Shown here one piece after another: positions 1-64,000 of a stretch of 64,000 nt of DNA (position 1 is the stretch's first letter; every line of letters begins with the position of its first letter). This stretch comes from Candidatus Eiseniibacteriota bacterium (GTDB taxonomy: Bacteria; Eisenbacteria; RBG-16-71-46), in contig JANLWX010000231.1 in the NCBI GenBank assembly GCA_031364845.1, positions 23,531-87,530 of the forward strand, in the 5' to 3' direction. The notes beneath the pieces are model-generated. The model had not been told where the DNA came from and searched no databases. It saw only the letters and a list, made by a program, of their open reading frames with translations. A program made the translations under genes and the position numbers.

Positions 1-694
1 ACGTCCCATCGTATCCGCCGAACACCACCATGCGGTCCCGCAGCGGGTCGTAGACCGCCGTGTGCAGATAGCGCCCCGGCGGCGGACTTCCCGATGGAGT
101 CAATTCGCTCCAGGAAGGAGTTCCGGAAAACGAGAGCGCCCACACGTCATTGCGATAGATATCGTCGAGTCCACCGAACACGACCATCCGGTCGCGCACC
201 GGGTCGTAGATCGCCGTATGCCCTGCGCGCGCAGGTGGTGGACTTCCCGACGGAACGATGGCGGTCCATGCCGGGCTCTCGGTCAGTGTGAATGCCCATG
301 CTTCATTGCGCGCCCCATCATCTCCACTGAATCCGCCGAACACCACCATACGATCGCGCAGTGGGTCGTAGATCGCGCTCGACGCATATGCCTGTGGGAG
401 CAGGGGAGCCCAGATACCGTCTGAACCTTCGGCAGCCATGTTCTGCGGTGAGAGCGGATGAGCAATGCGGTACGGTCCGCGGTCGGAGTCATCGCGCGTC
501 AGTGAGAGCATGACTTCGCGTTGCCATGGCGTGAGCGCCGGGTCCGCGGCCCCCAACTCCAAAGCGCCGCGTTGCTCGAGGGTGAGCGGGGGCAGTTCGG
601 TCGACGGTGCTTTGTGCTCCCCGGCGAGGACGACTTGCACGGACATCATCGCCATGGAGAGAAACCAGAGTGCCTTCGTGAAGCTTCGGGTCAT
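1..694 (-). CDS. Kelch/galactose-oxidase-type beta-propeller repeat protein with N-terminal signal peptide (gene continues past window start)
   Basis: Minus-strand frame with no stop inside the window, so it is absent from the ORF track. Manual translation from the ATG at 692-694 (GGGAGG RBS just upstream) gives MTRSFTKALWFLSMAMMSVQVVLA... followed by at least 3 tandem blades of the form AIYDPxRDRMVVFGG...G(S/T)PPP(A/G)R. Confidence 0.6.
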   Translation of the reverse strand, partial: MTRSFTKALWFLSMAMMSVQVVLAGEHKAPSTELPPLTLEQRGALELGAADPALTPWQREVMLSLTRDDSDRGPYRIAHPLSPQNMAAEGSDGIWAPLLPQAYASSAIYDPLRDRMVVFGGFSGDDGARNEAWAFTLTESPAWTAIVPSGSPPPARAGHTAIYDPVRDRMVVFGGLDDIYRNDVWALSFSGTPSWSELTPSGSPPPGRYLHTAVYDPLRDRMVVFGGYDGT

Positions 695-910
695 GGTAGC
701 AGCCTCCCGTTCAGAACGGTGGCTCCACCCGCACCGTATGTCCGGCCAGAGCGCTCGCATCATACCTGCTGCGGTCCTGAATGCCGGAGGCATGTTACCG
801 CGCGACCACTTCGGAGGCCTCACCACTCCTTCGTCAAACAGAACGGCCCCAACCGGGGTCAACCGATTGGGGCAGCGTGTAGATGACTGCGGCGAAATTG
901 CTTCAGTGCT

Positions 911-987
911 TGGTGCGCCCGACAGGAATCGAACCTGTAACCTTTAGCTCCGGAGGCTAACGCTCTATCCAATTGAGCTACGGGCGC
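911..987 (-). tRNA. tRNA-Arg (anticodon CCG)
   Basis: Reverse complement reads GCGCCCG-TA-GCTC-AATTGGATA-GAGC-G-TTAGC-CTCCGGA-GCTAA-AGGTT-ACAGG-TTCGATT-CCTGT-CGGGCGC-A-CCA. The cloverleaf is complete, with 7-bp acceptor stem, TTCGATT T-loop and encoded CCA. Confidence 0.9.
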
Positions 988-1069
988 ACGTGCGCGATTT
1001 GTAGCACATGCGTCGGGTGCCGTCACACCGCGCGGCCGGGCATCGAAGTGCCGCGGACCCCGCAGGAAC

Positions 1070-2263
1070 TCACCCCTTCCCCAGCACCCTCAGCACCTCG
1101 TTCACGTCCTTGTCGCCGCGCCCCGAGAGATTCACGATCACGGTCGCGTCCTTCCCGAGCGCCATGCCGTCGCGCAGCACCCACGCCACGGCGTGCGAGC
1201 TTTCGAGCGCGGGCAGGATGCCCTCGAGATGCGCGACCGCTTGAAACGCGGCGAGCGCTTCCTCGTCGGTCGCCGACGAGTACTCCGCCATCCCCGCGTC
1301 GGCGAGCCACGCGTGTTCGGGACCGAGCGCCGGATAGTCGAGCCCGGCCGAGACCGAGTGCGTCTCGCGGATCATGCCGCGGTCGTCCTGCAGCACCAGC
1401 GTGCGCGTGCCGTGCAGCACGCCGACCGAATGCTCGGGCAGCCGCGCGGCGTGGCGTCCGCTTTGAAGCCCCTCGCCCGCGGCTTCGACGCCGACCTTGC
1501 GCACGTCGCGATCGCCGAGGAACGCGTGGAACAGTCCGATCGCGTTGCTGCCGCCGCCGACGCACGCGACCAGCACGTTCGGTCGTCCGCCGACCTGGGC
1601 TTCGAACTGCGCGCGCGCTTCAATGCCGATCACGCGATGAAAGTCGCGCACGATCATCGGGAACGGATGCGGTCCCAACACCGAGCCCAGCACGTAGTGC
1701 GTGTCCGAAACCCGCGTCACCCAGTCGCGCAGGGCTTCGTTGATCGCGTCCTTCAGCGTGCGGCTGCCGGCGTCGACTTCGCACACTTCGGCGCCGAGCA
1801 GTTTCATGCGCTCGACGTTCAGATGCTGGCGGCGCGCATCCTCGGATCCCATGTAGATCGTGCACTGCAGCCCAAATCGGGCAGCGGCGGCGGCGGTCGC
1901 CACGCCGTGCTGGCCGGCGCCGGTCTCGGCAATCACGCGCGGCTTGCCCATGCGCTTGGTCAGCAGGCACTGGCCGATCGTGTTGTTGATCTTGTGCGCT
2001 CCGGTGTGCAGCAGGTCCTCGCGCTTCAGGAACACGCGGCATCCGGCGGCCTCGGAAAGCCGCAACGCCGCGATCAGCGGCGTCGGGCGTCCGGCGAAGT
2101 CGCGCAGCGTCTCGAACAGCTCGCGCTCGAAGCCGGGATCGGATCGCGCGCGGCGATACTCGTCTTCGAGCTGATCGAGCGCGTGGATCAGCGTCTCGGG
2201 AACGAAGCGCCCGCCGTAGGGTCCGAAGTGCCCGGTGGCGTCGGGGCTCTGGATGTCACTCAT
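1070..2263 (-). CDS. trpB: tryptophan synthase beta subunit
   Basis: Track ORF 1070..2347. I chose the internal ATG at 2261-2263 ([23 protein letters not shown]..., AGGAGA RBS), since upstream of it is an Arg-rich extension. Motifs HTGAHKINN and GGGSNAIG are typical of TrpB. Confidence 0.9.
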
Positions 2264-2306
2264 GTATTCTCCTGTTCGGCCTTGATGTCGCCAACGTGCG
2301 CGTTCT

Positions 2307-2945
2307 TCATTCGTCGCCCGCTTCCGCGTCCGCCGCTCGGGCGGCATCGATAAACGCCCTCACGCGTCCGGGATCTTTGATCCCCGGCGCCGACTCGAGC
2401 CTCGACGATGCATCGACTCCGAACGGTCGCACTGCGGCGATCGCATCGGCGACGTTGTCCGGGCCGAGACCGCCGGCGATCATTACCTCTCGCGACGCCG
2501 CGACGACGCGCGCGGTGTCCCACGGAAACGCAACACCCGTACCCCCGGCCTGAACCGGATGCGCGGTATCGAGCAGCACGAGATGCTCCGCCGCAGGCAA
2601 AGGTGCCGCGAGCGATCCGTCGGCCTCCACACCGATCGCGAACGCGACCGGAATCGGAAACGAGATTGGCCACGTGAGCGGGTCGACGCGATGGAGCTGC
2701 AGTCGCGCGACTCCCGCCGCGCGCGCCAGTTCGAGCGCCTGCGCGGGTGCCGGTGCAACCATCACGCCCACCGTCACCGCGCCATCGAGGGCGGTCGAGA
2801 TGTCGCGGGCGGTTTCGATAGTGATCCGCCGCGGGCTCTCGCCGAGCAGGATCATCCCGAGCCAGTCAGCGCCCGAGGCGTGCGCCCAGCGCGCGTCCTC
2901 GAGCCGCGTGAGCCCGCAGATCTTGACGATCGTGCGCCGTGCCAC
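2307..2945 (-). CDS. trpF: phosphoribosylanthranilate isomerase
   Basis: Track ORF 212 aa beginning [18 protein letters not shown]... with a typical TrpF N-terminus (KICG). It sits between trpC and trpB as a separate gene, not fused to trpC. Confidence 0.85.
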
Positions 2946-2948
2946 ACG

Positions 2949-3758
2949 CTATCCACTCGCAGCGGCGGACAGAGTCGCGAGCGTCGCCGCGGGATCGGCG
3001 CTGGTCATGAACACCTCGCCCATCAGTACCGCGTCGCAACGCGTCGCGCGCAGGCGCGCGAGATCTTCGGGGCGCGAGAGCCCGCTCTCGGCCACGGCCG
3101 TCACGTGCGAGGGAATCCGCGGCATCAGCTTGATCGAGGTGTTGAGATCCACTTCGAACGAGTGCAGGTCGCGGTTGTTGATGCCGACCAGCGTGGCGCC
3201 GGCCTTGAGCGCGCGCGCCAGTTCGTTCTGATCGTGCACTTCGACCAGCGCGTCGAGGCCGAGGATCTTCGACTCCGTGACGAACCGCTGGATCTGCGTC
3301 GCCGACAACAAGGCCGCGAGCAGCAGCACTCCATCCGCGCCGCGCGAAGCGGCGTCGAGCAGTTGGTAGGAGTCGACGACAAAGTCCTTCATGAGGATCG
3401 GGATCGTAACGTGCGGTCGCACCGCGTCGACCCATTCGGGCTCGCCCATGAAGTGATCGGGCTCGGTGACCAGCGACACCGCCGCCGCTCCCCCGCGCTC
3501 GTAGATCTGCGCCATCGTGGTGGGATCGGCGTCCGCGCGCAGTTCGCCGAGCGACGGTGACGCGCGCTTCACTTCGCACAGCAACCGCAACGGGCGCTCG
3601 GCGCCCCCGCGGCGCAGCGCGTATTCGAGGCGACCGGCAGGGCGCACGTTGATGCGCTCGCGCAACACATGACCCGGAACCTCAAGCTTCATCTTTTCGA
3701 CGCGCCGGCGCCGGTCGGCGGTGATGCGCACCAGAAAGTCGATGCCCGCCGGGCTCAT
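2949..3758 (-). CDS. trpC: indole-3-glycerol phosphate synthase
   Basis: Track ORF 2949..3908. I chose the internal ATG (MSPAGIDFLVRITADRRRRVE...) because the upstream 50 aa are Arg/Ser-rich junk. Conserved core includes EVKRASPS and NNRDL...F.VDL. Confidence 0.85.
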   Translation of the reverse strand: MSPAGIDFLVRITADRRRRVEKMKLEVPGHVLRERINVRPAGRLEYALRRGGAERPLRLLCEVKRASPSLGELRADADPTTMAQIYERGGAAAVSLVTEPDHFMGEPEWVDAVRPHVTIPILMKDFVVDSYQLLDAASRGADGVLLLAALLSATQIQRFVTESKILGLDALVEVHDQNELARALKAGATLVGINNRDLHSFEVDLNTSIKLMPRIPSHVTAVAESGLSRPEDLARLRATRCDAVLMGEVFMTSADPAATLATLSAAASG

Positions 3759-3795
3759 GTCAAAAGCTCCCGGTCCGCAGCGCGGGCGTGGGTGG

Positions 3796-4799
3796 TCATC
3801 CCCGGAACGCCGTGAGTTCGGTGAGCTTCGCCTGTGCCGCTCCGCGGTCGATCGCCTGCTGCGCGCGTTCGATGCCCTCGGGGAGATCGTTCGCGAGGCC
3901 CGAGACAATCAGCGCGGCGGCGGTGTTGAGCACCACGATGTCACGCGCCGGGCCCTTGTCGCCCGCGAAGATCGCGCGGATCTTCGCCGCATTCGCGGCC
4001 GGGTCGGCACCCGAAATGCCTTCGCGGTCGGCGGCACCGAAGCCGAGCGTCGAGGGATCGACCTCGAATTCGCGGATCTCCTGCCCCTTCAGCTCGGCGA
4101 CGTGGGTCTTGCCGAACACCGTCAATTCGTCGAGGCCGTCACGGCCGTGCACGACCCACGCGTGCTCACTGCCCAGTTCGCGCAGAACTTCCGCCACCGG
4201 ACGCACGAGTTTGTCCGAGTAGACGCCGAGCAACTGGCGCTTGGCGCCGGCGGGATTGGAGAGCGGGCCCAGGATATTGAAGAACGTGCGCACGCCGATC
4301 TCGCGGCGCGGCGCCGAGGCGTGACGGAGTGCGGCGTGGTAGTTGGGCGCGAACAGGAACGTGATGCCGAGGATGTCGAGCGAGCGCGCGGCACTCTCGG
4401 GCGTGAGGTCGATGCGGACGCCGAGCGATTCGAGCACGTCGGCGCTGCCGGTGCGGCTCGTCATCGCGCGGTTGCCGTGCTTGGCGACCGCCACGCCGCA
4501 CGAGGCGGCCACGATCGCGGCACTGGTCGAGATGTTGAACGTGCCCGCGGAATCGCCTCCGGTGCCGCAGGTGTCGAGCAGCGGCGAGCGTCGCGTGCGG
4601 ATCGGCGACACGCGCAGGCGCAGCGCGTCGGCCATGCCCGCGAGCTCCTGGGGCGTCTCGCCCTTCATGCGCAGCGCGGTCGCGAGCGCGCCGATCTGCG
4701 CCGGTGTGGCTTCGCCCGCGAGGATCTGCTCCATCGTGGCGCGCGCGAGATCGCGGGTCAGTTCTTCGTTCACCACCGCGCGTGCGATCGCCGTCTGGA

Positions 4800-4803
<4 letters not shown>
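3796..4803 (-). CDS. trpD: anthranilate phosphoribosyltransferase
   Basis: Track ORF 3796..4830. The ATG at 4801-4803 overlaps the trpG stop as ATGA. Motifs CGTGGDS and AKHGNRA are typical of TrpD. Confidence 0.9.
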
Positions 4804-5386
<583 letters not shown>

Positions 5387-5390
<4 letters not shown>

Positions 5391-6874
5391 CCGTTCCCCC
5401 GGTCACTCGATTCGGTGCCGCGCTCCGCGCGTTGCACCGCGAGCCACAGCGCGCGGCCCTTGTTCATGGTCTCGTCCCATTCGTGCTCGGGTTCCGAGTC
5501 GGCCACGATGCCGGCGCCGACGCCCCAGTGAGCGTGCCCGTCGGCGTACACCAGCGTTCGGATGGCGATGCACAGGTCGAGATTGCCATGATAGTCGAAG
5601 TGCCCGACCGCACCCGCATACACGCCGCGGCGCACCGGCTCGAGCGCATCGATGATTTCCATCGCGCGCACGCGCGGCGCGCCCGAGACGGTTCCGGCGG
5701 GAAAGCACGCACGCACGACGTCGAGCGGTGTGAGGCCCGCTTTCGCGCGGCCGCGCACGTTGGACACCAGATGCATCACCTGCGAATAGCGCTCGACGGT
5801 CATGTACTCGTTGGTTTCGACGGTGCCGTACTCGGCGACGCGGCCGATGTCGTTGCGTCCGAGATCGACCAGCATCACGTGCTCGGCGCGCTCTTTCTCA
5901 CTCGCGAGCAGTTCTTCTTCGAGGCGGCGGTCCTCATCGGGCGTCCGCCCGCGCGGGCGCGTTCCGGCGATTGGCCGCACTTCGACGACACTGTCGGTGC
6001 GCCGCACCAGCACTTCGGGCGAGGATCCGACCAGCGAGAAACCGTCGAGGCGCAGGAAGTACATGTAAGGCGACGGGTTCGTGACGCGCAGCGCGCGGTA
6101 GGCTTCGAATGCGGGATGCGTGACGCGGGCACTCATGCGATGGCTGAGGACGACCTGGAAGATGTCGCCGGCGCGGATGTGCTCCTTCGCCTGTTCGACC
6201 GCTTCGAGGAACTGCTCGCGGCTCGCCGAGGATTCGGGCTCGGCCGTGTCGCCTCCGCCCGGAGGTTCGGCCCACGCGAGCGGCGCGCGCAGGCGCGCGA
6301 CTTCGGCATCGAGCCGCGTGACGGCCGCGTCGTAGGCGGCGTCGGCGTCGGTTCCCATGCGGGCGTGGGTCACGACCTTGAGCGTGTGGGTCAGGTTGTC
6401 GAACACGCTGACCACATCGCCGAACACGAACACGGCATCCGGGAATTCGAGGTCGCGCTTCGCGCGCTCGGGAAGCTTCTCGATCCAGCGCACCGCGTCG
6501 TATCCGAAGAATCCGACCGCGCCGCCGCAGAAGCGCGGCAGGCCCGGGAGTGCGACCGCCTGGTGTTCGTCGAGCAGTGCCGCAAGTTCTTCGAGCGGCG
6601 GGCGCTTGCCCTTGGTGGTCTTGCCGTCGCGGTGGATCTCGCTCGTGTCGCCGCGCGCGGTGAACACGAGCGACGGGCGGCTGCCGAGCAGTGAATAGCG
6701 GCCCCATTTCTCGCCGCCTTCGACGCTCTCCAACAAGAAAGCAAAGCCGCCATCGTCGATCTTGCGGAACGCGGAGACCGGAGTGTCGTGATCGGCGAAC
6801 ACTTCGCGGTAGACCGGGACCAGCTTGCCGCCGCGGGCAAGAACCTTGAATTCGGATCGCGACGGAATGATCAC
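5387..6874 (-). CDS. trpE: anthranilate synthase component I
   Basis: Track ORF 495 aa with chorismate-binding domain motifs (LLES, IFQVVLS, GAVGY). The start overlaps the recN stop by 4 bp. Confidence 0.9.
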
Positions 6875-8556
6875 GCGCGGCCTCCGACCAGTAGTTCCTT
6901 CGCCTGGCGGCGTGTGGTCTCGGTGGTCCTGCTCCCCGCGAGCATGCGTGCGATCTCCTCGATGCGATCGTCGCCTTCGAGCGGCTCGATGCGCGCGACG
7001 GTGCGCTTTAGGGACACGTGCTTGACCACGCGCAGGTGATGCGCGGCGAACGCCGCGATGATCGGAAGGTGGGTCACGCAGAGGATCTGGCGATGTCGCG
7101 ACAGGCCGACGAGCCGTTCGCCGACCGCCTGTGCAACGGTGCCGCCGATCCCGGAATCTACTTCATCGAAAATCAGAACGTCAACGCGATCTTGGGTTTG
7201 CAGCGCTGACTTGAGGGCCAGCATGACCCGCGAAATCTCGCCTCCCGAGGCGATCCGCCGCAGGGGTTTCGCGGGTTCCCCGCGGTTCGCGGTGAACTGG
7301 ATCTCCACACGGTCGAGCCCGTTCGCGAGGAACTCGGGGTCAGGGCCGGTGCCGCCCGCCACTTCGAACGCGAGTGCGGCGTGCTGGAATCCCAGCGGCT
7401 GCAGCTCACGCGTGAGCCGAGCGCTCCACTCCCGCGCCGCCGCCGCCCGCGCGCGCGACAACGCGCGGCCCGCGGTGAGGCACGCGGAACGCGCGCGCTC
7501 GTCTTCGGCACGCGCGGCGAGCAACGCTGCGTCCCCGCCGTCGCCGAGCGCCAGTCGTGCCGCGAGCTCCGCGTGCCACGTGATCAGCTCGTCGATGCTG
7601 CGCCGGTATTTCCGCGAAAGCCGCGCGATCTGCTCACGCCGCGACTCGATCGTTTCGAGCGTGGCCGGATCGACATCGAGGCGCTCGAGATAGTCGGACA
7701 ACGCGCGCACCGTCTCGCCGGTCGCGATGCGCGCCTCGTCGAGCGGCCCGACGATGCTCACGAGCCCCGGATCGATCGCCGCCGCCTGATCGAGTGCGTG
7801 TGCGGCGGCATCGAGCGCGTGCGTCGCCGCGTCGTCGTCTTCGGACAGTCGCGCGAGCGCATGCGACGCGCGCTCGCGCAACCGGTCGGCATGCGCGAGC
7901 CGCGCGGCCTCTTCACGCAAACGCACGTCCTCACCCGGCGCGAGCTGCGCCGCATCGATCTCGCGCGCCGCCTCCTCCATCTCGCCGCGCTCGTCTTCGT
8001 AGGTTCGCATCGACGTTTCGAGCTGTTCGAGCTCGGCGCGTGCGCGACGGTGCTCGGCGAGGGCGGCCACGTAGCGATCGCGCGCCTCGCCGAGACCCGC
8101 GAGGCGGTCGAGCGTCTCGATACCGGCGTCGGGACGCAGCAGGCTCTGGTGCTCGTGCTGGCCGTGGAGATCGGCGAGGCGCTCGCCGAGCTGCTTCAAG
8201 GCGCCGAGCGTGACCGGCGACTGGTTGACGATCGCGCGGCTCTTGCCGGTGGCGGCGATCTCGCGGCGCACGATTACGGTCTCGCCGTCGAACTCGATGC
8301 CCCACGCTTCGAGCAGTGCCGCGATCTCACGCGCGACGTCGGACGCCACGCGGAATTCGCCTTCGACGGTCGCGGTGCGGGCTCCATCGCGCACGAACTC
8401 GGCGTCCGCGCGTTCTCCGATGAGGAGATCCACCGCCTGGACGAGCAGCGATTTGCCCGAGCCGGTCTCCCCCGTGATCACGTTGAGTCCGGCCCCGAAC
8501 ACGATCTCGGCGCGGTCGATGAGCGCGAGATCCCGAAGCGTCAGACGCTCGAGCAT
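6871..8556 (-). CDS. recN: DNA repair protein RecN
   Basis: Track ORF 561 aa with a Walker A (GETGSGKS) at the N-terminus, a long coiled-coil middle, and C-terminal DEVDSGIGG signature. Confidence 0.9.
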   Translation of the reverse strand: MLERLTLRDLALIDRAEIVFGAGLNVITGETGSGKSLLVQAVDLLIGERADAEFVRDGARTATVEGEFRVASDVAREIAALLEAWGIEFDGETVIVRREIAATGKSRAIVNQSPVTLGALKQLGERLADLHGQHEHQSLLRPDAGIETLDRLAGLGEARDRYVAALAEHRRARAELEQLETSMRTYEDERGEMEEAAREIDAAQLAPGEDVRLREEAARLAHADRLRERASHALARLSEDDDAATHALDAAAHALDQAAAIDPGLVSIVGPLDEARIATGETVRALSDYLERLDVDPATLETIESRREQIARLSRKYRRSIDELITWHAELAARLALGDGGDAALLAARAEDERARSACLTAGRALSRARAAAAREWSARLTRELQPLGFQHAALAFEVAGGTGPDPEFLANGLDRVEIQFTANRGEPAKPLRRIASGGEISRVMLALKSALQTQDRVDVLIFDEVDSGIGGTVAQAVGERLVGLSRHRQILCVTHLPIIAAFAAHHLRVVKHVSLKRTVARIEPLEGDDRIEEIARMLAGSRTTETTRRQAKELLVGGRA

Positions 8557-8644
8557 GAAAACTCCAACCCGGGGGCGAGGATCAGGAAATGCATCGGGTG
8601 AGTCTAGCGACTCGACTGTTCGGCGGCCAACATGGGCGCGGGCG

Positions 8645-9243
8645 TCAGGGAAGCTCGCGAATCCGGTGCAGCGGAAGGATGACCTGAGTCGCGCGCCCGA
8701 GCACGCGATCGCGCGGCGTTAGCTCGGCGAGCGTGTCGCCGGAGGCGCGGCCGAGCCGTCCCGTGACAAGGACGCGGTCGCCGATCGCGATCGTCTCTCC
8801 CGCCCGGGCGGCCGAGACCGTCGCGGAGTCGAGTTGAACGAAGACCTCAGGACGCGCCACGCCCGGACCGACCACGAACACCTGTTGGAGATCCGTGGCT
8901 CCATCACCGCGCGCAACCCACACGATCTGGCCGGGTTCGAGCGAAGCCACATCGCGGCGCACGACCACCACGTCGTCATGGCGGAGCGGTGCCGCATCGG
9001 ACGCGCGCGCTTCGACCAGCGCGTAGGGAGTTCCGGCGAGCACGAAGTGGGCGGCGAACACCAGCACGCCGCCCCAGTGATAGAAGAATACGACCAGCCC
9101 GACCAGCGTCCAGAACACGGTGCTGCCCGGAACTCCGATGTCGGGTTCGATCGGGTCGGGGGTCGGTTGCACGCCGGGCTCGAGCGGCTCACCGGACCCG
9201 GGCTTCGAAACGCCTTCGGGCTGCGCGGCCGCTCTGCGGCGCA
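8645..9243 (-). CDS. hypothetical membrane-anchored protein (one TM helix plus beta-rich C-domain, possibly NfeD-like OB fold)
   Basis: Track ORF 8645..9988. Only the 3' third looks like real coding sequence. I chose the ATG at 9241-9243 (MRRRAAAQPEG...TVFWTLVGLVVFFYHWGGVLVFAAHFVLA...). It lies between nadK and recN on the same strand. Confidence 0.4.
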
Positions 9244-9285
9244 TGCGCCGTTCGGTCCACGATCCGCGCTCGATGATTCGCAAGG

Positions 9286-10164
9286 CTACATACTCCGCTT
9301 CTTGCTCCCCTGCCAGCCGAGCTTCTTCTGCAGCGACCGCGCGAACGGCCGGTCGGGATTCTGATACATGAGCACTGACGTGCGGTCGAGATGGATGCGC
9401 ACGTCGTCGCCGACCGCGAGGTCGACGATCTCCTGGCCGTCGAACAGCAGCACGGTGCGATCGAAGGATCCGAGCACCTTCACGTCGAGTTCCGCCCCCG
9501 GTCCCAGCACCAGCGGACGATTGCCGATCGAGTGCGCACACACCGGAGTCACCACCATCGCATCGACGTCGGGTGCGAGCACCGGTCCCCCGGCCGACAG
9601 TGAGTACGCAGTCGAGCCCGCCGCGGTCGCCGCGATCAATCCGTCGGCGACCAGATGTCCGAGGTCGCTGCCGAGAGCCGCGAGTCTCAGATGGACGGCG
9701 GCATAACCGCCCGCGCCCTTGATCACCGCGTCGTTCATCGCCACTCCGCGCGCGACCGTGCGGCCGCGCCGGCGCACGAGTGCGCTCACCATTCGGCGCG
9801 GCACCACGGGCCACGTGCGGTCGAGCGCGTGTTTGAGGGCGGCGGCGATCTCTCGGTTCTCGGCGACGGTGAGAAAGCCGAGGCCGCCGAGGTTGATCGG
9901 CAGCAGTGCGGCCTTGGTCCCGGCGATCGCGCGTCCACCGACGAGCACCGTGCCGTCGCCGCCGAGCGTCACCAGGATCTCGCACCACTCGGCGAGTTCC
10001 TTGAGCGGGAGGCCGTCTTCGCCCATTTCACCGGCGAGGCGGGCATCCGCGCGGACCTCGATCTTGCGCCGCGTGAGCATGGAGCGCAGCCGCTGGGCCG
10101 CGAGCCGGATCCCCGGCCTCGAAGTGTGACCGAGAATCCCGACGCGCCGGATGCGCGCGCTCAT
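9286..10164 (-). CDS. nadK: NAD(+) kinase
   Basis: Track ORF 9286..10335. I chose the ATG at 10162-10164 (MSARIRRVGILGH...), which overlaps the dxs stop as ATGA. Motifs GGDGT and NxGxLGFL are present. Confidence 0.85.
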   Translation of the reverse strand: MSARIRRVGILGHTSRPGIRLAAQRLRSMLTRRKIEVRADARLAGEMGEDGLPLKELAEWCEILVTLGGDGTVLVGGRAIAGTKAALLPINLGGLGFLTVAENREIAAALKHALDRTWPVVPRRMVSALVRRRGRTVARGVAMNDAVIKGAGGYAAVHLRLAALGSDLGHLVADGLIAATAAGSTAYSLSAGGPVLAPDVDAMVVTPVCAHSIGNRPLVLGPGAELDVKVLGSFDRTVLLFDGQEIVDLAVGDDVRIHLDRTSVLMYQNPDRPFARSLQKKLGWQGSKKRSM

Positions 10165-12047
10165 GTGTACTGGCGTTGGGCGATCTGGACCCAGTCGAGC
10201 ACGCGGCGCGCGATCCCCGACGCATCGAGCCCGGCCTGTTCGAGCAGTTCGTCGCGCTTGCCGTGGAGCATGAACTGCTCCGGCATCGCGATGCGATGGA
10301 GCGGCGTGCCCGACAGTCCGTTGCGGTCGAGGCATTCGCTGACCGCACTGCCGAAGCCGCCCATCGGCACGTTCTCTTCGATCGTGACGATGCGCCCGAC
10401 GGATTTCGCGAGACCGATGATCGCCTTCTCATCGAGCGGGGCCACGAAGCGCGCATCCACCACGGTCGCGGAGATGCCGTCGTGGTCGAGCATCTCGGCG
10501 GCCTTGAGAGCCGGCAGCACCATGGTGCCGATCGCGAAGATCGCGACATCGCCTCCGGCGCGCAGCTGTTCCGACACGCCGATCGCGAGCTGCTTCGGCG
10601 CGCGCTTGGGAAGTTCGTCCTCGGGAATGTTGGCGCGCGGGAACCGCACCGCGACCGGACCGTCGTAGCGGATGCCGGTCCACAGCATGTCGCGCAGTTC
10701 CTCGCCATTGCGCGGCGCCATCACGACCACGCCGGGGATCATTCGCAGAAAACCGAGATCGAAGCATCCGTGCTGCGGCGCACCGTCTTCGCCGACGATG
10801 CCGGCACGGTCGACGGCGAGCAGCATGTGCAGGTCCTGGACCGCGACGTCGTGAATGATCTGATCGAACGATCGCTGGAGGAACGTCGAGTAGATGGCGG
10901 TGATCGGTCGCATGCCGCCGGCCGCGAGTCCGGCCGAATACGTGACGGCGTGCTCCTCGGCCATGCCGACGTCGAAGAAGCGCTCGGGGAACTGCTTCGA
11001 GAACGGCTTGAGCCCGGTGTTGTCGGTCATCGCCGCGGTCACCGCGACGACCTCGGGAATCTTCTTCGCGATCTCGAGTGCGGTTTCGCCGAACACGTGC
11101 GTGTAGGTCTTGCGCGCGCTCTTCGAAGTCGTGCCCGTTTCGGGGTCGAACACGCCGATGCCGTGGAAGGTGGTCGCATCGCCTTCGGCCGGCTTGTAGC
11201 CCTTGCCCTTGCGGGTCACGACGTGCAGCAGTGTCGGTCCTTCGAAACGCTTGAGGTCGCTCAGCGTCTCCTCGAGCACGTCGAAGTCGTGGCCGTCGAT
11301 CGGACCGAAGTACTTGAGCCCGAGTTCTTCGAACAGGATGCCGGGCACCACGAGATTCTGGAGCCCTTCCTTGACGCGCCGGGCACCTTCGCGCGCCCGC
11401 AGCGCCTTCGGCAGCTTGCCCAGCAAGTCGTAGACGTCGGACTCGAAGCGGCGGTAGATGCGGCTCGTCGTCAGCTTGGTGAGATAGCGGTGGATCGCGC
11501 CGATGTTGGGCGAAATGCTCATCTCGTTGTCGTTCAGGATCACGATCATCCGTTTGCCGAGCTCACCGACGTTGTTGAGCCCTTCGAACGCCATGCCTCC
11601 GGTGAGCGCTCCGTCGCCGATCACCGCGATCACATGGTGATTCTCGCCCTTCAGATCGCGCGCGACGGCCAATCCGAGCCCGGCGGAGATCGAGGTGCTG
11701 CCGTGGCAGGTGCCGAACGGATCGTGCTCGCTCTCCTGGCGCCGCGGATAGCCGGCGATGCCGCCGAGCGTGCGCAGGGTGTCGAACTGCTCGTAGCGTC
11801 CGGTGACGAGCTTGTGCGGATACGACTGGTGCCCGACGTCCCAGATGATGCGGTCGGTCGGCGAGTCGAAGACGCGGTGAAGCGCCAGCGTCAGTTCGAT
11901 CACCCCGAGATTGGGAGCCAGATGCCCGGCGCGGCGCGCCACGGTCTGGATGATCACGTGGCGCATCTCGACCGCGAGCGCTTCGAGCTCGGGCCGCGTG
12001 AGCGCCTTGACGTCGGCGGGCGAATGAATCCGTTCGAGCAGGGTCAT
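10161..12047 (-). CDS. dxs: 1-deoxy-D-xylulose-5-phosphate synthase
   Basis: Track ORF 628 aa. TPP-binding motif GDGALTGGMAFEGLNN is present, with transketolase-like domains throughout. Confidence 0.95.
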   Translation of the reverse strand: MTLLERIHSPADVKALTRPELEALAVEMRHVIIQTVARRAGHLAPNLGVIELTLALHRVFDSPTDRIIWDVGHQSYPHKLVTGRYEQFDTLRTLGGIAGYPRRQESEHDPFGTCHGSTSISAGLGLAVARDLKGENHHVIAVIGDGALTGGMAFEGLNNVGELGKRMIVILNDNEMSISPNIGAIHRYLTKLTTSRIYRRFESDVYDLLGKLPKALRAREGARRVKEGLQNLVVPGILFEELGLKYFGPIDGHDFDVLEETLSDLKRFEGPTLLHVVTRKGKGYKPAEGDATTFHGIGVFDPETGTTSKSARKTYTHVFGETALEIAKKIPEVVAVTAAMTDNTGLKPFSKQFPERFFDVGMAEEHAVTYSAGLAAGGMRPITAIYSTFLQRSFDQIIHDVAVQDLHMLLAVDRAGIVGEDGAPQHGCFDLGFLRMIPGVVVMAPRNGEELRDMLWTGIRYDGPVAVRFPRANIPEDELPKRAPKQLAIGVSEQLRAGGDVAIFAIGTMVLPALKAAEMLDHDGISATVVDARFVAPLDEKAIIGLAKSVGRIVTIEENVPMGGFGSAVSECLDRNGLSGTPLHRIAMPEQFMLHGKRDELLEQAGLDASGIARRVLDWVQIAQRQYT

Positions 12048-12505
12048 TAGAAGATCCAGTGCCAGAATACGGCGGTCAGGACGCCCAGCACCGCCCCGAC
12101 GAATACTTCGAGGGGGGTGTGCCCCAGTAGCTCCATGAGTTTCTGCGCGCCGACTTCGGGATGCTTGAAATGTTCGTCGATCAGGCGGTTCAGAATCTTC
12201 GCCTGCCGGCCTGCGGCACGTCGTAAGCCCGCAGCATCATACATAACGATCAGGCTGAAATACAGAGTGGCCGCGAACACCGGCGAGCGGAAACCTTCCT
12301 GGATTCCGAGCGAAGTCGACAGTGCGGCGACCGAAGCGGCATGCGAACTCGGCATGCCGCCGGTTTCGACGAAACGCCGCAGATTCCACCGGCGTGTCAG
12401 GAAATAGACCAGGAATCCCTTGAAGCCCTGAACGGCGAACCCGACCCCCAGCGCGAGCCAGAAGGCGATATTCGGAAGAATGTGGAATTCAGAGTTCGTG
12501 GCCAT
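12047..12505 (-). CDS. divergent PAP2 (DUF212/acid-phosphatase-like) membrane protein
   Basis: Track ORF 152 aa with motif GGMPSSHAA, which is typical of the DUF212 family, and a hydrophobic profile. It overlaps the dxs start by 1 nt. Confidence 0.7.
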   Translation of the reverse strand: MATNSEFHILPNIAFWLALGVGFAVQGFKGFLVYFLTRRWNLRRFVETGGMPSSHAASVAALSTSLGIQEGFRSPVFAATLYFSLIVMYDAAGLRRAAGRQAKILNRLIDEHFKHPEVGAQKLMELLGHTPLEVFVGAVLGVLTAVFWHWIF

Positions 12506-12559
12506 TGTCGTGGGTTTATCGGCGCGCGACGGCGGCAGCGTGGGCGATTTCGCAGGGCA

Positions 12560-13525
12560 TCATCGCTCCCGCTCGGCGACGGTCAGCATCAAGCCGGCGA
12601 GCTTATGGGCACTGGGGCCGAATCCGGTGACGCGACCCACGGCGGCCTGAAACAGCCGCGCGGCATCGAAGCGCGCGCGCTCCTCGCCCACCGCCCGCGG
12701 GTAAGTCGCCTTGCCCCGGGCATCGTCGGTCCCGGTGCGCTTGCCGAGCCGCGCGAGCGTGGAGACCCGGTTCAGGAGATCGTCATGGATCTGAAACGCG
12801 AGACCCAGCTCGTGGCCGCACACTTCCAGCGTTCGCAAGGCCGCGGCGTCGGCGTCGGCCGCGATTCCGCCCAGCACCAGCGACGCGGCTACCAGCGCGC
12901 CGGTCTTGCGCCGGTGGATGTCGCGGACCTGAGCGCCCGTCACGCGGCGGCGCTCGGCCTCGATGTCGAGCACCTGCCCGCCCACGAGCTCCCGGCTGCC
13001 GGCCGCGCGCGCGAGCACCTGCACCGCCTCGACCACGCGTACTGCCGGCACACCCTGGTCGGCGAGCCGCGCGACGTGTTCGAACGCGAGTGCCAGCAGC
13101 GCATCGCCGGCAAGCACGCCGAGCGCTTCTCCGTACTTCTTGTGCGTGGTGAGCCGGCCGCGGCGATAGTCGTCGTCGTCCATCGCGGGCAGATCGTCGT
13201 GGACCAGCGAGAACGCGTGCACGCACTCAACCGCGACGGCGGCAGGCAGCGCCCGCTGCCAGCGCCCGCCCGCGGCCTCGCACGCCGCGAGCACCAGCAG
13301 CGGACGCATGCGTTTGCCGGGCGACAGCGCGCTGTAACGCACCGCCGCATGGAGCCGTGGCGGCGAGAGCGTCGCCGCCGGCAGCGCGGCGGCGAAATAC
13401 CGCTCGAACTCTGCGCGCATGCGGTCGATCCCGGCCGGCAACGGTGCGTTCGCGGCGCGCGACACGGCCGAAGCTCCGGAGGGAACGCGACGGCGCACGC
13501 GCCGGATGGGAGTCGCGACGCTCAA
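12560..13525 (-). CDS. ispA: (2E,6E)-farnesyl/geranyl diphosphate synthase (polyprenyl synthetase)
   Basis: Track ORF 321 aa. It has FARM (LVHDDLPAMDDDDYRRG) and SARM (FQIHDDLLN) motifs. The start is either 13525 (ATGA overlap with xseB) or the internal ATG at 13418-13420 (MRAEFERYF...). The classical xseB-ispA-dxs synteny is present. Confidence 0.85.
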   Translation of the reverse strand: MSVATPIRRVRRRVPSGASAVSRAANAPLPAGIDRMRAEFERYFAAALPAATLSPPRLHAAVRYSALSPGKRMRPLLVLAACEAAGGRWQRALPAAVAVECVHAFSLVHDDLPAMDDDDYRRGRLTTHKKYGEALGVLAGDALLALAFEHVARLADQGVPAVRVVEAVQVLARAAGSRELVGGQVLDIEAERRRVTGAQVRDIHRRKTGALVAASLVLGGIAADADAAALRTLEVCGHELGLAFQIHDDLLNRVSTLARLGKRTGTDDARGKATYPRAVGEERARFDAARLFQAAVGRVTGFGPSAHKLAGLMLTVAERER

Positions 13526-13833
13526 AACGGCAGCTCGCCCTCGGGCGGCTCGTTCGCCTGCGAGTCGAATTCCATCGGCTGCGTGACCGGAGCCGAATCT
13601 TCGTCGCCCGATTCGATCAGCCGCTCGATGCGCTTCTCGGCTTCGTCGAGCTGATGCGTGAGGCGCTTCGACAGCTTCATGCCTTCTTCATAGCGCTCGA
13701 TCGACTCGTCCAGCGTCAGCTCTCCCCGCTCGAGTTCATCGACGATCGTGCGCAGTCGCTCGAGCGCGGCCTCGAAGCTGAGATTGGGGCCGCCGGTCGT
13801 CGCGTCCGGTACTGCGGGCTTCCTAGCGGGCAT
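13522..13833 (-). CDS. xseB: exodeoxyribonuclease VII small subunit
   Basis: Track ORF 103 aa containing FEAALERLRTIVDELERGELTLDESIERYEEGMKLSKRL, a typical XseB sequence. Confidence 0.85.
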   Translation of the reverse strand: MPARKPAVPDATTGGPNLSFEAALERLRTIVDELERGELTLDESIERYEEGMKLSKRLTHQLDEAEKRIERLIESGDEDSAPVTQPMEFDSQANEPPEGELPF

Positions 13834-15193
13834 CAGGTCCTCCGGATCGCACCGTCTCGATGCGGGCGTCGGCTTCTCCGCGCGCGAACTCGATCGTCAC
13901 GCGCTCACCCACGGTCAGCGTCTCGACGGTGCGCAGCACACTACCGTCGGCGCCCCGCGCCAGGCAATAGCCGCGCTCGAGCACGAGGCGCGGGGACAGC
14001 GCGCGCAGCTGGTCCACGCACGACGTCACCTGGCGACGGCGGTCGTGCAGTGCCCGGACCAGCGCCGGTGCCAGGGCGGCTTCGAGCTCGCGGGGTTCGT
14101 CGCTGAGCGCGGCCAGCGTGCGCGGCCACTCGCGCAGCGCGTAGCTCGCGGCGAGATGCTCGATCGACTGGCGGACGCTCCCCAGGCGGGAGCGCAGTGC
14201 GAAGCGCATGCGCAGCGTCGACTCGCCGACCGTCGTATGCCAGCCCTCGAACAGCTGCTGCAGGCGCTGGAAGCCGTATTTCTGCGTGAGGTGCATGAGC
14301 GCCTGGCGCCGCGATTCGAGCCGGCGTTCGAGCGCGCGACGGCTGCGCCACGTGAGGTGCCCGAGATCCTCGAGCAGTTTTACCCGCTCGCACACCACGA
14401 GCTCCGCGGCGTTGGACGGTGTGGCGGCCCGCACGTCGGCCGCGGCGTCGGCGAGCGTCCAGTCCACTTCGTGTCCGACCGCCGAGACGATCGGGATCGC
14501 GGAGCCCGCGATCGCACGCACCACGACTTCCTCGTTGAATGCCCACAGATCCTCGATCGAGCCGCCGCCGCGTCCGACAATCAGGACATCGACCGCCCCG
14601 TGGCGATTGAAACGCCGGATCGCATCGGCAATCTCGAGTGCGGCACCCGGTCCCTGCACGCGCACCGGCGCGAACACGACCGCGATGCCGGGCATGCGCC
14701 CGCGCAGCACCTTCACGATGTCGCGGATCGCGGCCCCGACCGGCGAAGTCACCACTCCGATCCGCCGCGGGTAGCGCGGCAGTGGACGCTTGCGCGCGGG
14801 ATCGAACAGGCCTTCGGCGGTGAGGCGCTGCTTCAGCTGTTCGAGCTGCAGCAGCAATGCTCCGAGGCCGGCCGGGCGCATCTGCTTGACGGAGAACTGG
14901 TAGTTGCCGCGCGGCTCGTAGACCGTGATGTCGCCGAACGCTTCGATCTCGAGGCCTTCCTTCGGCTCGAATCCGAGTCCGCTCGCGGTGCGCGACCACA
15001 TCACGCAGTCGAGTGCCGCGTCCTTGCCGTCCTTGAGCTTGAAGTAGAGATGCCCGCTGTCGGCGCGCTTGAAACCCGACAGCTCGCCCTTGACCCACAC
15101 GCCGGTGAATTGCTCGGCGAGCGCCTCCTTGATGGCGCGCGTCAGCTCGAGGACCGAAAGGACCCGGTCGTTCCCGGCCGGTGCGAGGCTCAT
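13823..15193 (-). CDS. xseA: exodeoxyribonuclease VII large subunit
   Basis: This is the 3' part of track ORF 13823..16708. I chose the internal ATG (MSLAPAGNDRVLSVLELTRAIKE...), which overlaps the ymdB-folD stop as ATGA. It has an OB-fold N-domain and the XseA catalytic region. Confidence 0.85.
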   Translation of the reverse strand: MSLAPAGNDRVLSVLELTRAIKEALAEQFTGVWVKGELSGFKRADSGHLYFKLKDGKDAALDCVMWSRTASGLGFEPKEGLEIEAFGDITVYEPRGNYQFSVKQMRPAGLGALLLQLEQLKQRLTAEGLFDPARKRPLPRYPRRIGVVTSPVGAAIRDIVKVLRGRMPGIAVVFAPVRVQGPGAALEIADAIRRFNRHGAVDVLIVGRGGGSIEDLWAFNEEVVVRAIAGSAIPIVSAVGHEVDWTLADAAADVRAATPSNAAELVVCERVKLLEDLGHLTWRSRRALERRLESRRQALMHLTQKYGFQRLQQLFEGWHTTVGESTLRMRFALRSRLGSVRQSIEHLAASYALREWPRTLAALSDEPRELEAALAPALVRALHDRRRQVTSCVDQLRALSPRLVLERGYCLARGADGSVLRTVETLTVGERVTIEFARGEADARIETVRSGGPDAR

Positions 15194-16887
15194 CGCGCGG
15201 CTTCTTCTCCGATGGTCTGGCGCGCGGCGGCGAGCACGAGGTTCGACACCACCATCGCCACCGTCATCGGACCCACACCACCCGGAACCGGCGTCAGCGC
15301 ACCCGCAACCTCGATCACCGACTCCGCGTGCACATCGCCGCAGAGTCGTGAGCCGCTGCGCTTTTCGGGAGCGGCGACGCGATGCACACCGACGTCGACG
15401 ACCGTCGCACCCGGCTTCACCCACTCGGCGGTGACCGCTTCGGGCCGGCCCATCGCGACCACCAGCAGATCCGCCTCGCGCGCGAGACGCTGGAGCGCGG
15501 GCCCGCTCGCGCTGTGACCGATCGTCACCGTCGCATCGACGCCTTTGGTCGAGAGCAGCGTCGCGACCGGGCGCCCGACGATCGAGCTGCGCCCCAACAC
15601 GACCGCGTGGGTGCCCGCGAGCGGCACCTGATGAAAGCGCAGCAGCTCGAGAATGCCGCGCGGTGTGCACGGCACGAGTGACGGAAGTCCGAGGCTCAGG
15701 CGTCCGGCGTTCACCGGATGGAAGCCATCGACATCCTTGCCCGGGGGGATTGCATCCAGCACTTCGTCCGCGCGCGCGGGGGCGGCCAGCGGAAGCTGGA
15801 CGAGGATGCCGTGAACGTCCGGGTCGTCGCCGAGCTGGCGCACTTTCGCGACCACGGTACGCGTGTCGGTGCCGGCGGGCAGCGAGATGCGGCGGACCTC
15901 GATGCCCGCTTCCTTGCATGCGTCGTCCTTCTTGCGCATGTAGATCTGGGAGGCCGGATCGTCCCCGACCGAGACCAGCGCCAGGCACGGTTCGACGCCC
16001 CCCGCGCGCAGGCGCGACACTTCGATCTGCGCCGCGTAGCGCACGCTCGCGGCCGGATCGTCGCCGCGCAGCAGCCGCGCCTGCCCGGCGGGCGTCGCGT
16101 CGGGCGTGTAGCGCATCTGGATGCGCTCGATCGAGTGCGCCTTGCCGGTCGCGGGATCGACGCGGACCACGGCGCCGTTCAGGCGCAGGTCGCCATCCGA
16201 CGGCGACAGCCGCTCGTTCATGAGCGTCGTGAAACGTCGCAGTGCCGCGACGCGGTCCATGCCGATCACCGAATCGAAGCCGCCCGTCATGCCGGCGTCG
16301 GTCAGGTACGCGGTGCCTTTGGGCAGCACGCGCTCGTCCGCTGTCTGCACGTGCGTATGCGTGCCGAACAGCGCGCTCACGCGGCCGTCGAGGTTCCAGC
16401 CCATGGCGACCTTCTCGGCGGTGGTCTCGGCGTGGAAATCGAGCACGATGATCTTCGCCTGATCGCGCAGCGCTTCGAGCGTGCGCTCGATCGAGGCGAA
16501 CGGCGAATCGATCTCCTTCATGAACACGCGGCCGAGCATGCTGATCACGGCGACCGGCGTGCCGTCCTGCGCGCGGAACACGCCAAAGCCCTGCCCCGGC
16601 GTCGTGGCCGGCATGTTGGCGGGCCGCACCAGTCGCGGTTCCTCGGCGAGATAACCGTGGCTCTCCTTCTTGTCCCACAGATGATTGCCGCCGGTGAGCA
16701 CATCGCATCCGGCCGCGAACAGTTCCGCCGCGCCGTCACGCGTGACACCGAACCCGCCCGCCGAGTTCTCGGCGTTGCAGATCACGAGACCGATTTCGTG
16801 GCGCCGGCGCAGCTCGGGCAGCAGCGCTTTCACCACCTTGCGGCCGGGTGAACCCACGACATCGGCGATGAACAGGATGTTGAGCAA
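15190..16887 (-). CDS. in-frame fusion of YmdB-like metallophosphoesterase (2',3'-cNMP phosphodiesterase family, TIGR00282) and bifunctional methylene-THF dehydrogenase/methenyl-THF cyclohydrolase FolD
   Basis: Track ORF 15190..17553 is continuous. The upstream part is Arg-rich junk. The likely start is the TTG at 16885-16887, preceded by AGGAGtccgg, giving MLNILFIADVVGSPG, which closely matches the B. subtilis YmdB N-terminus. The YmdB-like domain is ~265 aa and ends at ...GKAHSIERIQ. It continues without a stop into MRYTPDATPAGQARLLRGDDPAAS...LVSVGDDPASQIYMRKK...VDGFHPVNAGRL...PCTPRGI...TPVPGGVGPMTVA, which is FolD. Confidence 0.75.
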   Translation of the reverse strand: MLNILFIADVVGSPGRKVVKALLPELRRRHEIGLVICNAENSAGGFGVTRDGAAELFAAGCDVLTGGNHLWDKKESHGYLAEEPRLVRPANMPATTPGQGFGVFRAQDGTPVAVISMLGRVFMKEIDSPFASIERTLEALRDQAKIIVLDFHAETTAEKVAMGWNLDGRVSALFGTHTHVQTADERVLPKGTAYLTDAGMTGGFDSVIGMDRVAALRRFTTLMNERLSPSDGDLRLNGAVVRVDPATGKAHSIERIQMRYTPDATPAGQARLLRGDDPAASVRYAAQIEVSRLRAGGVEPCLALVSVGDDPASQIYMRKKDDACKEAGIEVRRISLPAGTDTRTVVAKVRQLGDDPDVHGILVQLPLAAPARADEVLDAIPPGKDVDGFHPVNAGRLSLGLPSLVPCTPRGILELLRFHQVPLAGTHAVVLGRSSIVGRPVATLLSTKGVDATVTIGHSASGPALQRLAREADLLVVAMGRPEAVTAEWVKPGATVVDVGVHRVAAPEKRSGSRLCGDVHAESVIEVAGALTPVPGGVGPMTVAMVVSNLVLAAARQTIGEEAAR

Positions 16888-16907
16888 CCGGACTCCTCGT
16901 GGTTTCG

Positions 16908-18470
16908 CTACTTGGCGTAGTCGACCGCGCGCGTCTCGCGGATCACGGTGACGCGGATCTGGCCGGGATATTCGAGTTCCTTCTCGATGCGGCGCGCGAT
17001 GTCGCCCGCGAGGCCCTGCGCGCGGGCGTCGTCGACCTTGCTGTGCTCGACCATGATGCGCACTTCGCGGCCGGCCTGGATCGCATAGGACTTCTCGACG
17101 CCGGCGAACGCGTTGGCGATCTTCTCGAGCGCTTCGAGCCGCTTGATGTAGATCTCGAGGCTCTCGCGCCGCGCCCCCGGTCGCGCCCCGGACATCGCGT
17201 CGGCCGCCGACACCAGCACCGGCCACAGGCTGCCACCCGCGTAGTCGTCGTGGTGGTATCCGATCGCTTCCAGCACCGGTTGCGGTTCGCCGTAGCGCGT
17301 GGCGACTTCCATCCCGAGCGCGGGATGGCTGCCTTCGTGGTCGTGGTCGATCGCCTTGCCGATGTCGTGCATCAACCCCGCGCGCTTCGCGGTTTTCTGA
17401 TCCATGCCGATCTCCGCCGCCATCATGCCGGCGAGGTGCGCGACTTCGATCGAGTGGTTGAGGATGTTCTGCCCGTAGGAGGTGCGGTAGTGGAGCCGGC
17501 CGAGCAGGTAGACGAGTTCGGCGTGCATGCCGTGAACGCCGATCTCGAGGCACGCGGCCTCGCCGAACTCCCGGATCTTGCCTTCGACCTCGGTCTTCAC
17601 CTTGGCGACCACTTCCTCGATCCGCGCCGGATGGATGCGTCCGTCGGCGACCAGCCGCTCGAGCGCGATGCGCGCGATCTCGCGGCGAACCGGATCGAAG
17701 CCCGACAGGATCACGGCCTCGGGCGTGTCGTCGATGATCACGTCGATCCCGGTCACGATCTCGAACGAGCGGATGTTGCGGCCTTCGCGCCCGATGATGC
17801 GCCCCTTCATCTCGTCGCTCGGCAGGTGGACGACCGAGACCGAAGAGTCCGAGACGTGATCGGCGGCGTAACGCTGCATCGCGAGAACGATGATCTTGCG
17901 CGCCTCGCGTTCGCCGTTGCGCTGGGCGTTGTCGCGGATCTCGGTCGTGCGGCGCGCGGCCTCCGAGCGGGCTTCTGCCTCGATCGAGGAGATCAGCTGC
18001 AGTCGCGCGTCCTCGGCGGTGAGTCCGGCGATGCGCTCGAGCCGGCTGCGCTGCTCCTGGACCACCTGATCGAGTTCCTGCGTGCGCGAGGTGACCGCGG
18101 TTTCGCGCTGTGAGAGATCGTGCTCGGAACGTTTGAGATCGCGGTCCTTCTTCTCGATCACCTCGACGCGCCGGCTGAAGGCGACTTCCTTCTCCTGAAA
18201 CGCGCGCTCGGCCGCGAGCTGGTTGTTGCGTGCTTCGAGCATCTCGCGTTCGAGCTGCTGCTTGAGCCGCAGCGCCTCCTCGCGGCTCTCGAGCACGGCG
18301 TTGCGCTTGAGCGCCTCGGCCTCGCGCTGGGCCTCTTCGGTGAGCGAGACCGCGCGGCGTTCTGCGCCCAGCACCTGCGAGCGGCCGAGCTGGGCGCGAA
18401 GGAAGAAGCCGATCACAAACGACACGACGGCACCGAGGACGATGCCGCCGATCAGGGTCACGTCAGACAT
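16908..18470 (-). CDS. rny: ribonuclease Y
   Basis: Track ORF 520 aa with an N-terminal TM helix, coiled coil, KH domain ([13 protein letters not shown]) and HD domain ([15 protein letters not shown]...MHDIGK). The rny-ymdB adjacency matches that in Firmicutes. Confidence 0.9.
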
Positions 18471-18534
18471 TCATTCTCCCTGAGCATCCGCGTCCGGCGT
18501 TTGCGGCAACGCCGGGCGGCGGACGCCCGGGCAG

Positions 18535-18747
18535 GGAAAAATCCCCGCCAAATACCGTGTGCTTGTGGGGTTCTTGAGACCTGGCGAGCCAGGTGGGCGT
18601 CCCTACGACCGGGTCGGCACTCCCCGGATTCCGGCGCCATACCGAACGCGGAATGCCGGAGCACAACGTCGCCGGCCACCAGAACACCCAGAACGAAAGT
18701 ATTGGTTCAAGAACTCCGAGGCATCACGAGCACGGCAGGGAAAACGC
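18535..18747 (-). ncRNA. ssrS: candidate 6S RNA (ssrS)
   Basis: This ~210-nt transcript would lie on the minus strand in the 300-nt gap immediately downstream of zapA, which is the ssrS position in E. coli. The 5' UUUUCCCUGCC pairs with the 3' GGCGGGGAUUUUU as a closing stem. GUUCUUGA pairs with UCAAGAAC on either side of a large central unpaired region, and a GC-rich terminal stem (GGUGG...CCACC) follows. A UUGAACCAA segment resembling E. coli 6S is present. Confidence 0.5.
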
Positions 18748-18773
18748 TGCGGCCTCTGATTCCGTTCGCCGCC

Positions 18774-19085
18774 TTACTTTCCTGGCGCTCCTTCGAGCAC
18801 TTCGTCCAGGACGGCGGTGAGATGCGCCGTGCGCGTGCTGAGGTCGCGCAGATCGCGATCCTCGGTTTCGCGCCGTGCGCGCTCTTTGAACAGCTCGTCG
18901 GCAATATTGAGAGACGCGAGAATCGCCACTTTGGAGAGCGAGGCCACCGGCAGCTTTTCAGTGATCTCGCGCATCTTGCGGTCCACATACGCGGCGACCT
19001 CCAGGATGTACTCCTGGTTCGCTTCGCCGCGTATCGTGTACGAGTGGCCGAAGATCTCGACCTGAACGACGTTCTTGGCGAGCAT
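18774..19085 (-). CDS. zapA: cell division protein ZapA
   Basis: Track ORF 103 aa, MLAKNVVQVEIFGHSYTIRGEANQEYILEVAAYVDRKMREI..., matching the ZapA family pattern. Confidence 0.75.
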   Translation of the reverse strand: MLAKNVVQVEIFGHSYTIRGEANQEYILEVAAYVDRKMREITEKLPVASLSKVAILASLNIADELFKERARRETEDRDLRDLSTRTAHLTAVLDEVLEGAPGK

Positions 19086-19263
19086 GGCGCCTCCGTCTTT
19101 GCAGCATACTTCCCTGCGCTCTGATCCCGTTGAATTGAGGCCGCAGGCTGCTGAAAAACCCGATTGCTGCGTTGCTCGGTCGCTCCTCGCTTCGACGTAT
19201 CCTTCGGATACGCCTCGCTCGTCGCTTCCCTCGCGCCTTGCACTCGGCTTCTTCAGCAGCCTG

Positions 19264-19560
19264 CTAAGCTTCGAGCTTCTCGAGCTTCTTGAGCATCGAC
19301 TCGACGCGCGAAGCGACGTCTCGACGTTCGCTGTGCCAATCCTTCTGCTCGCGACGCAAGGTCCCGAGTTCCTGCAGCAGCGCCGCCACGTCCTGACCCT
19401 GAAGTCGCTGCTCCAATTCCGCGGACCGTTGCAAGAGCTCGTCGCGCTCCTGCGTGGCGCGCTGGGCTTCGTCGCGGAGCTTCTGTACCAGCTGGGCTGC
19501 CCTCTCGACCCGCTCGCTCAGCCGGTCGAGATCCGTCTGCATCAACGCGGTCTCGGTCAT
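19264..19560 (-). CDS. coiled-coil protein (ZapB-like cell division factor?)
   Basis: This is the 3' part of track ORF 19264..20049. The ATG at 19558-19560 overlaps the pheT stop as ATGA. The 98-aa product has pure heptad coiled-coil character (MTETALMQTDLDRLSERVERAAQLVQKLRDEAQRATQERDELLQRSAELEQRLQ...). Confidence 0.5.
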   Translation of the reverse strand: MTETALMQTDLDRLSERVERAAQLVQKLRDEAQRATQERDELLQRSAELEQRLQGQDVAALLQELGTLRREQKDWHSERRDVASRVESMLKKLEKLEA

Positions 19561-22013
19561 TTTTCTCTCAACTGGCCGCCACATTCCTTCGCGACGGCCA
19601 TCACCATGCGTTCCTGGATGGCCTGGACCTCGGGCTCCGTCATGGTCCGCTCGGGATGCATGAAGCGCAACGCGAACGCCATGCTCTTCATCTCGGTCGG
19701 AGTACCCGGGCCAGCGTACACGTCGAACAATTCGAGCGAGGCCAGCCGCTCTCCGGCGGCAACGGTCAGCGCGCGCTCGAGGTGCTGGTGCGTCACGCTC
19801 TCGGGCACGAAAAATGCGAGGTCGCGGCGCACCGGAGGAAAGCGACCGGGCATCGAGGCTCGGGGCGTGCGTTGCGCGGAGTGGATCAAAGGCTCGAGCA
19901 AGGCCACGAACACGTGAACCTGCGCGTCGATCTCCCACTCCTTGAGCAGCGTCTGGCCCAGAGTTCCCGCCCATCCAATGCGTGAAGCCGAGCTTGCAAC
20001 CTCCGCACTGGCATCGCGTTTCCAGCCGTCGCCAGAATAGGCTCGCCATTCAGGGGTGTCAACGCGCAACTCCTGGAGCCATGCCTCCCAGATTCCACGC
20101 GCATCGGCGAAGTCGACCGGCTGCTGCGAGGTGTCGTGCGCATGCGCATATCGGGGTCCGGTAAGGAGTGCCGCGATCATCAGCGTCTCGGCCGGCAGCG
20201 TGGCTTCGCCGTTCGCGGCGATGCGCGCACTCTCGTCCGTGTTCCACGCGAACCCGTGGCCGATCTCGAACAGCCGCACCGCTTCGACACCCTGCTTGAG
20301 ATTGTGCGCGCACGCGCGCAAGAGCCCGCCGAGCAGATTCGGCCGCAGCACTTCGTGCTCGCGGCTCATCGGATTGCGCAAGCGCACGAGTCGCGCGGGA
20401 TCGGCGCCGAGCACCGTGGCGGTGATCTGCGCCTCGCGTTCGGACAGCAGGCTGGTCGAGCACGCTTCGGTGAGTCCGCGCGCGAGCATCGCGGCGCGCG
20501 CGGCGGCGATCGTGCGCTCGCGCGCGGAGCGCACGGCGTAGGCGCCGCTGGTCTCGAGCGGCACATCGGGAATGCGGTCGTAGCCGTTGGAGCGCGCGAC
20601 CTCTTCGACCAGGTCGTCTTCAAGCGCCACGTCGATGCGCCATGGCGGCACCGTGACCGAGATCGGGTCTCCGGGCTTCACGCCGAACTCCAGCGCCTCG
20701 AGATGACGCGCGGCATCCGCTGCCGAAACCGGCATGCCGATCACGCGCGCGCAGCGCGAGGCGCGCAGCTCGAGCACGCGCGGCGCGCGCGCATCGACGT
20801 TGCGCTCGCACGCCGCCCCCGCCCTCATGCCCGGACACAACGTTGCGAGCAGTTCAAGGAAGCGCGCGACCGCGACCGCGCCGATCTCGGGATCGACACC
20901 GCGCTCGTAGCGCTTGGAGGCTTCGGTCGAAAGTCCGAGGCTGCGCGCGCCGCGCCGCACGCGCGTCGGTTCGAACCACGCGCACTCGAGCAGCAGCCGC
21001 GTGGTGGCGGCATGGACTTCGCTGTCGGCGCCGCCCATCACGCCCGCGACCGCGACCGCGGCGTCGCGATCGGCGATCACCAGCACTTCGGGATTCAGTT
21101 CGCGCTCCTTGCCGTCGAGCGTCACCAGCTTCTCTCCCGCGCGCGCGAGGCGCACGCGGATCGCGGGACCCTTCAGGCGATCGAGATCGAACGCGTGCAG
21201 CGGCTGGCCGAGCTCGAACAACACGAAGTTCGTGAGGTCGACGACGTTGTTGATCGGACGCTGGCCGATCGCTTCGAGCCGCTGGGCGAGCCACGCCGGC
21301 GAAGGGGCGATAGAGATGCCTTCGATCGCATGCGCGATATAGCGCGGACACCCGCGCGGTTCTTTGAGTTCGAGGTCGAACGGGCCCGCGGCACTGACCG
21401 CGCTCCAGCGGCGATCGAACCGCGCGCGGGCGCCTTCGGTCCAGCGTCCGCCGAAGGCGGCCTTCACCTCGCGCGCGAGACCCACGACGCCCATGCCGTC
21501 CGGACGGTTGAACGGGATCTCGACTTCGAGCACCGAGTCCGCCGGGCCGAACAGCTGTTCGGCCGGCCGCCCGGGCGTGAGATCGGCACCCGCGAACACA
21601 CGCTCGAGATCGACGATGCCGTCGTGGTCGTCGCTGATCTCCAGTTCGCGCGCCGAGCACAGCATGCCCTGGCTCTCCTCGCCGCGGATCTTGCTCTTCT
21701 TGATCACGAGCCCGCCCGGGAGCCTGGCTCCCACCGTCGCGAGCGGCACGACCATTCCCGCGCGCACGTTCGGCGCGCCGCACACGACGCGCAGTTCACC
21801 CGCGCCGCCGTCGACCTTGCACAGCGACAGTTTGTCGGCGTTCGGATGCTTCTGCACATCGAGGATGCGCGCGACCACCACACCGGTGAAGCTCGGACCG
21901 TGCACCTCGATGCCTTCGACATAGAACCCGCGGCGCGTGAGCGCTTCGGCGATGTCCTCGGCCGTGGCTTCGACTTCGATCCACTCGCGCAACCATGACA
22001 GCGACAGTTTCAT
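19557..22013 (-). CDS. pheT: phenylalanine--tRNA ligase beta subunit
   Basis: Track ORF 818 aa with N-terminal tRNA-binding domain (LDVQKHPNADKLSLCKVD), then B3/4, B5 and FDX-ACB domains. Confidence 0.95.
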   Translation of the reverse strand: MKLSLSWLREWIEVEATAEDIAEALTRRGFYVEGIEVHGPSFTGVVVARILDVQKHPNADKLSLCKVDGGAGELRVVCGAPNVRAGMVVPLATVGARLPGGLVIKKSKIRGEESQGMLCSARELEISDDHDGIVDLERVFAGADLTPGRPAEQLFGPADSVLEVEIPFNRPDGMGVVGLAREVKAAFGGRWTEGARARFDRRWSAVSAAGPFDLELKEPRGCPRYIAHAIEGISIAPSPAWLAQRLEAIGQRPINNVVDLTNFVLFELGQPLHAFDLDRLKGPAIRVRLARAGEKLVTLDGKERELNPEVLVIADRDAAVAVAGVMGGADSEVHAATTRLLLECAWFEPTRVRRGARSLGLSTEASKRYERGVDPEIGAVAVARFLELLATLCPGMRAGAACERNVDARAPRVLELRASRCARVIGMPVSAADAARHLEALEFGVKPGDPISVTVPPWRIDVALEDDLVEEVARSNGYDRIPDVPLETSGAYAVRSARERTIAAARAAMLARGLTEACSTSLLSEREAQITATVLGADPARLVRLRNPMSREHEVLRPNLLGGLLRACAHNLKQGVEAVRLFEIGHGFAWNTDESARIAANGEATLPAETLMIAALLTGPRYAHAHDTSQQPVDFADARGIWEAWLQELRVDTPEWRAYSGDGWKRDASAEVASSASRIGWAGTLGQTLLKEWEIDAQVHVFVALLEPLIHSAQRTPRASMPGRFPPVRRDLAFFVPESVTHQHLERALTVAAGERLASLELFDVYAGPGTPTEMKSMAFALRFMHPERTMTEPEVQAIQERMVMAVAKECGGQLREK

Positions 22014-22079
22014 CGAACACTTCCCTGGCGAGAGGCGGTTGGGACGGTCAGCGGTCGCCGCGGGATTACCGCGCGGCGG

Positions 22080-23231
22080 TCAGAACTGGTTCAGGAAACG
22101 GAGGTCGTTCTCGAGGAACATGCGGATCTCGCCGACGCCGTGGCGCAGCATCGCGATCCGCTCGATGCCCATGCCGAACGCGAAGCCGGTGTACTCCTCG
22201 GGGTCGTAGCCGACCGCGCGGAACACGTTCGGGTGCACCATGCCCGACCCGAGCACTTCGAGCCATCCGGATCCTTTGCACACGCTGCAGCGCTTGGTCG
22301 TACCGCCGTCGGTCACCTGGCCCGCGCCGTCGCAGATCGTGCACGACACGTCCATCTGAGCGCCCGGCTCGACGAACGGAAAGTAGATGGGGATGAAGCG
22401 CGTTCGCACCTGGGCGCCGAACAGCGCGCGCGCGAAGGTGTTCAGCGTGCTCTTCAAGTCCGCCATGCTGACGTTCTTCCCGACATAGAGACCGTCGATC
22501 TGGTGGAACTGATCCATGTGGCTCGCGTCGATCTGCTCGGCACGGTAGACGCGCCCCGGAAACACGAGCCGCAGCGGCGGCTTCATCTCCGACATCGCGC
22601 GCACCCAGCCCGGGGACGTGTGCGTGCGCATCAAGAGCGAGTCGGTGACGAAGTAGGTGTCGTGCGCGTCGCGCGCCGGATGATCGGGCGGGAAGTTGAG
22701 GCGCGTGAAGTTGAATTCGTCGCGCTCGACTTCGGGGCTCGTGTACACCGAATAGCCGAGACCGTGGAACAGGTCGAGCAGCTCGTCGTAGATCTGCATC
22801 AGCAGATGCCGGCGTCCGACCCACGGCAGTCGTCCGGGCAGCGTGACGTCGGTCGCTCCGCGCGACTCGGCCGCGCGTGCGTGCGCGGCGCGCACGGCTT
22901 CGTGCAGATCCTCGAGCAGCCGCTTGGCGAGGTTGAGCGCGCGGCCGCGAACCTTGCGCTGATCGAGTGGCAGTTGCGGGATCTCGGCGAGCGCGCGGGT
23001 CAGATCCCCGCGCTCGCGCCCGAGTGCCGCGGTGAAGCGGCTCACGAGCGTCGCCGCATCCGCGGCTCCTGCGATCGCATGTCCGTAGGCACTCACCGCA
23101 TCGGCGACCTCACGGTCGATCGCCGACAGCTGAGCGATCCGCTCGGCCCAATCCGCCACCCGCGTGGCGGGATCGGTTCGTTCCCAGCCGTCTTCGAGTC
23201 CGCGCACCAGGGGTGCGGCGGGGGCGCTCAC
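22080..23231 (-). CDS. pheS: phenylalanine--tRNA ligase alpha subunit
   Basis: Track ORF 383 aa with class II aaRS motifs ([29 protein letters not shown]). There is a 4-bp overlap with rplT. Confidence 0.95.
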
Positions 23232-23584
23232 GCTGCCGCCGACTTCGCGACCTCCGCGAGACGCGCAAACGCCGTCTCGTCACGCACGGCGAGGTCCGCG
23301 AGCAGCTTCCGATTGACCTCGATGTTCGCGCGCTTCAATCCCGAGATCAGCGTGCTGTACGACAGGCCGTTGATGCGCGCGGCCGCGTTGATGCGCGTGA
23401 TCCACAGGCGGCGGAAATCCCGCTTCTTCGCGCGGCGATGCTCCCACGCGAACTGCCCCGCGCGCTGAACGGTCTGCAGCGCGGTCTTGAACAGCTTGCG
23501 ACGACCCTGGAAATTTCCCTTGGCTGCCTTGAGGACCTTCTTACGTCGGGCGCGGCCGGGAACTACTGTTTTTGCGCGTGGCAT
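23228..23584 (-). CDS. rplT: 50S ribosomal protein L20
   Basis: Track ORF 118 aa beginning [31 protein letters not shown], which is canonical for L20. Confidence 0.95.
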
Positions 23585-23662
23585 GACTCAAACCTCCATC
23601 CCCGCAGTACCGGATGCGGCGCGGGGAAATTGAACGAATCTGTGGACGACGAAGCGTCCCGA

Positions 23663-23860
23663 TTACCGCTTGCCGAGCATGCGCAGGACGCGCGGCTGAT
23701 CGACATCAGCCACCATCGCGGTCCCGACCAGCTTGCGCTTGCGACCGCGAGGCTTTCCGATCATTCCGTGACGGAGACCGGAGTGTGCTCGCTTCGCCTT
23801 ACCGCTTCCCGTGAGCTTGAATCGCTTCGCGGCGGCGCGGTTGGATTTCTGCTTGGGCAT
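23663..23860 (-). CDS. rpmI: 50S ribosomal protein L35
   Basis: Track ORF 65 aa, MPKQKSNRAAAKRFKLTGSGKAKR..., canonical for L35. Confidence 0.9.
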   Translation of the reverse strand: MPKQKSNRAAAKRFKLTGSGKAKRAHSGLRHGMIGKPRGRKRKLVGTAMVADVDQPRVLRMLGKR

Positions 23861-23862
23861 CG

Positions 23863-24501
23863 TTACTCCTTCGAACCGGCTTCCATGCGGATGCCGGAGG
23901 ACGCGGACGAACTCTTCTCGCCAGCACCCGGGTGGTCGTTGTCTTCCGTCATTTCACGGTGCTCCTTGCTGCCGGGCTTCGGGGGCCTCGGCATCAGCAC
24001 CGTCGTCAGCGAGCGCCCTTCGGAACGCGGCGGGGATTCCACCGTCGAAACGTCGGTCAACTCGGCGATGATCTTCTGGATCAACGTGAAGCCGATGTCC
24101 ATGTGCGCCATTTCACGGCCGCGGAACGTGATCGTGAACTTGACCTTGTCGCGTCCGTTCAGGAAGTCGCGCGCATGGTTCATCTTGAAGTCGTAGTCGT
24201 GGTCGTCGATCTTCGGGCGCATCTTCACTTCTTTGAGCTGCATCTGGTGCTGCTTCTTCTTGGCCTTGCGCGCGCGGCGGTTCTGTTCGTACTTGAACTT
24301 CCCGTAGTCCATGATCCGGCACACCGGCGGCCGCGCCGTCGGGGAAACTTCCACGAGATCGAGGCCGCGGGACTGCGCGAGCTGCAACGCCTCGCGCGTG
24401 GCGAGCACTCCGACCTGTGACCCATCGTCCCCGATCACTCGGACCTGGGGGACGCGGATGCGTTCGTTCACCCGAACTTCAGGCTGCTTGGCTACTGAAA
24501 T
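23863..24501 (-). CDS. infC: translation initiation factor IF-3 (AUU start codon)
   Basis: Track ORF 23863..24561. The IF3 homology (KQPEVRVNERIRVPQVRVIGDDGSQVGV...) begins at an ATT codon at 24499-24501, preceded by a perfect SD GGAGGTG at 6-nt spacing. This is the classical autoregulatory AUU start. There is no ATG at the homology start. The C-terminus carries an unusual ~40-aa acidic/Ser-rich tail. Confidence 0.8.
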   Translation of the reverse strand: MSVAKQPEVRVNERIRVPQVRVIGDDGSQVGVLATREALQLAQSRGLDLVEVSPTARPPVCRIMDYGKFKYEQNRRARKAKKKQHQMQLKEVKMRPKIDDHDYDFKMNHARDFLNGRDKVKFTITFRGREMAHMDIGFTLIQKIIAELTDVSTVESPPRSEGRSLTTVLMPRPPKPGSKEHREMTEDNDHPGAGEKSSSASSGIRMEAGSKE

Positions 24502-24560
24502 GGTTGCCACCTCCGCGAGAGCGGTTCGCTGCAGGGCCCGGAGCGCATGCGACGCATGCA

Positions 24561-24606
24561 AAAAAACGCCGGGCAGGGTTCCAAGCAGAAACCCCGCCCG
24601 GCGTTG
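24561..24606 (-). terminator. Rho-independent terminator/attenuator between giant gene and infC
   Basis: The minus strand reads AACGCCGGGCGGGG-(13 nt loop)-CCCTGCCCGGCGTT followed by UUUUUUU. The stem is 14 bp and GC-rich with one G-U pair. It lies 60 nt upstream of the infC AUU. Confidence 0.65.
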
Positions 24607-24854
24607 CCGGAAGACCAGGCACCCACGAATGATCGCGGAATGCGTGCGTCCGAAGCGAGAACCCTTGAGCGAGACCCAGAGGTCCGCGGGGGTGAGAAGC
24701 CGGTAGGGCTTCTGCTTGAAGTAAGACGTCGGGCAGTTTAGGGGGCCTGGGGTGGAATTGCAAGGCCTGCCGGGGGCCTCGCGCGGTTGCTGCCGAGGCA
24801 GGGTCCGGGCTGGCCGGCCCGCGCGGGACCGTCAGCCCTCCCCCGTGACCTTCC

Positions 24855-27800
24855 CTACTGAACGACCACGAACCTCCCCGTGACGCGTTCCGTCCCCTGG
24901 CTCAATCGCGCGAAATACATTCCGGGCTTGAGCGATCGGGCGCCCGCGATCCGCACGTCGTGCGTGCCGGCCGACAGCCCTTCGAGTGCTTCGCGCACGA
25001 AGCGGCGTCCGCCGAGGTCGTAGATCTCGAACGTCGCCGCACCCGCGCGCGGCAGCGCGAGTGATACGAGCACGCCGCGCGATCCGGCATCCCACCGCAC
25101 TGCGGACATCGCGAGCGCGGTGTTGCCGGGGACCGAAACCGACGTCTCGCCCACGAACACCTCTCCCGACGCGAGCATGATGCCGAGCCGGTAGGCGTAC
25201 TGCGCGCCCGGAACCACGTCGTAGTCGTCGAACGTCAGACGATGCGACCCATCCGGCACCAGCCGCGCCACGTGCGTCCATTCGCGTGCACCCTCACGCC
25301 GGTAGACCGCGGCTTCCGGAACGTCGGCGGTCATCCACACCACGCGCACCCGTTCGGAGTTGGCCTCGGTGGTCACGACCGATGCCTGCACAGGAGTCGA
25401 GCTCACGCAGTTGGCAATGCCGCCCTGCCACGAGATGTAGTTGCGATTGATCGGCATCGTGAGCTGCGGGTCATAGTTGAGTTGGAAGGGCTGGAACAGC
25501 TGAATCTCGTTCAGCAGGAGGCACATGGGTTCCGAGCAACCGGCGCAACTGCCGCTGCCGGTGGTCTTGGAACGCAGGATATTTGCCTTGAACGCGTAGT
25601 ACTCGGTTTCGGGATCGACCGGCGCCGCACTTTCGATCGGAACCGCCGCCTGGATCCGGAACCGCGCACGGCTGGGCGAACCGAAACCGACATCGTAGGC
25701 ATAACCGCCTGCCGCCTGTCCGGCGAAGTAGTCGACGCACGTGAACGGCCCGGAAGTGAAGTCGAAACTGGTCGCGAGCCCGGTGGTCGAGCGGCATTGC
25801 TGGCTGCCATGCCGCCACCAGTCGGGCAAGGTGGCCGTATTGGACCGGATGTCGATCTGGGCGGACATGCCGGCGAACTCCGTGACGTTCGGCGGAGGAA
25901 TGAATGATGCGATCATCGCGAATGCGGAACCAGAGTTCGCATCGCAGGCGAACGTCATGTTCTCGGTGCCCGCGGTTCCGCAGTCGCTCCACGACAGGTT
26001 GATGCCGCCGTTCGTGATCATCAGGGGCCCCACACGGAACGTGCTGTCCGAGACCGCGGTCCCGCCGGGATTGGTGACGCTGATCGGACCGTTCGTGGCT
26101 CCGGTGGGAACGGTGGCGGTGATTCTCACATCGGAAGAAATACTGAACGGCGTCGGAAGTCCGTTGAACCGGACGGACGACGTGTACAGGAAGTTCTCCC
26201 CCGTGATGGTGATCGTGCTCCCCACCGGCGCCTGGCGAGGCGAGAAACTCGCGATGCGCGGCGCGACGATGAACGTGCCGGCCGACGTCATCGAACCGTT
26301 CGGTGTGCTGACTTCGATGAATCCCGTGCGCGCACCGGCCGGGACGGTGGCGTGAATCACCGAGTCCGATACGGTCGTGAACAGAGCCGGCCGCAAGTCG
26401 AAGGTGACGAGCGAAGTTGCGGTGAAATGCAGTCCGCGGATCGTGACCACGGTGCCGGGTGCTCCCGCGCCCGGCGTGAACGACTGAACGTCCGGCAGCG
26501 GACCCGGAACTCCCTGCCACGCGATCGTCTTGTGATCGAGTGCGGTCGTGATCACCGGGTCGTACTTGAACTCGGGCGTCTGGAACAACTGGATCTGCCG
26601 CAGCGTGAGGCTCACGGGAACGTTGCACCCCGAGCAACTGCCCGTACCCGTCGACTGCGTGCGGAGGAGATTCACCTTGAAGGCGTGGTACTCGACGGCC
26701 GGATCCAACGCGACGCGATGGGAGTTCATGAATCCGAACACTTCGATCCTGGCCATGTTCGCGCCGCCGAATCCGACCGTGTAGTCGAGGGTGCCCGTCA
26801 CCAGTTCCTGCCAGGGGTTCACGCAGGAGCCCGGGGCCAGCGAGAAGTCGAAGTTCGACGTGAGGTCGCCGGTGCCGCGGCAGAACGAGGAACCGTGCTT
26901 CCACCACTCGGGCAGCGCGGAGCCCGACGCGATCCGGATGTCCCCGGAGAGACCGATCATCTCGGTGACGCCCACCGGCGGTTTGAACGATGCGAACGCC
27001 GTGACCGTTCCCGTGTTCACGTTGCAGGCGAAGTTCTTCAAGTCGGCGCCCGCCGCGCCGCATGCATCCCACGACAGGTTGATGAATCCCGGCGGCAGCG
27101 GCCCGACCGTGAACGCGATGTCGGAGATGTCCTCACCCGCGGGATTGGCGACGCGCAGCGGACCGCTGGTGGTGCCCGCCGGCACCGGGGCCGTGAGCAT
27201 CGAGTCGTTGACGATGGTGAACGTGGCGTCGAGGCCGTTGAATTCGACGTCGTTGACGTTGATGAAGTTCACGCCGCGCACGGTGATGACGTGACCCACG
27301 GGTGCCTGCCGCGGCGCGAACGACGTGATGATCGGAGCGACGCTGAACAGATCGTCGCTGACGTCGCTGCCCTGAATCGTCGCGACCGTGATCCGGCCGG
27401 TGCGCGCGCCGGGCGGTACCGAAGTCGCGATGGTCGTGTCCGAGGTCACGGAGAACGACGCACTCAACGTGTGAAAGAGCACGGAATTCGTTCCGGTGAA
27501 GTGCGCGCCGCGAATCGTGACCGGCTGTCCCGGGGCACCCGCCATGGGTGAGAACGAGTCGATCACCGGCGGCGGACCCGGCTCCGCCTGCCACGCGATC
27601 GCGTTGCGAAGCTGCGGTGTCGTGATCACGGGATCGAAGCCGAGTTCCGGGGACTGCATCAGCTGTAGCTGCTCGAGCGTGAGCGAAACGGGCACGTTGC
27701 ATCCGGAGCACGCACCCGCTCCGGTCGTCGCGGTACGAAGCACCTGCACCTTGAACGCGTTGTACTCGCGATCGGACTGGGTCGCGGTGCGATTCGACGG

Positions 27801-30800
27801 ATCCATCGCACACACGACCTGCAGCAGTGCCGTGTTGGGGCCGTCGTAGGCGACTGAATACGAGGTGTTGCCTACCGCCTGGCCCTGCCACGGATCGAAG
27901 CATGGTGAGCCTGCGAAGCTGAAGGTTGCCGGCAGAGCGGAGCTGGCGCGGCATTGCGCGAAGCCGTGTTTCCACCAGTCGGGAAGCGCCTGGGACGATG
28001 CGATGCGCACGCGGGCGGACATTCCGATCAGCTCCTGCACGCCGGGAGGCGGCACGAACGAGCCGACGAACGTGAACCCGGTTCCCGTGTTCGCGTCGCA
28101 CGCGAACGTCTTGAGCGCCGTACCCGCCGTACCGCACAGATCCCACGACAGGTTGAGCAAGCCCGCGGGCAGCGGTCCGACATGGAACAGACTGTCTGAG
28201 GTGTCGGAGCCGCCGATATTGGTCACGGTGATCGGTCCGTCGGTCGCTCCCGCCGGCACCGGCGCCTGCAGGGTCGAGTCGTTCTGCACGGTGAACGTGG
28301 CGGTGGTGCCGTTGAAGCTCACGGCCGTGGTCCGCGTGAAGTTGAAGCCGCGGATCGAAAGCGGATAGCCCACCGGGGCCGATTGCGGAAGGAAGTTGCG
28401 CAGTTCGGGCGCCGCGATGAACATGCTGTCGCTGGTGTCCGAACCCTGGATCGTCGCGAGGTGAATCGGTCCGGTGCGCGCACCGGCCGGCACGACCGCC
28501 TCAACCTTGGTGTCCGAGGTCACCGTGAACGACGAGGCCGCAAGCGTGTGAAACCTCACCGACGAAGCGCCGGTGAATCCGCTGCCCGAGATCGTGACGA
28601 CCTGAGCAGGACCGCCGCCCGGCGGTGTGAACGCCGAAATCTGCGGAACCGGTCCCGGTGCTGCCTGCCACAAGGCGACCACTCGAGCGGCCGGTGTGGT
28701 GAGGATCGGATCGTATCCGAGTTCGGCACTCTGGAAGAGCTGGATCTGATTGAGTGTGAGGCCTACGGGGAGGCTGCAGCCCGCGCATGCGGCGGCGCCG
28801 GTCGTGTTCGCGCGCTGGATCTGCGCTTTGAACGCGTAGTACTCCGTCGAAGGACTGGCCGCTCCCGCCGAGGCCGGCAACGAACACGAGATCTGGAGTC
28901 GCGCGCTGTTCGCGCCATAGAACCCGACGCCGTACGAGGAACTCCCGGTCGCGAGCCCCTGCAGGATGTCGGTGCACGACGTGGGTCCGCTGCGGAAGTC
29001 GAAGTTCGTCGTGAGCCCTGTGGTTCCGCGGCACTGGCCGGGGCCGTGTTTCCACCAGTCGGGCAGATCACCGGTCGAAGCGATTCGGATCTCGGCCGCG
29101 AGGCCCGTGAGTTCGAGGACATCGGGCGGAGGAATGAACGATCCGACCAGCGTGAACGCGCTGCCCGTATTGAGGTCGCAGGCGAACGCCTGGGTCGCGG
29201 TCCCCGCGAGTCCGCAGTCGTTCCACGACAGATTGATGGTTCCCGATACGATCGGACCGACATGGAACGGGTCGTCGGAAGTGTCGGTGCCACCGGGGTT
29301 GGTGATGGCGATCGGACCGTCGGTTGCGCCAACGGGGACGATGGCATAGATCGTCGTGTCCGAATGCGTCGTGTACGACGAAGCGAGTCCGTTGAACCGG
29401 ACCGACGTCGAGCGCGTGAAGTTGGTGCCGCGGATCACGACCGTGTGCCCCACCGGGGCGGTGTGCGGCAGGAAGAAACGGATGTCGGGCTTCACCACGA
29501 ACAGACTCTCGGATGCCGCGGTTCCGCGGGATGTGGTCACCGCGATCGAGCCGGTGCGGGCGGCGGCGGGGACGGTCGTCGAGATCCGTGTGTCGGAGTC
29601 GACGGTGAAGGAAGCGGACACGTCGCGGAACCGAACCGCGGTGGCTCCTGTGAAGTACTGGCCCTGGATCGTCACCGGGATGCCGGGGGCCCCGGCGAGC
29701 GGCGTGAACGAATCGACCCGCGGCAACGGCCCGGGCTCCGCCTGCCAGAACGCGCTGTTGCGATGGAAAGGAATCGAGATCACCGGGTTGTAACCCATCG
29801 CGGCCGGCTGAGTGAGCTGGATCGTGTGGAGCGTGACGCGCACCGGCGTCTCGCAGCCATCACACTTCCCGGAGGAGTAGCTCTTGTTGCGCGTGATGTT
29901 GACCTTGAACGCGTAGTACGCCGTGTTCTGATCGACCGGAGTGTTCAGGGTCGACGAACTCGAAATTCTGATGCGGGCCGTGTTCGCGCCATAGAAGCCC
30001 ACATCGTAGCTGAAGCCCCCGCCGTTGATCTGGTCGAGCCACAGGTTGTCGCAGGAATAGGGTCCGCCGAACGAGCTGAAGTTGACGTTGAGCCCGGCCG
30101 AGCTGCGACACTGACCGGATCCATGCTTCCACCAGTCGGGCAAGGTGGTGGCATACACGCCGAGATCGGAGATCGCCCCGTTGAGCTGGCTCACGCCGGG
30201 CGGAGGCACGAACGACCCGATCAGCGTGAACGGCGTTCCCGTGTTTCGATCGCACGCGAACGTCTTGATCGCCGTTCCCGCGAGTCCGCAATCGTCCCAC
30301 GACAGATCCAGCGCGCCCGCCGCGGGGCCCACGCGGAACACGGAGTCGGATGGAGTCGTGCCGCCGGGATTCGTGATCGAGATCGGCCCGGTGGTGGCCG
30401 CGCCCGGCACGACCGCGAGGAGCAGCGAATCGCTGTCGATGGAGAAGCTCGCCGTCGTCCCGTTGAAACGCACGGCCGAGACGTTTGCGAAGTTGCGGCC
30501 GGTGACGAGGATCGAGGCACCCGCGGACGCCTGCTTCGGCAGGAAGTGGCGGATCGCAGGGGCCACCGTGAACGAGAGGCTGGTGCCGCTTCCGAACGCC
30601 GTATCGAGCGTGATGGGCCCGGTCTCTCCCCCGACGGGAACGGTCGTCGTGACCTGAGCGTTGGAGACGATGTTGAACGCCGCGGCCACGGTCCCGAAGC
30701 GTACGGACGTGGTGCCGAGCAGGTTCGAGCCGTTGATCGTCACGACCACGCCCGGCGCTCCGGCTGCAGGCGAGATCGAACCGATCACCGGCGGTCCCGG

Positions 30801-31499
30801 TGTGACCGCCTGCCAGTACACGGTGTTGCGCGTGAGCGGTGTCGTGATGATCGGATCGTTCGCACTCGATAGCGGTTGGAACAGTTGAATGCTCTGAAGC
30901 TTGAGGCTCACCGGCGCGCTGCACCCGGCACAACTGCCGGCACCGGTCGTGTTCGAACTCAGCACGCGCAGCTTGAACGCGTAGTATTCCTGCGCCGCGG
31001 AAACGGGCGCGGCTTCATTGGAAGGAATCGCGCACTGGACCAGGACCTTGGCGGTATTGGGGCCGTACGCCGAGATCGTGTAGAGAAGCCCCCCCACTTC
31101 GCTGCCCGGCCAGAAGTCCGTGCATGCAACCGGCGAGAACGCGAAGTCGGGTGTGAGCGCGCTCACGCCGCGGCACTGTCCGCTCCCGTGCTTCCACCAG
31201 TCCGGAAGGCTGGTCGAGGCCACCCGCACCTCGGCCGACATGCCGAGCAGGTTGTTGATGCCCGCGGGCGGAACGAAAGACGCCACGGCGTTGAACGCCG
31301 GCCCGGCGTTCGTGTTGCAGGCGAACGTCTTCAACTGCGAGCCTGCAGCGCCGCAATCGTCCCACGAGAAGTTGATTCCGGCGGCATCGGCGGAGGGAAC
31401 TCGAGAACTCATGAGCAACGCGGCGCAGCAGATGAACGCGAATGTCCGGCGTAGCAACTCGGCGAACGCGACGGGACGAGACGAGCGAGGGCGGATCAT
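24855..31499 (-). CDS. giant secreted repeat protein (2214 aa): signal peptide, 5 x [novel Cys-rich domain + 2 IPT/TIG], 1 x Cys-rich domain, FN3-like domain, Por/T9SS-type C-terminal sorting domain
   Basis: Track ORF 2214 aa. The N-terminus MIRPRSSRPVAFAELLRRTFAFICCAALLMSSRVPSADA is a signal peptide. Six copies of a ~195-aa module begin (I/L)(N/D)LSW(D/N/S)(D/L/A)CG, with 8 conserved Cys. IPT/TIG pairs follow (P.I.SFSP..GAPG..VTI.G..FTG...V.F ... VP.GA.TGPI.VTNPGG). The C-terminus FEIYDLGGRRFVREALEGLSAGTHDVRIAG...GMYFARLSQGTERVTGRFVVVQ matches the Por secretion tail / FlgD-Ig-like CTD consensus. Confidence 0.85.
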   Translation of the reverse strand: MIRPRSSRPVAFAELLRRTFAFICCAALLMSSRVPSADAAGINFSWDDCGAAGSQLKTFACNTNAGPAFNAVASFVPPAGINNLLGMSAEVRVASTSLPDWWKHGSGQCRGVSALTPDFAFSPVACTDFWPGSEVGGLLYTISAYGPNTAKVLVQCAIPSNEAAPVSAAQEYYAFKLRVLSSNTTGAGSCAGCSAPVSLKLQSIQLFQPLSSANDPIITTPLTRNTVYWQAVTPGPPVIGSISPAAGAPGVVVTINGSNLLGTTSVRFGTVAAAFNIVSNAQVTTTVPVGGETGPITLDTAFGSGTSLSFTVAPAIRHFLPKQASAGASILVTGRNFANVSAVRFNGTTASFSIDSDSLLLAVVPGAATTGPISITNPGGTTPSDSVFRVGPAAGALDLSWDDCGLAGTAIKTFACDRNTGTPFTLIGSFVPPPGVSQLNGAISDLGVYATTLPDWWKHGSGQCRSSAGLNVNFSSFGGPYSCDNLWLDQINGGGFSYDVGFYGANTARIRISSSSTLNTPVDQNTAYYAFKVNITRNKSYSSGKCDGCETPVRVTLHTIQLTQPAAMGYNPVISIPFHRNSAFWQAEPGPLPRVDSFTPLAGAPGIPVTIQGQYFTGATAVRFRDVSASFTVDSDTRISTTVPAAARTGSIAVTTSRGTAASESLFVVKPDIRFFLPHTAPVGHTVVIRGTNFTRSTSVRFNGLASSYTTHSDTTIYAIVPVGATDGPIAITNPGGTDTSDDPFHVGPIVSGTINLSWNDCGLAGTATQAFACDLNTGSAFTLVGSFIPPPDVLELTGLAAEIRIASTGDLPDWWKHGPGQCRGTTGLTTNFDFRSGPTSCTDILQGLATGSSSYGVGFYGANSARLQISCSLPASAGAASPSTEYYAFKAQIQRANTTGAAACAGCSLPVGLTLNQIQLFQSAELGYDPILTTPAARVVALWQAAPGPVPQISAFTPPGGGPAQVVTISGSGFTGASSVRFHTLAASSFTVTSDTKVEAVVPAGARTGPIHLATIQGSDTSDSMFIAAPELRNFLPQSAPVGYPLSIRGFNFTRTTAVSFNGTTATFTVQNDSTLQAPVPAGATDGPITVTNIGGSDTSDSLFHVGPLPAGLLNLSWDLCGTAGTALKTFACDANTGTGFTFVGSFVPPPGVQELIGMSARVRIASSQALPDWWKHGFAQCRASSALPATFSFAGSPCFDPWQGQAVGNTSYSVAYDGPNTALLQVVCAMDPSNRTATQSDREYNAFKVQVLRTATTGAGACSGCNVPVSLTLEQLQLMQSPELGFDPVITTPQLRNAIAWQAEPGPPPVIDSFSPMAGAPGQPVTIRGAHFTGTNSVLFHTLSASFSVTSDTTIATSVPPGARTGRITVATIQGSDVSDDLFSVAPIITSFAPRQAPVGHVITVRGVNFINVNDVEFNGLDATFTIVNDSMLTAPVPAGTTSGPLRVANPAGEDISDIAFTVGPLPPGFINLSWDACGAAGADLKNFACNVNTGTVTAFASFKPPVGVTEMIGLSGDIRIASGSALPEWWKHGSSFCRGTGDLTSNFDFSLAPGSCVNPWQELVTGTLDYTVGFGGANMARIEVFGFMNSHRVALDPAVEYHAFKVNLLRTQSTGTGSCSGCNVPVSLTLRQIQLFQTPEFKYDPVITTALDHKTIAWQGVPGPLPDVQSFTPGAGAPGTVVTIRGLHFTATSLVTFDLRPALFTTVSDSVIHATVPAGARTGFIEVSTPNGSMTSAGTFIVAPRIASFSPRQAPVGSTITITGENFLYTSSVRFNGLPTPFSISSDVRITATVPTGATNGPISVTNPGGTAVSDSTFRVGPLMITNGGINLSWSDCGTAGTENMTFACDANSGSAFAMIASFIPPPNVTEFAGMSAQIDIRSNTATLPDWWRHGSQQCRSTTGLATSFDFTSGPFTCVDYFAGQAAGGYAYDVGFGSPSRARFRIQAAVPIESAAPVDPETEYYAFKANILRSKTTGSGSCAGCSEPMCLLLNEIQLFQPFQLNYDPQLTMPINRNYISWQGGIANCVSSTPVQASVVTTEANSERVRVVWMTADVPEAAVYRREGAREWTHVARLVPDGSHRLTFDDYDVVPGAQYAYRLGIMLASGEVFVGETSVSVPGNTALAMSAVRWDAGSRGVLVSLALPRAGAATFEIYDLGGRRFVREALEGLSAGTHDVRIAGARSLKPGMYFARLSQGTERVTGRFVVVQ
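25150..31390 (-). repeat. six divergent tandem ~1.07-kb coding repeats inside the giant gene
   Basis: The protein-level periodicity of ~355 aa is visible as recurring nucleotide blocks encoding LSWDDCG, LPDWWKHG.GQCR, EYYAFK and IQL.Q. Confidence 0.7.
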
Positions 31500-31676
31500 G
31501 GGATCGACTCCACGATGAGTTCATGCTGCGGGGCATGGTTCAGCGTCGACGGATGGAGTTTTCTGAGGGAATGATAGGCCAGTGCCCGCGTGGAGATACA
31601 GAACAATCTCTGAACAATCTTGCGGGTGCTCCCTATATAAAGAGAGACGCCGTCTTTCCTTCCTCGAACGCGACAA

Positions 31677-31712
31677 CGAAAAAGGCCCCCGCGGCGAGCG
31701 TCGCCGGGAGGC
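31677..31712 (-). terminator. Rho-independent terminator downstream of thrS
   Basis: The minus strand reads GGCCUCCCGGCGACGCUCGCCGCGGGGGCC, a GC-rich bulged hairpin, followed by UUUUUCG. It lies 45 nt after the thrS stop and before the putative promoter region of the giant gene (TATATA box near 31630). Confidence 0.6.
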
Positions 31713-31755
31713 CTCATCGTGATGTGCGGCAACGACCTTGTCGTTCGCCGAGAAC

Positions 31756-33534
31756 CTAATGCGTGCGCGCCCGCGTCTCCTCGGTGACACGCTGCACGAA
31801 CGCTTCGCGGCTCATCGCCTCGAGCTGCCCCTGACCCTTGCGGCGGGGCGCGACCGTGCCGGCTTCCGCTTCGCGCGGGCCGACGACCAGCATGTAGGGA
31901 ATCTTGGCAAGTTCGGCATCGCGAATCTTCGCACCCATCTTCTCGTCACGCAGGTCGATCTCGGCGCGAATGCCCGCGTCCTTCAGCATCTGCGTGGTGC
32001 CGTTCGCGTAATCGAGCGCGCGTTCGTTCGCCGGGATCACCATGACCTGCACCGGCGCGATCCACACCGGGAATTCGCCGCCGGTGTGCTCGATGTAGAT
32101 GCCCATGAACCGCTCCAGCGATCCATAGAGCGCGCGGTGCAGCATGATGCACTCGTGATCCTGGCCGTCGGGTCCGGTGTACATGACACCGAATCGCTTC
32201 GGCAGGTTCAGATCGACCTGAATGGTCGGACACTGCCACTGGCGGCCGAGCGCGTCCTTGAGCTTGACGTCGATCTTGGGCGCGTAGAACGCGCCGCCGC
32301 CCTCGTCGACCTCGTACGGCAGGTTACGGCTCTCGAGCGCCTCACGCAGCGCGTTCGTCGCGAAGTCCCACTCCTCGTCGGTGCCGAGATACTTGTCGGC
32401 CGGACGGGTCGCGAGATAGCACACGTATTCGTAGCCGAACGTCTTGAGCAGGAAGTCCATCAGATCGAGGATTCCGGCCACTTCGTCGGCGAGTTGTTCG
32501 CGCGTGCAGAAGATGTGCGAGTCGTCCTGGGTGAAGCCGCGCACGCGTTCCATGCCGTGCAGCACGCCGCTGCGTTCGTAGCGATAGACGGTCCCGAGTT
32601 CCGCCATGCGGATCGGCAGCTCGCGATAGCTGTGCTTGCGCGTGTTGTAGATCATGATGTGCCCGGGACAGTTCATCGGCTTCATGCGGTAGGGCTGGCC
32701 GTCGATGTCCATCGCGGCGTACATCATTTCGGCGTAGTTCTGAAGATGGCCCGAGATCGCGTACAGCTTCTCGCTCGCGACATGCGGCGTGTACACGAAC
32801 TGATAGCCGCGCTTCAGGTGCTCTTCCTTCCAGAACTGCTCCATCAGATGGCGCACCATGCTGCCGTTCTGATGCCAGTGGATCAGCCCCGAGCCCACCT
32901 CCTCGTGCACCGAGAACAGATCGAGCTCCCGGCCGAGCCGGCGATGGTCGCGCTTGAGCGACTCCTCGATTCGCTTCAAGTACTCGTCCAGCTCCTGCTG
33001 GTTCGCGAACGCGGTGCCGTAGATGCGCTGGAGCATCTCGTGGCGTTCGTTGCCGAGCCAGTAGGCGCCCGCGACGTGGGTGAGCTTGAACGCCTTGAGA
33101 TCGCCGGTCGCCGCGACGTGCGGACCGCGGCACAAGTCGAGGAACGGTCCGTTCACGTAATAGGTGATCTTGGAACTCTCGGGAATCTGCGACAGGAAGT
33201 GGAGCTTGTACTTCTCGCCCGCCTTCTCGAAGCGCGCCTTCGCTTCGTCGCGATCGGTCTCGCGGAATTCGAACGGCTGATTGGCGGCGACGATCTCGCG
33301 CATCTTCGCTTCGATCCGCTCCAGATCTTCGTTCGAGAACGGCGTGTCCTTCGCGAAATCATAGTAGAAGCCGTTCTCGATCGGCGGCCCGCCGGCGACC
33401 TTCACGTCGGGGAACAGCTCGATGACGGCGGTGGCGAGCACGTGCGCCGCCGAGTGGCGCAGACGGTAGAGCGCTTCGCCTCCCGGATACTGCGCGATGT
33501 CGGGACGATCTTCGGACGCAGTCGCCATGGACAT
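31756..33534 (-). CDS. thrS: threonine--tRNA ligase
   Basis: Track ORF 592 aa with the KPMNCPGH motif, class II core and C-terminal anticodon-binding domain. A strong AAGGAG RBS precedes the ATG. The N-terminal TGS domain appears short or absent. Confidence 0.95.
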   Translation of the reverse strand: MSMATASEDRPDIAQYPGGEALYRLRHSAAHVLATAVIELFPDVKVAGGPPIENGFYYDFAKDTPFSNEDLERIEAKMREIVAANQPFEFRETDRDEAKARFEKAGEKYKLHFLSQIPESSKITYYVNGPFLDLCRGPHVAATGDLKAFKLTHVAGAYWLGNERHEMLQRIYGTAFANQQELDEYLKRIEESLKRDHRRLGRELDLFSVHEEVGSGLIHWHQNGSMVRHLMEQFWKEEHLKRGYQFVYTPHVASEKLYAISGHLQNYAEMMYAAMDIDGQPYRMKPMNCPGHIMIYNTRKHSYRELPIRMAELGTVYRYERSGVLHGMERVRGFTQDDSHIFCTREQLADEVAGILDLMDFLLKTFGYEYVCYLATRPADKYLGTDEEWDFATNALREALESRNLPYEVDEGGGAFYAPKIDVKLKDALGRQWQCPTIQVDLNLPKRFGVMYTGPDGQDHECIMLHRALYGSLERFMGIYIEHTGGEFPVWIAPVQVMVIPANERALDYANGTTQMLKDAGIRAEIDLRDEKMGAKIRDAELAKIPYMLVVGPREAEAGTVAPRRKGQGQLEAMSREAFVQRVTEETRARTH

Positions 33535-33661
33535 GGCGTCACTCCTTGGGCGGATGGCGAGGCTGTTCAGGCGGCGGATATCGCGGGTGTTCGGGGCGGC
33601 AATGCCGGAAGCGAACCCGGGATGTTCCCGCGGGTGCTCGCGTTCTCGTTCCGCCTTAAAG

Positions 33662-33737
33662 TGGTGGGCGATACTGGACTTGAACCAGTGACCCCTTGCT
33701 TGTCGAGCAAGTGCTCTACCAACTGAGCTAATCGCCC
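33662..33737 (-). tRNA. tRNA-Val (anticodon GAC)
   Basis: Reverse complement reads GGGCGAT-TA-GCTC-AGTTGGTA-GAGC-A-CTTGC-TCGACAA-GCAAG-GGGTC-ACTGG-TTCAAGT-CCAGT-ATCGCCC-A-CCA. It lies 127 nt upstream of thrS. Confidence 0.9.
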
Positions 33738-34099
33738 GCGAGGCCGCGGATTAAGCCGCAAGCGCGACACGCTGTCAACTCTGACTTGAAAAATCCTTGA
33801 CGTTGGTGCGGTACGGGTTCATGTTCGTTCGCGTCGAGGCCGCTTCAAATTCTGCGCTCATCCCCCGAGTGCACCACCGCCCCCCGGTGGCCATCTTCGC
33901 GCTCGACGCGAAGCGCATCGATGCTGGTTCTGACAGATCTCGAGAGGTCGCCGTCGAGATGCGCCGCTTCTGTCTCCACATCACGCTGCTGAATTCGAGC
34001 GGTTGCTCTAAACGACCCGATTTCGAGCCCTGACGACAGAACCGCACGCATGATTCGAGGCGCGGTCGCTTCCGGCTGCGCCTGAACCGGAGGTGCATC

Positions 34100-34930
34100 T
34101 TGAGTCGAGTCGTTCGCAGTTCAGTAGTGGCGGTTCTGGCAGCTTGCGGCGCGTTATCGATCCTCGCATCCACTGTGATGGCCGATGCCTTCGCGCGCTC
34201 GAACCGATCGAATCGCAAGGTTCACGTGTCGGCGATCGCTCACGATGGAGGGATTCCCTGCTCCCAGGACGCGAGCCAGCAAGGGGGAACGCTGACGCGT
34301 GTGTGCTTCAGTGCCGGCGGGCTCGGCGGCTCCAACGTCGGCTACGCAAGCGCGAGCGCCGGGCCGGGCTTCGCGCATTCGGTGAACTACACCAAGGGCA
34401 CGGCGAGAGCCGGACTCGGCGTTGCTGCGGCGGGCGACACCGCGGTCAGCGATTCGTTCCTCGTGACCTACTCGAACACGGCCGTCAACCAGACGACGAT
34501 CGTCATCAACGGACGCCTGTTGGTCGATGGCACCAACATGCTGAACTCGACCAAGGGGTTACTGCGGGTGCTCGTCTATCGCGATTCGGCTGCCGCCGAT
34601 TCCGACCCCGCCCACGTCGGTGCGGGTGCGGGAACTCTGTTCAGCGGAAAACTGGAGGTCACGAAGGCGTCGCATGTGGCTTCCGGCGGATTCAGCAGCG
34701 GAAACTTTGCGGCGATCGCCGGAGCGAACCGCTATCAGGTGTCGGCCAGCAATCTCTCGAAGGTCGTTTCCGGTGTGGTCGACACCTCGAAGGTCGTCGT
34801 CATGGTCTTCAACGATTCGGTGTCGGACGTTCCCATGAGCTCGCCGCTCGTCGTGTTGCTCGGCGCGGGGCTGCTGGGCGGTAGTGCGCTATGGGCGATG
34901 CGCCGGCGCAAGTCGGCCGGTCTCGCCTGA
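34100..34930 (+). CDS. secreted protein with PEP-CTERM-like sorting tail
   Basis: Track ORF 276 aa with a signal peptide ([28 protein letters not shown]), a Gly/Ser/Ala-rich beta-rich body, and the C-terminus ...[35 protein letters not shown]. That tail is a degenerate (V)P(E)P motif, a TM helix and an RRRK cluster. Confidence 0.55.
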
Positions 34931-34978
34931 GTCGAATCCGGACGCGGGCGGTCGAGTGCCGCCCGCGTCTCTTCGAGC

Positions 34979-35992
34979 TCACACCCTGCGGCCGAGCACC
35001 GTGGCGATCGTGCGGATCTGTCCGACCAGTTCCTCGAACTGCTCCGGGTACAGCGACTGGGCACCGTCCGACAGCGCGCGATCGGGATCGTGGTGCACCT
35101 CGATCATGAGACCGTCGGCGCCCGCGGCGATCGATGCGCGCGCCATCGGCGCCACCTTGTTGCGGATGCCGGTGCCGTGCGAGGGATCGACGATCACCGG
35201 CAGATGCGACAGCTCCTTCACCACCGGGATCGCATTCAGGTCGAGCGTGTTGCGCGTGTAGGTTTCGAACGTGCGGATGCCGCGTTCGCACAGGATCACC
35301 TGCGCGTTGCCCTGCGAGACGATGTGCTCGGCGCTCATCAACCACTCTTCGATCGTCGAGGCGAGCCCGCGCTTGAGCAGCACCGGCTTGTCGGTGTGGC
35401 CGACCTCGCGCAGCAGCGAATAGTTCTGCATGTTGCGCGCGCCGATCTGGAGGATGTCGGCGTAGCGCGCGAGCAGATCGACCTGCTGCGTGTCCATCAC
35501 TTCGCTCACGACCGCGAGCCCGTGCGCATCCGCAGCACGGCGCAGCAGCTTGAGCCCCTCCTCGCCGAGTCCCTGGAACGAGTACGGCGAGGTGCGCGGC
35601 TTGTAGGCCCCGCCGCGCAGGATGGTGGCACCCGCCTTGGCGACGGCGGCGGCGATCGTGAACGCCTGCTCCTCCCCTTCGACCGAGCATGGTCCGGCCA
35701 TCAGCACGAGCTGGTCGCTGCCGATCGCGCACCGGCCGACGGTGATGACCGTGTCGTGCGGCCGGAACACGCGCGAGACGAGCTTGAACGGCGCGCCGAT
35801 CTTGCGGGTCTCGGCGACGCCGGCCCATGACCGCACCGCGTCCCAGTCGGCGGCTCCCGCCTCGCCGATCGCGGCGAAGCGCGCCTGTCCGTCGTGATCG
35901 GTGCGGTGCACCGACAGACCGAACATGCGCAACCGTGACGCGACATCGTTCGCGACGGCTTCGGGGGTGTTGCGCTGCAGCAGGACCAGCAT
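34979..35992 (-). CDS. aroF: 3-deoxy-7-phosphoheptulonate (DAHP) synthase, class I-beta with N-terminal ferredoxin-like regulatory domain
   Basis: Track ORF 337 aa with a KDO8P/DAHPS I-beta core ([34 protein letters not shown]). The ~70-aa N-terminal extension is typical of Thermotoga-type regulated DAHPS. Confidence 0.9.
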
Positions 35993-36101
35993 GCGGTGGA
36001 CGGACTCCGGGGAAGGCGAAGGTGGCGGGCCCAGGATCGAGCCATGGCGGCATTGTCTCTCAACTAATTAGATCAGGCCACCCACGTTGCTGATTCGGGG
36101 C

Positions 36102-37163
36102 TCATCGGTCGCGCCCCCGCAGCGCCCGCTGGTGCAGCCATGCGTCCATCAGCACGATCGCCATCATGCTCTCGGCGACCGGGACCACGCGCGGGCAGAT
36201 GCACGGATCGTGGCGGCCTTCGATCGCGATCGTGGTCGTGCCCCCGTCCGCGGTCGCGGCCGTTTGAGGTTTGCCGATCGAAGTCGCGGCGCGCACGGCG
36301 ACCCGCACCACGATTTCCGCGCCGTTGGAAATACCGCCGGCGATCCCTCCCGCCCAGTTGGTCGTGAAGCGCTCGCCATCGAACACGTCGTTGGTTTCGG
36401 ATCCGGCGCGGGTCGCCATATCGAAGCCGCCGCCGATCTCCACACCCTTGGTCGCGGGGATCGACAGCATCGCCGATCCCAGTTGCGCATCGAGCTTGGC
36501 CATCGTCGGATCGCCCCAGCCCGCCGGCACACTGCGCGCGACGATCTCGACGATGCCGCCGACCGAGTCCTTCGCCTCGCGCGCCGCGACAATGCGCGCG
36601 GCCATCGCCTCGGCGGCCACCGGATCCGGACAGCGCACCGGATTGGACTCTGCGGTGTCCCACTCGCGAAGCGTCGCCCTCACCTCGCCCACCTGCACGG
36701 TGCCGCCCGCGATCGACACGCCGATCGTTCCGAGTGCGAGCTTCGCGAGCGCACCCGCCGCCACGCGCCCCACCGTTTCACGTCCCGACGAACGCCCGCC
36801 GCCACGATGATCGCGGATCCCGTACTTCTGGTGGTAGACGTAGTCCGCGTGGCCCGGCCGGAACACGTCCCGCAACGGCGCATAGTCCTTGGAACGGGCA
36901 TCGGAGTTGCGGACCAGCATCGCGATCGGGGTTCCGAGCGAAACTCCTTCGAACACGCCGCTCAGGATCTCGACGACATCGCCTTCCTGCCGCTGCGTGG
37001 TGAGCGCACTCTGCCCCGGCCGGCGCCGGTCGAGCTCACGCTGGATCGCTGCCGGGTCCACCGCGAACCCGGGCGGCATGCCGTCCACCACCACACCCAC
37101 ACCAGGCCCGTGCGACTCGCCGAACGTGGTGATCGTGAACAGGTGCCCGAAGCGCGAGGACAT
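36102..37163 (-). CDS. aroC: chorismate synthase
   Basis: Track ORF 353 aa beginning MSSRFGHLFTITTFGESHGPGVGVVVDG, with RPGHADY and GGRSSGRET motifs. Confidence 0.95.
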   Translation of the reverse strand: MSSRFGHLFTITTFGESHGPGVGVVVDGMPPGFAVDPAAIQRELDRRRPGQSALTTQRQEGDVVEILSGVFEGVSLGTPIAMLVRNSDARSKDYAPLRDVFRPGHADYVYHQKYGIRDHRGGGRSSGRETVGRVAAGALAKLALGTIGVSIAGGTVQVGEVRATLREWDTAESNPVRCPDPVAAEAMAARIVAAREAKDSVGGIVEIVARSVPAGWGDPTMAKLDAQLGSAMLSIPATKGVEIGGGFDMATRAGSETNDVFDGERFTTNWAGGIAGGISNGAEIVVRVAVRAATSIGKPQTAATADGGTTTIAIEGRHDPCICPRVVPVAESMMAIVLMDAWLHQRALRGRDR

Positions 37164-37616
37164 CTACTTCTTCTTCGCCGTTTTCTTCGCCGCCGCCGAA
37201 CGCGTCGATTTCACGCGCGTGTACGCCGCGATCGTCCGCGCGCGAAATGCCTGGTGCGCCTCTACCATCTTTTCGAACTGGTAGAGGTAGGTCGGACGGA
37301 TGTCGCCGCGCGCTTCCTCGACCCAGCCCTTGCAGCGCTCCCACGTCACGATGTCTTCGCCGGTGTGATCGAAGAACAGCTCGGCGTGCAGCACGCCGCG
37401 GTTCACGAGCGTGGCCACCATCTCCCAGTAGGACGTCGTCATGCGGAAGTGGCGGTCTTCATCGGTGTGCGACAGATAGCGCAGCTTGATCTCCATCCAG
37501 CCGCTGGGCTTGAAGTCGGTGAGGAACCACTGGCGCGCGCGCCGCAGTTCCGGATCGCGCCGCATCTCGTACAGGCGGAGCAGCAGCTCCGCGTCCGCGT
37601 GACTCGGGTTTCGCAT
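37164..37616 (-). CDS. hypothetical protein with Lys-rich C-terminal tail
   Basis: Track ORF 150 aa. Its composition is not GC-artefact-like (many W/Y/F/H), and it ends AAAKKTAKKK. The stop abuts the aroC start. I recognise no family. Confidence 0.5.
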   Translation of the reverse strand: MRNPSHADAELLLRLYEMRRDPELRRARQWFLTDFKPSGWMEIKLRYLSHTDEDRHFRMTTSYWEMVATLVNRGVLHAELFFDHTGEDIVTWERCKGWVEEARGDIRPTYLYQFEKMVEAHQAFRARTIAAYTRVKSTRSAAAKKTAKKK

Positions 37617-37697
37617 GAGTGATCCTCGGAGTGAGGGTTGAGTTCAAACGTCTGACGGGTACTTCCAACGGAACTGACGAACGATGCGGTCGCGTGC

Positions 37698-38195
37698 TCA
37701 CGGCGCGCGAAAACGAATTCTTCCCTGGGCGTCCCACGCCGTGATCGTTCCCGCGCCGTCCTCGCGCGCGCCGATCACGACGCTCGAACCGTCCTTTTGC
37801 CTGCCCACTGCGAGTTCGGACCGGCGCGAACCGACCAGCGAAGCGAGCCCGGTGCCGTCCGGTCCTTTGAGTGTGAGATGCGCGACCCCGTTCTGCTGTG
37901 CTTCGAGCAGCACGGCACCCGTCGCGCCCGCGCGGCCGAGCACCAGCCGGATGGTCCCGTTGCGATCGACCTCCATGCCGCCCACCGGACGGCTGTCCGG
38001 ATCACGCAGGAGAATACGATTCGCCTCGATCACATCGAAACGCCCGGTCGTCGCGGGAACCAGCGAGCGTCCGCGCGGCATCGCCAGCGTCGCCGCCATG
38101 GTGGCGATCGCCACGAACATCGCGACCACCGCGATGCCGCGCGCGCTCTGGTTCTGGCGCTCGAGGGCTTCGACTCGTTCCACGAGGATCTGCAT
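37698..38195 (-). CDS. hypothetical membrane-anchored protein
   Basis: Track ORF 37698..38315. I chose the internal ATG (MQILVERVEALERQNQSARGIAVVAMFVAIATMAATLAMP...), which gives a short coiled coil, a single TM helix and a ~110-aa beta-rich periplasmic domain. Confidence 0.4.
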   Translation of the reverse strand: MQILVERVEALERQNQSARGIAVVAMFVAIATMAATLAMPRGRSLVPATTGRFDVIEANRILLRDPDSRPVGGMEVDRNGTIRLVLGRAGATGAVLLEAQQNGVAHLTLKGPDGTGLASLVGSRRSELAVGRQKDGSSVVIGAREDGAGTITAWDAQGRIRFRAP

Positions 38196-38220
38196 TTCCG
38201 GATTCACGGGGTCCTCCGCA

Positions 38221-39203
38221 TCAGCTGCCGAGCCATTTCCGGGCGGCGAGCGACAGTCGCTCGCGACCGAGCAGATAGAGCCATGCCGCGCTCGCGGCCA
38301 CCAGCCCCGATACACGGATGACGGCGTTCGCGAAGCGTGCCGCCTGATCGGCGTCGGCGGACGACATCATGACTTTCAACGCGGCCACCAGCGACAGTAC
38401 TTCGATTCCGAACAGCAGCGGGATGCCGATCGCCGCCGCGCTCAGGCGCCGCGCGCGCGTTGCCCACGCGCTCGCGAGACACAGTGCGACGAACACGCCG
38501 ATGTCGAACGGATAGAACAGCTCGAGGTCGACGATCTCGATCTCGCTTCCACGCGGTGCCGCGATGCGTGCGCCGACCGCGGCCACGGCGTGTTCCCACG
38601 ACGGATGCAGGTGCCACGCCACGAAGAACGCGAGCGTGGCCCACGCCATGAAGCGCAACAGGAACTTCACGCCGCCGCCGGCTTGCGAGTGGAAGCGGCA
38701 GGTCCGATCCAGCGCAGCCACAATGCAAACGTGGCGAACAACACCAGCACGGTTCCCGTCTGCCACAGATACACGTGCGCAAAGTCGAACCATGCAGGGC
38801 GCCAGATCAGGATCTGGATCAATGCAATGATCCGCACGGTGTTGAATAGATGGATGACGATTGCGCCGAACAGGAGGCCGAGCGCTCGCTGGCGCCATCC
38901 CGATGGGAACGCGAGCACCACCGCCGCGAAGATCAGGTAGGGAATGTGCGGGCTGCAGTCGCTCACGATGCTGACCCCCTGCCCGCCCGCGTAGATCGAA
39001 TCGCCGACGCGCCGGACTTCCTGCCGCGTCAGCCGGAATGCCTGCTCGACCGTCCCCACCGTGATCGCGATGCCGAATCGCTCGACGCCGGGAAAACGGC
39101 TGAGCACGAGCAGCGCCACTCCCCAGTAAGCCACACACAGGGCGAGGAAGCGCAGCACCGGACTCTTGGAGTTCGTGGGAAGCGGCTTGGGCTTGCGGCT
39201 CAT
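38221..39203 (-). pseudogene. polytopic membrane protein, possibly exosortase (EpsH) family, split by a frameshift in a GGC repeat
   Basis: Two overlapping minus-strand ORFs, 38667..39203 (178 aa) and 38221..39252, cover this region. Only the 3' ~150 aa of the second looks coding. The hydrophobic pattern continues across the junction (...LVLFATFALWLRW in the first frame, then VKFLLRFMAWATLAFFVAWHL... in the second). The shift lies within CAAGCCGGCGGCGGCGUGA near 38667-38700. Multi-TM profile and a DCSP/NTVR region give weak support for the exosortase call. Confidence 0.35.
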
Positions 39204-39380
39204 GATCGATGGTAGGGTGAAGGGTGTGTTGCGAGGCTGTCGCGAACTGCACGCGTCGCCATGGATGTCACGATGTGTCGCGAGGCCGCCGGCGGCCGAG
39301 CGTCATTCGGCGCGAGGTTACGCCCGCCAGCCACGCGCGCCAAACTCGAAGCGCGCGAATTCCATGATCCGGGAGCTGTG

Positions 39381-40979
39381 ATGCCGCCACGACCCGCCTC
39401 TCCATCGACGCGCACCGTCACGTTGTTGATCGCCGCCGGCTTTGCGATCCGGCTGTGGGTCGCGATGCGCGCCGGAATCATCGAACACGACGGCGCCTAC
39501 TACGCCGGACTGGCCGCGGCGCTACTGCGTGGGGATACCGCACACGCGTGGAGCACGGTGTGGCCTCCGCTCTATCCGGTTCTGGTCGCGATCGCTGCAT
39601 GGCCGTTCGCCTCCGCGCAGTCGCTGACTCCCGAGCGTCTCGAGATTGCGGCACGGCTGGTCTCGGTCGTCGCGGGAACCATTGCACTCGCGCTGCTGCA
39701 TCGCTGGGCGCATCGCAAGGCCGGTGAGCGCGCCGCACTCGTGACGCTCGGCGTCGCCGCGTTCCACCCGCGGCTCGTTCAATACTCGGCGAGCGCGTTG
39801 ACCGAGATGACGTTCATCGCGCTGCTGCTCGCCGGCCTCACACTCATCGCGTCGGGTGACGATGAGGAGGGTCAACGTCCGCCGGGTGCCGGCACCGATC
39901 TCGCCGCGGGTGCCGCGTTCGGTCTCGCTTCGCTCGCCCGTCCCGAAGGCATCGTGCTCGCCGCGGCGGTGGCGATGGCACTCGCGCTGCGCGGAGTGCG
40001 CGCCGCGCGGCCGCGGCTGAGGCTCGCGTTTCTGCTCGGCGTCATGGTGACCGTGTTGCCGTGGGCCGCATATCTCAACGCTCAACTGGGCCACGTGTCA
40101 CTCGGCGAGAAGGGAGCGTACAATTTCTGGCGCGAGTTCAAGCTGGAGTATCGCGCGCACTTTGGTGATCCGCCGGGTCTCTCCGAGCGCGTGTTCGAGA
40201 GCCCGGAACTCGCCGCCTCGATCCCCCCCGCGCCAGTGAACGTCGGGGGATTCGTGCGTGCGGAGCCGGGGCTCGTGATGTCGCGATCGATCGGGCGGCT
40301 GTGGCGCATCGTCTCGCAATCAATGCCGCAGGCGTGTTATCCGGTGTGGTTCGCGTTCGCGATCCTCGGCATTCCGCTGCTGACCCGGCGCGAGTGGTGG
40401 CCGGCCGCGGCGATGCTGGCGGCACTTCCGCTCCTCTACGCTCCGTTCTCGTCGGACCGGCGTTTCATGGTGCCGGCCGTCCCGCTGCTGCTCGCCCTCC
40501 TACCCGCCGGGATCGAACGCGTGGCCGCGTGGTTCGCACCCGTGGCCCGCCGCGGGCTGGTTGCGGGAGCGCTCGCATTGGCCCTCGCGTTCGCGGGACT
40601 CGTCTACACGATGGTCCATCCGCTCATGGACGAAGCCCCCGAACATCGCGAAGCCGGTCGATGGCTGCGGGCCGCCTGGCCCGGGCTCGCGACCGAGGCC
40701 ACCGCGCGGCCGGTCGTCATGTCGCGCAAGACGTGGGTCGCCTTCTACGCCGGCGGGATCATCGCGGAGCTGCCGGAAGGCGGCATCGATTCGGTGCTGA
40801 GCCGCGCGCGCCGCAAGCGCGCCGACGTGCTGGTGGTCGACGAACGCTGGGCGGCGCCGAATCGTCCGGAACTCGCACCGCTGCTCGATCCCGCGCGCGC
40901 GCCCGCATCGTTGCGCGTGTTGCACATCATCACGTCTCCGCGGCGGCTGGTGCTCTACGACCTGCGCGGGGCGCGCTGA
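39381..40979 (+). CDS. GT-C fold glycosyltransferase (ArnT/PMT-like, GT39/GT83 family)
   Basis: Track ORF 39261..40979. I chose the ATG at 39381 (MPPRPASPSTRTVTLLIAAGFAIRLWVAMRAG...). It has ~11 predicted TM segments and an early loop with HDGAYYAGLAA typical of the PMT_2/ArnT family. Confidence 0.6.
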   Translation: MPPRPASPSTRTVTLLIAAGFAIRLWVAMRAGIIEHDGAYYAGLAAALLRGDTAHAWSTVWPPLYPVLVAIAAWPFASAQSLTPERLEIAARLVSVVAGTIALALLHRWAHRKAGERAALVTLGVAAFHPRLVQYSASALTEMTFIALLLAGLTLIASGDDEEGQRPPGAGTDLAAGAAFGLASLARPEGIVLAAAVAMALALRGVRAARPRLRLAFLLGVMVTVLPWAAYLNAQLGHVSLGEKGAYNFWREFKLEYRAHFGDPPGLSERVFESPELAASIPPAPVNVGGFVRAEPGLVMSRSIGRLWRIVSQSMPQACYPVWFAFAILGIPLLTRREWWPAAAMLAALPLLYAPFSSDRRFMVPAVPLLLALLPAGIERVAAWFAPVARRGLVAGALALALAFAGLVYTMVHPLMDEAPEHREAGRWLRAAWPGLATEATARPVVMSRKTWVAFYAGGIIAELPEGGIDSVLSRARRKRADVLVVDERWAAPNRPELAPLLDPARAPASLRVLHIITSPRRLVLYDLRGAR

Positions 40980-40991
40980 TCTCCACCCCGG

Positions 40992-41798
40992 CTACTCGAT
41001 CCGGATGTGCTTGCGGTCGATCACCGCTTTCGGAATCCGGGGCGCCATCTTCTCCAACGCATCGACGACGATCTGCGAAACGGCGGCGTTGCGATACCAG
41101 TTGCGGTTCGCCGGAATCACGAACCACGGTGCCGCCTCGGTGCTGCAACGGCGCAAAGCCTGCTCGTAGGCCGCCTGGTAGTCGTCCCACCGGGCGCGCT
41201 CCTCGAGATCGCGGGGCGAGTACTTCCAGCCCTTGCGCGGATCCTCGATGCGCTCGATGAAGCGCTGCTTCTGTTCGTCTTTGCTGATGTGGAGGAAGAA
41301 CTTGAGAATCGTGGTGCCGTTGTCGGACAGGTGGCGCTCGAAGGCATTGATCTGGTCGTAACGCGCGGACCACACGTTCTCCGGAACGAGCTGGTGTACG
41401 CGGACCACGAGCACATCTTCATAGTGCGAACGGTTGAAGATGCCGACTTCGCCCTTGCCGGGGACCGCCTTCCAGATGCGCCACAGGAAGTCATGGTCCG
41501 CCTCCTCGCTCGAAGGCACCTTGAACGAAGTCACGCGGCATCCTTGCGGATTGAACGCCGCGGCGAGGCTGCGGATGGTTCCGTCCTTGCCCCCGGCGTC
41601 CATCGCCTGGAGGACGATGAGCAGCGACCGACGATGCTCGGCGTACAGATTGAACTGGAGCTCGTCGATGCGCTCGAGATTCTTTGCGAGCACTTCGGCG
41701 CCTTCCGCCTTGTTGCGAATGCCGGGGGTCGAGTCGGGATCTCTCGATGCGAGCTTGAACTTTCCGAGTGAGACCGAAAGCTTGCGGGTGAGGTTCAT
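40992..41798 (-). CDS. ppk2: polyphosphate kinase 2 (polyphosphate:nucleotide phosphotransferase)
   Basis: Track ORF 268 aa with PPK2 Walker A (LQAMDAGGKDGTIR), Walker B/lid (RSHYEDVLVVRVH) and WYRNAAVSQIVVDAL. Confidence 0.85.
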   Translation of the reverse strand: MNLTRKLSVSLGKFKLASRDPDSTPGIRNKAEGAEVLAKNLERIDELQFNLYAEHRRSLLIVLQAMDAGGKDGTIRSLAAAFNPQGCRVTSFKVPSSEEADHDFLWRIWKAVPGKGEVGIFNRSHYEDVLVVRVHQLVPENVWSARYDQINAFERHLSDNGTTILKFFLHISKDEQKQRFIERIEDPRKGWKYSPRDLEERARWDDYQAAYEQALRRCSTEAAPWFVIPANRNWYRNAAVSQIVVDALEKMAPRIPKAVIDRKHIRIE

Positions 41799-42038
41799 GG
41801 ATCCTCGGTTGGTAGAAGTGACGCGTCGCGATCGCCGGGATGACCTCAGGGCGAATCACCTTCGGGGCCGGTCCGTGGCGGATGAGCAGCAGCGATGCAA
41901 CCTTTCAGCGGGCTGACAGTATCCTATGAGCATTGCAGGGCTCGAACCCCCGCCGCTGCAGACCGGGATGCGGCGGGGTTCCATCTTATGATCCATGCCG
42001 CAAGGCCGCCGCCCATCGAAACCACCTGAGGTCACGCC

Positions 42039-43187
42039 GTGAAAACTATGGCCAGCAGCAAGTTGCTCGTCGTTCGCGCGGCCACAGCCCCGCGTCCGGC
42101 GCTCCCGGGTGCCGTGCTCACTCTGCTCGTCTTGGGACTGTTCATCGCGGCCGCACTGGTCATCTCTCCGCCGATCGCACTCAGCGCCGAACAGTACACG
42201 GTGCGCGGCTCGGACATCTCGATCTACAACCTCGCCGGCCAGGTCTCGGTGGTTCCCTCCCGCGGTTCCGAGGTTGTGGTCGAGTTGACGCGCGGCGGCC
42301 CCGACGCCGAGCGGCTGGTGGTCGAGAGCGGCTCCAAAGGCGATCGCCAGACGCTGCGCGTCATCTATCCCGGCAACCGCATCGTCTATCGCAAGCTCGG
42401 CGCGGGTTCGAGCACCCACCTTCGTGTGCGCCGCGACGGCACCTTCGGGGACGGCGGCGCCGAGTTGATGGCGATGGGCGGCCGCGTGACGATCGCCGGG
42501 AACGGCCGCGGCACCGAAGCGTTCGCCGATCTGCGCATCCTCGTGCCCAACCGCAAGAACGTTCACGTGTTCCTCGGCGCCGGCGGCGCCACGGCCAGTG
42601 ATGTGAAAGCCGACCTGCGACTCGACACCTCGGCGGGTGCGGTCGAGTGCCACGGCACGCGCGGCTCACTCGATGTCGACACCGGTTCGGGCTCGGTCGA
42701 AGTACGGGCCGCGCAGGGCAGCGTCACCATCGACACCGGCTCCGGCAACGTGCTGGCGGAAGACCTGAGCGGTGGCACGATCAAGATCGACACGGGCTCG
42801 GGCTCGGTGGCGGTGAACGGAGCGCAGACCTCCTCGCTCGAGATCGACACCGGATCGGGCAGCGTGATGGTATCCCATCTCGACTCGCCCGGCGTGATGA
42901 TCGACACCGGCAGCGGACGTGTGAGCGTTCAGCTCGTGCGCGATCCCGACACGATCAAGATCGACACCGGATCAGGTGACGTCATGGTGCGCGTGCCTTC
43001 GAGTTGCGGAGCCGAATTCGAATTCCAGACCGGAAGCGGTGGAATCGACATCGATCTGCCCCACTCGCTCACGCGGCGTGAGCACGGCTACATGCGCGGC
43101 CGGATCGGTGACGGCGGCGGAACGATCAACGTCGACACCGGCTCCGGCAGCATCCACGTGTTGAGCTCGGGGCGCAGCGGCACATAA
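42039..43187 (+). CDS. DUF4097/DUF4098 beta-helix repeat protein (LiaG/YvlB-like putative adhesin)
   Basis: Track ORF 382 aa with an N-terminal TM/signal segment followed by ~9 repeats of the I(D/E)TGSGSV motif every ~20 aa. Confidence 0.6.
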   Translation: MKTMASSKLLVVRAATAPRPALPGAVLTLLVLGLFIAAALVISPPIALSAEQYTVRGSDISIYNLAGQVSVVPSRGSEVVVELTRGGPDAERLVVESGSKGDRQTLRVIYPGNRIVYRKLGAGSSTHLRVRRDGTFGDGGAELMAMGGRVTIAGNGRGTEAFADLRILVPNRKNVHVFLGAGGATASDVKADLRLDTSAGAVECHGTRGSLDVDTGSGSVEVRAAQGSVTIDTGSGNVLAEDLSGGTIKIDTGSGSVAVNGAQTSSLEIDTGSGSVMVSHLDSPGVMIDTGSGRVSVQLVRDPDTIKIDTGSGDVMVRVPSSCGAEFEFQTGSGGIDIDLPHSLTRREHGYMRGRIGDGGGTINVDTGSGSIHVLSSGRSGT

Positions 43188-43221
43188 CTCCGGGCGGCGC
43201 GGTCGGGTAATATCGCGCCGC

Positions 43222-45315
43222 ATGAAACCTTCACGACCCTCACGCCGCCGTGCCGTGGCTCCCGTTTCCGGGGGCCACGTTCGGTTGCCCGCCGACTCCC
43301 GGACCCCGGCGCTGCCGCTCTCCCACCCTGCGATGCTCGCCGCGGCGATCGCGTGCATCGCGAGCATCGTGCTCTCGGTGTCCTACCAGATCTACGACAC
43401 CGACCTGTGGCAGCTGCTCGTCGTCGGCAAGGCGATCTGGGCGCGCCACGCCGTGCCCGGCACCGATGAGTGGACGTGGGTCGGATTCGGCGATCCCCAG
43501 GTCACCTCGTCATGGGCCTTTCGCGCGCTGATCTGGCCGCTGTGGTCCGCGCTGGGGATCACGGGCCTGTTCCTCTACAAATGGTCGGCCACGCTCGCCG
43601 CATTCGGATTGATGTGGCTCGCTTCGCGGCGCATGGGTGCCCGGGGTTTCGTGCCGTTCGTCGTGATCGCGTGGAGCGTGCTCCTGTTCCGCCAGCGCGC
43701 CGAAGTCCGCCCGGAAACGCTGAGCGCCGTGCTGCTCGCGCTCGAGATCCTGATCCTCGAGTCGTGGCGCAACGGAGGACGCGACCGGCGGCCATGGCTG
43801 ATCGCGATCGCGCTCGTGTGGGCCGACGTCCACATCTCCTGGTGGCTCGGCCTCGCACTGATCGGAATCTATGCGCTCGACGATCTGATCGCCGGATCGA
43901 AGCGGCACGCTTCCGATCCGGGCGCCGGTGCCCTTTCAACGACGAGGCTGACGCGCCTTCGCACCTTCGCGCTCTTGGGCGCCGCATGCGCGCTGGTGTC
44001 GCTCGTGAATCCGTTCGGAGCGCGCGCATTGATCCAGCCGTTCGAATTCGCGCTGCGCTGGCGGAACGAACCGATGTTCCGCAACGTGGTCGAGCTGTTC
44101 CCGGTCAACTGGCGCGCGCATCTCACCGACGGACTGCCGTTGATGGTCGGCCTGTGGCCGCTGCTGCTCATCCTGCGCTGGCGCCGTCGCGGGCCGGATG
44201 TCGCGGGCATCCTCATGTGCGTGGCGTTCACGACGCTCGGCATCCGCTCGCAGCGCTTCCTCGGATTCTACGCGCTGGTCGCGGCACCGTTCGTTGCTCG
44301 CGATCTTCAGGCAGTGGTCGAATCGTTGCGGTGGCCTGCGGTGTTGCGCGCGTCGTGGGTGCGCAGCGCGCTCGCATGCACCGCATGCCTGGCGCTGGGG
44401 GTGGCCGAGTGGTCGCGCCCGGAGTTGCCGTTGCGCGTGGCGTTCGACCGCACGCTGTTTCCCGCGGCGGCGGCCGACTTCATGGAACAGAACGGCGTGA
44501 GCGGGCGCATGTTCAACCACTTCCACCTCGGCGGCTATCTCGCCTATCGCGCGTGGCCTGCGCGCGACCGCCTGCCGTTCGTGACGACCCAGCCCGAGAA
44601 CATCCGTCCCGAGATTCGCGCGCGCTACCCGCGCGTGTTCGTAGACCGTGCGGCGTGGGATGCGCTCGACGCCGACTATCACTTCGACATCGCGGTGCTC
44701 GATCGCGATCAGGATCCCGGCGACCGGCTGCTCGACTATCTCGACGCGGACACGACGTGGGCGCTGGTGTTCTCGGACGATGCGGCTCAGTTGCTGGTGC
44801 GCCGCCGCGGCGCTCTGGCGACGGTCGCCGAACGATTCGGGTATCGCATCCTGCCGGCCGGAATTCAGCGGCGCATGCAGATCGTGCCGGCCGCGGCCCA
44901 GGACACGGCGTTCCGCGCCGCGGCCAAGTCCGAGCTGGAGCGCATGGCGCGCAGCTCGCCTGAGAACGGCAGCGTCCATCACATGCTCGGAATCTTTGCG
45001 ATGATGGACGGACGCAACGACGAGGCGCGCGAACATCTGATGCATGCGCTCCGGAACAAGCCGTTCCTTCCCAAGGTCCACGAGCTGCTCGGGATCGTGG
45101 CGCTCGGGCAGGGTGATACGCGCGCGGCGCTGCGGGAGTTCGAGCGCGAGCGCGCGTTGCACGGCGCGCCGGCCGGGATCGACACGCGGATCGGTTCGGC
45201 GCACGAGGCGTTGGGCGATGTGCGCGCGGCGCGGCGCGCGTATCAGCGCGAACTGCGTGAGCATCCCGACAACGCGGAGGCGGCGGCGGCGCTCGGGCGG
45301 CTGGGTCCCGGATAG
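43222..45315 (+). CDS. polytopic membrane protein with C-terminal TPR repeats (TMTC-like GT-C glycosyltransferase candidate)
   Basis: Track ORF 697 aa. The ~450-aa multi-TM N-domain is followed by TPR-like helical repeats (GSVHHMLGIFAMMDGRNDEAREHLMHALRNKP...GDTRAALREFERERALHGAPAG...GDVRAARRAYQREL). The architecture resembles TMTC-type O-mannosyltransferases. Confidence 0.45.
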   Translation: MKPSRPSRRRAVAPVSGGHVRLPADSRTPALPLSHPAMLAAAIACIASIVLSVSYQIYDTDLWQLLVVGKAIWARHAVPGTDEWTWVGFGDPQVTSSWAFRALIWPLWSALGITGLFLYKWSATLAAFGLMWLASRRMGARGFVPFVVIAWSVLLFRQRAEVRPETLSAVLLALEILILESWRNGGRDRRPWLIAIALVWADVHISWWLGLALIGIYALDDLIAGSKRHASDPGAGALSTTRLTRLRTFALLGAACALVSLVNPFGARALIQPFEFALRWRNEPMFRNVVELFPVNWRAHLTDGLPLMVGLWPLLLILRWRRRGPDVAGILMCVAFTTLGIRSQRFLGFYALVAAPFVARDLQAVVESLRWPAVLRASWVRSALACTACLALGVAEWSRPELPLRVAFDRTLFPAAAADFMEQNGVSGRMFNHFHLGGYLAYRAWPARDRLPFVTTQPENIRPEIRARYPRVFVDRAAWDALDADYHFDIAVLDRDQDPGDRLLDYLDADTTWALVFSDDAAQLLVRRRGALATVAERFGYRILPAGIQRRMQIVPAAAQDTAFRAAAKSELERMARSSPENGSVHHMLGIFAMMDGRNDEAREHLMHALRNKPFLPKVHELLGIVALGQGDTRAALREFERERALHGAPAGIDTRIGSAHEALGDVRAARRAYQRELREHPDNAEAAAALGRLGPG

Positions 45316-45396
45316 CACTTCGGTCACATGACGACGCGCGCCCGAAGTGGACCTACGATCACGCGGTCGACAGCCACGTCACCGTGACGGCGGACC

Positions 45397-45855
45397 TCAG
45401 AAGTCGAACGCGATTCCCGTTCCGCGGAAGCGATTGCGCACCATCGTCATCGGTCCGAGATAGAGGCACTGCTCGTCGCCCCACAACTGAAGTCCGAGCG
45501 GGCGGAAGTCGATCAGTGGAATGGACGCAACGTCTTCGGCGGTGGCGCGGCATTTGAGAACGGTCGTATCGCCGACGCTCACGATCACTTCGCGAGTGGT
45601 GTCGAGCACGGCGACTTGAACGCCCGGGATCCGCGGCACGTTAGCCTCGACGATGAACCGCGCTTGCTGGCCGAGACCGGAAGGGTCACCGCCGGCCCCA
45701 GCGGGCGCGGCAATCCACAACCCCGGAACTTCGCCTCGTTCCACGATCAGCACCGGCTCACCGGATCGAGTGAGCGGCAGCGCCGCTCCCTCGATCACGT
45801 TCGAGCACACGTCGAGCGTTCCGTAGGGCATTCCTGCGCGGCGCATCGTCGTCAT
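45397..45855 (-). CDS. hypothetical protein
   Basis: Track ORF 152 aa with mixed composition. I recognise no family. Confidence 0.35.
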   Translation of the reverse strand: MTTMRRAGMPYGTLDVCSNVIEGAALPLTRSGEPVLIVERGEVPGLWIAAPAGAGGDPSGLGQQARFIVEANVPRIPGVQVAVLDTTREVIVSVGDTTVLKCRATAEDVASIPLIDFRPLGLQLWGDEQCLYLGPMTMVRNRFRGTGIAFDF

Positions 45856-45898
45856 GCGGACCGTTCGCGATGCGATGCCGCAGGTGGTTCGCGTCTCA

Positions 45899-48721
45899 TC
45901 ATCGGACCACCACCATGCGACGGGTGAGCGATACGCCGCCCGTGCTCAAACGGTAGAGGTAGACGCCGCTCATGACGCGCTGGCCGGCCGCGTCACGTCC
46001 GTCCCATGTGATGCCATGACGCCCTTCGGCGCGCGGTCCGCGTTCCAGCTCACGCACCAGGCGGCCCTGCAGGTCGAAGATGCGCAGCGTCACGTCCGCC
46101 GCGCGGGGCAGCGTGAACGAAACCGTGGCGGGCGTGCGTGTCGGATTGGGGCGCACCGGAGCGAGCGACACCGAACCCGCATCGATCTCACCCACCGCGA
46201 GCGGACCGGAGATCGTGAAGTCGGCGTTGCTCACGTCGGATCCCGCGTTGAACGCATGGTCGTGGGCGATGACCTGCACGCGGCAGGTGGAAACCATCGG
46301 ACCCGCGACGGTCCACGAATAGCTCCCGCTGTTGGGAACTCCCGCAGCGATCACCGTGGGATACGTCGCTCCGCTGTCGGTCGACAGCAGGATCGACACC
46401 GAATCGATCGGGCTCGTATCGGTCGCACTCCAGGTGATGTTGCGCGTGGATCCGAGCGGCCACGCCTCACCCCCGTCCGGCGCGTTGACCGCGACCACTG
46501 GCGGTGCCGCGTCGACGAACGCGCGCCACATGCTGCGACCGTGCGTGGCGGCGACCAGCCACGAGTTCAGGTTGTCGATCGCGAGATCGTAGACCGCGTT
46601 GGAGGGCATCGACGCTCCCGCCAACTCCCAATGAGCGCCCCCGTCACGCGAGGAGTAAACCCCGAAGTCGGTTCCCAGATAGAGCCGCTCAGGGATGGTG
46701 CGCCAGTCAACGGCAAGAGACAGTCCGCGCAGGAAGCCCGGAAGGTCGCCGGTCGCGTTGGTCCACGTGACGCCGGCGTCGCCGGTCGTCCACACGCGTC
46801 CGCCCGACTGCCCATCAAGGCTCACGTAGGCGCGATCGCTGAAGGCCGGGCCCACCACGATGTCCGTCACCGCCAGCGCCGGCAGCCCGCTGTTGCGGAG
46901 GTTCCACGTCGCTCCCCCGTTGACCGTGACCTGGATGGCGCCATCGCTCCCACCCGCGTAGATCGTTCCGGGATTCGGCCCTCCCGGAGAAACCGTCAGC
47001 GCGCGCAGCACGCCGCTCGGCGTGACCGCGAGATCCGGACTGATCAGGCTCCAGCTGTCGCCGCGATTGAGGCTTTCGTAGACCCGATAGGTTCCCGCGA
47101 GCAGGCGGTTCGGCGTCGCGGGATCGGAGATGAGCGGGCTGTTGCACCAGTCGGCGCGATCGTTGGTGCCCTGCCAGGGTCCCGAGACGTTGGCGTTGAA
47201 CCCCGCGCCGAGCCAGCGATACAGGTTCGTCAGGCGGATGTACGTGGTGTAGTAGTAGCTGGGATCGCTCGATTCGTAGGCGACCGGTCCGCCGTCACCG
47301 GCGATCACTTCCGGCCACGCCAATCCCCCGCTGTACTGCACCGTTCCATTGTCCTGGGTTCCCCCGAGGATCGCGTCCGGATTCGTAGGGTGGATTCCCA
47401 ACGTGTAGAACTGAGCGATGCCGAGCGTGCTGTTGCAGTTGATCCAGTGCGCGCCGAGATCGGTGCTCTTCCATACTCCGCCGTCGTTCGCAACCCACAG
47501 CGTGCCGTCCGGCCCGAACGTGCCGTAGTGTTGATCCGGATGGAGCGTGCTGCCATCGATTCCGGCGGTGATGTCGGTCCACGAGGTGCCGCCGTCGATC
47601 GTCTTGACCACGCCCTGAGTGCCGCCTCCGTACGGATAGACGCCGCCTGCGATACAGATATTGGCGTCGGTCGGCGATACGACGACGAAGTGGTCGTACC
47701 AGCCCTGGCCGCCCAGATAGTTGGGAGCAGCGGTCTGCTTGGTCCAGTTGGTTCCGCCGTTGATCGATTTGTAGAGCCCCTGCAGCGATCCCGAATTCGT
47801 CGCCACGCTCGCATAGAGGATCGAGTTGTTGGTCGGCGCGATCGCGACCTGAACCCGGCCGACGACGCCGGTCGGCAGTCCGCCCGCGAGCTTTGCGAAC
47901 GTCAAGCCGCTGTTGATCGATCGCCATACGCCGCTTCCGTTGCGCGCGACGAACACGCGCGTGGGGTCCGCGGTGCTGATCGCGATGTCGTCACAAGACA
48001 GGCCCGCGAGCGTCGTGGTCCACGTGACGCCGCGGTCCGTGCTGCGGACCACGCCCGAGCTGCTCGTGACGAACACCATGTTGGAATCCGCCGGGTTCAC
48101 CGCGACGCGCGAGATGTAGGAACCTACAACTCCCGCCGAGGCGATCTTGGACCACGTCGCACCGGCATCGAGGCTCCGGAACAAACCGTCCCCATAGAAG
48201 CTGTCTCCGGAGTAGTGCAGCTCGCCGGTTCCGTAGTAGACGACGTTCGGATTCTGCGGATCGAGCGAGACGCAACCCGAAGCGAGCGAGGACAGATGAT
48301 CGGTGAGCGGTGTGAACCCGAGACCGCCATCGGACGTTTTCCACACGCCGCCCTGCGCGGCGGCGATGTAGGCGACGTTGCCGTCGCGCGGATCGACGGC
48401 AATCGACGACACGCGTCCGGACACACTCGCGTAGTTCGCCCAGTAGTCGCCGAGGATGGGATAGGGTCCGAGGAATCCCCACGTCAGAGGTCCCATATCG
48501 AAGCCGAGATCGGGATCGACGGCACCCAGCGCCTGAATCTCGAGACGGCCTGCCGCCCGCCGGTACATCTCTTCGAGCGTGATGCGTTCGGGACCGGTTT
48601 CGCGCTCGCGATCGCCTTCAGCGGTGCGACCGAGCGGCTCGGCGTGAACGGGCAGCGTGAAGAGCAGCATGGCGAGGGCGAACCCCGACCAGCAATGCGA
48701 TGCGAGCGGCCTGCGGGACAT
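45899..48721 (-). CDS. secreted BNR/Asp-box repeat protein (sortilin/Vps10-xyloglucanase-like beta-propeller) with FN3-like domain and Por/T9SS-type C-terminal sorting domain
   Basis: Track ORF 45899..48748. I chose the ATG (MSRRPLASHCWSGFALAMLLFTLPVHA), which gives a signal peptide. There are many S.DGG.TW / S.D.G.TW BNR motifs (KTSDGGLGF, RSLDAGATWS, RSTDRGVTWT, KSINGGTNWT, KTIDGGTSWT, KSTDLGAHW, SLNRGDSWS, VTVNGGATWN, SSRDGGAHWE). The C-terminus RPNPTRTPATVSFTLPRAADVTLRIFDLQGRLVRELERGPRAEGRHGITWDGRDAAGQRVMSGVYLYRLSTGGVSLTRRMVVVR fits the Por_Secre_tail consensus. Confidence 0.75.
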   Translation of the reverse strand: MSRRPLASHCWSGFALAMLLFTLPVHAEPLGRTAEGDRERETGPERITLEEMYRRAAGRLEIQALGAVDPDLGFDMGPLTWGFLGPYPILGDYWANYASVSGRVSSIAVDPRDGNVAYIAAAQGGVWKTSDGGLGFTPLTDHLSSLASGCVSLDPQNPNVVYYGTGELHYSGDSFYGDGLFRSLDAGATWSKIASAGVVGSYISRVAVNPADSNMVFVTSSSGVVRSTDRGVTWTTTLAGLSCDDIAISTADPTRVFVARNGSGVWRSINSGLTFAKLAGGLPTGVVGRVQVAIAPTNNSILYASVATNSGSLQGLYKSINGGTNWTKQTAAPNYLGGQGWYDHFVVVSPTDANICIAGGVYPYGGGTQGVVKTIDGGTSWTDITAGIDGSTLHPDQHYGTFGPDGTLWVANDGGVWKSTDLGAHWINCNSTLGIAQFYTLGIHPTNPDAILGGTQDNGTVQYSGGLAWPEVIAGDGGPVAYESSDPSYYYTTYIRLTNLYRWLGAGFNANVSGPWQGTNDRADWCNSPLISDPATPNRLLAGTYRVYESLNRGDSWSLISPDLAVTPSGVLRALTVSPGGPNPGTIYAGGSDGAIQVTVNGGATWNLRNSGLPALAVTDIVVGPAFSDRAYVSLDGQSGGRVWTTGDAGVTWTNATGDLPGFLRGLSLAVDWRTIPERLYLGTDFGVYSSRDGGAHWELAGASMPSNAVYDLAIDNLNSWLVAATHGRSMWRAFVDAAPPVVAVNAPDGGEAWPLGSTRNITWSATDTSPIDSVSILLSTDSGATYPTVIAAGVPNSGSYSWTVAGPMVSTCRVQVIAHDHAFNAGSDVSNADFTISGPLAVGEIDAGSVSLAPVRPNPTRTPATVSFTLPRAADVTLRIFDLQGRLVRELERGPRAEGRHGITWDGRDAAGQRVMSGVYLYRLSTGGVSLTRRMVVVR

Positions 48722-48943
48722 CGATTCCTCCGGCAGAGTGGGAAGCATTGCGCCCCATCATGGTAGCCGGGGGTTCCCGGACGTGTCCGCGCGTGGGCTG
48801 AAGAATCAGGTGCGCCGCGATTTTACTTCATTCGCGGGCCGCGGGTGGAACCCAAATCGCGCCCCGGCGGCTGGCCGATCGTTCGCCATCGGGAGTACAT
48901 TCCGGGCGTTGCTCCCCCGCCGGATTCCTTTCGAGGAGGCACC

Positions 48944-49297
48944 ATGTCGAGAAACGCCGTGCGTCGTATGGCTCGTGGGTTGTTGTTCGCCACCCTTCTG
49001 CTCGCGGGCTGCAAGGGCGGCGGCGTGACGCCGATCAAGACGCTGCTCGACGATCCCTCCCAGTACGATCACAAGACGGTTCGCATCGCGGGAACGGTCG
49101 AGGAGTCGGCCGGCATTCTCGGATACGGCGGCTATCGCCTGAACGACGGCACCGGCACACTCATGGTGGTGACGAATCAGGGTGGCGCACCTCGGACCGG
49201 TGCGAAGGTCGGAGTCGAAGGCGAGTTCCGCTCGGCGTTCACGCTCGGAACCTCGACGATCGCTGCACTGGTCGAGAAGAAGCGCTACACGCCCTGA
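48944..49297 (+). CDS. small lipoprotein (OB-fold-like)
   Basis: This is the 3' part of track ORF 48845..49297. I chose the ATG at 48944, preceded by GAGGAGG, which gives MSRNAVRRMARGLLFATLLLAGCKGGG with an LLAGC lipobox. Confidence 0.5.
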   Translation: MSRNAVRRMARGLLFATLLLAGCKGGGVTPIKTLLDDPSQYDHKTVRIAGTVEESAGILGYGGYRLNDGTGTLMVVTNQGGAPRTGAKVGVEGEFRSAFTLGTSTIAALVEKKRYTP

Positions 49298-49343
49298 GTC
49301 CTTCACTCGCCGGCGTCCGGCTCGCCGGACGCGGCGAGTCTCG

Positions 49344-50552
49344 ATGACCTCCACGATCCCCACCGCAGATCCTCGCGAGCGCTGGCGCATCCTCGGCGTG
49401 CTGGCCATCGCCGAACTGCTCGGCATGTCGTTGTGGTTCGCGCCGAACGCGGTGCGCGACGTGCTCGGCGCGCGATGGGCGCTCGATGCCGGGCAGCTCG
49501 GGATGCTGACCACCGCCGTCCAGCTCGGCTTCGTGGCCGGTACGGCGACCGCCGCGACGCTCAACCTCGCCGACCTGTGGCCGTCGCGGTACTACCTCGC
49601 GGGTTCGGCACTGCTCGCGAGTGCTGCGAACCTCGCGTTGCTCCCTGCTCCGGGATTCGGCGTCGCGTTGTTCGCGCGGTTCTTCACGGGCTTCTTCCTT
49701 GCAGGCGTGTATCCGCCCGGCATGAAGATGACCGCCACCTGGTTTCAGAGCGGACGCGGGCTCGCGATCGGGATCATGGTGGGCGCTCTGGGAGTCGGAA
49801 AAGCCATGCCCTACCTGGTTCATGCGATCGGCACGCCCAGCGTCGAATTCGTGATCGTGACCACGTCACTGGGTGCGCTGCTCGCCGGAATCCTCGTCGC
49901 GGCGCTCTATCGTGACGGTCCGTTTCCGTTCGAGCGGCGGCCGTTCGACCTGCGCCTGGTTGCGACCGTGCTGCGCCATCGCGAAACCCGCCTCGCGACT
50001 GCGGGATATCTCGGCCACATGTGGGAGCTGTACGCGATGTGGACGTGGATCCCCGCGTTTCTTGCCGCGAGCTTCGCCCATTCCCCGGGCTTCGCATCAC
50101 CACACGCCGCCGACCTCGCGACCTTCGCAGCACTCGCGTCCGGCGCGATCGGCTGCGTATGGGGCGGCATCGCCGCGCGCCGGCTCGGCTACGCGCGCGT
50201 GGTCACGATCTCGATGGCGGCGAGCGGTGTGTGCGCGCTCGCGATCGGACTCCTGTTCGGCGCGAGCCCGTGGCTCGTGATCGCGGCGGTTTGCGTATGG
50301 GGATTCTTCGTGGTCGCGGACTCCGCACAGTTCAGCGCCATGGTCACCGAAGTCGCGCCGCGCCATGCGGTCGGCACTGCGCTCACGCTGCAGACCTCGA
50401 TGGGATTCCTGCTCACGACCGTGACGATCGCGCTCGTCCCGATGCTGGTGGAAGCGATCGGATGGCGCTGGGCGTTCGTCGTGCTGGCGCTGGGGCCCGC
50501 GTTCGGCATCACGGCGATCGCGCGGCTCGGGGTCGGAACGAAGCGCCCCTGA
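49344..50552 (+). CDS. MFS transporter
   Basis: Track ORF 49182..50552. I chose the internal ATG at 49344 (MTSTIPTADPRERWRILGVLAIAELLGMSLWF...). It has 12 predicted TM segments and the MFS loop motif GFFLAGVYPPG. Confidence 0.8.
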   Translation: MTSTIPTADPRERWRILGVLAIAELLGMSLWFAPNAVRDVLGARWALDAGQLGMLTTAVQLGFVAGTATAATLNLADLWPSRYYLAGSALLASAANLALLPAPGFGVALFARFFTGFFLAGVYPPGMKMTATWFQSGRGLAIGIMVGALGVGKAMPYLVHAIGTPSVEFVIVTTSLGALLAGILVAALYRDGPFPFERRPFDLRLVATVLRHRETRLATAGYLGHMWELYAMWTWIPAFLAASFAHSPGFASPHAADLATFAALASGAIGCVWGGIAARRLGYARVVTISMAASGVCALAIGLLFGASPWLVIAAVCVWGFFVVADSAQFSAMVTEVAPRHAVGTALTLQTSMGFLLTTVTIALVPMLVEAIGWRWAFVVLALGPAFGITAIARLGVGTKRP

Positions 50553-50554
50553 TA

Positions 50555-52405
50555 TCAGATGTGTGACGCGAGCAGCTCCCGCCCACGCGCCGCGACCGCT
50601 TCGACGACCAGATCGAAGTCCTCGCGCCGGCTGCGATGGTTGACGATCGCGGCCCGCATTGCGTAACGGCCGTTCAGCATCGTCGAAGTCAGCACCGCGA
50701 TGCCGCGCTCCTGAAGATCGATCAGGATCGTCTCGTTGAGCGCGTTGAGCCGCTGCTCGTCGAGGCCGTCCGCCCGGAACCGGAACACCGCGATGTTGAG
50801 CTCGACCGGCGCCATCAGTTCGAGATCGGGATGGTGCCCGACCTGTTCCGCGAGATACTGAGCCTGGGCCGCGTTCTGCTCGATCAATTGCGCGTAGCGG
50901 CGCACGCCGTGCTCCTTGAGCGACATCCATACTTTGAGCGCGCGGAAGCCGCGCGAAAGCTGCATGCCGTAATCGCTGAACCACACCGACCCGCCCGAGG
51001 TCCCGCGCGTCGCGTGCGTGAGGTAGTCGGCCGGTGACACGAATGCATTGCGATGTTGTGCCGCGTCGCGCACCAGCACGCAGCCGGCTTCGTACGGCAT
51101 GTACATCCACTTGTGCAGATCGAACGCGAGCGAGTCGGCGCGTTCCATGCCGCGCACCTTGTGACGCAGCTGTGGTGACAACGCCGCCAGCGCGCCGAAC
51201 GCGCCGTCGACGTGGAACCACAGATCTTCCGTCCGGCACAGATCGGCGAGGCGTTCGAGATCGTCGACCGCACCGGTGTTGACGGTCCCGGCATTGCCGA
51301 CCACGCAGAACGGATGCAATCCCGCGGCACGATCGGAGCGGATCGCCTCGACAAGTGCGCCGTGGTCGATCTTGAACGCCGCGTCCACCGGCACCACACG
51401 CACGCCCGCGCGTCCCAGTCCGAGCAGTGCCGCGGCCTTCTTCACCGAGTTGTGCACCTCGCTCGACGCGTAGAGCACCATCGGACGCGGTGCCGCCGCG
51501 AGCCCGCGCTCTCCGACCGCGACCTCGGCGCGCGCATCGCGCGCCACTGCGAGCCCGACGAAGTTCGCCATCGAGCCGCCGCTCACGAGGATGCCGCTCG
51601 AGGCTTCGGGGTATCCGAGCATCTGCTTGCACCAGTCGAGCACCTGGACTTCGACATGAGGTGCGGCGTGCTCGGCGCCGCCAACGTTGGGATTCATGGT
51701 CGCCGCGAGGTATTCGCTCAAAGCGCCCATCGGAGTTCCGGTTCCGATCACCCACCCCCAGAACCGCGGGTGGATGTTGCCGAGCGGATACGGCAGCACG
51801 AAGCGCTGGAAGTCCTGGTAAGCGCGCTCAGCGCCTTGCGGCTCGAGCGGCAGCGGCGAACGCAGGGCATCGAGTGCTTCGGCCGACAGCGGCTGCCACG
51901 CCGGCCGCTCTCGGACGGTGGCGAGATAGGTGACCATATCGTCGACCGCGCGATGCGCGAGCGCGCGGAACGCGTCCCAGTCCGCCGGGTCGAGGGTGAT
52001 TTCGGTCGCGGAGTGCGCGGGCATGGTGTGAGATTCAACCGGGCGGTTCACCGTCCAGGCCTCTCGTGATGCGCGAAGGGCGCCGATCACTCCCCCGCGC
52101 GGTCTGTTCGGCTCGTCGATCGAGGAATCAAGATAGTCGAATCCGCGCGTCCGTCGTACTGAACATCCCCGTGAAACTTCCGCAACCGGGGGTGGTTCGA
52201 TCCGCGGAGTCTCGATCTCGGGCTCGCGGATTGGCGCCGGATCGGGTTTTGGCTCCTCGACCGGCCACGAAGTGCCCGGCTCTTTCATCGGAGGCTTCCG
52301 GCCCGGCTCACGGATAGGAGCGTGATCCGACCGCCCGGGTTCAACCGTTTCCGACTCCCCGTTCCGTGAGCCCGCTCGCGTGTTCCGGTTCGTACGCATG
52401 GTCAT
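50555..52405 (-). CDS. PLP-dependent group II decarboxylase (aromatic-L-amino-acid/tyrosine decarboxylase-like) with ~127-aa Pro-rich N-terminal extension
   Basis: Track ORF 616 aa. The decarboxylase core starts near MPAHSATEITLD... and includes the PLP-lysine motif FDLHKWMYMPYEAG. The long form has a strong SD (GGGGGAGG) immediately before its ATG pair at 52399-52405. There is no SD before the internal ATG at ~52024. The extension carries PIREP repeats. Confidence 0.8.
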   Translation of the reverse strand: MTMRTNRNTRAGSRNGESETVEPGRSDHAPIREPGRKPPMKEPGTSWPVEEPKPDPAPIREPEIETPRIEPPPVAEVSRGCSVRRTRGFDYLDSSIDEPNRPRGGVIGALRASREAWTVNRPVESHTMPAHSATEITLDPADWDAFRALAHRAVDDMVTYLATVRERPAWQPLSAEALDALRSPLPLEPQGAERAYQDFQRFVLPYPLGNIHPRFWGWVIGTGTPMGALSEYLAATMNPNVGGAEHAAPHVEVQVLDWCKQMLGYPEASSGILVSGGSMANFVGLAVARDARAEVAVGERGLAAAPRPMVLYASSEVHNSVKKAAALLGLGRAGVRVVPVDAAFKIDHGALVEAIRSDRAAGLHPFCVVGNAGTVNTGAVDDLERLADLCRTEDLWFHVDGAFGALAALSPQLRHKVRGMERADSLAFDLHKWMYMPYEAGCVLVRDAAQHRNAFVSPADYLTHATRGTSGGSVWFSDYGMQLSRGFRALKVWMSLKEHGVRRYAQLIEQNAAQAQYLAEQVGHHPDLELMAPVELNIAVFRFRADGLDEQRLNALNETILIDLQERGIAVLTSTMLNGRYAMRAAIVNHRSRREDFDLVVEAVAARGRELLASHI

Positions 52406-52551
52406 TTGCCTCCCCCCATGTCCCTTACGTTCATGCGGCGCGTGACTTGCAAAGGCGTAATGCAGGGCGCACGCCAGCGCTAATTCTGATCGGAGTCGCG
52501 AAGGCCTCGTGTGAGGGTTGATTTCTTCTCAACTTACATCCCAATAGGTGC

Positions 52552-53343
52552 TTGCGCATGCATGTCAACGTTTCGATGGAACCATCGGTCCCCCGCGCCG
52601 GTGGTCCACGTGTGCACATTCAACGGGGACTCCCACACCCAGAATTACCAGAGACGTCCCTCCGGGCAGTACGCCGGGCGGTCATCTTCGACATCGACGG
52701 TACTTTGGTGGACAGCAACGACGCTCACGCCTTTGCATGGGTCGATGCGCTCAAGGCTTCGGGATTCGCCATCGCGTTCCCACGGGTTCGTTCACTGATG
52801 GGAATGGGACCGGAGAAGTTGCTGCCCGAACTCGCCGGGATCACGCTCACGAGTGCAATCGGGCGCCGGATCCATCAGGCGCGCGGGGAATTCTTCGAAT
52901 CCCGGTATCTCCGAACGATCCGGCCCTTCGCGCGAGCGCGGGAACTCGTGCTACGGATCCTCGACGCGGGTTTCGTGCCGGCGGTAATCAGCCACTCGAA
53001 CCATGATCATGTCGATCGGCTGCTGATGTTGGCGGAGGTCGCCAGCCTGCTGAAACTACGCATTCTATCGGAGTCCTCCCCTGCGTCGCGGCCCCTGTCG
53101 GAGCTCATGTTTTTCTCGCTCCAGGCGCTGGGAGTCACGGCCGCGAGTGCCGTCGCCGTCGGAGCCACGCCCCATGGCATCGCCGCAGCGCAACGCGCCG
53201 GCGTGAGCGCGATCGCGTTGCGCTGCGGCGGATGGGACGACCACGAGCTGACGGGAGCGGCGGCCGTGTATCAGGACGCCGCAGAACTTTTGTCACGATT
53301 CGACGACTCGATGCTTTCGGGTCAAGCTTATAAGGAGAGCTAG
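52552..53343 (+). CDS. HAD-superfamily hydrolase (phosphoglycolate phosphatase-like)
   Basis: Track ORF 263 aa with HAD motif I VIFDIDGTLVDS, a motif II Ser/Thr, and a late GATPHGIAAAQRAGV region. The true start may be a downstream Met. Confidence 0.7.
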   Translation: MRMHVNVSMEPSVPRAGGPRVHIQRGLPHPELPETSLRAVRRAVIFDIDGTLVDSNDAHAFAWVDALKASGFAIAFPRVRSLMGMGPEKLLPELAGITLTSAIGRRIHQARGEFFESRYLRTIRPFARARELVLRILDAGFVPAVISHSNHDHVDRLLMLAEVASLLKLRILSESSPASRPLSELMFFSLQALGVTAASAVAVGATPHGIAAAQRAGVSAIALRCGGWDDHELTGAAAVYQDAAELLSRFDDSMLSGQAYKES

Positions 53344-53603
53344 TGTCCATCTCAGGGAAAGTCATGCACGACTCGACGTTTATACGTGAATTATCGCCAG
53401 AGGAGCGCGCGATCGCGGTCCGTTCCCGAACGGGTGACCTGATGCCTGACGGTTCGGTGCTGTTGAAGAGCCCGGACATGGATCGCATGGGCCTGCGGGC
53501 GTTACGCGAGTGGATCGATCAGAAGATCGTGCGCGAGCACACGACGATCGCCCTCGGCACGCTGTCAGCGCTGCGGCAGGCGACGCGCGACGAGATCGTG
53601 TGA
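53343..53603 (+). CDS. small hypothetical protein
   Basis: Track ORF 86 aa with a GTG start overlapping the HAD stop. Its composition is not artefact-like. It overlaps the 3' end of the convergent YihY gene by ~40 nt. Confidence 0.3.
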   Translation: MSISGKVMHDSTFIRELSPEERAIAVRSRTGDLMPDGSVLLKSPDMDRMGLRALREWIDQKIVREHTTIALGTLSALRQATRDEIV

Positions 53604-54515
53604 TGCTGCTTCGGCGAGCGGAACGTTCGGAGGCGCCGGCCCGCGCGCTGCAGGCGGCGTGACGACGACCTTGGGTTCCGCACGGCGCCGGACGAGTTCC
53701 TCGCACACGCTCGACATCTCGGCGCCGATCAAAAGAATCATCGCCGACAGGTAGACCCACAACAGGAACAGCATGACGGTTCCGAGTGCCCCGTAGAGCA
53801 GCTCGACCTGGCTCCAGTTGGCGACGTACCAGGTGAACCCGTGCTTCGCGAGCTCGAACAGAAGCGTGGCCACGAGCGCCCCGGGCCACACGTCACGGAA
53901 GCCATGCCGGACATTCGGCACGTAGCGGTAGAGAAACAGCAGCGCGACGAAAGAGATCAGCGCCGGAAAGGCGAAGGCGGCGGCACGCCACATCAAGTCG
54001 ACCGTCGCCGAATGACCGCCCGTCACGATCACGCTCGCATTGCGCAGCGAGTGCAGCGCGATCGTTCCGGAAATCGAGATCGCGATCAGCAGCCCGAGCC
54101 CGACGACCGCGGCCAGATCGAGCAGATGCTGACGCACGAGGCTTCGCCCGCGCCGGATGCCCCACGCGAGATTCAAGGAATCGCGGATCGTCCCGAACAG
54201 TCCGAGAGCGGGCCACAGGAGCCCGATGATTCCGAGGATCGTGAGCGGCGCGCTCGCATTGCTCACCGCGCGCAGCGAGTCGATCACGAGCCCGGCCTTG
54301 ATCGGGACATTCGCGAGAACGCCTTCGAGCACGCGCTGCTGGATCTGGGGGACGCGGATCATGAATCCGAAAGTCGCGATCAGGAGCGCGACGATCGGGA
54401 TCACCGAGAACAGAACGTGGTAGGCGATCGCGGCCGCCATCTGCGGGCACCGATCTGCGAGGAATTCGCGCGCGGTGCGTCGCAGGATCGTGGCAGTGGT
54501 CGAGAGGATGCTCAT
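53565..54515 (-). CDS. YihY/BrkB family inner membrane protein
   Basis: Track ORF 316 aa with motifs AAAIAYHVLFSVIPIVALLIA and LYGALGTVMLFLLWVYLSAMILLIGAE, diagnostic of the YihY family. Confidence 0.75.
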   Translation of the reverse strand: MSILSTTATILRRTAREFLADRCPQMAAAIAYHVLFSVIPIVALLIATFGFMIRVPQIQQRVLEGVLANVPIKAGLVIDSLRAVSNASAPLTILGIIGLLWPALGLFGTIRDSLNLAWGIRRGRSLVRQHLLDLAAVVGLGLLIAISISGTIALHSLRNASVIVTGGHSATVDLMWRAAAFAFPALISFVALLFLYRYVPNVRHGFRDVWPGALVATLLFELAKHGFTWYVANWSQVELLYGALGTVMLFLLWVYLSAMILLIGAEMSSVCEELVRRRAEPKVVVTPPAARGPAPPNVPLAEAASHDLVARRLPQR

Positions 54516-55522
54516 GACCTGGTCCCCGGGCGGACCAGGGCGAGCAGGGCGCGCTCACTTCGCGCGAGTCCGCGGCCGCTGCCGCGCGTGATCGCCTCGG
54601 TGCTCGCGAAGTAACTTCGAGTCGGCAAGCCGCGCGCGTGTCGCTCGAGCAGCACGTCGAAGATATAGGACGCGCGGCATACGGCCGGAGTGTTGCCGAG
54701 GTGGCAGGCCACGTCGCGGACGGCGGCCGTGATCTGACGGCGGCGCTCGCGCGGCGAATCGGCCGGGGGCGTCTTCGCGAGCGCGCATGCGCACAGGAGA
54801 TTCGCCGCCCACGTCCGGAAATCCTTCGCGCTGAACGCCTCTCCCATGATCGCCTTGATGTACGCGTTGATGTGCGAAGCCCGCACGTCGATCATCGCGC
54901 CGGTGTCATCGCGAAATTTGAAGACCTCGCCCGGAAAGCGCATCAGCTCCCGCACCAGACGTGCGACGCGGCGATGACGCAATTCGCGCTGATGCCGCTG
55001 TCGCGACTTGCCCATGAAATCGAATCTTACGAACTCGCCCGCCGTGGAAACATGGCGCCGGCCGAGCGTGGCGATTCCATAACTACCGTTCTGGCTCGCA
55101 TACTGTTCGCTCCCCGGTCGCATGAAGCACGTGCTCAGAATCGTGAGAATTCCCGCGAGCACCTTTTCGCGCGGCAGTCCCGGAAGCGCGAGATCGCGGC
55201 GCACCGCTCTTCGCATGCTCGGAAGTGCTTCGAGAAAACGCGCGAGGCGCTGTTGCTTGCTCCGTTCACGTCGCGCGACGTGGGCGCGATGATACAGGTA
55301 TTGCCAGCGGCCCGCGGCGTCGAGCCCCGCCGCCTGCACGCGTGATCGCGGCGATGGATGGATGGCGACGTCGGTCCAGGCCGGCGGAATGCGCAGCGCG
55401 TCGATTCGTTCGCGATCGGAGCGCGCGACACCCTTCCCATCCGCGCGGCGATAACGAAAGCCGCGCCGGGGCGAGCCTAATCGGCGAATCCCGGATCCCT
55501 GCAACCGTTCGATGATCGTCAT
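54512..55522 (-). CDS. DNA topoisomerase IB (poxvirus-type, bacterial TopIB)
   Basis: Track ORF 54512..55549. I chose the internal ATG (MTIIERLQGSGIRRLG...). Motifs DFRTWAAN and HLGNTPAVCRASYI (the catalytic Tyr in a CRASY context) match the bacterial TopIB catalytic pentad region. Confidence 0.7.
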   Translation of the reverse strand: MTIIERLQGSGIRRLGSPRRGFRYRRADGKGVARSDRERIDALRIPPAWTDVAIHPSPRSRVQAAGLDAAGRWQYLYHRAHVARRERSKQQRLARFLEALPSMRRAVRRDLALPGLPREKVLAGILTILSTCFMRPGSEQYASQNGSYGIATLGRRHVSTAGEFVRFDFMGKSRQRHQRELRHRRVARLVRELMRFPGEVFKFRDDTGAMIDVRASHINAYIKAIMGEAFSAKDFRTWAANLLCACALAKTPPADSPRERRRQITAAVRDVACHLGNTPAVCRASYIFDVLLERHARGLPTRSYFASTEAITRGSGRGLARSERALLALVRPGTRS

Positions 55523-55926
55523 GGCGCCCTCGCGAGTGCGCCGGCCCACAATCGGGAGGATCGTGCTTCGACGCGTGTTCTTGCGCCCCGGCGCGGGGCC
55601 CGGACGATGACATGGAAATCACATCTCGCAGACTACAGCACGGTATGTGCCACTGCGATTCATTGGCATTGCGGCCTCAGCACGTCGAATCCACGCCTGC
55701 AGAGCCTTCGCCGCTGGCTGGACGCACACCGGCGAATGAAAAATCTGCCCGTGCGATGTAAGCCGGCGCAGTCCCGGCAGCGGTCAGAGTCCGCTCTCCG
55801 ATGAAAAACCCGGGGAAACACACGGCGAGCCTGACCTGATGGCTGGCATGGAAGCTGCGAAACCGTGCGGCATTCGAGGTCCTTTCAGATCGTCATCGCA
55901 CGACATCCAACCGAGGGAGCCACACC

Positions 55927-57087
55927 ATGGATCGTCCGCCTCTGCTCGCGTTCTCGAACGTCCGCTGGGAGTCGTCCTTCCAGCGTCCTCATCAGGTGAT
56001 GACGCGCATGGGCAACCGCCGCAACGTCGTGTTCATCGAAGAGCCGTTGGTCGGCGGACCCTCGTCATGGATGGAATCACTGCGCGTCGCCCCAGGAGTG
56101 CGTGTGTGCCGCCCCCATCTCGCAGCGCACGAGCCGGCGCCCGGCCACCAGCAGTTCCACGACCTCGACACGATGCTGCGGTCCTTCCTGGATCGCGAGA
56201 ACATCACCGACCATGCGGCGTGGCTCTACACTCCGTCCGCAGTCAAGCTTGCGCGCGGACTCGAGCCGCGCGCGATCATCTATGATTGCACCGACAGCGT
56301 GGGCGCACTCGACGACCTTCCCGCGGGCGACGAACGCGAGTTGCTCGCATGCGCCGACGCTGTATTGACGAGCGGTCCGAGCATCTTCCGCGCGCGCACC
56401 GACAGTCATCCGTTCGTGCGTTGCTTTCCCAACAGCGTCGATGTCGCACAGTTCGCCGCGGCACGTGAAGGTCCCGAGCCCGCCGATCAGAACGCCCTTC
56501 CCCGTCCGCGGATCGGTTATCACGGGCCGGTGGACGCGCGGATCGACTTCGCGATTCTGGACCAGATGGCGATCTCCCATCCCGAATGGGAGATCGTGCT
56601 CGCTGGGCCGGCAGTCGGCATCGACCCCTCTGACATTCCGCAGCACGCAAACCTTCATCACTTCGATCACGTCGGTCATGCCGAGCTGCCGCGGTACATG
56701 TCGGGGTGGGATCTGTGCATTCTGCCGCTCGTGAGCAACGCATCGACGCGGTTCTTCAATCCGACGCAAGTGCTCGAAGGCCTTGCGGCCGATCGATCGG
56801 TCGTCTGCACGCCGATTCCCGATGTCGTCGAACTCCACCCGGACATCGTCTACTTCGGCGCAGAAGCCGGCGGCTTCGTCGCAGCTTGCGAAGACGCGCT
56901 GGGCGCATCGGTTGCCGATCGCGAAGCGCGCCGGGCGCGAGCCGTGCGCCAGCTCAAGCGCAGTTCGTGGGACGAGACCGTGCGTCGCATGGACGAGATC
57001 CTTCACTATCTCGGGGACTTTGGACGTGCGCGCGAAAGCATGCTGCAGACGCGGGCACCATGGACCTACGAAGCCCGCGTATCGTGA
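55927..57087 (+). CDS. glycosyltransferase (GT-B fold, family 1/4-like)
   Basis: Track ORF 386 aa with two-domain Rossmann-like composition and a C-terminal EWEIVLAGP region. The family assignment is weak. Confidence 0.5.
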   Translation: MDRPPLLAFSNVRWESSFQRPHQVMTRMGNRRNVVFIEEPLVGGPSSWMESLRVAPGVRVCRPHLAAHEPAPGHQQFHDLDTMLRSFLDRENITDHAAWLYTPSAVKLARGLEPRAIIYDCTDSVGALDDLPAGDERELLACADAVLTSGPSIFRARTDSHPFVRCFPNSVDVAQFAAAREGPEPADQNALPRPRIGYHGPVDARIDFAILDQMAISHPEWEIVLAGPAVGIDPSDIPQHANLHHFDHVGHAELPRYMSGWDLCILPLVSNASTRFFNPTQVLEGLAADRSVVCTPIPDVVELHPDIVYFGAEAGGFVAACEDALGASVADREARRARAVRQLKRSSWDETVRRMDEILHYLGDFGRARESMLQTRAPWTYEARVS

Positions 57088-57220
57088 GGGTTGCGCGTGC
57101 GCGCGTGCCGCGAGGCGCACGAGGCCTGGGCGCCAGGGGATCGCGCACGCGGCGCCGCGCTGCCCTGGTGTTTGGCCACAGTGCCTGGGGCCACACCGTT
57201 CGCCCATATTCGTACGCTTC

Positions 57221-58960
57221 ATGAGCCGCGCGCTTGGAATCGCGTGCGCCACCCTTGTGGCCGTGACCGGCTGGATCGTGTGCGCGCGTGCCGCCTCGCT
57301 CGACATCAGGCTCGCCGGAGTGCAGGGCGAGATGCGCCAGAACATCCTCTCCCATCTGTCGATCGATGAGCGCAAGAAGAAGGGGCTGACCGAAGCCGAA
57401 ATCCGCGAAATCCACTCCGGCGCCGAACACGAGATCCTCGCGGCACTCGAACCGTTCGGTTACTACCGCCCGTTCGTGACGTCGCGGCTCGACCACAAAG
57501 GCTCGCGCTGGCAGGCCCGTTACGACATCGACATCGGCACGCCGATGCGCGTCGATTCGCTCGAGGTGAAGGTGACGGGCGACGGCGCCACAGACCTCCG
57601 CTTCCGGAAGCTGATCGCAGAATTTCCTCTGCACCGCGGCGACGTGCTGTCCCATGCCCTCTACGAACTCGGCAAGGATCGTTTCAAGCTCGCCGCACTG
57701 AACGGCGGATATCTCGACGCCCGCTTCGAATTGGCGGAGATCCGCATCGATCTCGCACGCTACTCGTCGTCGGTCTTGCTCCATTACACAACCGGACCTT
57801 TCTATCGTTTCGGTCCGACCACGTTCCACCAGGACGTGATCGACCCGCAATTGTTGCAGGGTTACGTGAAGTATCAGCGGGGTGACCCGCTCGACTTCAA
57901 CAAGTTGATCGAACTCGAGCAGACGCTCGGCAACAGCCCCTATTTCAGCCGCATCGAAGTGCTGCCGCGGCGCGATCTCGCGATTGGCAACGAGATCCCG
58001 ATCGTGGTCGATCTGGTGCCGAGCACTCCCGGCAAGTACACCTTTGGCGCGGGATACGGCACCGACAACGGTCCCCACACGCGCGCGATGGCCGAATTGC
58101 GCCGCATCAATCGCCGCGGCCATCGGGCTGAAGTGGACGGGTCGCTCTCGACCACGGTTCAGAGCCTGACCGCGAACTACGTCATCCCGTGGCCCTATCC
58201 GCGCTCCGATGTCGTGACGCTCACGACCGGTTACGCGATCGAGAAGAACGTCGAAGCGGCCGAAGAGCGCACGGCATTCGTCGGTGCCAGGCTCGCCCGG
58301 CTGTGGGCGGGGTGGCAGATGAACTACGGCGTGCAATACCGTCGCGAGCAATTCGAGATCGGGCTGGATGGCGGCAATGCGCGTTTCCTCGTGCCCTCGG
58401 CGAACTGGAGCAACGTCGTGTCGAACGATGCGCTCGATCCGACCAACGGACGCCGGCTCATCTTCAGCGTGAGCGGTGCGCACGAAAGCCTGCTGTCGAC
58501 GGCCTCGTACGCCCGGCTCGAAGGTCATGCGCGCTGGATTCGCGCGTTCGGCAAACGCCATCGCCTGTTCGGGCGCGCCGAAACCGGACACACGTGGACG
58601 CCGTCGTTCCACGCGCTGCCGCCCTCAGCGCGCTTCTTCGCGGGCGGCGCGCAGAGCGTGCGCGGGTATGGGTTCCACACGCTCGGGCCGCGCGATGCGG
58701 CCGGCAACGTGACCGGTGGCCCCGTGCTGGCCGAGATCAGCCTCGAGTACGAGTATCGATTCCTCAAACGCTTCGGTGTGGCGACGTTCTTCGACGCCGG
58801 CAACGCCATGAACTCCTACCGTGATCGGATCGAGCAAGGTGCGGGCGGCGGCCTGCGCTGGCACTCACCCATCGGTCTCGTGCGCGTCGACGCCGGATTC
58901 CCGCTCACAACCGAACGCAAGCGCCCGGAGTTCCACCTCTCGATCGGACCTGCCCTGTGA
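57221..58960 (+). CDS. tamA: translocation and assembly module outer-membrane subunit TamA (Omp85 family)
   Basis: This is the 3' part of track ORF 56783..58960. I chose the ATG at 57221 (MSRALGIACATLVAVTGWIVCARA, a signal peptide). It has POTRA-like repeats and a C-terminal beta-barrel ending ...RVDAGFPL...FHLSIGPAL. Its stop overlaps the tamB start as ATGA. Confidence 0.75.
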   Translation: MSRALGIACATLVAVTGWIVCARAASLDIRLAGVQGEMRQNILSHLSIDERKKKGLTEAEIREIHSGAEHEILAALEPFGYYRPFVTSRLDHKGSRWQARYDIDIGTPMRVDSLEVKVTGDGATDLRFRKLIAEFPLHRGDVLSHALYELGKDRFKLAALNGGYLDARFELAEIRIDLARYSSSVLLHYTTGPFYRFGPTTFHQDVIDPQLLQGYVKYQRGDPLDFNKLIELEQTLGNSPYFSRIEVLPRRDLAIGNEIPIVVDLVPSTPGKYTFGAGYGTDNGPHTRAMAELRRINRRGHRAEVDGSLSTTVQSLTANYVIPWPYPRSDVVTLTTGYAIEKNVEAAEERTAFVGARLARLWAGWQMNYGVQYRREQFEIGLDGGNARFLVPSANWSNVVSNDALDPTNGRRLIFSVSGAHESLLSTASYARLEGHARWIRAFGKRHRLFGRAETGHTWTPSFHALPPSARFFAGGAQSVRGYGFHTLGPRDAAGNVTGGPVLAEISLEYEYRFLKRFGVATFFDAGNAMNSYRDRIEQGAGGGLRWHSPIGLVRVDAGFPLTTERKRPEFHLSIGPAL

Positions 58961-61900
58961 GCCCGCGTGCTCGTTTGTGGGTGAAGCGCGCGGCGCTCAC
59001 GATCACGACGCTCGCGGTCCTCGTCACGGCGACCATCGCGTGGCTCATCAGCACCGTGTCCGGAGCGCGGTGGGGATTCGAACGGATCGACGCGTTTCTA
59101 CCGGGAACGTTGCGCGTCGAGTACGTGACCGGCCGGCTGAGCGGCCCGCTCGAAGTGCGCCGGCTGCGCTACGAGAGCGACCGGATCCAGATCTCGATCG
59201 AGCGTCTGGCCATCGACTGGAGCTTGCGCGCGCTCGCGCTGCGCCGCCTCGACGTGCGCACGCTGGATGCGGACAGCGTGCGCATCGTTCATCTGACGCC
59301 CAAGGAGGCGGCGGCCGCGGAAGACACGCTCAAGCCCGAGTTGCCCGACCTCGATCTTCCGATGGACGTGATGATCCGCAAAGCCCGAGTGACCGGGCTG
59401 TTCGTCACCGGCGCCGAAGCCGAGAGCGCGTTCGTCGTCGAACGGATCGACCTCACGTCGGGCTCTTTCCGCGACACGCTCGGCATCGGCCTGCTCGTGA
59501 TGCAGATGCCGCGCGGACGACTCGAACTCGAGGGACGCGCGCGTCCCAACGGACGGTATGCGGTGGATCTTCGCGCGCGCTGGTCGTTTCGCACCGAAGG
59601 CGATCGCCTGTGGAGCGGAGACGGACGCCTCGTCGGTTCACTCGACACGGTACGCGTGATCCAGGACGTGCGTTCGCCGTTTCAAGCCCACATCGAGGGA
59701 CTCGCCTTCGAACCGCTGCGCCATCCGCGCTTCGACGCCGTCATCGACTTCTCGCGCATGGATCCGCGCGTCTTCGGCGATTCCTACCCTGCCGCGGTTG
59801 CGAGCGGGCGCATGACGGTCGCGGGAACGCCCGACACGTTCGACACGCGCGGCTCGGTCGATGCGATCACGCGATCGTGGGGACACGTGATGGGCAGCTA
59901 TCGATTCTCACGCGCGCCGGAACAGGTACGCTTTCAGGAGATCGTCGTGACCCAGCCCGGGCGCCCGTCGCGCATCGTCGCTCAGGGACGCATCGCGACT
60001 GTCGGAGAAAGTCCTGCCATGCAGTTTCAGGGACGCTGGACCCGGCTCGAATTCCCCCTCACCGGAACGCCGCATGCGTTCAGTCCGACCGGAGCGTTCC
60101 GCATCGCAGGAACGACCGACCGCTATCGGCTGAGCTCCGAAGCGATGCTCGGCGTGAAATGGGTACCCCCCACTCCGGTCAAGGTCGCGGGAACCGGCAC
60201 CCCGCGCGTGATCGATCTGAACACGATCTCGGGAGCGTTGCTCGGAGGAAACGTCGCCGGCCGCGGCCGCGTGACGCTCGATGCTCCGCTTGGATGGAAT
60301 CTCACGTTCACGGCGCGCGATCTCGATCCGTCGACGGTGTGGCAGGCGTATCCCGGCAGCTTCGGCTTCGAAGCGCGAACGCGCGGTGACGCGCGCGACG
60401 GCGGCCCGGTCGGTGTCGTCACGATCGAGAACCTCAGCGGGCAGGTGCGCGAAGAGCCGGTCTCGGGACGACTCGATCTGGATCTGGTCCCCGGCGGCAA
60501 TTCGGTGAGGAACCTCGCGGTGCTATGGGGAACGAATGAGCTCACCGCCTCGGGCCTGCTCGCCGATCGGTGGGATCTCGACTGGACCCTGAACGCCCCC
60601 GACCTCAGCGTGATCCCGCATGGCGCGGGACGCATGATCGCCCAGGGACACTTCGGCGGTTCGGAGGCTGGCCCCCACATCACGGCGTCGCTCGAAGCCG
60701 ATTCGATACGTTGGAAACACGACGGTGCGCACCGCGTGACGCTCGATGCGGACATCGACCTGGGCGGTGGCCGGGTCGGCAAGCTCGACGCCGAAGCCGC
60801 GGGACTTCACGTCGCGTCCCGATCGCTCCTGCACGCCGGCGTCCATGGCAGCGGGTGGCGAGACGCGCACGAAGTGACCCTCACCGCACGCAACGGCTCG
60901 GACAGCATCCGCACTGCGGTCCGTGGAGGACTCTTGGACGGCGAGTGGCGCGGAGATCTCACGCAGATGGATCTCGTCTCGCAGGACTTCGGATCGTGGT
61001 CGCTCGACAGCAGCGCGGCCGCGCTCGCGGCGAGCCGCGAGGCTGCATCGATGCGCGGCTTCTCGTGGAAATCCGGGGCCTCGCGAGTGGATCTCGACGC
61101 CACGTGGCGCAAGGGCAACACGTGGACACTGAACAGCATCCTCGAGAGCATCCGGCTCGCGGTGCTCCAGCCGTTCATGCCGCCCGCCGTGACGATCGAA
61201 GGCACCTTCGCCGGAGCAGTTCACGCGCGAGGAACCGGATCTCAGGTGGCCGGCGACGCCCAGATCGATCTTGGTCAAGGCGAACTGCGCTATCCGGTCG
61301 GTAAGAAGAAGACGGGAACCACCACGATCGAACCGAGCACGATCCGGGCGTTCGCCGACGGACGCTCCGTGTCCGGTGAAGCCGCGTTGTCGTTCGGCGC
61401 GGCGGGCACCGTCAGCGGTCACGTCCGGATGCCGCAGAGGTCAGGCGGTGACGCGCTCGACGGAGCGTTGAAGGTCGCATTGACCGATCTCGGCGTTGCG
61501 CAGGTGGTGCTGCCCGAACTCACGGCGACGCGCGGCCGGCTCGATGCCGACCTGCGGCTATCGGGTACCCGCTCCCGTCCGCAGTGGTCCGGTCAGGCGG
61601 CACTCAGCGAAGGTGCGGCGGACGTCCCGAGGTACGGGCTCGAACTGCGTGACGCGCAATTCAAGGTGCAGGGTCAGGGCGGGAGCCTCGCGTTCGACGG
61701 CGGTATGCGCTCGGGTCCGGGAACGTTGCAGGTAAAGGGAGATGCCCAGCTCACCCCGGGTGTGGCGCGCGCCCAGGCCACGCTTACCGGCAGCCGCTTC
61801 CAGGCTTCGAAGACGCAGAGCCTCAACGTGCTCGTCTCTCCGCAGCTTCACATCACGATGGTCGGAGATTCGGCGCGGCTCACCGGTGAAGTGCTGATTC

Positions 61901-62718
61901 CCGAAGCTGACATCCGCAATCAGGAGCGCCAGCGCGAGGCGATCGGTTCCTCCAAGGACGTCGTCTACGTCGGTGCCGACTCCGGCGCATTCGAGAAGCG
62001 CGCGGCGTTCGTGATGTCGTCTTCCGTGCGTCTGGTGCTCGGCGAACTGGTGCGCATCCGCGCGGCCGGGCTCGATGCACGGCCCACCGGCAGCGTGCTC
62101 GCGATCGACAAACCCGGCTCACCGATGTCCGGCAGCGGCGAATTGAATCTCACCGGAGGTACCTATAAGGCGTACGGGCAGGACCTGCGCATCGAACGCG
62201 GCCGCCTGTTCTTCGCGGGCGGGCTCATTGCGAATCCCGGTCTCGACTTTCGCGCCTCGCGGCTTGCGCGCGACGGAGTGGTCGCCGGTTTCGAAGTGAC
62301 GGGAACGCTCGAAACCCCGCGCTTCGCGTTGTTCTCGGATCCGCCGATGGCCGAGCGCGACGCGCTCGCCTATGTCGTGCTCGGGCACAAGCTCAACGAC
62401 AAGAGTGAATCGGAGTCGGGCATCGTCACGTCGGCCGCGCAGTCGCTGGGCTTGAGCGGCGGCAATCTCATCGCGAGTTCGGTGGCGAGCCGGTTCGGAA
62501 TCGACGAGGCCTCCATCGAAACCGAGGGAACGCTCGAGCAGGCTCAGTTGATGCTCGGGACGTACCTGTCGCCGCGCGTCTACGTGAACTACGGGATCGG
62601 CGTGATCGACCCGGTGAGCCTGCTGCGGATCCAATACTTCCTCAACAGCAAGTGGACGCTGCACGCCGAGACCGGCAGCCAGAGCAGCGCTGAAGTGCTG
62701 TACACGATCGAGCGCTAG
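58957..62718 (+). CDS. tamB: translocation and assembly module inner-membrane subunit TamB (DUF490)
   Basis: Track ORF 1253 aa with an N-terminal TM anchor (LTITTLAVLVTATIAWLI), a long beta-rich body and a DUF490-type C-terminus (YVVLGHKLNDKSE...GTYLSPRVYVNYGIG...LNSKWTLHAETGSQSSAEVLYTIER). Confidence 0.8.
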   Translation: MSPRARLWVKRAALTITTLAVLVTATIAWLISTVSGARWGFERIDAFLPGTLRVEYVTGRLSGPLEVRRLRYESDRIQISIERLAIDWSLRALALRRLDVRTLDADSVRIVHLTPKEAAAAEDTLKPELPDLDLPMDVMIRKARVTGLFVTGAEAESAFVVERIDLTSGSFRDTLGIGLLVMQMPRGRLELEGRARPNGRYAVDLRARWSFRTEGDRLWSGDGRLVGSLDTVRVIQDVRSPFQAHIEGLAFEPLRHPRFDAVIDFSRMDPRVFGDSYPAAVASGRMTVAGTPDTFDTRGSVDAITRSWGHVMGSYRFSRAPEQVRFQEIVVTQPGRPSRIVAQGRIATVGESPAMQFQGRWTRLEFPLTGTPHAFSPTGAFRIAGTTDRYRLSSEAMLGVKWVPPTPVKVAGTGTPRVIDLNTISGALLGGNVAGRGRVTLDAPLGWNLTFTARDLDPSTVWQAYPGSFGFEARTRGDARDGGPVGVVTIENLSGQVREEPVSGRLDLDLVPGGNSVRNLAVLWGTNELTASGLLADRWDLDWTLNAPDLSVIPHGAGRMIAQGHFGGSEAGPHITASLEADSIRWKHDGAHRVTLDADIDLGGGRVGKLDAEAAGLHVASRSLLHAGVHGSGWRDAHEVTLTARNGSDSIRTAVRGGLLDGEWRGDLTQMDLVSQDFGSWSLDSSAAALAASREAASMRGFSWKSGASRVDLDATWRKGNTWTLNSILESIRLAVLQPFMPPAVTIEGTFAGAVHARGTGSQVAGDAQIDLGQGELRYPVGKKKTGTTTIEPSTIRAFADGRSVSGEAALSFGAAGTVSGHVRMPQRSGGDALDGALKVALTDLGVAQVVLPELTATRGRLDADLRLSGTRSRPQWSGQAALSEGAADVPRYGLELRDAQFKVQGQGGSLAFDGGMRSGPGTLQVKGDAQLTPGVARAQATLTGSRFQASKTQSLNVLVSPQLHITMVGDSARLTGEVLIPEADIRNQERQREAIGSSKDVVYVGADSGAFEKRAAFVMSSSVRLVLGELVRIRAAGLDARPTGSVLAIDKPGSPMSGSGELNLTGGTYKAYGQDLRIERGRLFFAGGLIANPGLDFRASRLARDGVVAGFEVTGTLETPRFALFSDPPMAERDALAYVVLGHKLNDKSESESGIVTSAAQSLGLSGGNLIASSVASRFGIDEASIETEGTLEQAQLMLGTYLSPRVYVNYGIGVIDPVSLLRIQYFLNSKWTLHAETGSQSSAEVLYTIER

Positions 62719-63183
62719 CCCGCTGGCCCCTGCGCGGGGCCGCCCGATTGCCACGGCGCACCGGATCCAAAGCTACAACGCTTGTAAGAATCCGCGATTC
62801 ATTCCAACAATTTCCCTGCGATCGGGCCGCCCCCAGTACTTCGCGTTCGACATGACCGAGCCGCGGTACTGCGTTGGGGTTCAAATGGTTATTACAATTG
62901 ATGATCCGGGGCAAGTTCGCACTTACGGAGTGGCATGCTGGGTGCTCTGTTGTTAGATCGCATCCGCGCGTGAGCGGCGAGAGACATGAGTCCGGTGGCA
63001 CCAACGTCAGGGAGTGCCAGGACCGGAACCAGCGAAGCGGGACAGCGGCTCACGTACCGTTTGAGTGGCACAACGAGCACAAGACGATCGCAGAGACGTT
63101 TGACTGATATTCCACGAAGCGACCGTTGATGCGATCAAACGCGGTCCTGTTTCACTGGTCTTGCGACCAGCCTGAATTCCAGA

Positions 63184-63222
63184 GGCGCCTGCGCACGGAC
63201 GCGAGGCGCCTCTTCTATTGTT
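63184..63222 (+). terminator. candidate hairpin terminator in low-GC intergenic island
   Basis: GGCGCCT-(13 nt)-AGGCGCC followed by UCUUCUAUUGUU on the plus strand. Confidence 0.3.
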
Positions 63223-63337
63223 CCGGACTCGTCTTCCCCGCGACCCGCCCGGTGGACAATGTGGACAAGTCTGTGGGGAACTCCAACTATCCGAAGCGTA
63301 CGTACGATCGAACGCCTGCCACTTTCAGGAGACGAAC

Positions 63338-63817
63338 ATGAACACGAGAGTCCGCGACGAAAGCAGCACCACCGACCGCGAGATCGCCCTGTCACGCGTG
63401 GTCGACGCTCCTCGAGAAGCCGTCTTCGTCGCGTGGACCGAACCCGAGCAGGTGGCGGACTGGTGGGGCCCCGACGGCTTCACGAACACGATCGGGGAGA
63501 TGGAGGTGCGGCCGGGTGGCGTGTGGCGTTTTGTCATGCACGGGCCCGACGGCGTCGACTATCCGAATCACATCGTGTTCATCGAAGTCGTGGAGCCGGA
63601 GCGGCTGGTCTACAGCCACCGCGGCGACGATGGCGAGGCGGGCGGCACGTTCCTCGTGACGGTGACGTTCGGTGAACTGGACGGCAAGACTCACGTCACG
63701 ATGACGTTGCTGTTCGACACGGTGGAACACCACGACCGCGTGGTCGAGGAGTTCAGTATGATCGACGGCGGCAAGCAGGCGCTCGGCCGCCTCGCGCGGT
63801 TCGTGAAGGGCGTGTAG
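63338..63817 (+). CDS. SRPBCC-superfamily protein (AHSA1/activator-of-Hsp90-ATPase-like)
   Basis: This is the 3' part of track ORF 63218..63817. I chose the ATG at 63338, preceded by AGGAGA. Motifs VFVAWTEPEQVADWWGP and EVVEPERLVYS are typical of the AHSA1/SRPBCC family. Confidence 0.75.
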   Translation: MNTRVRDESSTTDREIALSRVVDAPREAVFVAWTEPEQVADWWGPDGFTNTIGEMEVRPGGVWRFVMHGPDGVDYPNHIVFIEVVEPERLVYSHRGDDGEAGGTFLVTVTFGELDGKTHVTMTLLFDTVEHHDRVVEEFSMIDGGKQALGRLARFVKGV

Positions 63818-63868
63818 TACGGCAGGCATCGCGGCCACGCCCGCCCGCAGCGGGTGCCCCGCGCGCGC

Positions 63869-64000
63869 TCAGGGTTGCGGAATCTCGATCAGGGTCGTGG
63901 TGTTCGATGTCCACCGCACGAGGATCCGGCCCGAGCGGCTGAGCTGGGCCATACACTCGACGAACGCGCGCGGGTAGTTGGCGCCGTTGAACGCCTCGCC
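63869..64000 (-). CDS. 3' end of unidentified minus-strand gene (continues beyond window)
   Basis: Manual reverse translation gives ...GEAFNGANYPRAFVECMAQLSRSGRILVRWTSNTTTLIEIPQP followed by a stop. It is not in the ORF track because the start lies outside the window. Confidence 0.3.
   Translation of the reverse strand, partial: GEAFNGANYPRAFVECMAQLSRSGRILVRWTSNTTTLIEIPQP

What the first reader, a model, noticed from the sequence alone, without database searches (positions are those of the whole stretch)
38221..39252. Exosortase-like polytopic membrane gene disrupted by a frameshift in a GGC run, near a PEP-CTERM substrate
Two overlapping minus-strand frames, 178 aa and ~150 aa, each encode convincing TM segments. 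The hydrophobic pattern is continuous across a junction at CAAGCCGGCGGCGGCG (38667-38700). This is either a homopolymer or triplet-repeat indel error, or a genuine or phase-variable pseudogene. A PEP-CTERM-type protein lies 4 kb away at 34100-34930, so this could be its sorting enzyme.
Basis: partly seen in the sequence, partly recalled or inferred. Interest (0 to 1): 0.5.

Follow-up and report, generated by a model that had tools for sequence, protein, structure and literature searches.

The report
Mini-exosortase and partner gene, not frameshifted
What looked like one membrane-protein gene broken by a frameshift is two intact, overlapping genes: a small exosortase-type protein-sorting enzyme and its usual membrane partner, an arrangement conserved in related Candidatus Eisenbacteria genomes and therefore ordinary.

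Summary
Two minus-strand reading frames (178 aa, 38667-39203; 149 aa, 38221-38670) both code for membrane proteins, and the frame changes at the GGC-rich junction.

The frameshift interpretation is refuted.
- The 178-aa protein aligns end to end with complete small exosortase/archaeosortase models, and its Cys/Arg/His motifs are invariant across homologues.
- Its TGA stop overlaps the GTG start of the second gene (GTGA).
- The same pair, with an ATGA or GTGA overlap, occurs in 7 of 9 related loci even though the preceding sequence differs. One relative has a 25-nt spacer instead, and one has CTGA.
- 120 listed homologues of gene 1 are 139-212 aa. 54 homologues of gene 2 are 124-175 aa.
- Relatives of gene 2 weakly match NCBIfam "exosortase H-associated membrane protein".

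So this is a divergent XrtH-like exosortase plus its partner, in a conserved cassette in Candidatus Eisenbacteria.

The nearby 276-aa protein does have a signal peptide and a C-terminal motif/TM/RRRK tail ([VL]PxxSP). It fails the PEP-CTERM model and is not a conserved neighbour, so calling it a substrate is plausible but untested.

One distant relative carries an in-frame exosortase-partner fusion. A weak profile similarity hints that the partner may be a degenerate exosortase paralogue. Interest is low.

The parts
38667..39203 (-). Gene 1: a 178-aa XrtH-like mini-exosortase, complete. It has about 4-5 TM helices and invariant DCSPH (C83), FNxxR (N121, R124) and H143 motifs.
   Evidence: NCBIfam: exo_archaeo signature 46.5 bits (cut-off 23); XrtH 70.9 (cut-off 86), profile positions 48-155 of 158; ArtB model positions 1-151 of 156. 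Invariant columns in 79 homologues. AF2 model pLDDT 81. GC3 frame signal.
38221..38670 (-). Gene 2: a 149-aa four-helix membrane partner. Its GTG start overlaps the TGA stop of gene 1 by 4 nt. It is a distant relative of the 'exosortase H-associated membrane protein'.
   Evidence: 54 stand-alone homologues of 124-175 aa. 118 representatives in 1.84 billion proteins. NF041730 XrtH_assoc hits 8 of 16 family members, best 23.3 bits against a cut-off of 35; the window copy does not hit. AF2 pLDDT 89. It lies directly downstream of the exosortase in every locus.
38667..38670 (-). GTGA stop/start overlap (translational-coupling type junction). This is the supposed frameshift site.
   Evidence: Read directly from the sequence. 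The same [A/G]TGA junction is found in L001, L003, L005, L007, L008, L012 and L013 behind unrelated preceding sequence. L011 has a 25-nt spacer.
37698..38207 (-). Gene 3: a conserved protein of about 169 aa with one N-terminal TM helix and a beta-rich extracytoplasmic part. No family match. The start is inferred from the lengths of homologues.
   Evidence: A gene of 130-169 aa occupies the same position in L001, L003, L011 and L012. No NCBIfam or Pfam hit. One TM segment.
37164..37616 (-). Gene 4: a DUF4760 protein of 150 aa, the conserved last member of the cassette, lying upstream of aroC.
   Evidence: Pfam PF15956, 74.1 bits. Same position in L001, L003, L011 and L012.
39261..40979 (+). Divergently transcribed polytopic glycosyltransferase of the PMT_2 / GT-C type. 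It is a neighbour only in the closer relatives.
   Evidence: Pfam PMT_2 40.4 bits. Present in L001-L003. Not at that position in L012 or L013; the upstream gene in L011 has no Pfam record.
34100..34930 (+). Candidate, unproven substrate: a 276-aa secreted protein with a Sec signal peptide and the C-terminal tail [30 protein letters not shown].
   Evidence: It is the only ORF in the window with a motif/TM/basic tail. The orthologue P0176 keeps the tail (LPVTSP...RRRK) and the signal peptide. PEP_CTERM 8.1 bits against 16; only the TM and basic part matches LPXTG_anchor.

Best explanation
The locus holds two intact genes that are probably translationally coupled.

Gene 1 (178 aa) is a complete small exosortase of the XrtH-like branch. 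Exosortases are membrane-embedded Cys/Arg/His transpeptidase-type sorting enzymes. After Sec export, they are thought to recognise a C-terminal signal made of a motif, a TM helix and a basic cluster, and to cleave it off.

Gene 2 (149 aa) starts at a GTG that overlaps gene 1's TGA. It is a four-helix membrane protein that always follows this exosortase, and it is distantly related to NCBIfam's 'exosortase H-associated membrane protein'. It most likely forms a roughly 1:1 complex with the enzyme.

Together with a single-pass protein of about 169 aa and a DUF4760 protein, the pair forms a cassette conserved in Candidatus Eisenbacteria, next to aroC and the DAHP synthase gene.

Shown here: both genes are separate and conserved, family membership at superfamily level, intact catalytic motifs, and synteny.

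Inferred: enzymatic activity, complex formation, translational coupling, and the identity of the substrates.
For: Completeness of ORF1:
- It matches small-exosortase models to their C-terminal ends: XrtH position 155 of 158, XrtX 165 of 168, ArtB 1-151 of 156, exo_archaeo 95 of 97.
- C83, N121, R124 and H143 are invariant in 79 homologues.

Two separate genes:
- GC3 switches frame exactly at the GTGA overlap.
- The 120 listed ORF1 homologues are 139-212 aa and the 54 ORF2 homologues are 124-175 aa. None of them spans both.
- ORF2 lies directly downstream in all nine distinct related loci. There is an [A/G]TGA overlap in seven of them, behind unrelated preceding sequence, and a 25-nt spacer in L011.
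- The exact 178-aa and 149-aa products are recorded as separate genes on a 115,863-bp NCBI contig.

Identity of the partner:
- NF041730 XrtH_assoc is the only recurrent family hit for ORF2 relatives, in 8 of 16.
- ORF2 gives a confident four-helix model, pLDDT 89.
- A distant in-frame exosortase-partner fusion, P0282, ties the two functions together.

Taxon: all six genome hits are Candidatus Eisenbacteria MAGs.
Against: - The window's ORF1 scores below the curated XrtH cut-off (70.9 against 86). The window's ORF2 does not hit XrtH_assoc at all, and its relatives stay below the cut-off (at most 23.3 against 35). Assignment to the XrtH system proper is therefore not met, and only the superfamily or analogous system is supported.
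- No IPTLxxWG-CTERM or PEP-CTERM substrate was found in the window or in about 150 kb of related loci.
- No read data were available to examine the assembly directly.
- L009 has CTGA at the junction, so its ORF2 start is unclear.
Confidence: 0.93

Rival explanations
1. A single exosortase-like gene of about 330 aa was broken by an indel in the GGC run. The indel would be a sequencing or assembly error, a true pseudogene, or a phase-variable switch.
For: The two frames abut with no spacer at a GC-rich short repeat. One distant relative, P0282 in L014, does encode both parts in one 328-aa frame.
Against: - ORF1 already covers complete small-exosortase models.
- The same two-ORF layout and frame offset recur in every related locus examined, although the junction-proximal sequence differs. 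One relative has a 25-nt spacer.
- None of the 174 listed close homologues spans both parts, and only 1 of 118 family representatives is such a fusion.
- (GGC)3 is common in this genome, with the 10-mer occurring 13 times in the window, and triplet slippage keeps the frame.
- ORF2's N-terminus MKFLLRF..WATL is conserved from its start codon.
Confidence: 0.02
2. The two ORFs are joined during translation by programmed ribosomal frameshifting or stop-codon bypass at the conserved overlap. This would yield a fused exosortase-partner protein in addition to, or instead of, the separate products.
For: The overlap and the frame offset are conserved. A natural in-frame fusion exists in one relative, so a fused product is functionally conceivable.
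Against: - No conserved slippery heptamer or common sequence precedes the stop; the upstream 30 nt differ between loci.
- ATGA/GTGA overlaps are the commonest form of ordinary operon coupling (established knowledge).
- L011 separates the genes by 25 nt, in a different frame.
Confidence: 0.02
3. The 276-aa protein at 34100-34930 is a dedicated substrate of this exosortase. Its [VL]PxxSP-TM-RRRK tail would be the cognate sorting signal.
For: - It has a conserved Sec signal peptide plus a motif/TM/basic tail, both kept in the 86%-identical orthologue.
- It is the only such tail in the 64-kb window, and it lies 3.3 kb from the exosortase cassette.
- The VPMSSP motif fits the V-P-x-x-x-P pattern that I recall for ArtB targets. 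That is from memory. ArtB is among the models ORF1 matches.
Against: - No sorting-domain model is matched through its motif. PEP_CTERM scores 8.1 against 16, and LPXTG_anchor aligns only from profile position 9, that is, the TM and basic part.
- It has only two homologues, so no motif statistics are possible.
- It is on the opposite strand, separated from the cassette by four genes, and absent from the syntenic position in relatives, none of which has a tail-bearing neighbour.
- A plain type-I membrane anchor explains the tail equally well.
Confidence: 0.3

Closest known systems
Exosortase H (XrtH, NCBIfam TIGR04177) with its 'exosortase H-associated membrane protein' (NF041730)
   Same: - It is the best-scoring subfamily for ORF1 and for all 20 homologues tested. 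IMG names some homologues XrtH.
- The size is the same (about 160-180 aa) and so is the Cys/Arg/His motif set.
- It has a dedicated small membrane partner. NF041730 is the only recurrent hit for ORF2 relatives.
   Different: - The window's ORF1 is below the curated cut-off (70.9 against 86).
- ORF2 relatives reach at most 23.3 bits against 35, over only about half of the 184-position model, and the window copy does not hit.
- No IPTLxxWG-CTERM proteins were seen.
- The lineage here is Candidatus Eisenbacteria.
Exosortase F (XrtF, TIGR04128) plus the adjacent exosortase F system-associated membrane protein in Bacteroidota
   Same: The architecture is the same: a mini-exosortase immediately followed by a small polytopic partner of unknown role, with no obvious neighbouring substrate. 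The XrtF pairing is from my own knowledge of the TIGRFAMs descriptions and was not tested here.
   Different: ORF1 matches XrtF only weakly (34.6 bits against a cut-off of 90). ORF2 shows no hit to any XrtF-associated model.
Archaeosortase B (ArtB, TIGR04144) with VPXXXP-CTERM targets
   Same: ORF1 aligns over the whole ArtB model (positions 1-151 of 156). The candidate substrate tail begins VPMSSP, which fits V-P-x-x-x-P. The motif definition is from memory.
   Different: The score of 53.7 is far below the cut-off of 150. The organism is bacterial. No VPXXXP-CTERM model hit was returned for the tail.
EpsH/XrtA-type exosortases with PEP-CTERM substrates (PF09721, TIGR02595)
   Same: Same superfamily. 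PF09721 aligns to ORF1 residues 46-163, which correspond to the C-terminal catalytic half of the model (positions 129-249 of 254).
   Different: ORF1 is about half the size, and its PF09721 score is below the gathering threshold (18.7 against 25.7). No PEP-CTERM tails were found in the window or the related loci.

Membership tests
Exosortase/archaeosortase superfamily (TIGR04178 signature) | Score above the curated cut-off of the family signature model | tested here: met
   46.5 bits against a cut-off of 23, covering profile positions 1-95 of 97. All 20 homologues also hit.
Exosortase/archaeosortase superfamily (TIGR04178 signature) | Conserved catalytic-type Cys, Arg and His in TM-proximal motifs | tested here: met
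   C83 (in DCSPH), N121/R124 (in FNxxR) and H143 are invariant in 79 sequences. The catalytic role itself comes from the literature on ArtA and exosortases and was not tested here.
Exosortase H (XrtH, TIGR04177) | Score above the curated cut-off (86 bits) | tested here: not met
   The window protein scores 70.9 bits. XrtH is the best subfamily for all homologues (best E 3.6e-27).
Exosortase H (XrtH, TIGR04177) | Adjacent exosortase H-associated membrane protein (NF041730, cut-off 35 bits) | tested here: inconclusive
   A conserved adjacent partner exists. The window copy gives no hit. Relatives give 15-23 bits (E down to 4.4e-5) over profile positions of about 72-159 of 184.
Exosortase H (XrtH, TIGR04177) | IPTLxxWG-CTERM substrates in the genome | tested here: inconclusive
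   None were found in the 64-kb window or in about 150 kb of related loci.
PEP-CTERM sorting domain (TIGR02595), for the 34100-34930 protein | Match to the PEP-CTERM model (cut-off 16 bits) including a PEP motif | tested here: not met
   8.1 bits, E 5.2, with no stretch significant on its own. The motif is VPMSSP or LPVTSP, not PEP.
Frameshifted pseudogene | Orthologues encode one continuous ORF across the junction, and the halves are incomplete on their own | tested here: not met
   The nine related loci examined around close homologues all keep two ORFs. ORF1 covers the models end to end. Only 1 of 118 distant representatives is fused.

The most novel reading that the evidence does not exclude
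The conserved partner (gene 2, and by extension the 'exosortase H-associated membrane protein' class) may be a catalytically dead paralogue of the mini-exosortase itself, working with it as an obligate enzyme/pseudo-enzyme heterodimer.

Support:
- The two proteins share the same helix order.
- A profile-profile alignment places GxxVEIVsDCSPHxPYLIFAAVVLAFPsxWRQR opposite GSEIEIVDLELFYPFDLGVFVALCLASxWAxxxRR.
- hhalign gives a score of 26.1 (probability 12%). Reversed controls give about 11, and a local-shuffle null gives 14.1 +/- 3.0 with a maximum of 24.4.
- One lineage has fused the two in frame.
Probability: 0.3. Interest if true: 0.45.

Novelty: new member of a known kind. Interest (0 to 1): 0.15.

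Why it matters
The main value is as a correction. The locus should be annotated as two genes, not as a pseudogene or an assembly error. In high-GC genomes, a 4-nt stop/start overlap next to a short GC repeat should not be read as a frameshift.

There is also a minor point. Candidatus Eisenbacteria carries a lineage-specific XrtH-like exosortase, its partner and two further conserved genes, and these fall below the current curated model cut-offs, so the NCBIfam XrtH and XrtH_assoc models could be extended. The role of exosortase partner proteins is unknown in general, so the possible paralogy and the rare natural fusion are small leads for anyone working on exosortase mechanism.

Tried and rejected
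- **Literature.** The 2012 archaeosortase/exosortase paper could not be retrieved by DOI or by the PMC id I recalled for it. No paper links Eisenbacteria and exosortase. A myxosortase preprint does not mention XrtH, XrtX or XrtY.
- **Substrate hunt.** Scans for motif/TM/basic tails and for PEP, IPTLxxWG and VPxxxP motifs were run in the window and in the related loci. They found only the 34100-34930 protein.
- **Homologues of the 276-aa protein.** The search gave only two hits, so no motif could be defined.
- **Promoters and terminators.** The scan found nothing meaningful; one terminator-like hit inside ORF1 is within chance expectation.
- **Source contig.** Looking it up by the exact ORF1 product found no record.
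- **Other long relatives of ORF2.** P0184 (partner plus gene 3, 311 aa) has a junk-like linker and looks like a frameshift artefact in that contig. P0183 (552 aa) is the partner followed by an unrelated region. Neither was pursued.

Full report
**1. What is in the sequence**

On the minus strand there is a 178-aa ORF at 38667..39203. A second frame stays open from 39252 down to 38221.

Third-position GC identifies the coding frame in this 67% GC window.
- The ORF1 frame carries GC3 of 0.75-0.95 from 39200 to about 38700.
- The other frame carries 0.80-1.00 from about 38700 to 38230.

Both stretches are therefore genuinely coding, and the change of frame is real.

The junction reads ...AAG CCG GCG GCG GCG TGA in the first frame and GTG AAG TTC CTG... 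in the second. This is a 4-nt GTGA stop/start overlap.

The 'GGC run' is (GGC)3. The 10-mer GGCGGCGGCG occurs 13 times in the window, and slippage of a triplet unit would not shift the frame.

**2. Gene 1 is complete**

The 178-aa product passes the exosortase/archaeosortase signature model, with 46.5 bits against a cut-off of 23. It aligns to small-exosortase models up to their C-terminal ends:
- XrtH, profile positions 48-155 of 158
- XrtX, positions 68-165 of 168
- XrtM, positions 45-144 of 150
- ArtB, positions 1-151 of 156

Nothing is missing that a downstream extension would need to supply.

In 79 homologues, C83 (DCSPH), N121/R124 (FNxxR) and H143 are invariant. The C-terminal tail after the last helix is short, basic and variable in length, as expected of a true terminus. 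AF2 gives a helical membrane model with pLDDT 81.

**3. Gene 2 is a separate, conserved gene**

The 149-aa product has 54 homologues of 124-175 aa. A conserved N-terminus, MKFLLRF..WATL, begins at the start codon. AF2 gives a confident four-helix model with pLDDT 89.

A profile search of 1.84 billion representatives finds only 118 family members. Nearly all are stand-alone proteins of 145-190 aa.

The exact 178-aa and 149-aa sequences are on record as separate genes of a 115,863-bp NCBI contig.

**4. Comparative test of the frameshift**

Nine distinct related loci were examined (L001, L003, L005, L007, L008, L009, L011, L012, L013). They are 54-65% identical in gene 1. In every one, gene 2 lies immediately downstream, in a different frame.
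- Seven of them, like the window, have an ATGA or GTGA overlap, even though the 30 nt before it are unrelated and lack a GGC run.
- L011 has a 25-nt spacer between the TGA and the ATG.
- L009 has CTGA, so its start codon is unclear.

None of the 120 listed homologues of gene 1 (139-212 aa) spans both parts.

**5. What the pair is**

XrtH is the best subfamily for gene 1 and for all 20 homologues tested. However, the window protein is below the curated cut-off (70.9 against 86).

For gene 2, the only recurrent NCBIfam hit among relatives is NF041730, 'exosortase H-associated membrane protein'. It hits 8 of 16 relatives with a best score of 23.3 bits, E 4.4e-5, against a cut-off of 35. The window copy does not hit.

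The locus therefore works like the known XrtH-plus-partner arrangement, but it is a divergent lineage not captured by the curated models.

All genome-collection hits are Candidatus Eisenbacteria MAGs.

The pair is followed by a single-pass membrane protein of about 169 aa and a DUF4760 protein, then chorismate synthase, DAHP synthase and ThrRS. This order holds in the window and in the four loci whose downstream flank was listed: L001, L003, L011 and L012. A divergent PMT_2-type glycosyltransferase is present only in the closer relatives.

**6. Mechanism**

Shown here: two intact genes, intact catalytic motifs, strict adjacency, and a rare in-frame fusion. The fusion is P0282, 328 aa, with the XrtH-like part at residues 31-145 and the partner part at 221-315, and no stop codon at the junction.

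Inferred: the overlap couples translation of the partner to that of the enzyme, and the two form a membrane complex. From established knowledge of the family, the enzyme is thought to remove a C-terminal motif/TM/basic signal from Sec-exported proteins. The role of the partner is unknown.

**7. The supposed PEP-CTERM substrate**

The ORF at 34100..34930 encodes a protein with a Sec-type signal peptide. The signal peptide is conserved in the 86%-identical orthologue, whose contig has an ATG start further upstream.

Its tail is [30 protein letters not shown]. The orthologue has SELPVTSP...RRRK. It is the only such tail in the window.

It does not match PEP-CTERM (8.1 bits against 16). Only the TM and basic part aligns to the LPXTG anchor model.

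It has just two homologues. It is on the opposite strand and is not found at the syntenic position in relatives, none of which has a tail-bearing neighbour.

It may be a substrate (about 0.3), or it may simply be a type-I anchored protein.

**8. A lead, not a result**

hhalign of the two families gives a collinear alignment over about 142 columns, with score 26.1, probability 12% and E 0.0023. Reversed controls score about 11, and 40 local-shuffle controls score 14.1 +/- 3.0 with a maximum of 24.4.

The loop-plus-helix segment carrying the catalytic Cys in gene 1 aligns to the most conserved segment of gene 2. The helix order of the two AF2 models is similar.

This suggests, but does not establish, that the partner is a degenerate exosortase paralogue. 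Structural libraries that could test it were unavailable or uninformative.

**9. Verdict**

The frameshift, pseudogene and phase-variation interpretations are wrong.

This is an ordinary two-gene exosortase system, a new and divergent member of a known kind. Interest is low.

Noticed in passing
L014:5001-5987 (protein P0282): One distant relative, on an 8.8-kb metagenome scaffold, encodes the XrtH-like exosortase and the partner as a single in-frame 328-aa protein. There is no stop codon at the junction, and an in-frame GTG preceded by GAGG sits where the partner would start. It is either a natural Rosetta-stone fusion or an error in that contig, and it is a single observation.
   Followed up: partly
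window 38221-39203 (-), alignments A4 and A5: The exosortase and its partner show weak collinear profile similarity and the same helix order. The partner's conserved EIEIVDLELFYPFD..ALCLAS segment aligns with the enzyme's VEIVSDCSPHMPYL..VLAFP segment. The partner may therefore be an inactive paralogue.
   Followed up: partly
window 24855-31499 (-): A 2214-aa protein is built of five modules of about 430 aa. Each module contains a ...LPDWWKHGSGQCR... motif followed by IPT/TIG-like segments. Counterparts in relatives are annotated TIG and FlgD_ig (a 2221-aa gene in L003, and 1093-aa and 317-aa genes in L001). It is probably a large surface or secreted protein and has no exosortase-type tail.
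   Followed up: no
window 39261-40979 (+): A PMT_2 / GT-C family polytopic glycosyltransferase is transcribed divergently from the exosortase. It is conserved there in the closer relatives (L001-L003), and another PMT-family gene lies about 9 kb away in L013. Archaeosortase A systems are associated with an oligosaccharyltransferase, so a glycosylation link is conceivable but untested.
   Followed up: no
window 37698-38207 (-) and 37164-37616 (-): Two further genes always follow the pair. One is a protein of about 169 aa with one N-terminal TM helix and no family match. The other is a DUF4760 protein. P0184 looks like a frameshift-generated fusion of the partner with the first of these in another contig.
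   Followed up: partly
L009:9054-9095: In this relative the junction is CTGA rather than ATGA or GTGA. The partner gene would have to start at a CTG or at a GTG 37 nt upstream.
   Followed up: no
window 34034-34105 (+): Public gene calls start the 276-aa tail-bearing protein at an internal ATG (250 aa), which removes its signal peptide. A TTG at 34100, preceded by GGAGG, restores a conserved Sec signal peptide. The orthologue has an ATG further upstream.
   Followed up: yes
window 37684-38940 (+) and 38221-39252 (-): The long 'shadow' ORFs here are products of high GC content, not genes: a 418-aa antisense ORF, and the 343-aa ORF that extends upstream of the real 149-aa gene. GC3 supports only the two genes described.
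   Followed up: yes
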